Shown one piece after another: positions 1 through 34,255 of a DNA stretch of 34,255 bases. Where the stretch lies: the NCBI GenBank assembly GCA_013166835.1, contig JABLTI010000031.1, positions 1 through 34,255 of the forward strand, written 5' to 3'. The notes beneath the pieces are model-generated. The model did not search any database and was not told the origin of the DNA. It saw only the letters and a program-made list of their open reading frames with translations. Numbering within the stretch: the first letter of the stretch is position 1; the number at the start of each line of letters is the position of its first letter. The position numbers were made by a program, and so were the translations under genes. This stretch comes from Promethearchaeati archaeon. GTDB taxonomy: Archaea > Asgardarchaeota > Heimdallarchaeia > JABLTI01.

Positions 1-545
1 GCTTTTTCACTTCCCTCATAAAGAACTGCTTTTACTGGAATTTTTTCTCTAAATTTCACAGTATATTCTTGGAATGATAATTTCTCATTCTTTTCATTCA
101 CCATTGTTGTTTTTACTGGATCATCTGTCATTGGTATAATTTTAGCTGTAATTTCTAACTTTGCACAGATTTCATTAATTGCTTCAGTCAATGTATAACC
201 ACTTGATAGTAATCTATTTCTCGTTAAATGAAGTGCTAAATCTTTGTCTCCTAATTGGAACCAAGTTGGTTCTTTCATATTACATAAATGTTGTAAAGTA
301 TTGTATGTTTCATCTTCCACTCCCCAAAATTCCTCTAAATCCAGCTGATTTGAAAATAAGTAGATTAAGGAATCAATATCAGGTGAAACTAATAAACCAA
401 AGAAAGTATCATCATCCCCAGTATTTCCTATTATCGTTAATAATTTGTCATCAAGTAATTCTCTAACACCAAGTAATAGCTTAGGCGTTCCAGTTCCACC
501 AGATAGTAAAGTTATAGATACTTGCGGTTTCCCTTCCATTTCCAT
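1..545 (-). CDS. cofD: 2-phospho-L-lactate transferase (F420 biosynthesis), 3'-truncated by the window edge
   Basis: Not in the ORF track. Manual minus-strand translation from ATG 545 (alt. 539) gives MEMEGKPQVSITLLSGGTGTPKLL...IIGNTGDDDTFFGLLVSPDIDSLIY...WFQLGDKDLALHLTR...IIPMTDDPVKT...LSFQEY, open to base 1. These are CofD signature motifs. Confidence 0.93.
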   Translation of the reverse strand, partial: MEMEGKPQVSITLLSGGTGTPKLLLGVRELLDDKLLTIIGNTGDDDTFFGLLVSPDIDSLIYLFSNQLDLEEFWGVEDETYNTLQHLCNMKEPTWFQLGDKDLALHLTRNRLLSSGYTLTEAINEICAKLEITAKIIPMTDDPVKTTMVNEKNEKLSFQEYTVKFREKIPVKAVLYEGSEK

Positions 546-664
546 ACGTCCAAATAATGATAATCCCCATTTATTTTAAATTCATCTTAAAAGTTATTAA
601 TCCATTCAAAGACAAATGTGAAGTAGTAAATTAATATCACCTTATAGTATAGTGTGGGATTTAG

Positions 665-1390
665 ATGAATGCAACAGACGACAACGAATTAAAAACAGAA
701 GAGACAACATCATCTACAGTAATTGAGCTACAACCACATGAATTGGAACAAACTTCAAAGAAGAAAGAAAGTAAAACACTCGCTACACTGCGCCAAATTT
801 TCAGAGCATTATTTTCATGGGAAGCAATTCACTTAATGCTTTCACATCATCCTTTCTGTGAAGTTTTTGATCCTCACGTTTTCAAAATAGGTAAGCTAAG
901 ATTGTGTAGAGGGTGTTTCCTGAGCTATCCTCCACTCTATGCTTTGGTATCAATTTTCATTTTTTGGGAAGCTGCTCGTGAATTTTTCTTACTCGAAGCA
1001 ATATCCATTATTGATAATCTTTGGTGGTTTGTTATTGGATTTTGTATCTTAACTTTCGGTGCTAGGGGTTTAGGACGATACTCTATTTTCATTAAAGATA
1101 TAGCGAAATTCTCTCGAGGAGCTTGGACTGGTTTCTTAGTAATGGTCATAATCTCTCAACATTGGGGATTCAAAATAAGTGCAGCTTTAATTGTTATTGG
1201 AGGAATGACATACTTAAGTCTACATAGAGGAAAAGACATGGAACGAACATGCGATGAATGTAAATGGCATGCTGATTTTAATTCATGCCCAGGATGGGAA
1301 GGTATGTCTGATAAACTATTCCAAACAAGCCCTCCAATTATAGAAAATATTCCACCAGAAAAACTAGAACAAGAAATACAAGACACATAA
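665..1390 (+). CDS. Multi-pass membrane protein with His/Cys motifs (DUF2085-like)
   Basis: SHHPFC...LCRGC motif precedes about 4 hydrophobic segments; C-terminal CDEC-x7-CPG. Confidence 0.6.
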   Translation: MNATDDNELKTEETTSSTVIELQPHELEQTSKKKESKTLATLRQIFRALFSWEAIHLMLSHHPFCEVFDPHVFKIGKLRLCRGCFLSYPPLYALVSIFIFWEAAREFFLLEAISIIDNLWWFVIGFCILTFGARGLGRYSIFIKDIAKFSRGAWTGFLVMVIISQHWGFKISAALIVIGGMTYLSLHRGKDMERTCDECKWHADFNSCPGWEGMSDKLFQTSPPIIENIPPEKLEQEIQDT

Positions 1391-1403
1391 TGAAAGGATT
1401 TTT

Positions 1404-1658
1404 TTACTTAGAAGGATCTTCTCTACCAGTTCTTAGAGCCCATTCCAATAATTCCCTTCTCTTTAATTCATCTGTATAAATTCCTTCTATTTTAAGTAAT
1501 TTATTTCCACTATCTCCAGTAATACTTTCATGCTTTTCACTTTTCTTTCTTATATCCCAAAGAGCCTTACGAAGATCAGTATTACTCATTCTTTTAGCTT
1601 TACGAGTCAATCGTTTTACAAAAAATCTCCCGAAAAAATCATTGTGAGTAGCATTCAT
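1404..1658 (-). CDS. Small basic hypothetical protein (84 aa)
   Basis: ATG-start ORF fills the gap convergent with the upstream gene; AGGA lies upstream on the minus strand; no recognisable family. Confidence 0.5.
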   Translation of the reverse strand: MNATHNDFFGRFFVKRLTRKAKRMSNTDLRKALWDIRKKSEKHESITGDSGNKLLKIEGIYTDELKRRELLEWALRTGREDPSK

Positions 1659-1833
1659 TTTGGTATAATCCTTTTCTTCTTAGAAACAATAATTTTCACC
1701 ATTTAATTATTTTATTCATGGCAAACTCAGGATAACTACTCCCCAAACATCATTTTAACCTTGTCAAAAAATCTTAATATACTCATAATAATTAACTCCC
1801 GTAAGCCTTAAATATACTATATAAGCAAATTGC

Positions 1834-1962
1834 AAATTCGAATTTTTTGTCGAATTTTGAATTATTTTTGCTGACAAAACTTTAATAAGGGGCAATGTAA
1901 ACTAATTAGTTTAGCATCTAAACCTTAAAGGTTTAGAGGCCTATGATTCAGAAGGATCATAG
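1834..1962 (+). promoter_or_regulatory. Promoter/leader of the solute-binding protein gene, with a TATA-like box and several inverted repeats
   Basis: TTTAATA at 1881-1887 after A-rich CAAAAC; inverted repeats at 1834-1857, 1898-1913, 1917-1937 and 1941-1962; SD-like GGTGAT at 1995-2000. Confidence 0.5.
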
Positions 1963-2006
1963 AACCAAAATTATTAGGTTGAACCAAATTTTTTGGTGAT
2001 CACCCG

Positions 2007-3878
2007 ATGAAAGTGAACAAAGTTAAGACAACCCTTCTTGTCGGTGTCATAATGACACTTTTTGTTGCTAGTGCTATAGCTGTCAGACCAACAAAGACTG
2101 ACGCTATTGATCCATTTTTCACACTAGTTTTCAAGACAAATGGTGGAGGAGTAAGACCGGATTATGGTAACTTCCTCAAACAACACTGTGCAAGAATTGG
2201 TATAAACATAGATGTTATTGTACAGGACTGGCCCACATTTGTAGGCGAGTTGATCGCCTTCAGAGACTTTGACGTTTGTTACGTCGGTCTAACTGGTGGC
2301 GGTGCAGACCCAGACTTTACTGGTGTCTACGACGAAAACGGCTCATTGAACTTGTTTGGTTATCATACCAGCATGGACTGGGATGATGATAAAAATACAG
2401 GACTTAATGAATGGTATATGAAGGAAGGCAATTTAATTATGCCTCCTGATTCAGAAGAACGTGTACAACACTACTGGGAATGGCAACAATATTTCATGGA
2501 TAAAATATGTCCTATGGCTCCAACATACTCCCCAAGAGCATACACTGCTTTCTGGGCAGACCTAGAAGGATATAATATGTCAGATGGTATATTACAATCA
2601 TGGGGTTTGATGGATTGGACAGGAACTCACACTGGACAAGTAGACGATAGTGAGTTAGTTAGAGTAGATGCCGCATGGTCAGATCTTAATCCATTATTCC
2701 AAGATGATACTTCTTCAAGTTTCATCAGCACTGCAACCATGGATCCATTGATCTTTTACGATGCTGATTTAACAGTTTGGCCACATTTAGCAGAAAGCTA
2801 TACTATGCTTAATGATACTTGGATGAGAATTGTTATAAGACAAGGTATTGAATGGGCTGATGACCCTGATGGTTTATCAACCAATGAAGTCTTCGATGTA
2901 GATGACGTTTACTTCACCATTTATGCATGGAGAGAAGTATCTAATGACCAACACTTATGGTCTTGGGTAAAAGACATGGTCAAACTCGACCAATGGACAT
3001 TGGATCTCTTTATTGATGGTGATCCTTCAACTCCTGAGAATGATGCATATGCTCCGTTCCTACCATCACTTAACACTCGAATTATCCCTGAATACTACTT
3101 AAATCAATCACAATTAGCTGACGGAGTAACCCCTGATATTACTCACCCATCATGGAATACATTTGCTACAAATTGTTTTGGAACTGGTGTTTTCGAAATC
3201 GGTTCCTTCACTGAAGGAGTAGAAACCGTTCTTAATGTAAGATCAGATAGCTGGAGATTAGATCCAGTAGTTACCGCTGATCCAGCTTTGGATTGGGCTA
3301 ACAGATTCGGCTATGGTACTGGATGGGCTGGTATGACTCAATTAAGAATCAGAATTATACCTGACCAACAAACTGCAATGCTTGAATTTGAATCTGGTAA
3401 AGTAGACATTTTAGCCGTCGGTTGGAACCCAACCAAGAAAGACGAATTCGTAGCTGATCCAGACTTCACTGTACAAGATGATACACAATTCAGTTATGGT
3501 TTCTTCGGACATAACATGAGAGAATCAAGACCAATTATAGGCAATCGTGCTCCCTCACTTATCGACCCAACACTCAGTATTGGTTTATGTGTAAGAAAAG
3601 CTATCAACTATGCTCTTGACAGATTTGAAATAAACAATGTTATTCACAGAGGTGAATACGCTATTACCGACACCCCACTTTATCCAAAGATGGGTATTTG
3701 GAATAATCCAAACATCATTCGCTACAACTTCATAGACAAAGCAAGAGAATACATGACAAAAGCAGGATACGATTTAGGTTGGACTCCAACAACTCCTGGT
3801 TTCACCATGTTAGTTGCTTTCACCTCAATCATGGCAATAGCTACTATTACATACCTCATCGTTAAAAAACGAAAGTAA
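2007..3878 (+). CDS. ABC-type peptide/nickel family-5 solute-binding protein, circularly permuted, with signal peptide and PGF-type C-terminal membrane anchor
   Basis: N-terminal signal peptide; SBP_bac_5 motifs DLNPLF...DPLIFYD...PHLAESY, GTGVF, FESGKVD, VRKAINYALDR, DKAREYMTKAGY, RIGINIDV..DW; ends TPTTPGF-(TM)-KKRK. Confidence 0.88.
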   Translation: MKVNKVKTTLLVGVIMTLFVASAIAVRPTKTDAIDPFFTLVFKTNGGGVRPDYGNFLKQHCARIGINIDVIVQDWPTFVGELIAFRDFDVCYVGLTGGGADPDFTGVYDENGSLNLFGYHTSMDWDDDKNTGLNEWYMKEGNLIMPPDSEERVQHYWEWQQYFMDKICPMAPTYSPRAYTAFWADLEGYNMSDGILQSWGLMDWTGTHTGQVDDSELVRVDAAWSDLNPLFQDDTSSSFISTATMDPLIFYDADLTVWPHLAESYTMLNDTWMRIVIRQGIEWADDPDGLSTNEVFDVDDVYFTIYAWREVSNDQHLWSWVKDMVKLDQWTLDLFIDGDPSTPENDAYAPFLPSLNTRIIPEYYLNQSQLADGVTPDITHPSWNTFATNCFGTGVFEIGSFTEGVETVLNVRSDSWRLDPVVTADPALDWANRFGYGTGWAGMTQLRIRIIPDQQTAMLEFESGKVDILAVGWNPTKKDEFVADPDFTVQDDTQFSYGFFGHNMRESRPIIGNRAPSLIDPTLSIGLCVRKAINYALDRFEINNVIHRGEYAITDTPLYPKMGIWNNPNIIRYNFIDKAREYMTKAGYDLGWTPTTPGFTMLVAFTSIMAIATITYLIVKKRK

Positions 3879-3893
3879 TCAGTCTGTAAACTA

Positions 3894-3932
3894 TGCAGTG
3901 GGATAAACCTACTGCACCTATCTCTTTTTTTT
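3894..3932 (+). terminator. Hairpin plus T-tract terminator
   Basis: TGCAGTGGG-ATAAA-CCTACTGCA stem (one G-U pair) followed by T8 at 3925-3932. Confidence 0.6.
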
Positions 3933-4035
3933 CTAATTTTAACCTCATTTAATTTGCCAAATCATGTTTTATTGTAGAATAAGAAAGATTTAAAACTAGA
4001 TAGTACAAACAAGGAAAACGTTGAAAATCAACATT

Positions 4036-4113
4036 GCCCCGATGGTGTAGTTCGGCCAATCATTACAGCCTTTCGAGTTGTAGACTCGGGTTCAAATCCC
4101 GGTCGGGGCACCA
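4036..4113 (+). tRNA. tRNA-Glu (anticodon TTC), intronless, CCA encoded
   Basis: Acceptor stem GCCCCGA/TCGGGGC + ACCA; anticodon arm ACAGC-CTTTCGA-GTTGT; T-loop GGTTCAAATCC; G at position 15 (the archaeosine site); TTTAAAA upstream near 3988 and a T-rich tail downstream. Confidence 0.96.
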
Positions 4114-4169
4114 TACTTTCTCCAGAAACTTTTTTTGTATGAAGTTGTATTATTTCTCGGTGCAAATTA

Positions 4170-4547
4170 TTGTCTGTAAAGGAAATTTATCCAGTCAAGT
4201 TTAAAATTGATGGTGTGGGGGAAGTGAAGGGTGAGTTATATCGAGTAAAAGCTCCTCATTCAGTTGAAAACATATGGTATGCATTGCCATTAAGTGGTCG
4301 ATTAATAGTGCAGGATAATGCTCAAGCTTATTTCTTAATTGATATCCAAGTGAAATCCGAGCATCCAACCTTTGATGTGGAATCAGGAGATATTGCTTAT
4401 TGGCCTATGAGCAAAGCCATATGTGTATTTTGGGAGAAAATACGACCATACTCAGAAGTTAATTTAATAGGTAAAATCACAAGAAATTTGGAATTATTCA
4501 AAACTATGCGAAATTTAACTCGAGTGGTTCTAGAGAAAGATGAATGA
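4170..4547 (+). CDS. Cyclophilin-like fold protein (DUF369/UPF0288-like)
   Basis: APHSVENIWYALPL...VESGDIAYWPMSKAICVFW...VNLIGKI pattern; TTG start after GGTG. Confidence 0.75.
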   Translation: MSVKEIYPVKFKIDGVGEVKGELYRVKAPHSVENIWYALPLSGRLIVQDNAQAYFLIDIQVKSEHPTFDVESGDIAYWPMSKAICVFWEKIRPYSEVNLIGKITRNLELFKTMRNLTRVVLEKDE

Positions 4548-4748
4548 TTAATAATCTAATTTTTTCAAATTGCTCTTCCAAACTGCTAATCCGCAGTTTT
4601 TGCATTCTATTTTTTGTTTATATTCCTTTCTTGACCAATATAATTTGAGAGTAAGAGTACTATTGCATTTACCACACTTTTCTTTTAGCTCTTTAGTTTC
4701 CATTAAAACAAGATCTTCTTCTTTTACATCAGAGTCTTTCGTAAACAT
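4548..4748 (-). CDS. Small zinc-ribbon protein
   Basis: CGKC...CKNC pairs; ATG at 4748 (MFTKDS) preferred over TTG at 4772. Confidence 0.6.
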   Translation of the reverse strand: MFTKDSDVKEEDLVLMETKELKEKCGKCNSTLTLKLYWSRKEYKQKIECKNCGLAVWKSNLKKLDY

Positions 4749-4843
4749 TGTGATTTCCCTACCATACAACAATCTGAGTAAACATCAAATGAACAAGATA
4801 TTTTGGATGACAATAAATAATATGAAATGAAACATTAATTCAA

Positions 4844-5611
4844 TTACAAGAATAATGTTTCAGTAGATAATGCTACACAGCCATTTTGAGTCATTTCGAA
4901 AGGTCTTCGAACTAATTCATGGTCGATTCCTCTCATCTTTCTAATGTATATACTTCTTAACAATCTTTGATTTACCTCTTGAATATCAACAACTATTACA
5001 CCAGAAGCCATGAATTCTTCAACACCATAACGAGAAATTTCTCCGCTTTGAGACATCTCACTGGTAACAATGGTTGTGCATTTAAGACTCGACATCACAG
5101 CACTAAGCTTTAAGATTTCTCTTCGAATTCGCATTTCACTTTCTAGAGATAAAGCAAGAGCTGTTAAAGAATCAATAACTACTCTTTCAGCGCCAAGTTC
5201 ATCAATTAATGCGATAAGTGTTGTTAAAAGATCATCAATTTCTAAACGAATACTATACTTCTCTTTTGAAGCCACACCTGCACGCATAGAGAAACCATCA
5301 ACAAGTGCAAGAAGATTCTCTTTTTCCAAGCTTTCTAATTTCCAATCATAACTTGCGAAGTTTTGTCTCACAGTTTTGGGGCTTTCATCAAAGGTAACAT
5401 AAATTCCTGGATCGCCATGATCTAAGACACCACGATAGATAAATTGGGTCGCGAGTGTGGTTTTCCCTGCACCAGCTGGTCCACTTAATAGTATAGTTCT
5501 ACCTTTTGGTAATCCCCCATTTAACATTTTATCTAATCCAGGTATCCCAGTTTTTACTCTGGCTATTTGACTCATCTTTCTAGCTCCAACATTCTTAACG
5601 TTCACTGACAT
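4844..5611 (-). CDS. Single-domain KaiC/RAD55 family RecA-superfamily ATPase
   Basis: TGIPGLDKMLNGGLP, Walker A GPAGAGKT, RVVIDS, YGVEEF, IRKMRG. Confidence 0.92.
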   Translation of the reverse strand: MSVNVKNVGARKMSQIARVKTGIPGLDKMLNGGLPKGRTILLSGPAGAGKTTLATQFIYRGVLDHGDPGIYVTFDESPKTVRQNFASYDWKLESLEKENLLALVDGFSMRAGVASKEKYSIRLEIDDLLTTLIALIDELGAERVVIDSLTALALSLESEMRIRREILKLSAVMSSLKCTTIVTSEMSQSGEISRYGVEEFMASGVIVVDIQEVNQRLLRSIYIRKMRGIDHELVRRPFEMTQNGCVALSTETLFL

Positions 5612-5636
5612 AAAATTCTTATGGATTGTAATAATT

Positions 5637-6296
5637 TCAACAAATTATTTCTGTTCCTATAAATTCTTTTCCTTCTAATAGATTTTCTATACGGTCATGA
5701 ATCAAACCATTGATAATATATGCCTTAATGTTTTTTCTTTGCAAAATTGTAGGTGTAATGTTATCTAAAGGACTTGTTTTCAATTCGAGTAATTCTTGTA
5801 CAGTTATCTTCTTAACTAGTTTATCTTTAACAATTATACCATCTATATCTTTGAGGAAAACTAATTTCTCAGCCATAATTTTTATGGCAATTTCCGTAGC
5901 GATAGCATCACTTGTAGAATTCCAAGTTTTCTCTAAACCACTCTCAGTTCTCATATATTTCATAACTCTAAAGATTGGTAAATTTTCGAAAGTTAAGACA
6001 TTAAAATCCTTAGAAGAGAAATCATGTAAATTTGAATTAGGAATAAATTTCATTAGAAAACTAGCATGTTGCTCCATAGCCTGTATAGCCATCCAATGTG
6101 CTTGTTCATCATCTAAATCATATTTCTCTTGTGTTTCGCGAACAAACTCGGTAAAAAGCCCACCACCGGGAACTATAGCAAAATCCTCTTTGCAGTCAAA
6201 TAGTGAAGATAGAGTTTTTCCCAATTGAACAATTTGTTTGAGGGTTCCTCTTTCAGTAATAGAACCACCAAATTTTATAATTGTATTAATTTTCAT
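5637..6296 (-). CDS. mfnE: Amino-acid-kinase family protein, probable [5-(aminomethyl)furan-3-yl]methyl phosphate kinase
   Basis: IKFGGS, VPGGGLF, AHWMAIQAM, TWNSTSDAIA, KDIDG; ATGA overlap with mfnF. Confidence 0.78.
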   Translation of the reverse strand: MKINTIIKFGGSITERGTLKQIVQLGKTLSSLFDCKEDFAIVPGGGLFTEFVRETQEKYDLDDEQAHWMAIQAMEQHASFLMKFIPNSNLHDFSSKDFNVLTFENLPIFRVMKYMRTESGLEKTWNSTSDAIATEIAIKIMAEKLVFLKDIDGIIVKDKLVKKITVQELLELKTSPLDNITPTILQRKNIKAYIINGLIHDRIENLLEGKEFIGTEIIC

Positions 6297-7378
6297 TCAG
6301 AGCTTCCCTCTGTTTCAATGAATTTTTTCGAGTATAGAACCGCAACTGCGAAAGCACAAAAAGAGTTCAAGGATGATTCATCTAATATATCATCAGCAAT
6401 AATTTGCTCATATATACCATTCATTCGAAGCAAAGAAATCCCAATTGTTTTAGCACCTGAACCAATGAGAATTATTTCAGGATTTAATTCATACATTGCT
6501 CTGAATCTAGTTAAGACATAATCCAAAGCACCTGATAATTTCTCAAATTGCTTTTCTTTAATTTGTCTTGCAATATCTATAATATCATTGTGAGCAAGCT
6601 GGTTACTATCAGAACAAACGATACGTGCTAATCTTGCTTTTGCATTTTCTTTACTAACAGGTTTACCATCAGCAGTATCACCTATGACTTCATCTTCAGA
6701 GATTAATCCTAGAAGTAAGTAGACATCTCCTGTTGTTGCGAATAACTCACTCGCTAACGGTATAATTTCATTTCTCACTTTAACTTCTTGAATAATCGCA
6801 ACAACATTTGTTCTAATTAAACCGGAGTATACTAGTTCTTTGTTAGTTAAACGTTCAAGATCATTTTTTCCTTGCGCAACTATTTTTCCATTAAATATTG
6901 GAGTAAAGTCCGTTGTTGTAGATCCAATATCAATGACTAATGCATTATGATGCTTTATTCCCAAATAGAGCGCTGATGCAACCCAATTCGTGGCAGCAAC
7001 ATTAAGCCAATTTTCTCCAGCTTCTTGCGTAGGTAGAAAACTACCATTTACATCGAGAATAAGCGGTGAGTTCTTTTCATTATCTGAGTGAAAACACTCC
7101 TCAACAAATCCGCAAATGGATTCTATTCCTTCTTTTTTCGTTTGAAAACAATCAGCAAGTTCTGCTGTTGTAACAAAAACCACTTGATCTATTGAACCAA
7201 ATTCCTCGATTAATTTACTCTTTAGTGTCTCAAGAAATTCTGGAAAGGATGTATGATTTTTCCAAATTGGAAAATAATCAGAGCTGGAACTAAGTAATTC
7301 GATTTTTTCTTTCTGAACTTCAATTAAAGCATGTTTAGTATTTGCCCCACCAATATCCAAACCAAGGATTTTAACCAT
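6293..7378 (-). CDS. mfnF: Hydantoinase/oxoprolinase-like methanofuran biosynthesis protein
   Basis: GLDIGGANTK, TTAELADCFQTKKEGI, AATNWVASA, IDIGSTTTD, ELVYSGLIRT, SELFATTGD, RLARIVCSD. Confidence 0.88.
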   Translation of the reverse strand: MVKILGLDIGGANTKHALIEVQKEKIELLSSSSDYFPIWKNHTSFPEFLETLKSKLIEEFGSIDQVVFVTTAELADCFQTKKEGIESICGFVEECFHSDNEKNSPLILDVNGSFLPTQEAGENWLNVAATNWVASALYLGIKHHNALVIDIGSTTTDFTPIFNGKIVAQGKNDLERLTNKELVYSGLIRTNVVAIIQEVKVRNEIIPLASELFATTGDVYLLLGLISEDEVIGDTADGKPVSKENAKARLARIVCSDSNQLAHNDIIDIARQIKEKQFEKLSGALDYVLTRFRAMYELNPEIILIGSGAKTIGISLLRMNGIYEQIIADDILDESSLNSFCAFAVAVLYSKKFIETEGSSE

Positions 7379-7526
7379 ATTTTTTCATATCCTACTAAAT
7401 GTAAAACAAATTCCGAATAATCTTAAATTTAAACTTCTAATAAATTAATTCATAATTAGATATTCTTAACCTCATCTCTTTAGTAAATGTTTTTAATCTT
7501 TGCTGATAAAATCTCATTTGAATACA

Positions 7527-7775
7527 ATGTCTACAGAAAGCTCAGAAGTAATTGGTATAATCCTTGATATGACGGATAAAGAATGCCCTCATGTGCTTTA
7601 TGAGCTTAAAACATCTATCAAGAAAATAAAAGTCGGTGAAATTCTCAAATTAATAACTAATAGACCTAAATCTCTAAAGAATATACCAAAATGGTGTTTA
7701 AATAATAATCATGAGCTCTTTCTAACAGACACCAGTAATGGGAAGTATTTATTTTATATAAAAAGAACGCAATGA
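7527..7775 (+). CDS. TusA/SirA-family sulfur carrier
   Basis: LDMTDKECPHVL...GEILKLITN...NIPKWC...YLFYIKR; ATG 7527 preferred over TTG 7500. Confidence 0.8.
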   Translation: MSTESSEVIGIILDMTDKECPHVLYELKTSIKKIKVGEILKLITNRPKSLKNIPKWCLNNNHELFLTDTSNGKYLFYIKRTQ

Positions 7776-7805
7776 ATAATCTAGTAGTACTGTGGAGTAA
7801 AAAAA

Positions 7806-8297
7806 ATGAGCTATCGTTTAGTTCAAGGAGAATTATCCTTTAAATTTGCAGCAGCACATTTTGTTCTTGGAGACACAGGTTGTGAACGATTACATGGTCA
7901 CAATTATCTAGTTGAAGTACAGATCTACGGTGAGCAAGATGAAGCCAGGAATCTAGTAATTGATTTCTTAGAATTGAAACCTTTTGTAAGAAAATTCGTG
8001 GAAGAGCTTGATCACAAAATACTGTTGCCAACTGAAAACTCCCATCTAACAATAACTAAAAAGAAAAATGAGTTGTTTGTTAATTTCATCCCAAAAAATA
8101 AGAATTATATTTTTCCAGAAAGCGATGTTTCCTTGCTGCCGATTAAAAACACAACCGTCGAGGAATTTGCCCGATTGTTATCATCTAAACTAACTCCCCT
8201 GTTTAGTAAACACCCAAATATTGATGCTATAGAAGTAGGAGTTTTCGAATATAAAGGACAAGGTTGTTGGATGAAGAGAACTAGGGATACTATTTAG
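7806..8297 (+). CDS. 6-pyruvoyl-tetrahydropterin synthase family (COG0720), PTPS-I/III-type motif CExLHGH
   Basis: FAAAHF...GCERLHGHNY...IDF...LDHKIL...TTVEEFA. Confidence 0.88.
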   Translation: MSYRLVQGELSFKFAAAHFVLGDTGCERLHGHNYLVEVQIYGEQDEARNLVIDFLELKPFVRKFVEELDHKILLPTENSHLTITKKKNELFVNFIPKNKNYIFPESDVSLLPIKNTTVEEFARLLSSKLTPLFSKHPNIDAIEVGVFEYKGQGCWMKRTRDTI

Positions 8298-9108
8298 TAT
8301 TTTTTTGATTCAGAAGCTCCTCAAATCCACTCAAAGTTATTTTAGGTATATTTTCTATTTCTTCACCTTGAATTAAGAAATTGTAATATTTGATAGATGA
8401 AAACAAATTAGGGAGCTGTGAGAGAAGATTCTTCGCTATTGTGAACTTGATTAGCTTCCTCTCTGAAGCTTGAAAATCTTTATTTTTACTTTCTGGTTTG
8501 GAAAATTTCCCGACAATTTCACCAAAATCATATCCAATCAAAACTACTATTTCTGCTTGCATATTTGCAGCTAAATAAGCAGCTCGATCCCCATCTGTAA
8601 ATCCTCCCAAATTTTTTACTTTGAAAGTCTCCTTTGTTTGGGTTGTCCCGATAATGCCTTCTTTTGGTATTATGTCAGTAATTTCGTTAATTTTTGAAAT
8701 ATTATCTCCATGAGTATGAACAACTACTATTGAACCATTCTCGAAACTCTTTCTAATTGCTGCTATACTTCCATCTAAATCTGTAATAATGACATCAATA
8801 TCAATTCCAAATTTAAGTAGTGCTTTTGTAGCTCCATCAACAGCAACAATAACTACTTCCCGTCTGAAGTTCTTCACCAAATTGAATAACAGCTCAATAG
8901 AGCTTTCAAGAGATGGGCCTGGTCCAAACAAAAGAACAATCTTGTGTTTTATAATTAATTTTAATTTCCTAAACGTTTTTCGTACGGTTTGATAAGTTAA
9001 TCTCGAATGTAAAACATGAGTTGCTATCAGATCCGTTTTTGCATCAATACTAAGCATTGAACAAATTTGCTCATAATCTTTTTTTCTTAATTGCTTGTAT
9101 TGCTTCAT
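8290..9108 (-). CDS. mptE: 6-hydroxymethyl-7,8-dihydropterin pyrophosphokinase (archaeal, DUF115)
   Basis: GPGPSL, VAVDGAT, ITDLDG, VHTHGDN, NLGGFTDGDRAAYLA, GYDFG, KLIKF. Confidence 0.88.
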   Translation of the reverse strand: MKQYKQLRKKDYEQICSMLSIDAKTDLIATHVLHSRLTYQTVRKTFRKLKLIIKHKIVLLFGPGPSLESSIELLFNLVKNFRREVVIVAVDGATKALLKFGIDIDVIITDLDGSIAAIRKSFENGSIVVVHTHGDNISKINEITDIIPKEGIIGTTQTKETFKVKNLGGFTDGDRAAYLAANMQAEIVVLIGYDFGEIVGKFSKPESKNKDFQASERKLIKFTIAKNLLSQLPNLFSSIKYYNFLIQGEEIENIPKITLSGFEELLNQKNTK

Positions 9109-9213
9109 AAATCATCAGACCGATTGCTTACAGTAACTATTATTTCTTTACTTATTAAAAATAATATTCAAATAAATTATTATGAGGTAATCTGTTATTT
9201 AACTGGGATATAT

Positions 9214-9852
9214 ATGTCAAATACAAATCTTCCCTTTCAAAGTGAAATTATCTATGAAGCAATTATTACTACATATAATCAGCAGAATCAACCAAATGCT
9301 GCTCCAATGGGCTTCTCGATTACTAAAGAAAAACAAGTAATAATTCGTCCTTTCAAAGAATCAGATACGTACAAAAATCTACAAGATCAAAAGAAATGCA
9401 TAGTTAATATCACAAATGATCCAGATCTATTTGTGAAAAGTACTTTGTTCCAAGATTTATTGACTGACGAATTTTATATTAAATCCAAAATAATTAATGC
9501 TCCAATTCTGAAAACTTGTAAAGGGAATCATATAACACTAAAAGTCATAAAAGAAAAGGGTGAAGAAGAGAGGGGAATATTCCATTGTGAAATCATCAAA
9601 GTAGAACTAAGCAGAGAAAATATTCAACCACATACCCGAGCTTTCTCATCTTTGATTGAGATCCTAATTCATACTACTCGAGTAATTCATTTTTCCAAGA
9701 CAAGTGGACTAAGTGATCCGAAAGTCAAACAATTAAGAGAATTAATTGAGCATCACTCACAGATAATAACTCGAGTAACAAATAAAGACTCCCAATTTCA
9801 GGAATATCTTGAGAAAATTCAAGAGAAAATATTCCAAGAAGTAGGGGAATAG
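9214..9852 (+). CDS. DUF447 family protein (FMN-binding split barrel-like; methanopterin-associated)
   Basis: YEAIITT...PNAAPMG...PFKESDTYKNL...VNIT...RAFSSLIEILIHTTR; ATG 9214 preferred because the longer frame overlaps the divergent mptE start. Confidence 0.8.
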   Translation: MSNTNLPFQSEIIYEAIITTYNQQNQPNAAPMGFSITKEKQVIIRPFKESDTYKNLQDQKKCIVNITNDPDLFVKSTLFQDLLTDEFYIKSKIINAPILKTCKGNHITLKVIKEKGEEERGIFHCEIIKVELSRENIQPHTRAFSSLIEILIHTTRVIHFSKTSGLSDPKVKQLRELIEHHSQIITRVTNKDSQFQEYLEKIQEKIFQEVGE

Positions 9853-9867
9853 ACAAAACAAGTTAGG

Positions 9868-10923
9868 ATGAGGATTTTGAAACCAGAAAATATATCGTAT
9901 CCAATTGAAGGTTTTTTCATAAAATCAGTTGATGACCTAATTTTCGACGTTAAAGGATTATCTCATCCTCAGGATAGAATTATTTCCTTTGTTAGATATG
10001 TACCTGCAAAATTCTACAAGAATACTCAAAAAATTGTTACTAAAGGTTACTGTAAATTATACGATTTGTTAGAAAGATATGCCTTTTTGCATCAGAATTT
10101 TCCTCAGTATATCTACGAAGATCCAATGGGTCGAGGTTTATTACAAGCTGTGGCAAAAAAGGATATTATAGAAATCTATAATCCTGTCCAAAGACTACAA
10201 CAAATTGCTAAAACAGAAAGAGAAGAACTTGACTCATTAAAAAAACTAGCTCAAGAATTAACAAACAAAATAGTGGAACATTGTGGCATTGATTCAAAAT
10301 ATTTCGGTATTACAGGTTCAATCATGATAGACTTACATGGTAAGAAATCAGATGTTGATTTAGTTGTGTATGGAAAAAGAGATAGTATTAGAGTCTATCA
10401 GGGGATGAACAGCATTTTTGAAAATTACGATAACATATCACGTTATACAGATAACGAATTGAAGACTTTATGGAAAGCTAGAGGGCAAGAAGAGCAGATA
10501 GATTTTGAATCATTTCTCGTAAGCGAGAAGAAAAAGCAATTGCAAGGAACAATATCCAATATAGATTTCTATATTCGACTCGTTTTACTTCCTGCTGAAT
10601 ATTACGAACCATATGATCAGACTAAGATTACTTCTCTAAGTGAACTCGAAATCGAAGCAACTATAGGGAATGATGACTATTCGATTTTTACCCCTTGTAT
10701 TTATCATCTCAAAGATGTCATAATAAAAAATCCGAAAATAAATGAAACAATACCACCTGACAGAATCTTCTCAGTTCGAGGTCGTTACTGTGATATTGCG
10801 AAAACAGGAGATAGAATTACTGCAAAAGGAAAATTAGAGCAAGTAAAAATCACTAATCAGAAAGAGTATTTTCAATTAACATTAGGCACTAATAAAAATG
10901 AATTCATGAAGAAAATACTGTAA
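9868..10923 (+). CDS. Predicted archaeal nucleotidyltransferase (COG1665-like)
   Basis: FDVKGLSHPQDRIISFVRYVP; Pol-beta motif GITGS-x9-SDVDLVVYG; C-terminal OB-like IFTPCIY...GDRITAKGKLE. Confidence 0.8.
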   Translation: MRILKPENISYPIEGFFIKSVDDLIFDVKGLSHPQDRIISFVRYVPAKFYKNTQKIVTKGYCKLYDLLERYAFLHQNFPQYIYEDPMGRGLLQAVAKKDIIEIYNPVQRLQQIAKTEREELDSLKKLAQELTNKIVEHCGIDSKYFGITGSIMIDLHGKKSDVDLVVYGKRDSIRVYQGMNSIFENYDNISRYTDNELKTLWKARGQEEQIDFESFLVSEKKKQLQGTISNIDFYIRLVLLPAEYYEPYDQTKITSLSELEIEATIGNDDYSIFTPCIYHLKDVIIKNPKINETIPPDRIFSVRGRYCDIAKTGDRITAKGKLEQVKITNQKEYFQLTLGTNKNEFMKKIL

Positions 10924-11023
10924 TTTCAACATTTTACTGTTCTTTGGACACGTATTTATATTGTTATGTGACCTAGATTTTTAAAGAATAATATAAACTA
11001 TAAGAAAATAAGGAGTCTCTACC

Positions 11024-11731
11024 ATGACAATAAAAATCGTTCAAGGAACACCAAAGAAGCTATACAAAGAAGTTTCACCCATTGTGAAAGATTGCTTCGA
11101 AGGTGTTTGGACAGAAGAAGACTTGTTACAATTATTAGATTTACCACACGAGAATAATCTCTTTCTGGTAGCATACGATAAAGACAAACCCGTTGGATAT
11201 GCTTTTGTTGTTGCAGATTTTGATGAATCTGTAGATACAAAAATCGCAACCATCCAAGAAATAGGTGTTCTTCCAGAATTCCGCGAATCCGAAATCGCAG
11301 AAGATTTCCTTGACAAAGCCATTCAATTTTCTAAAGTTACTAAAGCAGAATATCTCGAGCAAGTAGTGTCCACTATAGATCAATGGTTAATCCCTGCTTT
11401 CGTAAAGAAAAATCTCAAACCAAGTGAAATAAAAGCTGATAGAGAAATTTCCTCCTTTAATGAAGCAAAATTAATTCTTACTAATATTAAGAAGAATTCT
11501 AAAATCACTGTTTTGATGAATCAATTATTCTTTGAGGATAACGATAAACTAGAGACCCACATAGTAGAAAACGAAGCGGATTTTGAACTCATCAAAAGAA
11601 ATGATCCAATTGCTTTTGGATCAATTATTTCAATAGACAAGGCTGATGATTTAGAAAACACACTTACTGAATTAAAGAACCTAGATATTGAATGGGATGA
11701 AATTGGTATAACATTTAACTATATGTTATAA
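11024..11731 (+). CDS. GNAT-family N-acetyltransferase with an extra C-terminal domain
   Basis: FLVAYDKDKPVGYAF...IQEIGVLPEFRESEIAEDFL (motif A, glycines degenerate); AAGGAG SD. Confidence 0.72.
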   Translation: MTIKIVQGTPKKLYKEVSPIVKDCFEGVWTEEDLLQLLDLPHENNLFLVAYDKDKPVGYAFVVADFDESVDTKIATIQEIGVLPEFRESEIAEDFLDKAIQFSKVTKAEYLEQVVSTIDQWLIPAFVKKNLKPSEIKADREISSFNEAKLILTNIKKNSKITVLMNQLFFEDNDKLETHIVENEADFELIKRNDPIAFGSIISIDKADDLENTLTELKNLDIEWDEIGITFNYML

Positions 11732-11748
11732 AATCTAAAATTGTATTC

Positions 11749-12432
11749 TCATTTGATTTCATTTTCTAATCTTTGAATGGTTTTCCAATAGACTCGTACA
11801 ATTTTCTTTGGCCAAGAATGATTTTTCTTGTAATATTGTTTCAACCAATTAATGGTTTTTTTATCATTAGTACTACCAGAACCAAAATCACCGTATTCTC
11901 TTCTGATTTTTCTTAATTCTTCTAAAGAAGCATTTCTAGCTAAAACTGACCCTGCACCTACAGCTATGAATTCTTTCTCTGCTCTTGGTGTTACAATTAA
12001 TTTAATATTTCGAGTTGAATTATTTTCTTTCAATAAAGAACGCAATTTACCTACTGCTTGAAAATTATCAACTTGGTATTCTGCGATTTTAGGTTGTTTC
12101 TTAGCAATATCTTCAATAGCTCGAAAGAATGCATATGCTTCTGCTTCGTCCATTGACATACCGTTTTTATTGTAATTAGTAAGTACCTCTGCAGAGAGCG
12201 TCTTAATGCTCCAAGCGAGAGATTCTTTCTTAATTAATTCCGCATGAGCTCTGATTTTATTATGAGAAGAATAATTCTTACTATCTTTTATCCCGATTCT
12301 TTCGAATGTTTGTTTTACAGAATCATTTATGGCACAAGCTCCAATTGTCATTGGTCCTATTATCAATCCTCTACCAGCTTCATCTGCCCCAACGACAATT
12401 TTTCCTATCTTTTCCATAATATCATCAACCAT
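11749..12432 (-). CDS. rnhB: Ribonuclease HII (type 2 RNase H), atypical substrate-recognition residues
   Basis: GADEAGRG, GP, KDSK, VDN, AVGAGSVLAR, DFGSG, VRVYWKT. Confidence 0.88.
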   Translation of the reverse strand: MVDDIMEKIGKIVVGADEAGRGLIIGPMTIGACAINDSVKQTFERIGIKDSKNYSSHNKIRAHAELIKKESLAWSIKTLSAEVLTNYNKNGMSMDEAEAYAFFRAIEDIAKKQPKIAEYQVDNFQAVGKLRSLLKENNSTRNIKLIVTPRAEKEFIAVGAGSVLARNASLEELRKIRREYGDFGSGSTNDKKTINWLKQYYKKNHSWPKKIVRVYWKTIQRLENEIK

Positions 12433-13651
12433 TTTTTCTTAATTTCGCAATGAACTGCCCAGGTGTGTCATGCACATCCGGATAGAAATATTGTAGATAT
12501 TCTGATCCTGGGAATCTAGCTGAGCATTTCACTCCAAAGAACAATTCTTGTTTCTCTATGGTAAGATTTAGTTCTTCGATAGCAAATTGAATATTGCCTT
12601 CGTTTTCTGCTGGATCTAAACTATTTGTTGTATAAAATATCGTTCCACCAGGTTTTAGCAACCTTGCAGCTTGTATTAAGTATCTTCTTTGTCTCCTAGA
12701 AAATTCGATTATTTGGTTCTCTCTAATCATCTCAAAGATTTTAGGTCTCAATCCCATATCTGAAGATGGTGGATTGGCTATAATCAAATTAAAGGTCTCA
12801 TCTTTATTATACTTCTTTGCAAACGCGCTAAGATTCAGATTTTCCCGAACAATAGGGGCCTTATACATTCTTAATCGCTTAATGTTCTCATTGAATTTTG
12901 TTAATTTATGAGCTGTACTTCTTTGAGCAACAATTCTCGAATCTTTTACTTCAGAATTCCTTTGCCAAATATGTGTTAAAATTTCTCCAGTATCAGAGTT
13001 CATATCTAATATACGATCTTTTGCCTTAAGATTCACAGAGGAACCTATGAGCATGCTAGGGATTGACTGAGGAATGAATTGCCCACGAAGGTATTCCTTC
13101 AATCCATTTATACTTGGTATTTTATATATGCTCTCAGTGATTTTTATTGCAATGCCTTTTTTCTTTTCCTCAAGTTCGTTTATATTCATCATTAAAATTC
13201 CATTGCCTACAACATCTCCTCTTTTATCGAGCAATGAAATCTCATCACCAATATTAAGATCATCTGTGTATTCAAAATCATTAGACCCTACTCCCACACC
13301 GATTAAGACGCTATTCAATGGTCGTTTATAATTTAAGGTAATCGTTTTCTTTTTTCTTGGGATTACTTCATTTTTAGAAATTTCAAGTAAAATAGCTTCT
13401 TCAAAGTCAGGATGTTGTTTAGCAACAATTTCTTTTTCATTTAATGCTTTGATTAATTTAGAAGCAGTGGTTATTTGTGTGTTTACTCTTACTGGTAAGG
13501 ATTGGGTGTGCTCTTTAAGACTAGCAATTAAAGCACTAGTTCTTTGTAGTCCATACGTAAAGCTTAAGCGTTTAATCAACTCAAAATTAAATTGGTATTT
13601 TTCAATGAGTTGCTCGATTTCGTCATTAATACTCAGAGTAATTCCCTTCAT
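12425..13651 (-). CDS. RsmB/NOP2/NSUN6-like protein with PUA domain; catalytic motifs degenerate
   Basis: VRVNT, PUA insert, QSIPSM, GLRPK, LKPGGTIFYTTNSL..AENE, FYPDVHDTPGQFIAKLRK. Confidence 0.88.
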   Translation of the reverse strand: MKGITLSINDEIEQLIEKYQFNFELIKRLSFTYGLQRTSALIASLKEHTQSLPVRVNTQITTASKLIKALNEKEIVAKQHPDFEEAILLEISKNEVIPRKKKTITLNYKRPLNSVLIGVGVGSNDFEYTDDLNIGDEISLLDKRGDVVGNGILMMNINELEEKKKGIAIKITESIYKIPSINGLKEYLRGQFIPQSIPSMLIGSSVNLKAKDRILDMNSDTGEILTHIWQRNSEVKDSRIVAQRSTAHKLTKFNENIKRLRMYKAPIVRENLNLSAFAKKYNKDETFNLIIANPPSSDMGLRPKIFEMIRENQIIEFSRRQRRYLIQAARLLKPGGTIFYTTNSLDPAENEGNIQFAIEELNLTIEKQELFFGVKCSARFPGSEYLQYFYPDVHDTPGQFIAKLRKNG

Positions 13652-13821
13652 TTTTTTTCTTGAATTTTGTTCTACTAAATCTTTTCTAATTTATTAAACA
13701 TATCATGAATTTATAACAAAATGAGAAAAACGTAATTAAAAAATCTATTTGGTATACTTTTTAGCGTTGAAAGTTTCTTAGTAATTTGTATAGTTTGTAT
13801 TGTTACCTTTCGGAGTGACAA

Positions 13822-14556
13822 ATGGTGCCGGTGTTAAAGAAAGACAAATTCGCGAAATTAATTTCCTATTGTATAGGTAAATCAATACCAATGGATTATC
13901 CTTTGAGAAGAGTAGTCGAGGAAGAGGCTGCAAAGAAAAAATTTGTTCCATTAGGATCATTCTTTCTAAGAGGGTTAGACATGGATGGTGTCATTGCACT
14001 CACACTTCCTAAGAAAGAGTCCTCAGACGGATTAACTCATTACTTATTCGTTTGGTTTTCAAAAGAAGATGTTTCTGTTTCAAGTGAAAAAGCAAATTCA
14101 ACTTTACAAATAAAATCTGTAGATCCTATGCATTTCTCCTTAAGAGGTTCTCCTGAAACATTTGTTAAGGTGATGGGAGAAAGTTCAATGATTCAAAGTA
14201 TCCTGGTTGATTTAGTTGATGATTTGAAATGCCTTGAAAGCTTTACAATTTACAATAAAGAAGGATCCCAAAAGGATGCCCAAGTAGAAATTCCTTCAGA
14301 TCTAATAGGCTCGAGATTTATTGTGCAGACTCTGGTTTCAGAAGAAGCTACCAGTCCAACTCATGGAAAATTTGAACGAATGGAAATAGCTCTGCCACAA
14401 TTAATTGATTTAGCAAATTATTCAATTATGACTGGACTGAAAATGTTCGGTCCAATGAATGAATTCACAAATTTTTGTGCTCAATGCGGACAGAAATTAC
14501 CTCCAGGTAAAAGTGCTTTCTGTATTCATTGTGGTGCCAATTTAGATAAGGAATAA
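13822..14556 (+). CDS. Hypothetical protein with C-terminal zinc ribbon
   Basis: FCAQCGQKLPPGKSAFCIHCGANL; GGAGTG SD. Confidence 0.75.
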   Translation: MVPVLKKDKFAKLISYCIGKSIPMDYPLRRVVEEEAAKKKFVPLGSFFLRGLDMDGVIALTLPKKESSDGLTHYLFVWFSKEDVSVSSEKANSTLQIKSVDPMHFSLRGSPETFVKVMGESSMIQSILVDLVDDLKCLESFTIYNKEGSQKDAQVEIPSDLIGSRFIVQTLVSEEATSPTHGKFERMEIALPQLIDLANYSIMTGLKMFGPMNEFTNFCAQCGQKLPPGKSAFCIHCGANLDKE

Positions 14557-14690
14557 TACTAACCTATCCTCAAATACTCACTTTCTTTTATTTTCATAGA
14601 AAATGAAATAACTGTGTGAAAATAATAACAAATTACTTAAGCTTATTTCATAGGATTTTTCTATGCTGCATTATAGGGATGAACAGATAA

Positions 14691-16619
14691 ATGAAGTTTC
14701 AACTCTCCATCTCTGCTGGTTTTGCTAAGCTAGCAAAAATTAGAAAAGAAGACATAGTTGTTGAAATACCAACCACAATGTCCATTTCTGAGAAAGATGG
14801 TAGTTCATTTTGGAAAATAGGAGAAGAGGATAATTCCGTCATTATGGGTTTACCAACAAGCAGCTTACATCAACAAAAACCTCAAGTTGGAGATGAGGAT
14901 CTAATATTTGTAGCTAATATACTAATGCAACGTTCTCTAAATCCTTCATTGATTGAAAAACAGTTAGCTAAGACTAAAGAGTCGATGATGGAATACTTGG
15001 AGACTATTCCAAGAGAGAAAGCAATCGTTCTAATCCAACCAACTGATTCTCCTGGAATTTTAAATCAAGTTTTACAATTGATTAAAGATTTTGAAATAAA
15101 AAATATCGCCATAACGAATTTGTTACCATTGCTTAATAATCAAAGACAAGCAGTAAGTTTTCTTGCTGGAATAAATTCATTTCTTCCTGTAGATTCAATA
15201 CTTTACCTTTTATCCCCAGTCCCTCACACCTTTTGGCCAATCTTAGCGTATGCAGGGATTAATGTCTTCAATAATGGATTTGCAGAAATAGCCTCAAAGC
15301 AATCAATGTACTTAACAGATTTCGGAGGTATTGATTTAGTATCTTCTTCAGAGAAGCCTTGTTTTTGTGAAGCATGCAACAGTGTTGATCAAATAATTGA
15401 ATTGTTGATGCCTGATCCTAAGAATTCGGATCAATCTCTATTAGAGAAGCACAATAAGTGGATAACAACTAAAAAAATACGTGAAATCAGAAATGCTCTG
15501 AGAAATAGTGATTTGAGAAGTTATGTTGAACAAATGATTCACTCAAACGTATTTAGTGGGGCAGCATTGCGATTATTAGATAAACAACATAATGATGAGA
15601 TTATTTCAAGAACTCCGACTTGGAAAACAGCTCTCATAAAACACATCACTGAGTATAGTTATTATCGCCCGGAAATCCAAGAATTTCAGCAAAGAATTAG
15701 AGATAGATATCAAATTCGGGGGAGTAAGAAGGTCGTAGTAATATTTCCTTGCTCTGCAAGAAAACCATATTCTTTCTCAAAAAGTCATGGGAAATTCTTG
15801 AACACTTTAGGTTCTATTTCAAATAATAAAAGAGGTTATATTCAAGAATTAATCTTAACCTCTCCGTTAGGAGTAATTCCAAGAGAATTAGAAATGGTTT
15901 ATCCCGCTGCCCATTATGATATACCAGTAACAGGCGACTGGAGTCACGAGGAAAAAGAAATAGCTGTAAAACAATTAACTACTGTTCTTTCTGAAGCAAA
16001 GACCTCAAAATTATCAGTCTTAGCTCATGTAAGCAATGAATACGTTGAACTCTGTAAAGAGGCAGAAAAACAACTTAAGATGAAATTCAAATATACGACC
16101 TCTGGTGATAAAACAACTTCCTCAGAAAGCTTATCTTTGCTTTTCGATGAACTTAATTCAATTTTGAAAGATTTAGAACCTGTAACCTATAGATCGGATA
16201 TGGAACTTATCCAAACAATTGCTGATTATCAATATGGTTCTGGAATCGGTCAAGAAATGTTTAAGGAAAAATGTAGAATAAGAAGTAAACCAAATCAACC
16301 ACAATTTATTATGCAGGACAAGAAGCAAATTGGAGTTATCCAACCGACAACAGGAAAATTATCCCTTACATTAGAAACAGGAAAAACCTTAGCAGAAGAA
16401 GAGAAGTATTTTGTTTTGTTTGATGATGAAGAATTGGAAGGCTCCACACTTTTTGCAGTAGGTGTTGTTGACGCTGATCCTCAAATAAGACCAACTGATT
16501 CCGTAGTTATTCTGAATAAGAAAAGAGAACTCGTAGGAGTTGGAAATGCTATAATTTCTGGAAAAGATATGAAAGAAACAAGGCGTGGACCTGCTGTAAA
16601 GATAAAGCAAAAAGTTTGA
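14691..16619 (+). CDS. arcS: Archaeosine synthase subunit alpha (lysine transferase; degenerate TGT barrel + DUF5591 + PUA)
   Basis: CFCEAC...HN zinc site, PCSARKPYSFSKSH, TSPLGVIPRELEMVYPAAHYDIPVTGDW, IADYQYG, C-terminal PUA GVVDADPQIRPTD. Confidence 0.92.
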   Translation: MKFQLSISAGFAKLAKIRKEDIVVEIPTTMSISEKDGSSFWKIGEEDNSVIMGLPTSSLHQQKPQVGDEDLIFVANILMQRSLNPSLIEKQLAKTKESMMEYLETIPREKAIVLIQPTDSPGILNQVLQLIKDFEIKNIAITNLLPLLNNQRQAVSFLAGINSFLPVDSILYLLSPVPHTFWPILAYAGINVFNNGFAEIASKQSMYLTDFGGIDLVSSSEKPCFCEACNSVDQIIELLMPDPKNSDQSLLEKHNKWITTKKIREIRNALRNSDLRSYVEQMIHSNVFSGAALRLLDKQHNDEIISRTPTWKTALIKHITEYSYYRPEIQEFQQRIRDRYQIRGSKKVVVIFPCSARKPYSFSKSHGKFLNTLGSISNNKRGYIQELILTSPLGVIPRELEMVYPAAHYDIPVTGDWSHEEKEIAVKQLTTVLSEAKTSKLSVLAHVSNEYVELCKEAEKQLKMKFKYTTSGDKTTSSESLSLLFDELNSILKDLEPVTYRSDMELIQTIADYQYGSGIGQEMFKEKCRIRSKPNQPQFIMQDKKQIGVIQPTTGKLSLTLETGKTLAEEEKYFVLFDDEELEGSTLFAVGVVDADPQIRPTDSVVILNKKRELVGVGNAIISGKDMKETRRGPAVKIKQKV

Positions 16620-16640
16620 AATAAAACACATTGAGAGTGA

Positions 16641-17768
16641 GTGATTATTATGCTAGACACAAAAGGAATTCTTTCAGAACAAATTTGTTCCCTTAAGAAA
16701 AAATCACTGAAGAAACGAAAGACCAGGGATTCAGGTAAAGCAATAGCTAGCTGGATAGAAGATGATCGCTTAATTACCGGTCCAGGTAAGGCACTGGTTA
16801 TCATTCTCAATTCTCAAGGGTGCAATTGGGGTTTAGGTGTCGATGGTGGTTGTAGTATGTGTGGCTATTCAAATGAGACTTCTGCAATTGATATTTCAGC
16901 TGATGATCTCATAGCTCAAGTTAATAATACCTTGCCAAAATTTTCCAAAAAAGAATTTCAATCCATTAAAATCTTCAACTCGGGTAGCTTTCTTGATACT
17001 AATGAAATTCCAATAGAAGCACAAACTGAAATCTTAGGCATGATAAATGAGTTTGAATCTGTTTCCGAGGTAATTATTGAGTCTAGACCTGAATACGTTT
17101 CTCGAAAAACCTTGAAGATTTTAAGAAAAACATTGGATCAAAGTAAAGAATTAGAAATTGGGATAGGATTAGAAACAAGTAATGATCTTATAAGAATTAA
17201 TAATATAAACAAAGGATTTCTTTTTGAAGATTACAAAAATGCCGTGAAGAGTGCTCTCTCAGAAAATACAAGAGTTAAAACCTATCTCTTACTAAAACCT
17301 CCTTTTCTTACTGAAAAAGAAGCAATAAAAGACACAGTGCAATCTGCAATTGATGCTATTAAAACTGGTTCTAGGTCAATCTCAATAAACCCTATAAACG
17401 TTCAATCGGGAACTCTCGTTTATGACTTGTGGAGAAACGGGATCTATCGCTCGCCTTGGTATTGGACTCTAAAAACTGTACTTTTGAAAATCTGGAACCA
17501 AATTAAGAAACAAAAACTAACTGAAAAAGTGGACAGAATTTTGAGTGACCCGTCAGGTGCAGGAACCCAGCGCGGAATACACAATTGCTCAAAGTGCAAC
17601 AAAGATTTCATTAAAGCCTTAAGGAATTATTCTGTGAATCAAGATTATACAATTCTAAACAAAATAACTTGTTCTTGTCAAAATCTTTGGCTAGAGCTTA
17701 TTAGGCAAGAAGAAGCATCTCGAGATTTTTCCTTAATGAGAGTTGAAAATCCAAGAAACCTCTTGTAA
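16641..17768 (+). CDS. raSEA: Archaeosine biosynthesis radical SAM enzyme RaSEA (synthase subunit beta)
   Basis: GCNWG-x4-GCSMCGY, KIFNSGSFLD, IESRPEY, IGLET, INKG, YLLLKPPFLTEKEA, RGIHNC; directly after arcS; alt. ATG at 16650. Confidence 0.9.
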   Translation: MIIMLDTKGILSEQICSLKKKSLKKRKTRDSGKAIASWIEDDRLITGPGKALVIILNSQGCNWGLGVDGGCSMCGYSNETSAIDISADDLIAQVNNTLPKFSKKEFQSIKIFNSGSFLDTNEIPIEAQTEILGMINEFESVSEVIIESRPEYVSRKTLKILRKTLDQSKELEIGIGLETSNDLIRINNINKGFLFEDYKNAVKSALSENTRVKTYLLLKPPFLTEKEAIKDTVQSAIDAIKTGSRSISINPINVQSGTLVYDLWRNGIYRSPWYWTLKTVLLKIWNQIKKQKLTEKVDRILSDPSGAGTQRGIHNCSKCNKDFIKALRNYSVNQDYTILNKITCSCQNLWLELIRQEEASRDFSLMRVENPRNLL

Positions 17769-17887
17769 TTAATCGAACTAATAGAGGCTCTCACTTGGAT
17801 TAAAGGAATCTTTTTAATTGCTTAAAAAGCACAAATAAGTAAGATAAATGAAACAAATTCCTCGAGAAAATTAAGGTGGGATAAAAA

Positions 17888-18481
17888 ATAGAGATAATTT
17901 TACATGAGTTCTCAAAGAAAGAATGTTATGATGGTTCTCAGATAAAACCTCTTTGGGCTCTAAATAAATTCGGTGTTTCTGGTAGCTCAATAGTAATTTT
18001 CCGAGGTAGTATGAAAATACCACAAGAAGAAATGATTGATATTCAGGATATAATTAGAGAAAAGGATCTCGCGGAAATTCTCATTTCGGGTGACGATTGC
18101 ATTCACTTTATTATAGAAATGTTTGATGATCAACCAGCCAATTTGAAGGTTGCCTATCATCGCTTACATCTACTCGCGTTTATTGTTCAAAAAATAATCG
18201 AGGAAGAATATAAAATTAGTTTAGAGAAAAAGGGGACAGATCTTTATTATAAAGATAAAAAACTAAACGTGGCAATTGCTACAAGTTCAAATAGTTCCTC
18301 AAAAATTCATTTCGGGATTAATATTGTCTCAACAGGTGTTCCTGCCTATGTGAAAGCTGTAGGCTTATACGATATTAATGAGAAAATTAATCTCGAGAAG
18401 CTAGCAGAAAGGATTGGTAAAGAATTCATTGCTGAAATCAGTGCAATTGATTCTGATGTTTTGAAATCTAGAACACTTTAA
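17888..18481 (+). CDS. DUF366 family protein (biotin/lipoate-ligase-like fold)
   Basis: The in-frame family N-terminus YDGSQIKPLWALNKFGVSGSSIVIFRG lies upstream of the ATG at 18011 and continues into EMIDIQD, HFIIEMFD, GTDLYYKDKKLNVAIAT, KIHFGIN. In-frame TAA at 17882-17884, so the start is probably ATA 17888. Confidence 0.85.
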   Translation: MEIILHEFSKKECYDGSQIKPLWALNKFGVSGSSIVIFRGSMKIPQEEMIDIQDIIREKDLAEILISGDDCIHFIIEMFDDQPANLKVAYHRLHLLAFIVQKIIEEEYKISLEKKGTDLYYKDKKLNVAIATSSNSSSKIHFGINIVSTGVPAYVKAVGLYDINEKINLEKLAERIGKEFIAEISAIDSDVLKSRTL

Positions 18482-18493
18482 TGTGGAATAACT

Positions 18494-18949
18494 ATGCCGT
18501 TTGAAATCGATTTTGAAGATCCAAGAATAGGATTTGCCTCAGCACATTTCATTATTGGTCATGATAAATGTGGCTGCCTACATGGCCATAATTATTTCAT
18601 CAAAGTGAAAATAAGTGGAGATATTAATGAGCAGCATATGGTTCTTGATTATGGAATTCTAAAAGAGGAATTAAAGAAACTAGTAAAACCTCTAGATCAC
18701 AAAGTTTTGATTCCTTCAAATGCTGATGGCTTAGTAATAGAAACGAAAGAAGATTCCATAGAAATTACTTCTTGTGATAAACGATATCTGTTACCTGCTG
18801 AAGATGTACATCAATTACCAGTTCCCGCAACAACAGCGGAAGAGCTTGCTAAATATTTCCATCAAGAGCTGCAAAAAATCTGGCCAAAGTTCAAAATCAA
18901 AGTAACAATAGAAGAAGCTCCGGGAGCAAGTGCAACATATACTAAGTAA
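18494..18949 (+). CDS. queD: 6-carboxy-5,6,7,8-tetrahydropterin synthase (PTPS-I, Cx3HGH)
   Basis: FASAHF...KCGCLHGHNY...LDY...LDHKVL...TTAEELA; last gene of the archaeosine cluster. Confidence 0.88.
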   Translation: MPFEIDFEDPRIGFASAHFIIGHDKCGCLHGHNYFIKVKISGDINEQHMVLDYGILKEELKKLVKPLDHKVLIPSNADGLVIETKEDSIEITSCDKRYLLPAEDVHQLPVPATTAEELAKYFHQELQKIWPKFKIKVTIEEAPGASATYTK

Positions 18950-19024
18950 TCACAAAAATAACACGAGATAATTATTATAGTTTTAAACGTAAAGTAAATG
19001 TAATACATATTTTAGGTGTAATTG

Positions 19025-21985
19025 ATGGTCTCCGAAAGAGATGAAGCTAGTTTCTATCTGGAATACAAACCAAAGTATAAAGTTTTTCATGAATTAATGA
19101 CCAAACGAATGAGTAATGTCTTACTTGTCTCCAGTATTTATGATAGCTTTATGCTTGAAGAAGATGGACGATTATCAGATCAAATTTATGAAGAATTTCA
19201 GAATTTAAACTTACGAACTTTACCTCAAATTACCAGAGTTTCTTCTGCTCAAGAAGCACTAGAAATATTAAATTCACAACAATTCGATTTAGTTATAACA
19301 ATGCGACGTTTGGGTGAAATGGATGCATTTTCTTTTGGGAAAAATGTTAAGGAACTTCAAAATATCCCAGTTATTTTGCTTCTCACAAGTGTTGTTGAAA
19401 TAAATTATCTACCTGATAAAGAGAAACAATTTGGTATCGATAGAGTTTTTGTTTGGAATGGTGATTCAAAAATATTCGTAGCAATAATTAAACATCTTGA
19501 AGATAAATTGAATGTCGAAAAAGACACTAAAACTGGCGATGTAAGAGTTTTTATCTTTGTAGAAGATTCCATTAGATTCTATTCATTATTTTTACCCGAA
19601 CTATATAGCGAATTAATGCGTCAAACACATCGTTTGATAATAGAAGGTACAAATGATTTTCAAGATTTGTTAAAAATGAGAATTCGTCCTAAAATACTTC
19701 TTGCTTCTTCATATGAAGAAGCAATGGATCTTTTCGAAAAATATCAGAAAAATGTTATGGGTGTTATATCTGATATAGAATTCCCAAAAGATGGAAAATT
19801 AAACAAAAATGCTGGTTTCTTATTCGTAAACAAAATTGCTAAGAAAATAATAAATTTACCAGTAATTCTACAATCCTCTAAAGAGCAATATAGTAAGAAA
19901 GCTATAGAAATGGGATATTTTTTCAATCATAAACGTTCACATGGTATGATGTGGGACTTTCGTAAATGGTTATTAGATTCCGTAGGTTTTGGTGATTTTA
20001 CTTTCAAAAACGAGAAGAAAGAAATCGTTGGAAAAGCTAAAGATATAATTAGTTTCTATGAGCAGATTAAATCTATTCCAATTAAATCCCTAATTTATCA
20101 TGGTAAAAGTGATCATTTCTCAAATTGGCTTTCTGCTAGGGGAGAATTCGAGATCGCAAAGAAATTGAAACCTCGAAAGGTTTCCGAATTTACTCAAGAA
20201 GAATTACGAGAATTCCTCCTAAATACGATTAATGAAGTAGTGTTAGAAAAAACAAAAGGAATAATAAACGACTTCTCAAGAGAGAATTATAATCAAGATA
20301 TGCTTTTTTTAAGACTACGACCAGGGTCTTTAGGTGGTAAAGGCAGAGGTTTAGCATTTCTTATGTTTCTACTTAATTCTTTTCAAATACAAGACGAGTT
20401 TAAAGAAACCACAATTGAGATACCTAGAACTTGTGTAATCGGAACAGATGAATATGATAAATTTATGGAGGAAAACAATCTTTACGATTTTGCATTATCA
20501 AACGTCTCTGACGAAGAAATAAAGAAGAAATTTACAAATTCTAAATTATCAGATAGTATTCGATCTGATCTTGAATTCCTTTTACAATATTGGACAAAAC
20601 CACTGGCAATTCGGTCATCAAGTTTGTTAGAAGATTCAGCATATCAACCATTTGCAGGTATATTTAGTACCTTGATGATTCCAAACAATAATAATAAAGC
20701 AATTAATTTTGCTCAATTATGTACAGCAATAAAACTTGTATATGCATCTGTATTTTTGAAAGTAGCTAAATCTTATGTAGAAACAATTAGCCAAACAGTA
20801 GAAGAATCTAAGATGGCTGTTATAATACAAGAAGTAGTTGGGAAAGAACATAATGGTCGATTCTATCCTGATTTTTCAGGAACAGCTTCATCATTTAATT
20901 ATTATCCATTTGTGGATTTTATGAAGCCTGAGGATGGAATAGCACATTTAGCGCTTGGTTTAGGTCGATTAATTGTAGAAGGGTTTGAGTCATTTCGTTT
21001 TTGTCCAAGATATCCTAAAAGCAATTTCTATTCTACACCGGATTATTTGTTAGATAATAGTCAAAGGGCATTTTTTGCAATAGATCTTCAACAGAAGAAA
21101 TTTGATATTTTAGTTGATGATCCTTTCGTTACAAAATTCGATTTCGATGCTGCAATTAAAGATGAAACACTTCTTAATATTGCAGACACCTATGATTTCA
21201 ATTCGGAAACACTGAATATGGGTTATCATGGAACGGGATCTCCTGTAATTACATTTAGTAAACAATTAAAATTAACCACTATACCACTTGCAGAAATTGT
21301 AACTAAAATACTTGCAATTGGTGAACAAACAATGGGTTGTTCTATAGAAATAGAATTTGCTGTGAATCTTAAAGAGAATAAAAATGATAGAGATAAGTTT
21401 AACATATTACAAATAAGACCATTTCTTCAACAAGAAATAATGATTTCGGATGAAATTGAGACATATGAAAGACAACAACTACTTGCCTATTCTAATCATG
21501 TTTCTGGCAACTTATTTAGTAATGATATTTCAGATATTGTGTTCGTCAAACCTGAATCTTTTGATAACTTGAAAACACTTGAAATTCTAAAAGAAATAGA
21601 CAAATTAAATTCCCAATTAATTGCAGAAAAGAAGAATTTCTTACTAATTGGTTTCGGTCGATGGGGGACGGCAGATCGTTTTCTTGGCATTCCAGCGAAA
21701 TGGAATAATATCTGTGGGGCTAAGACAATTATCGAAGCAGGTTTAGAAGACTTCCAAGTTGATTTCTCTCAAGGAAGCCATTTCTTTCACAATATTGTAA
21801 CATCGAATATTGGATATCTCCATATTAAATACAATGACTTACAACACTTTATTGATTGGGAGTGGCTTGAGAATAAAAAAGTTGAAAGCAAACTAACTTT
21901 TGTTAGTCATATTAGATTAAAAAAACCATTAACTATTAGAATTAATGCTAAAAGAAAAGAAGGTATGATTATAAAACCATCATAG
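19025..21985 (+). CDS. Receiver-domain / PEP-synthase(PPDK)-like ATP-grasp fusion protein
   Basis: Two REC-like segments (FDLVIT; VEDS...VISDIEFP...ILQSS); PPDK_N motifs LGGKGRGL, AIRSSSLLED, FAG, IEIEFA, LQIRP; C-terminal GRWG...SQGSHFFHN. Confidence 0.85.
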   Translation: MVSERDEASFYLEYKPKYKVFHELMTKRMSNVLLVSSIYDSFMLEEDGRLSDQIYEEFQNLNLRTLPQITRVSSAQEALEILNSQQFDLVITMRRLGEMDAFSFGKNVKELQNIPVILLLTSVVEINYLPDKEKQFGIDRVFVWNGDSKIFVAIIKHLEDKLNVEKDTKTGDVRVFIFVEDSIRFYSLFLPELYSELMRQTHRLIIEGTNDFQDLLKMRIRPKILLASSYEEAMDLFEKYQKNVMGVISDIEFPKDGKLNKNAGFLFVNKIAKKIINLPVILQSSKEQYSKKAIEMGYFFNHKRSHGMMWDFRKWLLDSVGFGDFTFKNEKKEIVGKAKDIISFYEQIKSIPIKSLIYHGKSDHFSNWLSARGEFEIAKKLKPRKVSEFTQEELREFLLNTINEVVLEKTKGIINDFSRENYNQDMLFLRLRPGSLGGKGRGLAFLMFLLNSFQIQDEFKETTIEIPRTCVIGTDEYDKFMEENNLYDFALSNVSDEEIKKKFTNSKLSDSIRSDLEFLLQYWTKPLAIRSSSLLEDSAYQPFAGIFSTLMIPNNNNKAINFAQLCTAIKLVYASVFLKVAKSYVETISQTVEESKMAVIIQEVVGKEHNGRFYPDFSGTASSFNYYPFVDFMKPEDGIAHLALGLGRLIVEGFESFRFCPRYPKSNFYSTPDYLLDNSQRAFFAIDLQQKKFDILVDDPFVTKFDFDAAIKDETLLNIADTYDFNSETLNMGYHGTGSPVITFSKQLKLTTIPLAEIVTKILAIGEQTMGCSIEIEFAVNLKENKNDRDKFNILQIRPFLQQEIMISDEIETYERQQLLAYSNHVSGNLFSNDISDIVFVKPESFDNLKTLEILKEIDKLNSQLIAEKKNFLLIGFGRWGTADRFLGIPAKWNNICGAKTIIEAGLEDFQVDFSQGSHFFHNIVTSNIGYLHIKYNDLQHFIDWEWLENKKVESKLTFVSHIRLKKPLTIRINAKRKEGMIIKPS

Positions 21986-22028
21986 AATTATATAATTACT
22001 AGCATAAAATGAAAAAAAGCTGATAAAA

Positions 22029-22799
22029 ATGAAACTAATTCCAATAAACACACCATTAGTGTCAACAAATGATGATATGTTTGAAGTGATATTCAATGCA
22101 TTAACTGCTGCGAAAGTAGAACTGCAAGATAGTGACATCATAACAATTGCTACTAAAATCATTAGTGTGACACAAGGACTGCTAATTAATAAAGATGAAA
22201 TCGAGGTTTCTGACGAAGCAAAAGAATATGCAAAGGTTACCCAATTAAGTCCTGAATTCATGGAAGTTGCTATTAGGGAATCAGATGAAGTATTAGGAGC
22301 ATGTATTGGAGCTTTACTAACTCGAAGAGATGGACATGTCATGCCAAATGCAGGCGCAGATCAGAGCAATGCCCCCCTTGGGTCAATTATTATTCTCCCA
22401 TCGAATCCATCCCAAATTGCTCGAGAGATTCAGCATTTTCTTCAAGATAAATTCAATTGTCGAATAGGTGTTATTATTGGTGATAGTAGGGTTCAACCTT
22501 TGAGAAGAGGTACAAGTGGTTTAGCACTCGGTGTTGCAGGTTTTGTCCCAGTAATCGATGATAGAGGAAGAAAAGATCTCTTTGGGCGCGAAATGAAAAT
22601 GACTAGTAGAGCAATTGCTGATAATTTAATGTCTGCTGCTGAAATTCTTTCCGGGGAAGTTGATGAGAAAGTGCCTATTGTTTTAGTAAGAAACGCTCCC
22701 ATAATTTTAACCGAGGAAGATTTAACAGAAACCATGTCGATTCCACCAAAAGAATGCATGTACTTTAGTACATTTCTTAAAAAAGATGAAGACGAGTGA
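22029..22799 (+). CDS. cofE: Coenzyme F420-0:L-glutamate ligase
   Basis: IATKIIS, NAGADQSN, LPSNP, VIIGDS...PLRRG..GLALG..G, DDRGRKDLFGREM, ADNL..AAE, GE....PIVLVR. Confidence 0.92.
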   Translation: MKLIPINTPLVSTNDDMFEVIFNALTAAKVELQDSDIITIATKIISVTQGLLINKDEIEVSDEAKEYAKVTQLSPEFMEVAIRESDEVLGACIGALLTRRDGHVMPNAGADQSNAPLGSIIILPSNPSQIAREIQHFLQDKFNCRIGVIIGDSRVQPLRRGTSGLALGVAGFVPVIDDRGRKDLFGREMKMTSRAIADNLMSAAEILSGEVDEKVPIVLVRNAPIILTEEDLTETMSIPPKECMYFSTFLKKDEDE

Positions 22800-22845
22800 A
22801 TTCCTCAAACTAGCAAATTAGATTCTTTACTCTCAGGTGTTTCCA

Positions 22846-23508
22846 ATGAATAAAGTGAAAACAGTAATATCTAAACTCGATGAGCAGTATGGAGTAAAAC
22901 ATTGGAAGCGTTGGCGAGAGCCTGTGGGTGAATTAGTGCGAACAATTCTCTCTCAAAATACAACTGATAAGAATAGCTTGAGAGCATATGCTAATTTAAT
23001 TGAGACGTTCAAAACATGGGATGAAATACTAGAAGCAGATGAAACAGAAATTGCTGAACCAATTAGAAGTGGCGGTTTAGCGAATATTAAAGCTAAAAAG
23101 ATCAAGAAAAGTTTGCAAGAAATTAAAAAACGCGAAGGGAAAATAGATCTCGAGTTCCTAGCAGATTACAAACCGGATGCTGCAGAAGAATATTTGGTAT
23201 CTTTAGATGGGGTAGGACCAAAAACAGCAGCATGTGTTCTGATTTTTTCGTTTAATTTTCCAATAATGCCAGTAGACACACATGTTCATCGCTTAAGCAA
23301 TCGAATTGGATTAGTTACAACTAAGACTCGAGAAAAAACCCAGGAAGCAATGAAAGATATAATTCCCGAAAAAAACATCTATAGTTTCCATCTAAACCTG
23401 ATTGAGCATGGGCGGAAAGTGTGTAAAGCGTCAAAACCATTATGTTCGGATTGTTTTCTGACTGAATTTTGTGATTACTTTCAAGAAAATATCGAGAAGA
23501 CCTCTTGA
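22846..23508 (+). CDS. nth: Endonuclease III-family HhH-GPD DNA glycosylase with [4Fe-4S] cluster
   Basis: TILSQNTTD, LDGVGPKTA, PVDTHVHR, C-x6-C-x2-C-x5-C; AGGTG SD before ATG 22846. Confidence 0.9.
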   Translation: MNKVKTVISKLDEQYGVKHWKRWREPVGELVRTILSQNTTDKNSLRAYANLIETFKTWDEILEADETEIAEPIRSGGLANIKAKKIKKSLQEIKKREGKIDLEFLADYKPDAAEEYLVSLDGVGPKTAACVLIFSFNFPIMPVDTHVHRLSNRIGLVTTKTREKTQEAMKDIIPEKNIYSFHLNLIEHGRKVCKASKPLCSDCFLTEFCDYFQENIEKTS

Positions 23509-23595
23509 TAATTTTTAAGTAAAGCAAAGCTAATTAAGATTGAAACTCCTTATTCATTTTACTAAGATGGATGTTTCTTAGTAGGAAGGACAGTT

Positions 23596-24084
23596 TTGAT
23601 TAATATAACACCTAATCTCTCAGTTAATGCAACATTAGCTGAAGAGATTCTGAATTGGGGATTACCTATCTTAGGTGTTATTTTTACAGGTTTAATTATC
23701 TGGTTTATTTGGAGATATGTTAGAAAAAGTAATCCTGCAGGTCGAATTTCAGAGTTTGATGAGAAATCTCTCAAGAAATTGATTGAAGATAAAGGAACTC
23801 AAAAGCATCTGCCGTATTGTGGGGATTGTAAGATGCCAATGAGAACGGAAATTCGCTATAAGGATTTCATGAAAGATCAAGGTGAATTCCTAATTAGTAG
23901 TGAAACAGCAGAAAATACCTTGACATCACTTGCTGGTAGTGGTCGTATTTCCCAAGAAGATATGGATTTGATTAAGGAGTTTTTTGCAAGTCATCCTGAA
24001 TTGGAACAACAACTTTTCAGGAGATATAAATGTCCAAATTGCTCGAAGACACAAGTTTTGCCATACCTGAAAACATCTGAATAA
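23596..24084 (+). CDS. Single-pass membrane protein with a split CxxC/CxxC zinc site
   Basis: TM WGLPILGVIFTGLIIWFIW, then CGDC and CPNC; AGGAAGG before TTG. Confidence 0.65.
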   Translation: MINITPNLSVNATLAEEILNWGLPILGVIFTGLIIWFIWRYVRKSNPAGRISEFDEKSLKKLIEDKGTQKHLPYCGDCKMPMRTEIRYKDFMKDQGEFLISSETAENTLTSLAGSGRISQEDMDLIKEFFASHPELEQQLFRRYKCPNCSKTQVLPYLKTSE

Positions 24085-24169
24085 TTTCTTTTAATCCAAA
24101 TAAATCTCATAAATAGGAATAGTTTTATTCTCACAGAATTTCAATATATCTCGTTTAGGTGCACTCAAA

Positions 24170-25132
24170 ATGGAACCCTTATCAGTATTCTTTATACTAA
24201 TTCCAATAGGCATTGCTGTAGGAATATTCGCTGCAATCACTGGTCTTGGCGGTGGGGTTTTAATGGTACCTATCTTATTTTATGCTGCTTTTGCCTTATT
24301 TGACCCATTTACAAACTACGGTATACTAGATGTTTTCAAATATGCAACAACAATTTCGAGCACTGTAATTGTATTCACAGCTGCGTCCGCTACTATTGCT
24401 TTTTCGATTCAAAAGCGAATCGATTACTTAGTAGGAATTTTCTGTGTTCCCTTTACCATTACTGGATCATATCTTGGAAAGTTAACACAATCAAAAATTA
24501 ATGAAACAATTGTCTTAATCTTCTTTGCAATTCTGTTATTCTTAACCGCTTTAAGAATGATCTACAAAGTAATCTCTCCAAAAATTAGGAAAGCTAAGAT
24601 TAAGGAGGGGGACGATGAAATTCTAATTCCAGTTGAAGAAGCTGAAACTGAGGAAAAACCATCTCGATTCAAATTACTTCTAGATAGATTAACAATAAAG
24701 AAAGATATAGAAGATAGAAGTGGCAAGAAATGGGAATACAAAGCAAGATTATACTTAACTCCCATAGCTATTATAGGTGGTTTTGTTGCAAGTATGGCTG
24801 GAGTAGGTGGAGGTATAGTCATGGTTCCAGTTCTACACATATTCATTGGTTTGCCTATCCACTTCGCAACAGCAACATCAGTTTTCATTATGATATTCAC
24901 AAAATCTACAACAATAATTACAGCTTATGCTGGATCCACAGAAACCTCTGGTATTTGGTGGCCATATGTTGCAGGTTTAGCAATTGGAATAATTGGCGGT
25001 GCGCAAATCGGTGCGAGATTAGCTCGAAAAATAAAAGCTGATCCCTTAAAAATTGTCTTTGCTACTGTGCTAGTTTTGGTATCAATCTGGACAATCATAC
25101 AATGGCAGTTAGAAGTGAATGGAATCTTATAG
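24170..25132 (+). CDS. Sulfite exporter TauE/SafE family membrane protein
   Basis: Duplicated GLGGGVLMVP / GVGGGIVMVP motifs, ATATS, GAQIGARLA; about 8 TM helices with a central charged loop. Confidence 0.9.
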   Translation: MEPLSVFFILIPIGIAVGIFAAITGLGGGVLMVPILFYAAFALFDPFTNYGILDVFKYATTISSTVIVFTAASATIAFSIQKRIDYLVGIFCVPFTITGSYLGKLTQSKINETIVLIFFAILLFLTALRMIYKVISPKIRKAKIKEGDDEILIPVEEAETEEKPSRFKLLLDRLTIKKDIEDRSGKKWEYKARLYLTPIAIIGGFVASMAGVGGGIVMVPVLHIFIGLPIHFATATSVFIMIFTKSTTIITAYAGSTETSGIWWPYVAGLAIGIIGGAQIGARLARKIKADPLKIVFATVLVLVSIWTIIQWQLEVNGIL

Positions 25133-25231
25133 TCTTTATCCATAATGGAAAGGGTTATTAGTTGCTTCTTATTTCCCATAGAAGTAGATAGTAAATGACT
25201 GCAGACAAGGAATCACATCTATAGGTTTGAA

Positions 25232-25660
25232 TTGGAAATGGCTGAAGTAACTGATCTTCATGTATTGGCGAAACTCTCTCAAGGTTCACCCAATGAAGAA
25301 GATGCCTTTATAGTGAGAGGAGAAAAAGACAAGATCATTGCTAAAATCCATAGCTTAAGTGAATTACTTGATGTTCTTTCTAATTTAAAACCCGATGAAA
25401 TATTCCCAAATCTCTGTCGAATAAAAGACAAAGAAATAGAATGTGACTTAGCATTATGGATCCACTATGTTTTAGGTGATGCTGTTCTCTCTGCCAAAAT
25501 ATATAATTTTGTAGTGACTATGCAAGACGATCCAGAAAAGTTGAAGCTTCAAGTTTTCAACTTATGTTTCAATAGATATCTCAATTTTCAAGAATTGATT
25601 GATTCCTCTGATGATTTGTCTTTTTTTAATGATGATCCTCCCCCGCCAACTAATATATAG
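25232..25660 (+). CDS. Hypothetical protein, DUF5752-like
   Basis: AF...IHSLSELLDVL...CDLALWIHYVLGDAVLSAKI resembles the DUF5752 pattern; alt. ATG at 25238. Confidence 0.55.
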   Translation: MEMAEVTDLHVLAKLSQGSPNEEDAFIVRGEKDKIIAKIHSLSELLDVLSNLKPDEIFPNLCRIKDKEIECDLALWIHYVLGDAVLSAKIYNFVVTMQDDPEKLKLQVFNLCFNRYLNFQELIDSSDDLSFFNDDPPPPTNI

Positions 25661-25723
25661 CCTATAATCGTCAAAAAATAAATAGAACTCCCTTCTTATT
25701 TATTGTAAGAGTGATGAGTTCTA

Positions 25724-26860
25724 ATGCGTTTCTTCCCCAACAATCTCCAGCAAAAGAAGTGTCAAATTTGCAGTAAAGAATCACCTGAAATTTCTGAGAA
25801 ATTAGGTGTTTGCAAAGAATGTATTCTCACCCAACACCATGAAGCAATGGAAATCATCAACAAAACTCGAGTAAAATATCGTTTGAAATATAATCTCACA
25901 ATTGCTCCGCCGAAAACAGCAAAAGGTTTAGCTTGTGGCGATTGTGTAAACAATTGTCGCTTAGGGGAAGGTGATATCGGTTTCTGCAATCTAGTGAAAA
26001 ATGTAAACCAAAAACTCATTAGATTAGCAGGAGATGAGAAAAACGGTTTGTTTAGTTTCTATTATGATCCTCTCCCAACGAATTGTGTTGCCAGCCCGTT
26101 TTGTCCGGGAGGTACTTCAAGTGGGTATCCAAAATACTCCTATGTAGATGGACCTGAAATCGGATGGAATAATTTGGCTGTTTTTTATCAAGCATGCACT
26201 TTTGATTGTTTATTTTGTCAAAACCACCAATATCGGAAAGGCGTTCATTTATCAAGTCCCAATCCACCTGAAGTCCTTGATAATGCAATTAGAAAAGATA
26301 CAAGCTGTATTTGTTTTTTTGGTGGAGATCCAGCTGCGCAAATTCGTCATACTAATGCTGTAGGTCAGTTAGCTCTAAATAGAGCGAAAAAAGAAAAACG
26401 AATTTTAAGAGTTTGTTGGGAAACAAATGGTTCAGCAAAACCTGAATTAATGCGCAAATCCACTGAAATAGCATTGAAATCTGGTGGCTCAATCAAAATC
26501 GACACTAAAACATTCGATGAAGAATTAAACTTTGCTCTCTGTGGAACCAGTAATAAATTCACCTATTTCAATTTAAAGGAAATTGGTAAACGTATAAACG
26601 AGCGTCCAGAAACCCCATTACTTATTGCCAGCACATTATTGATTCCTGGCTATATTGATGAAGAACAAGTATCAAAAATAGCAGGTTTTCTTGCTTCTAT
26701 TGATACTTCAATTCCTTATTCACTCTTAGCTTTTTATCCAGCCTTTGCTATTGATGATTTACCAACCACCTCTAAGGAACATGCTGAAAGATGTTATAAG
26801 ATAGCAAAGAAACAAGGTTTAGAGAATATATCAATAGGCAATAAACATTTGTTGCGATGA
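25724..26860 (+). CDS. Radical SAM protein (PflA/COG1180-like) with Cys-rich N-terminus
   Basis: CTFDCLFCQN, CFFGGDP, CWETNG, STLLIPGY, YSLLAFYP; additional CQIC..CKEC and CGDCVNNC..GFC. Confidence 0.9.
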   Translation: MRFFPNNLQQKKCQICSKESPEISEKLGVCKECILTQHHEAMEIINKTRVKYRLKYNLTIAPPKTAKGLACGDCVNNCRLGEGDIGFCNLVKNVNQKLIRLAGDEKNGLFSFYYDPLPTNCVASPFCPGGTSSGYPKYSYVDGPEIGWNNLAVFYQACTFDCLFCQNHQYRKGVHLSSPNPPEVLDNAIRKDTSCICFFGGDPAAQIRHTNAVGQLALNRAKKEKRILRVCWETNGSAKPELMRKSTEIALKSGGSIKIDTKTFDEELNFALCGTSNKFTYFNLKEIGKRINERPETPLLIASTLLIPGYIDEEQVSKIAGFLASIDTSIPYSLLAFYPAFAIDDLPTTSKEHAERCYKIAKKQGLENISIGNKHLLR

Positions 26861-26867
26861 AAAAAAA

Positions 26868-28031
26868 CTACACTTCAATTTTCCATTTTACTTCGTTCTT
26901 TATTTCTTTTCTCATGCGCCAACGAGAAAGGTCATACCTAATACTTCGTTTAATCTGTCTTTTCTTTAGATAATTTTCTGCTTGGTAATCTTCTAAGAAA
27001 TCATAGACATCGGATAATAGGTCAGAAGCTGGTAGTGTTCTTAATTTATAATCCGATTTATAATTTAGTTCTTCAGCCCAATCAAGGAACGATACAAAAT
27101 CCTCTTCTGTGAGATCTTCAGAAATATAACCCAAACCTAATTCATATAATGAATAAGCATTAGTAACTTGCTCAAGAATTTTCCAGTGAGGGATTGTCCA
27201 AACGAGTTTGTTCAATAGACTTGCTTCCCAAGCAAGATTAAACCCACCATTACCAATTATAGCTTTACAAGAAACTAAATCCTCTATGAATCCCTCTCGA
27301 CTAGTCTTCCTAAAAACTACATTCCCAACTCGTTTATCTTCATTAAAACCATAGAGATAAAATGTCTCATCAGGGAATTTAGATAAAACATCAACAACAT
27401 ATGTTTGATTGTATCGACCTAAATAAGCAACAATATGATTGTCATATGTTATGTCATAATTATCAAATTCCGGTTTCTTAACCAAAGGAAAAAGGGTAAC
27501 ATCATCTTTTGTATGTATTGAATCCGTGAAATCAAGAGCAAAGCATTTGCTGTAATAAGGAACCAAGGCAACCAGAGCCAATCTAAAAGCAAATTTATCA
27601 TATACTTTTCTGGGTACCTTATCAGCACAAAATGAATGGAAAATTGCATGCTGACGATCAATAACAATCACAGGTTTATTCAACCTTTTACCAGCAATAG
27701 ATGTAGTTTGTTCAAAATCACAAAAGAAGGCATCATAATTTTCCTTGTAATCTAGTTCCACGATTTCCTTTCGAGCCTTATTATACTCTGGAAATTTGTT
27801 TATATTTGCTTGTATGGATTTCGAAAATAATACTTTATTGTCTTGGTAAAGATCAAAAGGACCTTGTTTATAAAAAACTCTGTCTGCTAATTCGTATGCA
27901 TATCTTGGAGGTTGTTTGCCAGATAAAAACACATGAACCTCATGGCCATCTGTAATTAATTCAGATATAAAAACACGTGAACGGTTAATATGCCCTTGAC
28001 CATTCGTGTTTATACCATATAGGAACTTCAT
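26868..28031 (-). CDS. GT-B glycosyltransferase (MJ1255/VC2487-like family)
   Basis: MKFLYGINTNGQGHINRS, CDFE, IGNGGFNLAWEA, EQVTNA. CAT at 28029-28031 and CTA at 26868-26870 show the gene is on minus although the track says +. Confidence 0.88.
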   Translation of the reverse strand: MKFLYGINTNGQGHINRSRVFISELITDGHEVHVFLSGKQPPRYAYELADRVFYKQGPFDLYQDNKVLFSKSIQANINKFPEYNKARKEIVELDYKENYDAFFCDFEQTTSIAGKRLNKPVIVIDRQHAIFHSFCADKVPRKVYDKFAFRLALVALVPYYSKCFALDFTDSIHTKDDVTLFPLVKKPEFDNYDITYDNHIVAYLGRYNQTYVVDVLSKFPDETFYLYGFNEDKRVGNVVFRKTSREGFIEDLVSCKAIIGNGGFNLAWEASLLNKLVWTIPHWKILEQVTNAYSLYELGLGYISEDLTEEDFVSFLDWAEELNYKSDYKLRTLPASDLLSDVYDFLEDYQAENYLKKRQIKRSIRYDLSRWRMRKEIKNEVKWKIEV

Positions 28032-28224
28032 TTTACTATCTCCACCCTCTAATGAGTTGAAGGTTCTATATAAAAGGTACTATTCTAAAATCTCGACAAT
28101 TATTCACTGATAATAGAATTAAAGAGAAAAATGATAAAAAATCTCTTTTTGTAAACCAGATTCTTAAAAGGGATAGCAAATCTATGTCTAATTACTGAAA
28201 AAACCTATTTTTGGTGGATTCAAA

Positions 28225-29223
28225 ATGAAGTATCGAAAAGTTGGTAGAAGTGGATTAAAAGTTAGTGAAATTTCACTAGGTTCTTGGCTCACATATGGTG
28301 GTACAGTTGAAAGTGACATTGCTAAGAAATGTATGGCAACAGCAATTGAACATGGTGTTAATTTCATAGATTCAGCAGAAATCTATGCTCGAGGCGAAGC
28401 AGAAAAGGTGATTGCAGAATTTCTTGCTGAAGAAACTGTTAAACGGAAGGATCTTGTTATCTCGAGTAAGGTTTTCTGGCCTTTTAGCGATGACATAAAT
28501 CGTTGGGGATTAAGTAGAAAAAATATTACAAACGCAATAGAAGGAACGCTTGAACGATTAAATCTAGATTACATAGACATCTACTATATGCATCGATATG
28601 ATTATATGACCCCTGTAAAAGAGACAGTAGAGATACTAGATGACTTAATTCGTTCCGGTAAAGTATTGTATTGGGGGACCTCCGTTTGGACTGCAGCACA
28701 ACTGGAGAGAGTAAATGCAGTGGCAAAAGAACTACACTTATACAAACCGATTGTGGAACAACCATTATACAATATGCTTAGTAGACACATTGAGCTTGAA
28801 ATTATGTCTGTTGCGAAAACTCACGGGATGGGATTGACTGTTTGGTCACCACTGGGTCAGGGCATGTTGACTGGGAAATATAACGAGGGAGTTCCAGATG
28901 GAAGCCGAGGAAGTCGTTCAGAGAGCATTCAAAAACGATTAACTCCTGAGAATCTGGAGAAACTGAAGAAACTTGGCGAACTTGCTAAATCTCTTGAGAT
29001 TACAACAAGTCAATTAGCATTAGCCTGGATTTTAAGAAAGAAAGAGATTACCTCAGCTATTATAGGTGCATCAAAACCTGAACATGTCATTGAGAATGTA
29101 AAAGCTTCAGATGTTACTCTATCTAATGATGTTCTCGATCAAATCGAAGAAATTCTTGACAATGAACCTGAATGGCCTTTAACATATAAACCAAATTACT
29201 ACTATAAAGAGAAGATGAGATAA
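28225..29223 (+). CDS. Aldo/keto reductase (Kv-beta-like subfamily)
   Basis: GRSGLKVSEISLGSWLTYG, IDSAEIY, ISSK, YYMHR, YWGTS, WSPLGQGMLTGKY, IIGAS. Confidence 0.95.
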   Translation: MKYRKVGRSGLKVSEISLGSWLTYGGTVESDIAKKCMATAIEHGVNFIDSAEIYARGEAEKVIAEFLAEETVKRKDLVISSKVFWPFSDDINRWGLSRKNITNAIEGTLERLNLDYIDIYYMHRYDYMTPVKETVEILDDLIRSGKVLYWGTSVWTAAQLERVNAVAKELHLYKPIVEQPLYNMLSRHIELEIMSVAKTHGMGLTVWSPLGQGMLTGKYNEGVPDGSRGSRSESIQKRLTPENLEKLKKLGELAKSLEITTSQLALAWILRKKEITSAIIGASKPEHVIENVKASDVTLSNDVLDQIEEILDNEPEWPLTYKPNYYYKEKMR

Positions 29224-29256
29224 GAAAGAAATTCTTATCCCGTTTTTCCTTTTTTC
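29220..29256 (+). terminator. Weak hairpin plus pyrimidine tract after the aldo/keto reductase
   Basis: ATAAGAA-AGAAA-TTCTTAT followed by T-rich runs. Confidence 0.35.
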
Positions 29257-29303
29257 TCAAAAGAAGTAATGTTTGAACCGAATAATAATGTATATCACAA
29301 ATC

Positions 29304-29313
29304 TTTTATATAA
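29304..29313 (+). promoter_or_regulatory. TATA box for the padR-ABC operon (probably leaderless)
   Basis: TTTTATATAA ends about 20 nt before ATG 29333; no SD present. Confidence 0.5.
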
Positions 29314-29332
29314 CAGAAATGTCATATCGGCT

Positions 29333-29849
29333 ATGTTTCCGATTTTCTCGCCAACCAAGATACTTGACTCTTTAATTCTTATGCAAATTTTAAGAGAGGG
29401 TCCACTTCATGGTTACGCATTATCCAATTGTATTGAGGAGAAATTCGGTTGGAAACCAAGTCAAACTGCTATTTATAACTCGTTGAAATCCATGGAAAAC
29501 GAGAATTTGGTTACCTCTGAGGAAATATTCAATAACAAAACAGGGACGAAAGTCTTTCGAAGAAACTCATCGAATGATGAGAAAACAAATGATGAAAAAT
29601 TTCTCACAGTTCTTTTCTTATGTTCAAATGCTAGGTGATATTGAAAACCGAGAAGAATCCGAAGCGTTTCAAAAGAGAGTTCAAACTATTTTAGAAAACA
29701 TGAAAGATATCTCTCGATTAACTTTGTTCTTGTTACGAGAAGCGCCAAAAGAAACTGAAAAAATTGTAGAGAATATGCTTACATCTCTTAAAAAGATTGC
29801 ATCGAAATATGATATTCAATTAGAATTAGAAGAAAAATCAGACGATTAA
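29333..29849 (+). pseudogene. PadR-family transcriptional regulator, frameshifted with the wing deleted
   Basis: First frame: LILMQILREGPLHGYAL...PSQTAIYNSLKSMENENLVTSEE. The PadR motif YSITKQGR continues in the +1 frame from about 29526 into the 29574..29849 ORF. Confidence 0.8.
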
Positions 29850-29878
29850 AAATTACCTTATAAGGAGTAAAAGTAACT

Positions 29879-32119
29879 GTGTGGAAAGTAATTAAACATA
29901 CAAAACCGTATCTGCTATTGATTTTCTTATCAATAGGCATATTATTTGGACAGGCAAATTTAGATTTGGCTCTACCAGATTATCTCTCCAATATCGTTGA
30001 TACTGGCATTCAGAATAGTGGGGTGGAATACGCTGTTCCAGTAGCAATTCGACAAAACGAGTTTAATAGATCCTTTATTTTCATGAGTCCAGAAAATCAA
30101 ACGTTTATACTTGAAGAATATACTCTAGTAGATGAAAACTCGACGGATTATGATATATATCTTGATCTTTATCCTATCCTGGAAAATGAATCCATTTATG
30201 TTCTGAATAAGGTTAAACGGTCAAAACTACAAGAAATGGATGAACTTTTAGCAGGACCTATTGCAACTGTTTTTACTCTAGAACTAGCACTAGCTAATCC
30301 TGAAAATGCCACTTTTATATGGACAGCTCTAGGTTTTAATGCGTCAATGCTTCCACCTGAGCAAGTTTTCTTTGACATTTTGTGGACATTCCCATTGGAG
30401 AATCGTACGCTAATTACTTTCTTTGTTACATCATATTATTCCGCTTTAGGAGAAACTATGCTTAACCAATTCTCAATTTTAGCTGTGAGAGCAGAATATG
30501 ACATAATCGAAATGGATATAGATAAAATACAGAGAAACTATATTCTCCGAGTAGGTGGATTAATGCTTCTTATGACACTTTTATCTGTATTATGTACAAT
30601 AACTGTTAGTTATCTAGCATCTAGAACAGCAGCAGGTATGGCAAGAAATATTCGAAGTGACTTATTCAATAAGGTTGAAAACTTTTCAGGTATAGAATTT
30701 GATAAATTTTCTACAGCATCATTAATCACTCGATCGACGAACGATGTCACTCAAATTCAAATGGCTGTTGTAATGATAGTTCGAATGGTCTTTTATGCTC
30801 CAATTCTAGGAATTGGTGGGATAATTCGCGCATTAAATAAAAGTGCTGATATGTGGTGGCTTATAGGAGTTGCACTTCTTATCTTAATTGTACTAATAGG
30901 GATAGTAGTACTCATTGCAGTACCGAAGTTCAACAGAATGCAATCTCTTACAGATCGGGTCAACCTAGTTGCTCGAGAAGGTCTTATTGGAATGCTGGTT
31001 GTTAGAGCATTCAATAGGGAAAAATACGAGGAAAAACGATTTGATAATGTTAATAAGGATTTGACTGGAGTAATTTTGTTTCTAAACAGATTGATGGTTA
31101 TCATGATGCCCTTCATGATGATAGTTATGCAGGGATTAATGCTGAGCATTATTTGGGTGGGATCACATCAAGTTAATGAATTGACCATGCAAGTAGGAGA
31201 TATGATGGCTTTCATGCAATATGCAATGCAAATAGTATTCGCGTTTCTCATGTTAACAATGATGTTCATCATTTTGCCCCGAGCCGTTGTTTCCACTAGA
31301 CGTATTAATGAAGTCCTAATAACAGAACCAGTTATTACTGATCCAGAAAATCCCAAAGTATTTCCAGAACCCTTCAGAGGAGTCGTTGAATTCCGAAATG
31401 TTACGTTCAGATATCCTGGGGCAAAGAAAGATGTGCTACACAAAATCAGTTTTACTGCACAACCCGGTCAGACTACGGCTTTTATTGGATCTACGGGCTC
31501 CGGTAAATCTACGATTATTAATCTGATTCCGCGATTCTATGATACATGTTCTGGTTCGATTAGAGTTGACGGTATTGACATCAAGCAAGTAACTCAGCAT
31601 GCTCTAAGAGATAAGATAGGTTATGTTCCGCAAAAGAGTTCATTATTCTCTGGAACAATTAAGAGTAATTTGCGGTTTGCTGATGAAGATGCGGAAGAAG
31701 AATCTCTGAAATTAGCATTAGATATTGCACAGGCAACAGAATTTGTTTCAAGCAGACCTGAAGGAATGGATCGTGAAATTGCTCAAGCAGGCGCGAATGT
31801 TTCTGGTGGACAAAAACAACGTCTTTCTGTAGCTCGAGCAATGGTAAAGAAACCACCAATATTCATATTTGATGATATAATGTCGAATTTGGACTTCAAA
31901 ACAGATGCTGCCTTACGAAAAGCTCTCAAAGAAAAAACTGGCGAAAGCACAGTATTAATGGTGACTCAACGAGTTTCTACAATAAAAGAAGCTGAACAAA
32001 TCATCGTTATTGATGATGGTCAAATTGTAGGAAAAGGCACTCATGAAGAACTACTGAAAACATGTGAGATTTACAACGAAATAGCAGTATCACAACTAGA
32101 ATTGGAGGAAGTACTATGA
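29879..32119 (+). CDS. Heterodimeric ABC exporter, TMD+NBD, degenerate-site subunit with large extracellular insertion
   Basis: Walker A GSTGSGKS, VSGGQKQR, Walker B IFIFDD (E to D), switch VTQR (H to Q); AAGGAG SD. Confidence 0.93.
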   Translation: MWKVIKHTKPYLLLIFLSIGILFGQANLDLALPDYLSNIVDTGIQNSGVEYAVPVAIRQNEFNRSFIFMSPENQTFILEEYTLVDENSTDYDIYLDLYPILENESIYVLNKVKRSKLQEMDELLAGPIATVFTLELALANPENATFIWTALGFNASMLPPEQVFFDILWTFPLENRTLITFFVTSYYSALGETMLNQFSILAVRAEYDIIEMDIDKIQRNYILRVGGLMLLMTLLSVLCTITVSYLASRTAAGMARNIRSDLFNKVENFSGIEFDKFSTASLITRSTNDVTQIQMAVVMIVRMVFYAPILGIGGIIRALNKSADMWWLIGVALLILIVLIGIVVLIAVPKFNRMQSLTDRVNLVAREGLIGMLVVRAFNREKYEEKRFDNVNKDLTGVILFLNRLMVIMMPFMMIVMQGLMLSIIWVGSHQVNELTMQVGDMMAFMQYAMQIVFAFLMLTMMFIILPRAVVSTRRINEVLITEPVITDPENPKVFPEPFRGVVEFRNVTFRYPGAKKDVLHKISFTAQPGQTTAFIGSTGSGKSTIINLIPRFYDTCSGSIRVDGIDIKQVTQHALRDKIGYVPQKSSLFSGTIKSNLRFADEDAEEESLKLALDIAQATEFVSSRPEGMDREIAQAGANVSGGQKQRLSVARAMVKKPPIFIFDDIMSNLDFKTDAALRKALKEKTGESTVLMVTQRVSTIKEAEQIIVIDDGQIVGKGTHEELLKTCEIYNEIAVSQLELEEVL

Positions 32120-34017
32120 GTCACGGTCCAGGTCCAAGCCAAGGAAGAAGACGCCAATCCTCCAGACGAGGAGGACCAATGGGTGGAATGATGCGTGGTG
32201 GAGAAAAAGCCAAAGATTTCAAAGGAGCAATGGCTATACTACTCAGATATATTGGAAGATACAAAGTCATAATTATAGTTGCGATTTTGATTGCAGCTGC
32301 TTCAACTGCTGCAACCATTGTTGGCCCTAAAATCCTAGGGAGAGCTACCACTGAGCTTTTTGAGGGATTAATGGCTAGAATTCAGGGAACCGGTGAAGTT
32401 GATTTCAACTACATTGGTCGAATAATTCTAATTGTATTGTCATTATATGTCGGATCTTCAATCTTATCTTACATACAGGGTTGGATTATGGCGAAGGTAT
32501 CCACTGATATTTCATATAGGTTACGTAGAGATATCTCTCTTAAAATGAATAAAATGAAGCTCAAATACTATGATGGAACTACTCACGGTGAAATACTCTC
32601 GCGCTTAACGAATGATGTAGATACAATTACTCAAACTCTAAGTAATAGCCTTACACAAATCATTTCGTCAGTTGCAACACTTATTGGTGTACTAATTATG
32701 ATGTTTAGCATCAGTTGGAAGATGGCCTTGTTAGTCATTGGTGTTGTCCCATTATCTGCAATGTCGATTATCTTCATAGTGAAAAGATCACAGAAGCATT
32801 TCGCTCAACAACAAGAGTACCTAGGACACGTTAACAGTCACGTAGAAGAAATGTTTGGAAATCATACTATTGTAAAAGCCTTCAATGCTGAAGAGAAGAG
32901 TCAAGAGGAATTTGAAGTATACAACAAAACTCTCCATGGCTCTGCTTGGAAATCACAATTCTATTCCGGTATGATGATGCCAATGATGACATTTATTGGC
33001 AATTTGGGATATGTTGCCGTTGCGGTTTTAGGTGGATACTTAACCTCACAAGGTGGAATTACAGTTGGTGACATACAAGCTTTCATTCAATATGTCCGAT
33101 CATTCACACGTCCCTTAGGACAAATTGCTAGTGCATCAAATGTACTCCAACAAACTGCTGCTGCTTCCGAACGTGTTTTTGAGTTCCTAGGAGAATCAGA
33201 AGAAGTTGCTGACTCACCAACACCACGTAAATGGGAAAAAGTGACAGGACTTGTAGAATTTAATAATGTGAAATTCGGATACAGTCCTGAAAAAACAATA
33301 ATTCATGACTTCTCTGCAATAGCAAAACCAGGACAGAAAGTAGCTTTAGTTGGTCCCACTGGTGCTGGAAAAACTACCATGGTTAAACTCCTAATGCGCT
33401 TTTATGATGTAAATGATGGAGCTATTCTGGTTGATGGCATAGATATTCGTGATGCTACACGTAGTGATTTGCGGTCGAATTTCGGTATGGTGCTGCAAGA
33501 TACATGGCTCTTCAATGGAAGCATCATGGATAATATTCGATATGGTCGATTAGATGCTACAGACAAGGAAGTCATTGCAGCAGCTAAAGCAGCCTATGTT
33601 GATAGGTTTGTTCACACATTGTCTGGAGGATATGAAATGGAAATTAATGAAGAAATAACCAACATATCTCAAGGGCAGAAGCAACTTCTCACAATAGCAC
33701 GAGCAGTTTTAGCAGATCCTCCAATATTAATATTGGATGAAGCTACAAGTTCAGTAGATACACGAACAGAACTACTAATCCAAGATGCAATGGACGATTT
33801 AATGAAGAATAGAACCAGTTTTGTAATCGCTCATCGTCTTTCCACAATCCGAAATGCTGACCTTATCCTTGTTATTCGTGATGGAGACATCGTAGAACAA
33901 GGAACACATACTGAATTACTTGCTAAAGGTGGATTCTACGCTGAACTACATGGCAGCCAATTTGAAGTTGAAAATGATCTTCCACCAGAACCAGTAGAAG
34001 AGCATACAAGCGAATAG
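32116..34017 (+). CDS. Heterodimeric ABC exporter, TMD+NBD, consensus-site subunit
   Basis: GPTGAGKT, ISQGQKQ, ILILDEATSSVD, IAHRLS; ATGA overlap with its partner. Confidence 0.95.
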   Translation: MSHGPGPSQGRRRQSSRRGGPMGGMMRGGEKAKDFKGAMAILLRYIGRYKVIIIVAILIAAASTAATIVGPKILGRATTELFEGLMARIQGTGEVDFNYIGRIILIVLSLYVGSSILSYIQGWIMAKVSTDISYRLRRDISLKMNKMKLKYYDGTTHGEILSRLTNDVDTITQTLSNSLTQIISSVATLIGVLIMMFSISWKMALLVIGVVPLSAMSIIFIVKRSQKHFAQQQEYLGHVNSHVEEMFGNHTIVKAFNAEEKSQEEFEVYNKTLHGSAWKSQFYSGMMMPMMTFIGNLGYVAVAVLGGYLTSQGGITVGDIQAFIQYVRSFTRPLGQIASASNVLQQTAAASERVFEFLGESEEVADSPTPRKWEKVTGLVEFNNVKFGYSPEKTIIHDFSAIAKPGQKVALVGPTGAGKTTMVKLLMRFYDVNDGAILVDGIDIRDATRSDLRSNFGMVLQDTWLFNGSIMDNIRYGRLDATDKEVIAAAKAAYVDRFVHTLSGGYEMEINEEITNISQGQKQLLTIARAVLADPPILILDEATSSVDTRTELLIQDAMDDLMKNRTSFVIAHRLSTIRNADLILVIRDGDIVEQGTHTELLAKGGFYAELHGSQFEVENDLPPEPVEEHTSE

Positions 34018-34063
34018 AATAAGAGATCAAAGATCTCTCTATTCATTCTTTCTTTCTTTTTTT
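34017..34063 (+). terminator. Hairpin plus T-tract terminator
   Basis: AGAGATC-AAA-GATCTCT core with flanking GAATA/TATTC, followed by TTCTTTCTTTCTTTTTTT. Confidence 0.6.
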
Positions 34064-34255
34064 ATCGCCAGTAGAAGAACATTGAATCGATTTTTTCTGG
34101 TATAGGAATGCTTGACCAATTGAATAGGTCAATACCCACTTTTTTACCAAAAAATATGAAATTTGCTTTGATAAATGGCTTAGCATCGCTATCTCCTCTT
34201 TAACAAAGAACTATTTTGAATATAGTAGCTTAGATGTAAATCGAATACTGTTTTA

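Follow-up and report, generated by a model that had tools for sequence, protein, structure and literature searches.

A lineage-specific RNase HII paralogue encoded behind an NSun6-derived pseudo-methyltransferase in one family of Heimdallarchaeota

One family of Heimdallarchaeota encodes a second RNase HII, a fast-diverged but now conserved and lineage-specific paralogue, directly behind a homologue of the tRNA methyltransferase NSun6 that, judging by its residues, cannot make m5C. Both genes are under purifying selection, with a dN/dS among close orthologues of 0.07-0.14 for each of them, compared to 0.06-0.12 for the canonical RNase HII. The pair may be a family-specific bicistronic operon in which an RNase HIII-like, neofunctionalised nuclease is co-expressed with an RNA-binding pseudo-methyltransferase that possibly targets it. 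We put this reading forward tentatively, giving it slightly less than an even chance.

Both genes lie on the minus strand of the window, i.e., the whole stretch of 34,255 nucleotides that was analysed (contig JABLTI010000031.1, assembly GCA_013166835.1). The pseudo-methyltransferase gene (12425-13651; 408 aa) precedes the gene of the RNase HII variant (11749-12432; 227 aa). At their junction, which reads ATGGTTGA on the minus strand, the RNase HII ATG (12432-12430) comes before the TGA of the upstream gene (12427-12425), so that the two genes overlap by 8 nt (12425-12432). An alternative in-frame ATG at 12417 would leave a gap of 7 nt in place of the overlap; residues 1-8 of the RNase HII variant have low confidence in the AF2 model, and its orthologues differ in start position. 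Across the orthologous loci, the spacing between both genes varies from -8 to +50 nt. The pair is flanked by a divergent zinc-ribbon gene upstream (13822-14556, plus strand) and a convergent GNAT gene downstream (11024-11731, plus strand). Overlap and flanking orientations are both as described in the original prediction, and direct reading of the open reading frames and the junction bears them out. The 170 nt between the operon and the zinc-ribbon gene (13652-13821) form an AT-rich divergent intergenic region. Here, a TATA-like TTTAATAAAT was read by eye at 13698-13689 (minus strand), 38-47 nt 5' of the methyltransferase-like ATG, which makes the region a candidate promoter. Public RNA libraries contain only small pieces of the stretch (shares of 0.13 and 0.05). 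Two of their contigs span the junction, one at 12358-12508 (X1, zero mismatches) and one at 12392-12563 (X2). Such contigs give neither strand nor level, and stretches without RNA cover carry no meaning. Because these libraries can contain DNA, the junction-bridging contigs are taken as a weak hint only.

The 408-aa protein comprises an N-terminal RRM/ferredoxin-like domain, a PUA domain and a Rossmann methyltransferase-like domain. It matches PF01189 (1e-18), PF22458 (4.2e-8) and the PUA profile (2.4e-5), the latter marginally with 24.6 bits versus a cut-off of 24.8. Its closest solved relative is NSun6 of Pyrococcus horikoshii (PH1991, PDB 5zvd), a tRNA m5C72 methyltransferase that aligns over residues 27-406 (4.5e-42) and is also the top Foldseek match of the AF2 model (pLDDT 92.2; TM 0.80/0.84). 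The three domains, the fold and the RPK and ENE motifs are shared with archaeal NSun6. Unlike NSun6, the window protein lacks both catalytic cysteines and the AAPGGK loop for SAM. Motif I has changed from AAPGGKT to NSDTGEI (within DMNSDTGEI, residues 216-224), the Asp of motif II is R244, DxPC of motif IV has become N293-P-P-S296 and TCS of motif VI has become T342-N343-S344, leaving S296 and N343 in place of the m5C cysteines. These losses are not confined to the window: among 34 members of the methyltransferase-like protein family, none carries the motif VI Cys or an AAPGxK motif I, and only three still have the motif IV Cys (31 do not). In some relatives, motif I keeps a GxG and motif II an acidic residue. 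Throughout the protein family, the PUA and RRM-like domains are invariant, and so are RPK and ENE, which lie beside the site of the former catalysis. As the Cys pair and the SAM motifs are lost, the protein would be limited to binding nucleic acids, RNA being the most likely, with no methylation. That an NSUN-family protein may work without m5C catalysis has a precedent in mammalian NSUN7, reported as catalytically inactive (in the accessible text of PMC12804707). The likeness ends there, as NSUN7 keeps motifs IV and VI according to the same text, is eukaryotic and has neither a PUA architecture nor a link to a nuclease.

The RNase HII variant matches PF01351 (1.4e-31, 110.4 bits versus a cut-off of 25.8) and, with 123.2 bits, falls 0.1 short of the cut-off of the TIGR00729 equivalog (123.3). 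Among solved structures it matches 1eke (1e-25) and 1uax (8e-25); the latter is also the top Foldseek match of its AF2 model (pLDDT 93.5; TM 0.82/0.88). For both proteins, the family assignment thus lies well outside the range of chance. With archaeal RNase HII (P. horikoshii 1uax, M. jannaschii 1eke, T. kodakarensis 1io2) it has in common the fold (TM 0.82-0.88), the positions of the catalytic carboxylates, the GRG motif (G20-R21-G22) and the DSK motif. All four metal-binding carboxylates are retained (D17, E18, D122 and E152), and therefore the variant is probably an active nuclease. The fourth, Asp in the canonical enzyme, is Glu in the window and either Glu or Asp across the variant family. 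The departures from archaeal RNase HII concern other residues. The junction-sensing Tyr is replaced by S187 (GSGY to GSGS) and the Pro after GRG by L23 (GRGP to GRGL; Leu, Ile or Thr in the family). GSGS occurs in 47 of the 48 variant clusters that cover the region, the remaining one having GSGN, while GRGP and GSGY are present in all 31 aligned canonical copies. In addition, DNFQ (residues 122-125 in the window) is specific to the variant family and invariant in it (49/49 clusters). The variant ends in RLENEIK and does not carry the C-terminal QxxLxxFF, which we take to be the consensus of the PCNA-interacting (PIP) motif of archaeal RNase HII. An xxFF tail was found in none of the variants across the family, whereas all 11 canonical copies from the same Heimdallarchaeota family end in Q-x-x-(L/I)-x-x-F-F. 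The claim of a dead PUA-methyltransferase next to an altered RNase H, both with their folds kept, is hence sustained by residues and models alike, with the precision that in the nuclease the specificity residues (S187, L23) have changed and the catalytic carboxylates have not.

The variant resembles bacterial RNase HIII (B. stearothermophilus 2d0a) in its type-2 fold, its DEDE active site and the absence of the junction Tyr; RNase H3 likewise has a DEDE active site with Ala replacing Tyr, as stated in the accessible part of Chon et al. 2013 (PMC3597693). Both also coexist with RNase HII in genomes in which RNase HI is not found. Unlike RNase HIII, the 227-aa variant has no N-terminal TBP-like domain (its catalytic domain starts at residue 12), it carries GRGL versus GTGD and Ser versus Ala at the Tyr position (PMC3597693, same part), and it scores higher as archaeal RNase HII (123 bits) than against rnhC TIGR00716 (76 bits, cut-off 161). 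By these comparisons it is a convergent derivative and no member of the RNase HIII family. The analogy with RNase HIII that had been drawn from the sequence fits the DEDE site, the loss of Tyr and the missing match to type-1 RNase H, but not the partner, which is unrelated to the TBP-like domain. With eukaryotic RNase H2 (a catalytic A subunit with non-catalytic B and C), the idea of a type-2 RNase H relying on non-catalytic partners is shared. The putative partner here has an NSun6 fold rather than that of B or C, and the A subunit, unlike the variant, keeps its Tyr and performs ribonucleotide excision repair. Since the NSun6-like protein is unrelated to either, comparisons with the B/C subunits and with the TBP-like domain are functional analogies only.

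A parallel to the substituted residues is found in the separation-of-function mutants of yeast rnh201, in which the same two positions were engineered that are naturally Ser and Leu here. According to the accessible text of Chon et al. 2013 (PMC3597693), the Y219S mutant of Rnh201 shows no activity at RpD junctions but exceeds Y219A on RpR hybrids, and the double mutant P45D-Y219A ('RED') cleaves RpR only. Tyr to Ala alone leaves less than 0.1% activity on all substrates and Y219S regains only a part of it (same source), and thus the variant nuclease could be weak or inactive. Moreover, the residue that replaces Pro is hydrophobic in the variant (L, I, T), while the engineered change that restores RpR cleavage is Asp or Glu in this text. 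The parallel with RNase HIII is incomplete for the same reason: no Asp, Glu or Ser follows GRG, the residue to which that source attributes RpR recognition in RNase H3 and P45D.

In 185,579 species genomes, the variant occurs at nine loci only. A search among 5.8 billion proteins yielded 49 clusters with 54-93% identity, followed by a gap down to at most 32%. Both gene families are confined to one Heimdallarchaeota family. All genomes compared are metagenome-assembled, with a completeness of 64-92%. A canonical RNase HII is encoded elsewhere in the genome in all 11 related genomes of the family, nine of which carry the variant alongside it; in the window's own assembly a canonical copy was not found. 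For comparison, Kochiwa et al. 2007 surveyed 27 archaea and found one RNase HII in each, and they describe a tendency of RNase HI and HIII towards mutual exclusion (PMC1950709, accessible part). Type-1 RNase H (PF00075, PF13456) was found in none of 12 genomes of the window's family, with PF00075 in 15 and PF13456 in 14 of all 61 genomes searched. However, this absence does not discriminate, as 16 of the 18 genomes in a sister family (f2), which is without the variant, likewise yielded no type-1 RNase H. In the tree, the variants form a separate clade (100/100 support) with a very long stem (2.63+0.76 changes per site), for which no clear sister group emerged. Canonical NSun6 with intact motifs was found in only two genomes of the window's family (G005, G009). 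In a tree that left out L002 and L003 (both lacking the PUA domain) and the truncated L027, the pseudo-NSun6 group falls between canonical NSun6 on one side and another dead group, that of the sister families, on the other; its own monophyly is weakly supported (73/50). The loci of this second dead group adjoin no RNase HII and have no gene order in common with the window.

The methyltransferase-like gene lies directly upstream of the RNase HII variant in all 16 loci with upstream sequence (20 examined), on the same strand and abutting or overlapping. The co-occurrence and conserved adjacency that the original prediction had called for are thus both observed, each with a restriction. Co-occurrence has a single evolutionary origin, in one lineage, and therefore amounts to a sample of one. 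Adjacency by itself proves little, because a whole block of about ten genes (including DUF447, nucleotidyltransferase-like, GNAT, zinc-ribbon and ArcS genes) is syntenic in the same genomes. G009, the sole family genome without both genes of the pair, likewise yielded neither of the flanking genes (zinc-ribbon, GNAT); this genome is uninformative on loss, since the whole block is perhaps unassembled or absent. In G008, where the variant RNase HII and GNAT were not found, the contig stops 43 nt past the methyltransferase-like gene. A complex prediction of the pair, made from separate alignments and without controls, scored 0.00 against a mark of 0.32 and counts neither way. A known anti-phage defence system was considered and rejected, as PADLOC gave no defence-system match: the RNase HII variant, GNAT and zinc-ribbon proteins had no match in PADLOC-DB and the methyltransferase-like protein only generic methyltransferase-fold matches (mad2, 1.7e-8; MTase_II, 7.8e-4).

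In the operon reading that we tentatively prefer, the first gene would descend from the tRNA m5C72 methyltransferase NSun6 and have kept its RRM-like, PUA and Rossmann architecture. The second would have lost three ties to ribonucleotide excision repair, i.e., the Tyr for the junction, the Pro next to GRG and the PIP tail that binds PCNA, with the canonical RNase HII of the related genomes still present beside it. The paralogue is predicted to cleave hybrids of RNA and DNA, such as R-loops or primers, inside their ribonucleotide runs, while leaving single embedded rNMPs uncut. It may also stand in for type-1 RNase H, of which the family yielded no copy. The co-transcribed pseudo-methyltransferase may bring or hold the substrate. 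Alternatively, both proteins could act independently, as a stand-alone second RNase H and an unrelated RNA-binding or chaperone pseudo-NSun6 that share a transcript out of convenience or inherited order. This alternative is somewhat unlikely. In its favour, given the synteny across the family, adjacency is what shared ancestry would lead one to expect, and the dead NSun6-like genes of the sister families have no RNase HII next to them, so that pseudo-NSun6 proteins can have nuclease-independent roles. On the other hand, both gene families are restricted to one lineage, and the genes run in the same direction at short spacing, separated in none of the 16 assessable loci.

Two related readings, in which RNA itself is the target, are improbable. 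In one, the nuclease would consist of two proteins, each derived from a housekeeping enzyme. The dead NSun6 could dock the acceptor stem or CCA end of a tRNA-type molecule (or flip out a cytosine and leave it unmethylated) and present the RNA, or an attached RNA/DNA junction, to an RNase HII derivative that, having lost its junction Tyr, would tolerate ribose on either side of the cut. Likewise unlikely is an RNA-processing nuclease whose pseudo-NSun6 subunit recognises a tRNA-like acceptor stem or CCA end, or another structured RNA. Its nuclease could cut RNA/RNA duplexes or DNA-bound RNA (e.g., tRNA-primed or tRNA-linked hybrids), since it no longer has the Tyr by which a 2'-OH at position +1 is excluded. 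The invariance of the PUA and RRM-like domains and of RPK and ENE speaks for RNA processing, and so does the requirement of NSun6 for a CCA end and acceptor stem, with the PUA domain serving for recognition (PMC6393295, accessible part). Against it, the PUA match is marginal and the CCA contacts of P. horikoshii NSun6 (N98, Y112, E174) do not map confidently, given a numbering offset and an uncertain local alignment. Furthermore, cleavage of RNA with no DNA strand opposite or next to it is not known to us for any type-2 RNase H. A still less probable scenario is that both proteins are pseudo-enzymes, with the RNase HII paralogue binding hybrids or junctions as a sensor or protector in complex with the pseudo-methyltransferase. 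The accessible text of PMC3597693 lends it some ground, as yeast and human Tyr to Ala mutants are nearly inactive on all substrates and a change of the first Gly of GRG lowers the activity of the T. maritima, yeast and human enzymes; some members of the variant family have Ser or Ala at this very position. Yet some 50 clusters keep the four carboxylates, the fourth varying between D and E only, which disfavours this scenario because such retention is unexpected without catalysis. Finally, it is very unlikely that the NSun6-like protein remains a methyltransferase with another chemistry or target. NPPS does recall the (D/N)PP(Y/F) of amino-methyltransferases, many relatives have a D-x-x-V-G-x-G-E motif I, and several, with a GxG in motif I and an acidic residue in motif II, match generic SAM-methyltransferase families (PF13847, PF05175). 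However, motif IV is variable (NPPS, NPTS, SLPS, SPKN, HAPN, DGPS and others) and never offers an aromatic residue, and the clade of the window has NSDTGE as motif I and Arg for the motif II acid.

Full-text literature searches on RNase HII paralogues of Asgard archaea or Heimdallarchaeota and on inactive NSUN-type proteins turned up no description of the pair. While archaea are generally described with a single RNase HII, one family of Heimdallarchaeota has a second, conserved type-2 RNase H, in which natural substitutions hit the same two positions as the yeast mutations designed to uncouple ribonucleotide excision repair from the removal of R-loops. Should the predicted specificity hold, the variant would represent a natural and independent answer to the split that bacteria solved via RNase HIII, as well as a ready-made tool for distinguishing the two RNase H2 activities. 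If the pseudo-methyltransferase targets the nuclease, the pair would show a novel route by which an RNase H acquires its substrate selection. And should the less probable two-protein RNA-targeting nuclease be real, it would be an archaeal RNA-processing or quality-control activity without a described counterpart, in the archaeal group closest to eukaryotes.

The window is contig C44 of an archaeal MAG (3.56 Mb in 260 contigs, completeness 84.75%), and public records list close relatives of its proteins under Candidatus Heimdallarchaeota or Asgard group. The two open reading frames that the original prediction placed at 11749..13651 are found exactly there on the minus strand. The upstream gene (12425-13651, -) encodes a methyltransferase-like protein of 408 aa, pseudo-NSun6, and the downstream gene (11749-12432, -) a variant RNase HII of 227 aa. 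The predicted 8-nt overlap (12425-12432) can be read directly from the junction, ATGGTTGA, where the start of the variant overlaps the stop of pseudo-NSun6. If translation begins instead at a second in-frame ATG (12417), a 7-nt gap separates the genes; the layout is operon-like either way. The flanking genes are oriented as predicted, with a divergent zinc-ribbon gene upstream (13822-14556, +) and a convergent GNAT gene downstream (11024-11731, +). A single inserted A (1 nt) lengthens the poly-A runs at 12433 and 13649, immediately upstream of the start codon of each gene, in contigs of related strains from one metagenome run (X4).

Only a C-terminal zinc ribbon is recognizable in the 244-aa zinc-ribbon protein, which is 70-95% conserved family-wide. 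Its gene is divergent from the operon in every case, so that a 170-nt intergenic region is common to both. Two genes from the pair lies a further PUA-domain tRNA-modification gene, syntenic across the family: the archaeosine synthase alpha subunit ArcS (14691-16619, +; NF040592, 1.1e-127, slightly below the cut-off), with DUF5591, TGT_C2 and PUA domains. On the other side, a conserved gene run encodes a DUF447 flavin-reductase-like protein (9091-9852, +), a protein of 351 aa that belongs to no NCBIfam family and matches nucleotidyltransferases weakly (9868-10923, +) and the GNAT protein (235 aa), whose C-terminal half (~120 aa) has no family assignment. As the Pfam match of the DUF447 protein begins at residue 55, the TTG listed as its start probably lies too far upstream.

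At the sequence level, pseudo-NSun6 keeps the NSun6 architecture and has lost every catalytic hallmark. It matches Methyltr_RsmB-F (1e-18), the RsmF/B ferredoxin-like domain and PUA, and its closest solved structure is Pyrococcus horikoshii NSun6 (5zvd; 4.5e-42, residues 27-406), followed by human NSUN6. The P. horikoshii enzyme is described as a tRNA m5C72 methyltransferase that depends on the CCA end and carries a conserved pair of active cysteines (PMC6393295). The claim that both folds are kept is borne out by AF2 models, which superpose on 5zvd for pseudo-NSun6 (pLDDT 92.2; TM 0.80/0.84) and on the archaeal RNase HII 1uax for the variant (pLDDT 93.5; TM 0.82/0.88). In a residue-level alignment with 5zvd, motif I reads NSDTGEI where 5zvd has AAPGGKT, motif II has R244 instead of Asp, motif IV N293-P-P-S296 instead of DAPC, and motif VI T342-N343 instead of TC. 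Across the window protein and 33 relatives (44-94% identity), the motif VI cysteine and AAPGxK are missing in all 34 and the motif IV cysteine is kept in three, in agreement with the proposed dead methyltransferase. RPK (following motif IV), ENE (following motif VI) and numerous positions in PUA and RRM are invariant. Many relatives retain GxG and an acid in motif II, and SAM binding may thus persist in some of them; the window's own clade looks incapable of it. Since dN/dS among close orthologues is 0.07-0.14, pseudo-NSun6 is a conserved pseudo-enzyme rather than a decaying gene.

Its fold and active site make the variant a type-2 RNase H. It matches RNase_HII (1.4e-31) and falls 0.1 bit short of the archaeal RNase HII equivalog (123.2 against a cut-off of 123.3), and archaeal RNases HII are the closest solved structures (1eke, 1e-25; 1uax, 8e-25). 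RNase HIII was rejected as an assignment, as the variant lacks a TBP-like domain, carries GRG rather than GTGD and reaches 76 bits where the rnhC cut-off is 161. In an alignment with 31 canonical RNases HII of its archaeal class, it retains D17-E18, G20-R21-G22, the DSK motif and D122; the fourth carboxylate is E152 in the window and Asp in three of ten genome orthologues. With all four carboxylates kept, the specificity residues have changed, as had been proposed for an altered RNase H: the canonical GRGP and GSGY (31/31 each) become GRGL and GSGS, and an invariant DNFQ occupies the site of D-A-x-D. In the family of the window's genome, all 11 canonical copies terminate with Q-x-x-(L/I)-x-x-F-F, which we take to be a PIP box (PCNA-interacting motif), and the variant has no such C-terminal tail. 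The variant thus lacks two traits of the canonical archaeal enzyme, the Tyr and the PIP tail. The structural matches of its model include the PCNA-RNase HII complex 3p83. In a search of 5.8 billion proteins, the variant forms 49 clusters of 54-93% identity, followed by a gap down to <=32%. DNFQ occurs in 49/49 clusters and the FF tail in none; among the 48 covering the motif, 47 have GSGS and one GSGN. For close pairs, dN/dS is 0.09-0.13, compared to 0.06-0.12 for the canonical copy.

In phylogeny, the variant is a separate clade with a support of 100/100 and a very long stem, of which the tree does not fix the sister group. A canonical RNase HII is encoded at another locus in each of the 11 other family genomes, nine of which encode the variant too. 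In the window's own assembly, the variant is the sole RNase HII homologue (PF01351 match). Because the three nearest relatives (variant 92-94% identical) all carry both forms, its canonical gene was probably lost to an assembly gap, within the unassembled 15% of the MAG. A sample of 49 genomes covering six sister families does not contain the variant, and among 185,579 species genomes a pattern scan places it at nine loci, all in the window's family. Pseudo-NSun6 has an identical distribution, so the predicted co-occurrence of both forms holds within this single family. Only two family genomes (G005 and G009) were found to encode a canonical NSun6 whose motifs are intact. In G009, neither the pair nor either flanking gene was found, and the match to its canonical RNase HII (G009:C6:4183-4806) contains one in-frame TGA.

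Within the family genomes, the variant lies directly downstream of pseudo-NSun6 in nine of the 11 loci with pseudo-NSun6; in the other two, the contig stops just past this gene. In one of these two, G004, the contig end beside pseudo-NSun6 holds the variant's first residues, and the remainder is on another contig. Two collection scans yielded 20 loci, comprising nine from the same genomes and 11 from metagenomes. Pseudo-NSun6 is directly upstream in 16 and the other four lack upstream sequence, i.e., 16/16 assessable loci. The spacing at six loci is -8, -1, +3, +15, +47 and +50 nt. Adjacency is thus conserved as predicted, but by itself it says little about coupling: the zinc-ribbon gene, the GNAT gene and some six more neighbors are conserved at these loci too, which is what common descent alone predicts in a narrow family, and each of the two genes has a single origin. 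The grounds left for coupling are the operon layout, the shared and exclusive distribution and, as a weak hint, short contigs of two RNA libraries that span the junction. The original prediction is thus confirmed in what it observed and partly supported in its interpretation: pseudo-enzyme and altered nuclease are real, share their distribution and form an operon, and they may be physical or functional partners.

Full-text searches on Asgard/Heimdallarchaeota RNase HII paralogues and on inactive NSUN proteins turned up no account of the pair. One Asgard replication paper names RNase HII in a figure legend only (eukaryotic RnhB origin); its supplements could list paralogues. PADLOC gave no defense-system match. 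Mammalian NSUN7 is a reported inactive member of the NSUN family (PMC12804707). NSun6-like PUA proteins of a second, distinct group occur in the sister families f2 and f6 (L018, L024, L027, L031 and L034, from G036, G020, G038, G042 and G046, respectively). Both catalytic cysteines are lost here as well (motif IV EPQNS or EPACS, motif VI THS). In f2 genomes, these proteins coexist with a canonical NSun6 at another locus, and their neighbors are a convergent Arf-family small GTPase and a divergent GNAT acetyltransferase, with no RNase HII.

According to Chon et al. (2013, PMC3597693), the active site of RNase H3 is DEDE; this enzyme has GTGD for GRG-P and Ala for the junction-sensing Tyr, and is unable to cut single ribonucleotides. 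In yeast, Y219A is almost dead on all substrates, Y219S leaves RNA-DNA (RpD) junctions uncut and has a higher activity than Y219A within RNA runs (RpR) of hybrids, and P45D-Y219A cuts RpR only. By nature, the window's variant has Ser at the Tyr position, an altered residue at the P45 position, DEDE (in the window's clade) and no PCNA tail. The parallel with RNase HIII is incomplete, because the residue after GRG is hydrophobic in the variant, whereas RNase H3 and the yeast double mutant owe their RpR recognition to an acidic residue at this site (Chon et al. 2013, PMC3597693). Neither of two Pfam models (PF00075, PF13456) detects a type-1 RNase H in the 12 family genomes, which is consistent with the bacterial pattern 'HII plus HIII, no HI' (Kochiwa et al. 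2007, PMC1950709); this analogy gives weak support, as most f2 genomes have neither a detectable type-1 RNase H nor the variant. On the simplest reading, the variant would be freed from replication-coupled ribonucleotide excision repair and specialized, RNase HIII-like, for RNA stretches in hybrids. Judging by the PUA and RRM-like domains and by the residues conserved near its former active site, pseudo-NSun6 is most plausibly an RNA binder, which could supply in trans the substrate-binding role of the TBP-like domain of RNase HIII.

Follow-up and report, generated by a model that had tools for sequence, protein, structure and literature searches.

The closest described relatives of the protein reported here are NSUN6 enzymes. 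PhNSun6 of P. horikoshii (PH1991; structure 5zvd), a tRNA m5C72 methyltransferase, consists of an N-terminal extension, an RRM, a PUA insert and a Rossmann core, as described in PMC6393295, and human NSUN6 (5wwq-5wwt and 9imb) has the same fold. Vertebrate NSUN7 is a member of the NSUN family that selection has preserved and that neither binds SAM nor forms m5C, according to PMC12804707, which also reports that NSUN6 no longer binds SAM when the motif IV Asp is the only residue changed, to Asn. E. coli RsmB was described in PMC13674486 as a chaperone of rRNA, showing that proteins with the NSUN-family fold can remodel RNA independently of any benefit from the methyl mark; its nucleophile mutant was trapped on RNA by SAM and was harmful.

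Architecture and active site of the pseudo-NSUN6 protein

The window, the whole stretch of 34,255 nucleotides analysed here, comes from an archaeal genome of 3.56 Mb with 33.7% GC that is 85% complete. A pseudo-NSUN6 gene was located on the minus strand at positions 12425..13651 by sequence, Pfam, alignments and predicted structure, and its product of 408 aa is labelled P0001. As a previous sequence-only reading had stated, the frame is uninterrupted over 408 codons. Translation may instead start at the CTG at 13636, since some orthologues start at the matching MS and residues 1-4 of the predicted model have low confidence. The protein is composed of N-terminal helices, an RRM/ferredoxin-like motif, a PUA insert and a Rossmann core without the catalytic and SAM-binding residues. 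Pfam matches were PF01189, PF22458 and PF01472, while P0001 scored under all NCBIfam RsmB/NOP cut-offs. The best solved relative by sequence was P. horikoshii NSun6 (5zvd, E 4.5e-42), followed by human NSUN6. An AlphaFold model built with 25 orthologues had a pLDDT of 91.9 and a pTM of 0.89; in a fold search with this model, NSun6 structures occupied ranks 1-10, with PhNSun6 at the top (TM 0.78/0.83) and human NSUN6 at TM 0.72-0.76. A search of the ESM Atlas returned generic NSUN6 clusters and generic GNAT clusters only. With an RRM/ferredoxin-like motif and a PUA domain inserted into an RsmB/NOP Rossmann core (Pfam and fold search), and with a position among archaeal NSUN6 sequences next to active Asgardarchaeia NSUN6, P0001 is, by descent and fold, a member of the NSUN6 subfamily. 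The PUA domain (about residues 100-178; 13118..13354, minus strand) had been reported as kept. This held for the fold, supported by alignment and by the PF01472 match of 24.6 bits, just below the cut-off of 24.8, but the CCA-binding residues are eroded. Two further PF01189 genes of the host genome, C140 and C222, both RsmB- or Trm4-like, have intact cysteines. Some members of the family are mis-annotated as 16S rRNA C5-methyltransferase.

Alignment to PhNSun6 and human NSUN6 showed three degenerate motifs on the minus strand. Motif I reads DMNSDTGEIL (12977..13006), with E223 and I224 standing where PhNSun6 has G214 and K215; motif IV reads ANPPSS (12761..12778), with Asp changed to Asn293 and Cys to Ser296; and motif VI reads YTTNSL (12617..12634), with the nucleophile Cys changed to Asn343 and followed by a clade-wide S-x-D-P-x-E. 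The coordinates given for these motifs in the sequence-only reading were exact, and its statements that both catalytic cysteines and the SAM loop are lost (S296, N343, I224, R244 and N293) and that the acidic Asp at the end of beta-2 is gone were borne out, the position of human D266 being the R of VAQRS (R244). In terms of the human residues tested in PMC5499824, the changes are K248 to I224, D266 to R244, D323 to N293, C326 to S296, C373 to N343 and F458 to Q399. The last of these, the loss of the cytosine-stacking Phe, had been overlooked. The equivalents of human R126 and Y131 are also lost and the Lys-rich loop is absent, while K192, G193, P206 and S223 are retained as K165, G166, P179 and S199, respectively. 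P0001 lacks both Cys, K215, G214, D233, D260, D277 and Y304 of PhNSun6; among the 13 residues that PMC6393295 lists for the cofactor pocket, only M217, G222 and P295 are identical in P0001, and K249 replaces R238.

Motifs were read in 65 copies of the same degenerate type, 55 from the 57 Heimdallarchaeia genomes carrying one and 10 from the 12 carriers of the Njord group (see below). The nucleophile Cys was found in 0 of 64 and the motif I Lys in 0 of 65. The motif IV Asp was present in 1 of 65 and the motif IV Cys in 4 of 65, never both together; the residue equivalent to D266 was acidic in 6 of 65, and the equivalent of F458 was kept in 5 of 62. Lacking the motif VI Cys, the motif IV DxPC, the motif I PGGK loop and the SAM-binding acidic residues, P0001 fails all sequence tests for an active RNA m5C methyltransferase of the NOL1/NOP2/Sun type. 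It resembles the pseudoenzyme NSUN7 in principle, being conserved with an inactivated site. However, NSUN7 keeps the motif IV Cys (LPRCS) and was inactivated by a single Asp-to-Leu change, whereas in P0001 the whole site is gone. Unlike NSUN7, P0001 has a PUA insert and groups with NSUN6, which argues that it is not an NSUN7 orthologue; we infer, from a tree built without NSUN7, that the two pseudoenzymes arose independently.

The substitutions are not confined to one assembly. Orthologues at 94-96% identity share the same changes, so close relatives do not keep both cysteines, and the identical protein was found on 9 contigs in NCBI/Logan/ENA; both observations argue against a sequencing error. 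The dN/dS values (NG86) for the three orthologues with unsaturated dS were 0.136, 0.133 and 0.069, well below 1 as a retained protein had been expected to show, and similar to those of the neighbouring ArcS (0.12-0.14) and RaSEA (0.10-0.13; two pairs each); of seven more distant pairs, five had dS above 1.7 and two gave no estimate. Pocket conservation was 0.55 in 25 orthologues from the family of the source genome, compared with a protein average of 0.62, while in 34 active enzymes it was 0.86 compared with 0.53 for the rest. These values indicate that selection maintains the protein and not its active site. A decaying pseudogene or a sequencing artefact is thus very improbable, and we rejected it: the copy in one genome (G038) has an in-frame stop and one metatranscriptome gave only a weak signal at the locus, but dN/dS is 0.07-0.14, full-length frames occur across two classes and the 9 contigs agree. 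The metatranscriptome signal consisted of three contigs of 151-258 nt at a depth of 2-4 (11273-11530, 12163-12313 and 12358-12508), inseparable from DNA. A sigma-70 promoter scan, with a consensus unsuited to archaea, found 15 matches compared with 15.4 expected, which is chance level. The earlier proposals of a catalytically dead protein and of retention rather than decay agree with the shared substitutions, the single old clade described below, the low dN/dS and the poorly conserved pocket, and P0001 is accordingly predicted to be inactive.

Distribution and phylogeny of the degenerate copies

A profile search covered all 83 genomes of the class Heimdallarchaeia. Its families are numbered here: f1 is the family of the source genome, with orthologues labelled Ca. 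Heimdallarchaeota and one orthologue cluster with Ca. Gerdarchaeota members; f2 is Heimdallarchaeaceae; and f4 has one label Kariarchaeaceae. The degenerate type was found in 11 of 12 genomes of f1, 30 of 31 of f2, 12 of 12 of f4, 1 of 1 of f5 and 3 of 3 of f6, which amounts to 57 of the 59 genomes of these five families when the split copies in G055 and G072 are counted. In the same search it was found in 0 of 22 genomes of f3 and 0 of 2 of f7 (0 of 24). Family f3 is probably Hodarchaeales; one of its proteins is labelled Ca. Hodarchaeota and another is labelled differently, so the assignment is only probable. When 400 genomes of the phylum were searched with four candidates scored per genome, degenerate copies were found in 12 of 13 genomes of f22, f24 and f25. 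Proteins of f24 and f25 are labelled Njordarchaeales/Njordarchaeota, and f22 clusters with them in the tree. Intact motifs were present in one best match each from f8, f10-f17, f27, f32 and f33, with f18, f19 and f21 left out. They were likewise kept by Sifarchaeia and other non-f1 members of the 29 loci recovered in a locus search seeded with the f1 alignment. No degenerate copy of the Njord type was found in 401 genomes of one TACK phylum, a search in which a degenerate copy as distant as those of f1 would score like the active ones; the best match reached 231 bits, Njord copies that had not been used to build the model scored 536-556, and motifs were intact in all of the top 15 matches.

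Full-length active NSUN6 was found in 28 of 31 genomes of f2 and 2 of 12 of f1 and in none of f3-f7; a search for an active paralogue, as had been suggested, gave no full-length one in the assembly of the source genome. The degenerate copy is therefore commoner than the active one (57 and 30 of 59 genomes, respectively), is kept even in assemblies of 1.2-1.4 Mb, and in 5 of 5 genomes searched from the Njord clade is the only full-length NSUN6-type gene. This steadier retention points to a core job. METTL14 is the inactive partner of METTL3, and an arrangement of this kind, with the degenerate protein as an inactive subunit or regulator of active NSUN6, would suit the 28 of 31 f2 genomes and G005 in which both copies coexist. 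However, no full-length active copy was found in 12 of 12 genomes of f4, 1 of 1 of f5, 3 of 3 of f6, 10 of 12 of f1 (the source genome included) and 5 of 5 of the Njord clade; these assemblies are incomplete, yet the pattern is family-wide. Since 28 of the 57 Heimdallarchaeia carriers show no active NSUN6 in their assemblies, partnership with the active enzyme cannot be the whole explanation of the protein. The partnership appears improbable and was dropped as a general explanation.

In the main tree (LG+G4, 72 chosen rows, active-site columns masked, the long row P0097 excluded), 33 degenerate copies formed one clade with a bootstrap of 99 and an SH-aLRT of 95, and this clade joined two active Asgardarchaeia sequences at 90/86, with the bootstrap not fully settled. 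A quick C20 tree including P0097 gave SH-aLRT values of 96 for the clade and 80 for the sister grouping. FastTree with 196 rows supported the clade at 0.97 unmasked and only 0.47 masked. In this wider FastTree analysis, the row nearest to the degenerate copies was also an active NSUN6, and RsmB-like rows stood apart. A profile made from Njord copies alone had the Asgardarchaeia pair as its highest-scoring non-Njord rows. The active NSUN6 genes of f1 and f2 and eukaryotic NSUN6 branch away from the degenerate clade. The sister, from Ca. Asgardarchaeum/Asgardarchaeia (L157, P0047), keeps intact DMCAxPGGK, DPPCS and YxTCT motifs and shares R28, F31, E311 and D346-P347 with the degenerate clade; R28, F31 and E311 are conserved in these two groups and not in other active enzymes. 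The sister also adjoins an Lhr helicase gene, as do many degenerate copies of f2. No biochemical characterisation of this Asgardarchaeia NSUN6 was found in the literature.

We infer as the simplest history that NSUN6 was duplicated in an ancestor of Heimdallarchaeia, Njordarchaeia and Asgardarchaeia and that one copy was inactivated once; the active copy would later have been lost in many lineages and both copies in f3 and f7. Long branches could inflate the support for a single origin, and gene transfer or long-branch effects may offer an alternative to it.

Gene neighbourhood and possible roles

The reading that we favour, at a probability of about 0.5, is that the degenerate protein would be a conserved non-catalytic RNA-binding factor with a changed target. 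It would serve tRNA or ribosome handling as a chaperone or placeholder, on a target that is probably not the canonical CCA end of tRNA, with its basic surface now holding RNA by shape and backbone without reading C72, N73 or CCA. Full-length copies keep both the RRM and PUA modules, and the PUA Tyr is kept in 10 of 10 Njord copies. P0001 has a pI of 9.2, and an alignment of 25 f1 orthologues has 22 positions with K/R in 90% or more of the sequences, compared with 14 for D/E; at nine of the K/R positions (73, 143, 189, 209, 213, 258, 261, 280 and 283), no more than 41% of active enzymes have a basic residue. These conserved basic residues of f1 support the putative RNA binding. A basic surface conserved in this way is just as compatible with an acidic protein partner. 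Neighbouring genes in other lineages, picked by eye, include L44e, L13e, L15, S14, S8, L6, NOG1, a GCD14-type tRNA methylase and LysRS. Neighbourhoods of translation genes are common for housekeeping genes.

The residues with which PhNSun6 reads tRNA were compared as given in PMC6393295: five of the six tested or proposed CCA/N73 residues are replaced in P0001 (N98 by Y108, Q107 by I117, Y112 by G122, E174 by G and Y41 by P), and S190 alone is kept. The Pro equivalent to Y41 is without the backbone NH proposed there to read N73. The R126/Q107 equivalent is kept in 0 of 64 degenerate copies. Because much of the CCA contact runs through the main chain in that description, CCA-end binding by P0001 could still occur. 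The net charge of the f4-f6 copies is -9 to +3, near neutral or acidic, and the copies of f2 and f4 have lost the majority of the K/R positions that active enzymes conserve; RNA binding is therefore perhaps not general, and the role may differ between lineages. If P0001 does bind RNA, the loss of canonical tRNA 3'-end determinants and the charge of the f4-f6 copies suggest that its target has probably changed. RsmB differs from P0001 in being active and in needing its catalytic cycle for release, as reported in PMC13674486. Loss of SAM binding alongside that of the nucleophile would avoid the RNA trapping seen in nucleophile-only RsmB mutants, and this trapping would explain why a viable copy without the nucleophile also lost SAM binding.

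The same two observations, that canonical tRNA 3'-end determinants are mostly gone and that the f4-f6 copies are near neutral or acidic, keep alive the tentative alternative of a protein-protein adaptor or scaffold. In f1 the conserved order is ArcS/RaSEA, a zinc-ribbon protein (244 aa, Pfam, divergently transcribed; 13822..14556, plus strand), pseudo-NSUN6, a second RNase HII and a convergent GNAT-fold gene (11024..11731, plus strand). Weak homologues of the zinc-ribbon protein lie near the degenerate copy in f2 and f6. A link to archaeosine synthesis, considered on account of the nearby ArcS/RaSEA, was dropped as it holds in f1 only. R/Q-x-x-G-x-G is the canonical acetyl-CoA loop of GNAT proteins. 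The GNAT-fold protein (235 aa, pI 4.5) is without it; its model had a pLDDT of 88.8 and matched RimI 5isv with a Z of 16.7 and an rmsd of 2.4 over 139 residues. All 30 members examined of this GNAT-like family had a pI of 4.1-5.2 and none had the loop. P0001 would possibly be the basic half of a complex with this acidic protein, a pair of dead enzymes. The GNAT-like family was found in 51 of 59 genomes of f1, f2, f4, f5 and f6 and in 0 of 24 of f3 and f7, matching the degenerate NSUN6. In f1 a single gene separates it from the degenerate NSUN6; in f4 it follows immediately downstream in 10 of 12 genomes, and among the 28 f2 genomes having it, 15 place it no more than about 11 kb away. It was the sole neighbour common to f1, f2 and f4 when wide loci were compared. 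Conservation of R28, F31 and E311 also suits a partner surface of this kind. However, the shared absence in f3 and f7 may reflect one or two events, the genes are unlinked in G030 and G036, and the linkage may be leftover ancestral gene order, as an RNA-polymerase-K-like gene, LysRS and the zinc-ribbon gene are also shared between pairs of families. The f4 degenerate copies are moreover not basic, and a search of five genomes from other classes, including three Njord genomes that carry the degenerate copy, found no GNAT homologue with a model made from f1 and f4 only and without a positive control. The GNAT-fold protein is a plausible candidate partner. A wider proposal, in which the two pseudoenzymes form a tRNA- or ribosome-handling complex and the inactive NSUN6 stems from a single ancient inactivation shared by Heimdallarchaeia and Njordarchaeia and lost in Hodarchaeales, is speculative.

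It is unlikely that the old pocket gained a new catalytic or ligand-binding activity. Copies of f2, f4, f5 and f6 carry Glu in place of the motif IV Asp (42 of 44) and His in place of the nucleophile (43 of 43), and S344 is invariant and D346 dominant in all four degenerate groups. In f1, however, these positions vary (N/H/S/Q/D/K at 293 and N/S/E/R/K/D at 343), and conservation of the pocket falls below the average for the protein; the same positions vary in Njord copies too, the active sister also has D346, and S-x-D-P-x-E resembles a helix cap. Still less probable is a functional partnership with the second, f1-specific RNase HII (11749..12432, minus strand; Pfam and locus comparison), whose gene overlaps the pseudo-NSUN6 stop codon by 8 nt. 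The two genes are adjacent and co-oriented in all 9 f1 loci extending far enough, and 9 of 11 other f1 genomes had two RNase HII matches, but the genes are non-adjacent in every f2, f4, f5, f6 and Njord locus and most such genomes have a single RNase HII. Since the adjacency is confined to f1, the link cannot be the ancestral role and was ruled out as a general explanation; an f1-specific functional link may exist.

Meaning for the NSUN family and for Asgard archaea

On comparative sequence grounds, the degenerate copies are a real, old and conserved family of NSUN6 pseudoenzymes. No published description of an inactive Asgard NSUN6 family was found in a search that covered subscription journals poorly, and supplements of Asgard genome papers could list the family. 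What is added here is its class-wide and Njord distribution, its active sister and its link to a GNAT-fold gene. Most known cases of modification enzymes giving rise to pseudoenzyme subunits or RNA chaperones come from eukaryotes. Here an NSUN6 pseudoenzyme with a PUA insert, its inactivation more thorough than that of NSUN7, occurs in those archaeal lineages that are nearest to eukaryotes. If the two-pseudoenzyme module were true, archaea would offer an example of duplication and subsequent inactivation in the eukaryotic style, and the position of Njordarchaeia would gain a rare shared character. That position is debated, as stated in PMC12411855; the degenerate NSUN6 is one independent character linking Njordarchaeia with Heimdallarchaeia, though a single gene can move by transfer. 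For the NSUN family as a whole, it provides a natural test for a methylation-independent RNA function of the fold, with the active Asgardarchaeia sister as a control.

Genes next to the dead NSUN6 copy in the window

Two genes lie close to the dead NSUN6 copy in the window. The acidic GNAT-fold protein of 235 aa (positions 11024-11731, + strand) carries about 85 extra residues and lacks the acetyl-CoA glycine loop, and its Trp121 is conserved. It ranges over five of the seven Heimdallarchaeia families, with matches in four of them, and is probably a second pseudoenzyme family. The second RNase HII copy of the window's family (11749-12432, - strand) is basic, with a pI of 9.3-9.9. It was the only RNase HII detected in the genome assembly of the window, indicating that the usual copy was probably left unassembled.

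Other genes of the window

The archaeosine-synthesis pair ArcS and RaSEA is encoded at 14691-17768 (+ strand) and is accompanied by two PTPS/QueD-like genes (7806-8297 and 18494-18949). A cluster at 4844-9852 encodes KaiC-like ATPase, amino-acid-kinase-family, hydantoinase-family, TusA, PTPS, MptE-like and DUF447 proteins, and resembles genes for pterin or methanofuran cofactor synthesis. A 987-aa protein with receiver-like domains fused to a PPDK-type ATP-binding domain (19022-21985, + strand) was not present at the corresponding position in the compared loci of genomes G005 and G006.

Active and dead NSUN6 in other families

Neither dead nor active NSUN6 was detected in 24 genomes of families f3 (probably Hodarchaeales) and f7, and tRNA m5C72 may therefore be absent in this lineage. 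In the small complete genome G303, active NSUN6 was seemingly split into two frames of 107 and 298 aa (L174:1618-2815), and other matches in families f26 and f27 likewise began at profile position 106-107.

In Heimdallarchaeaceae (f2), the dead copy was flanked by an intact GNAT, which we read as Ard1-like, and an Arf-family GTPase (L021:691-1275 and other f2 loci). One f2 dead copy (G038:C187:4215-5426) contained a single in-frame TAA close to the C-terminus. Unlike in the window's family (f1), the motif IV Asp position was Glu in 42 of 44 dead copies of families f2, f4, f5 and f6, and the nucleophile position was His in all 43 (43/43), as exemplified by the copy at L029:1102-2505. The fixed Glu and His could possibly form a new lineage-specific site in the dead copies of these four families.
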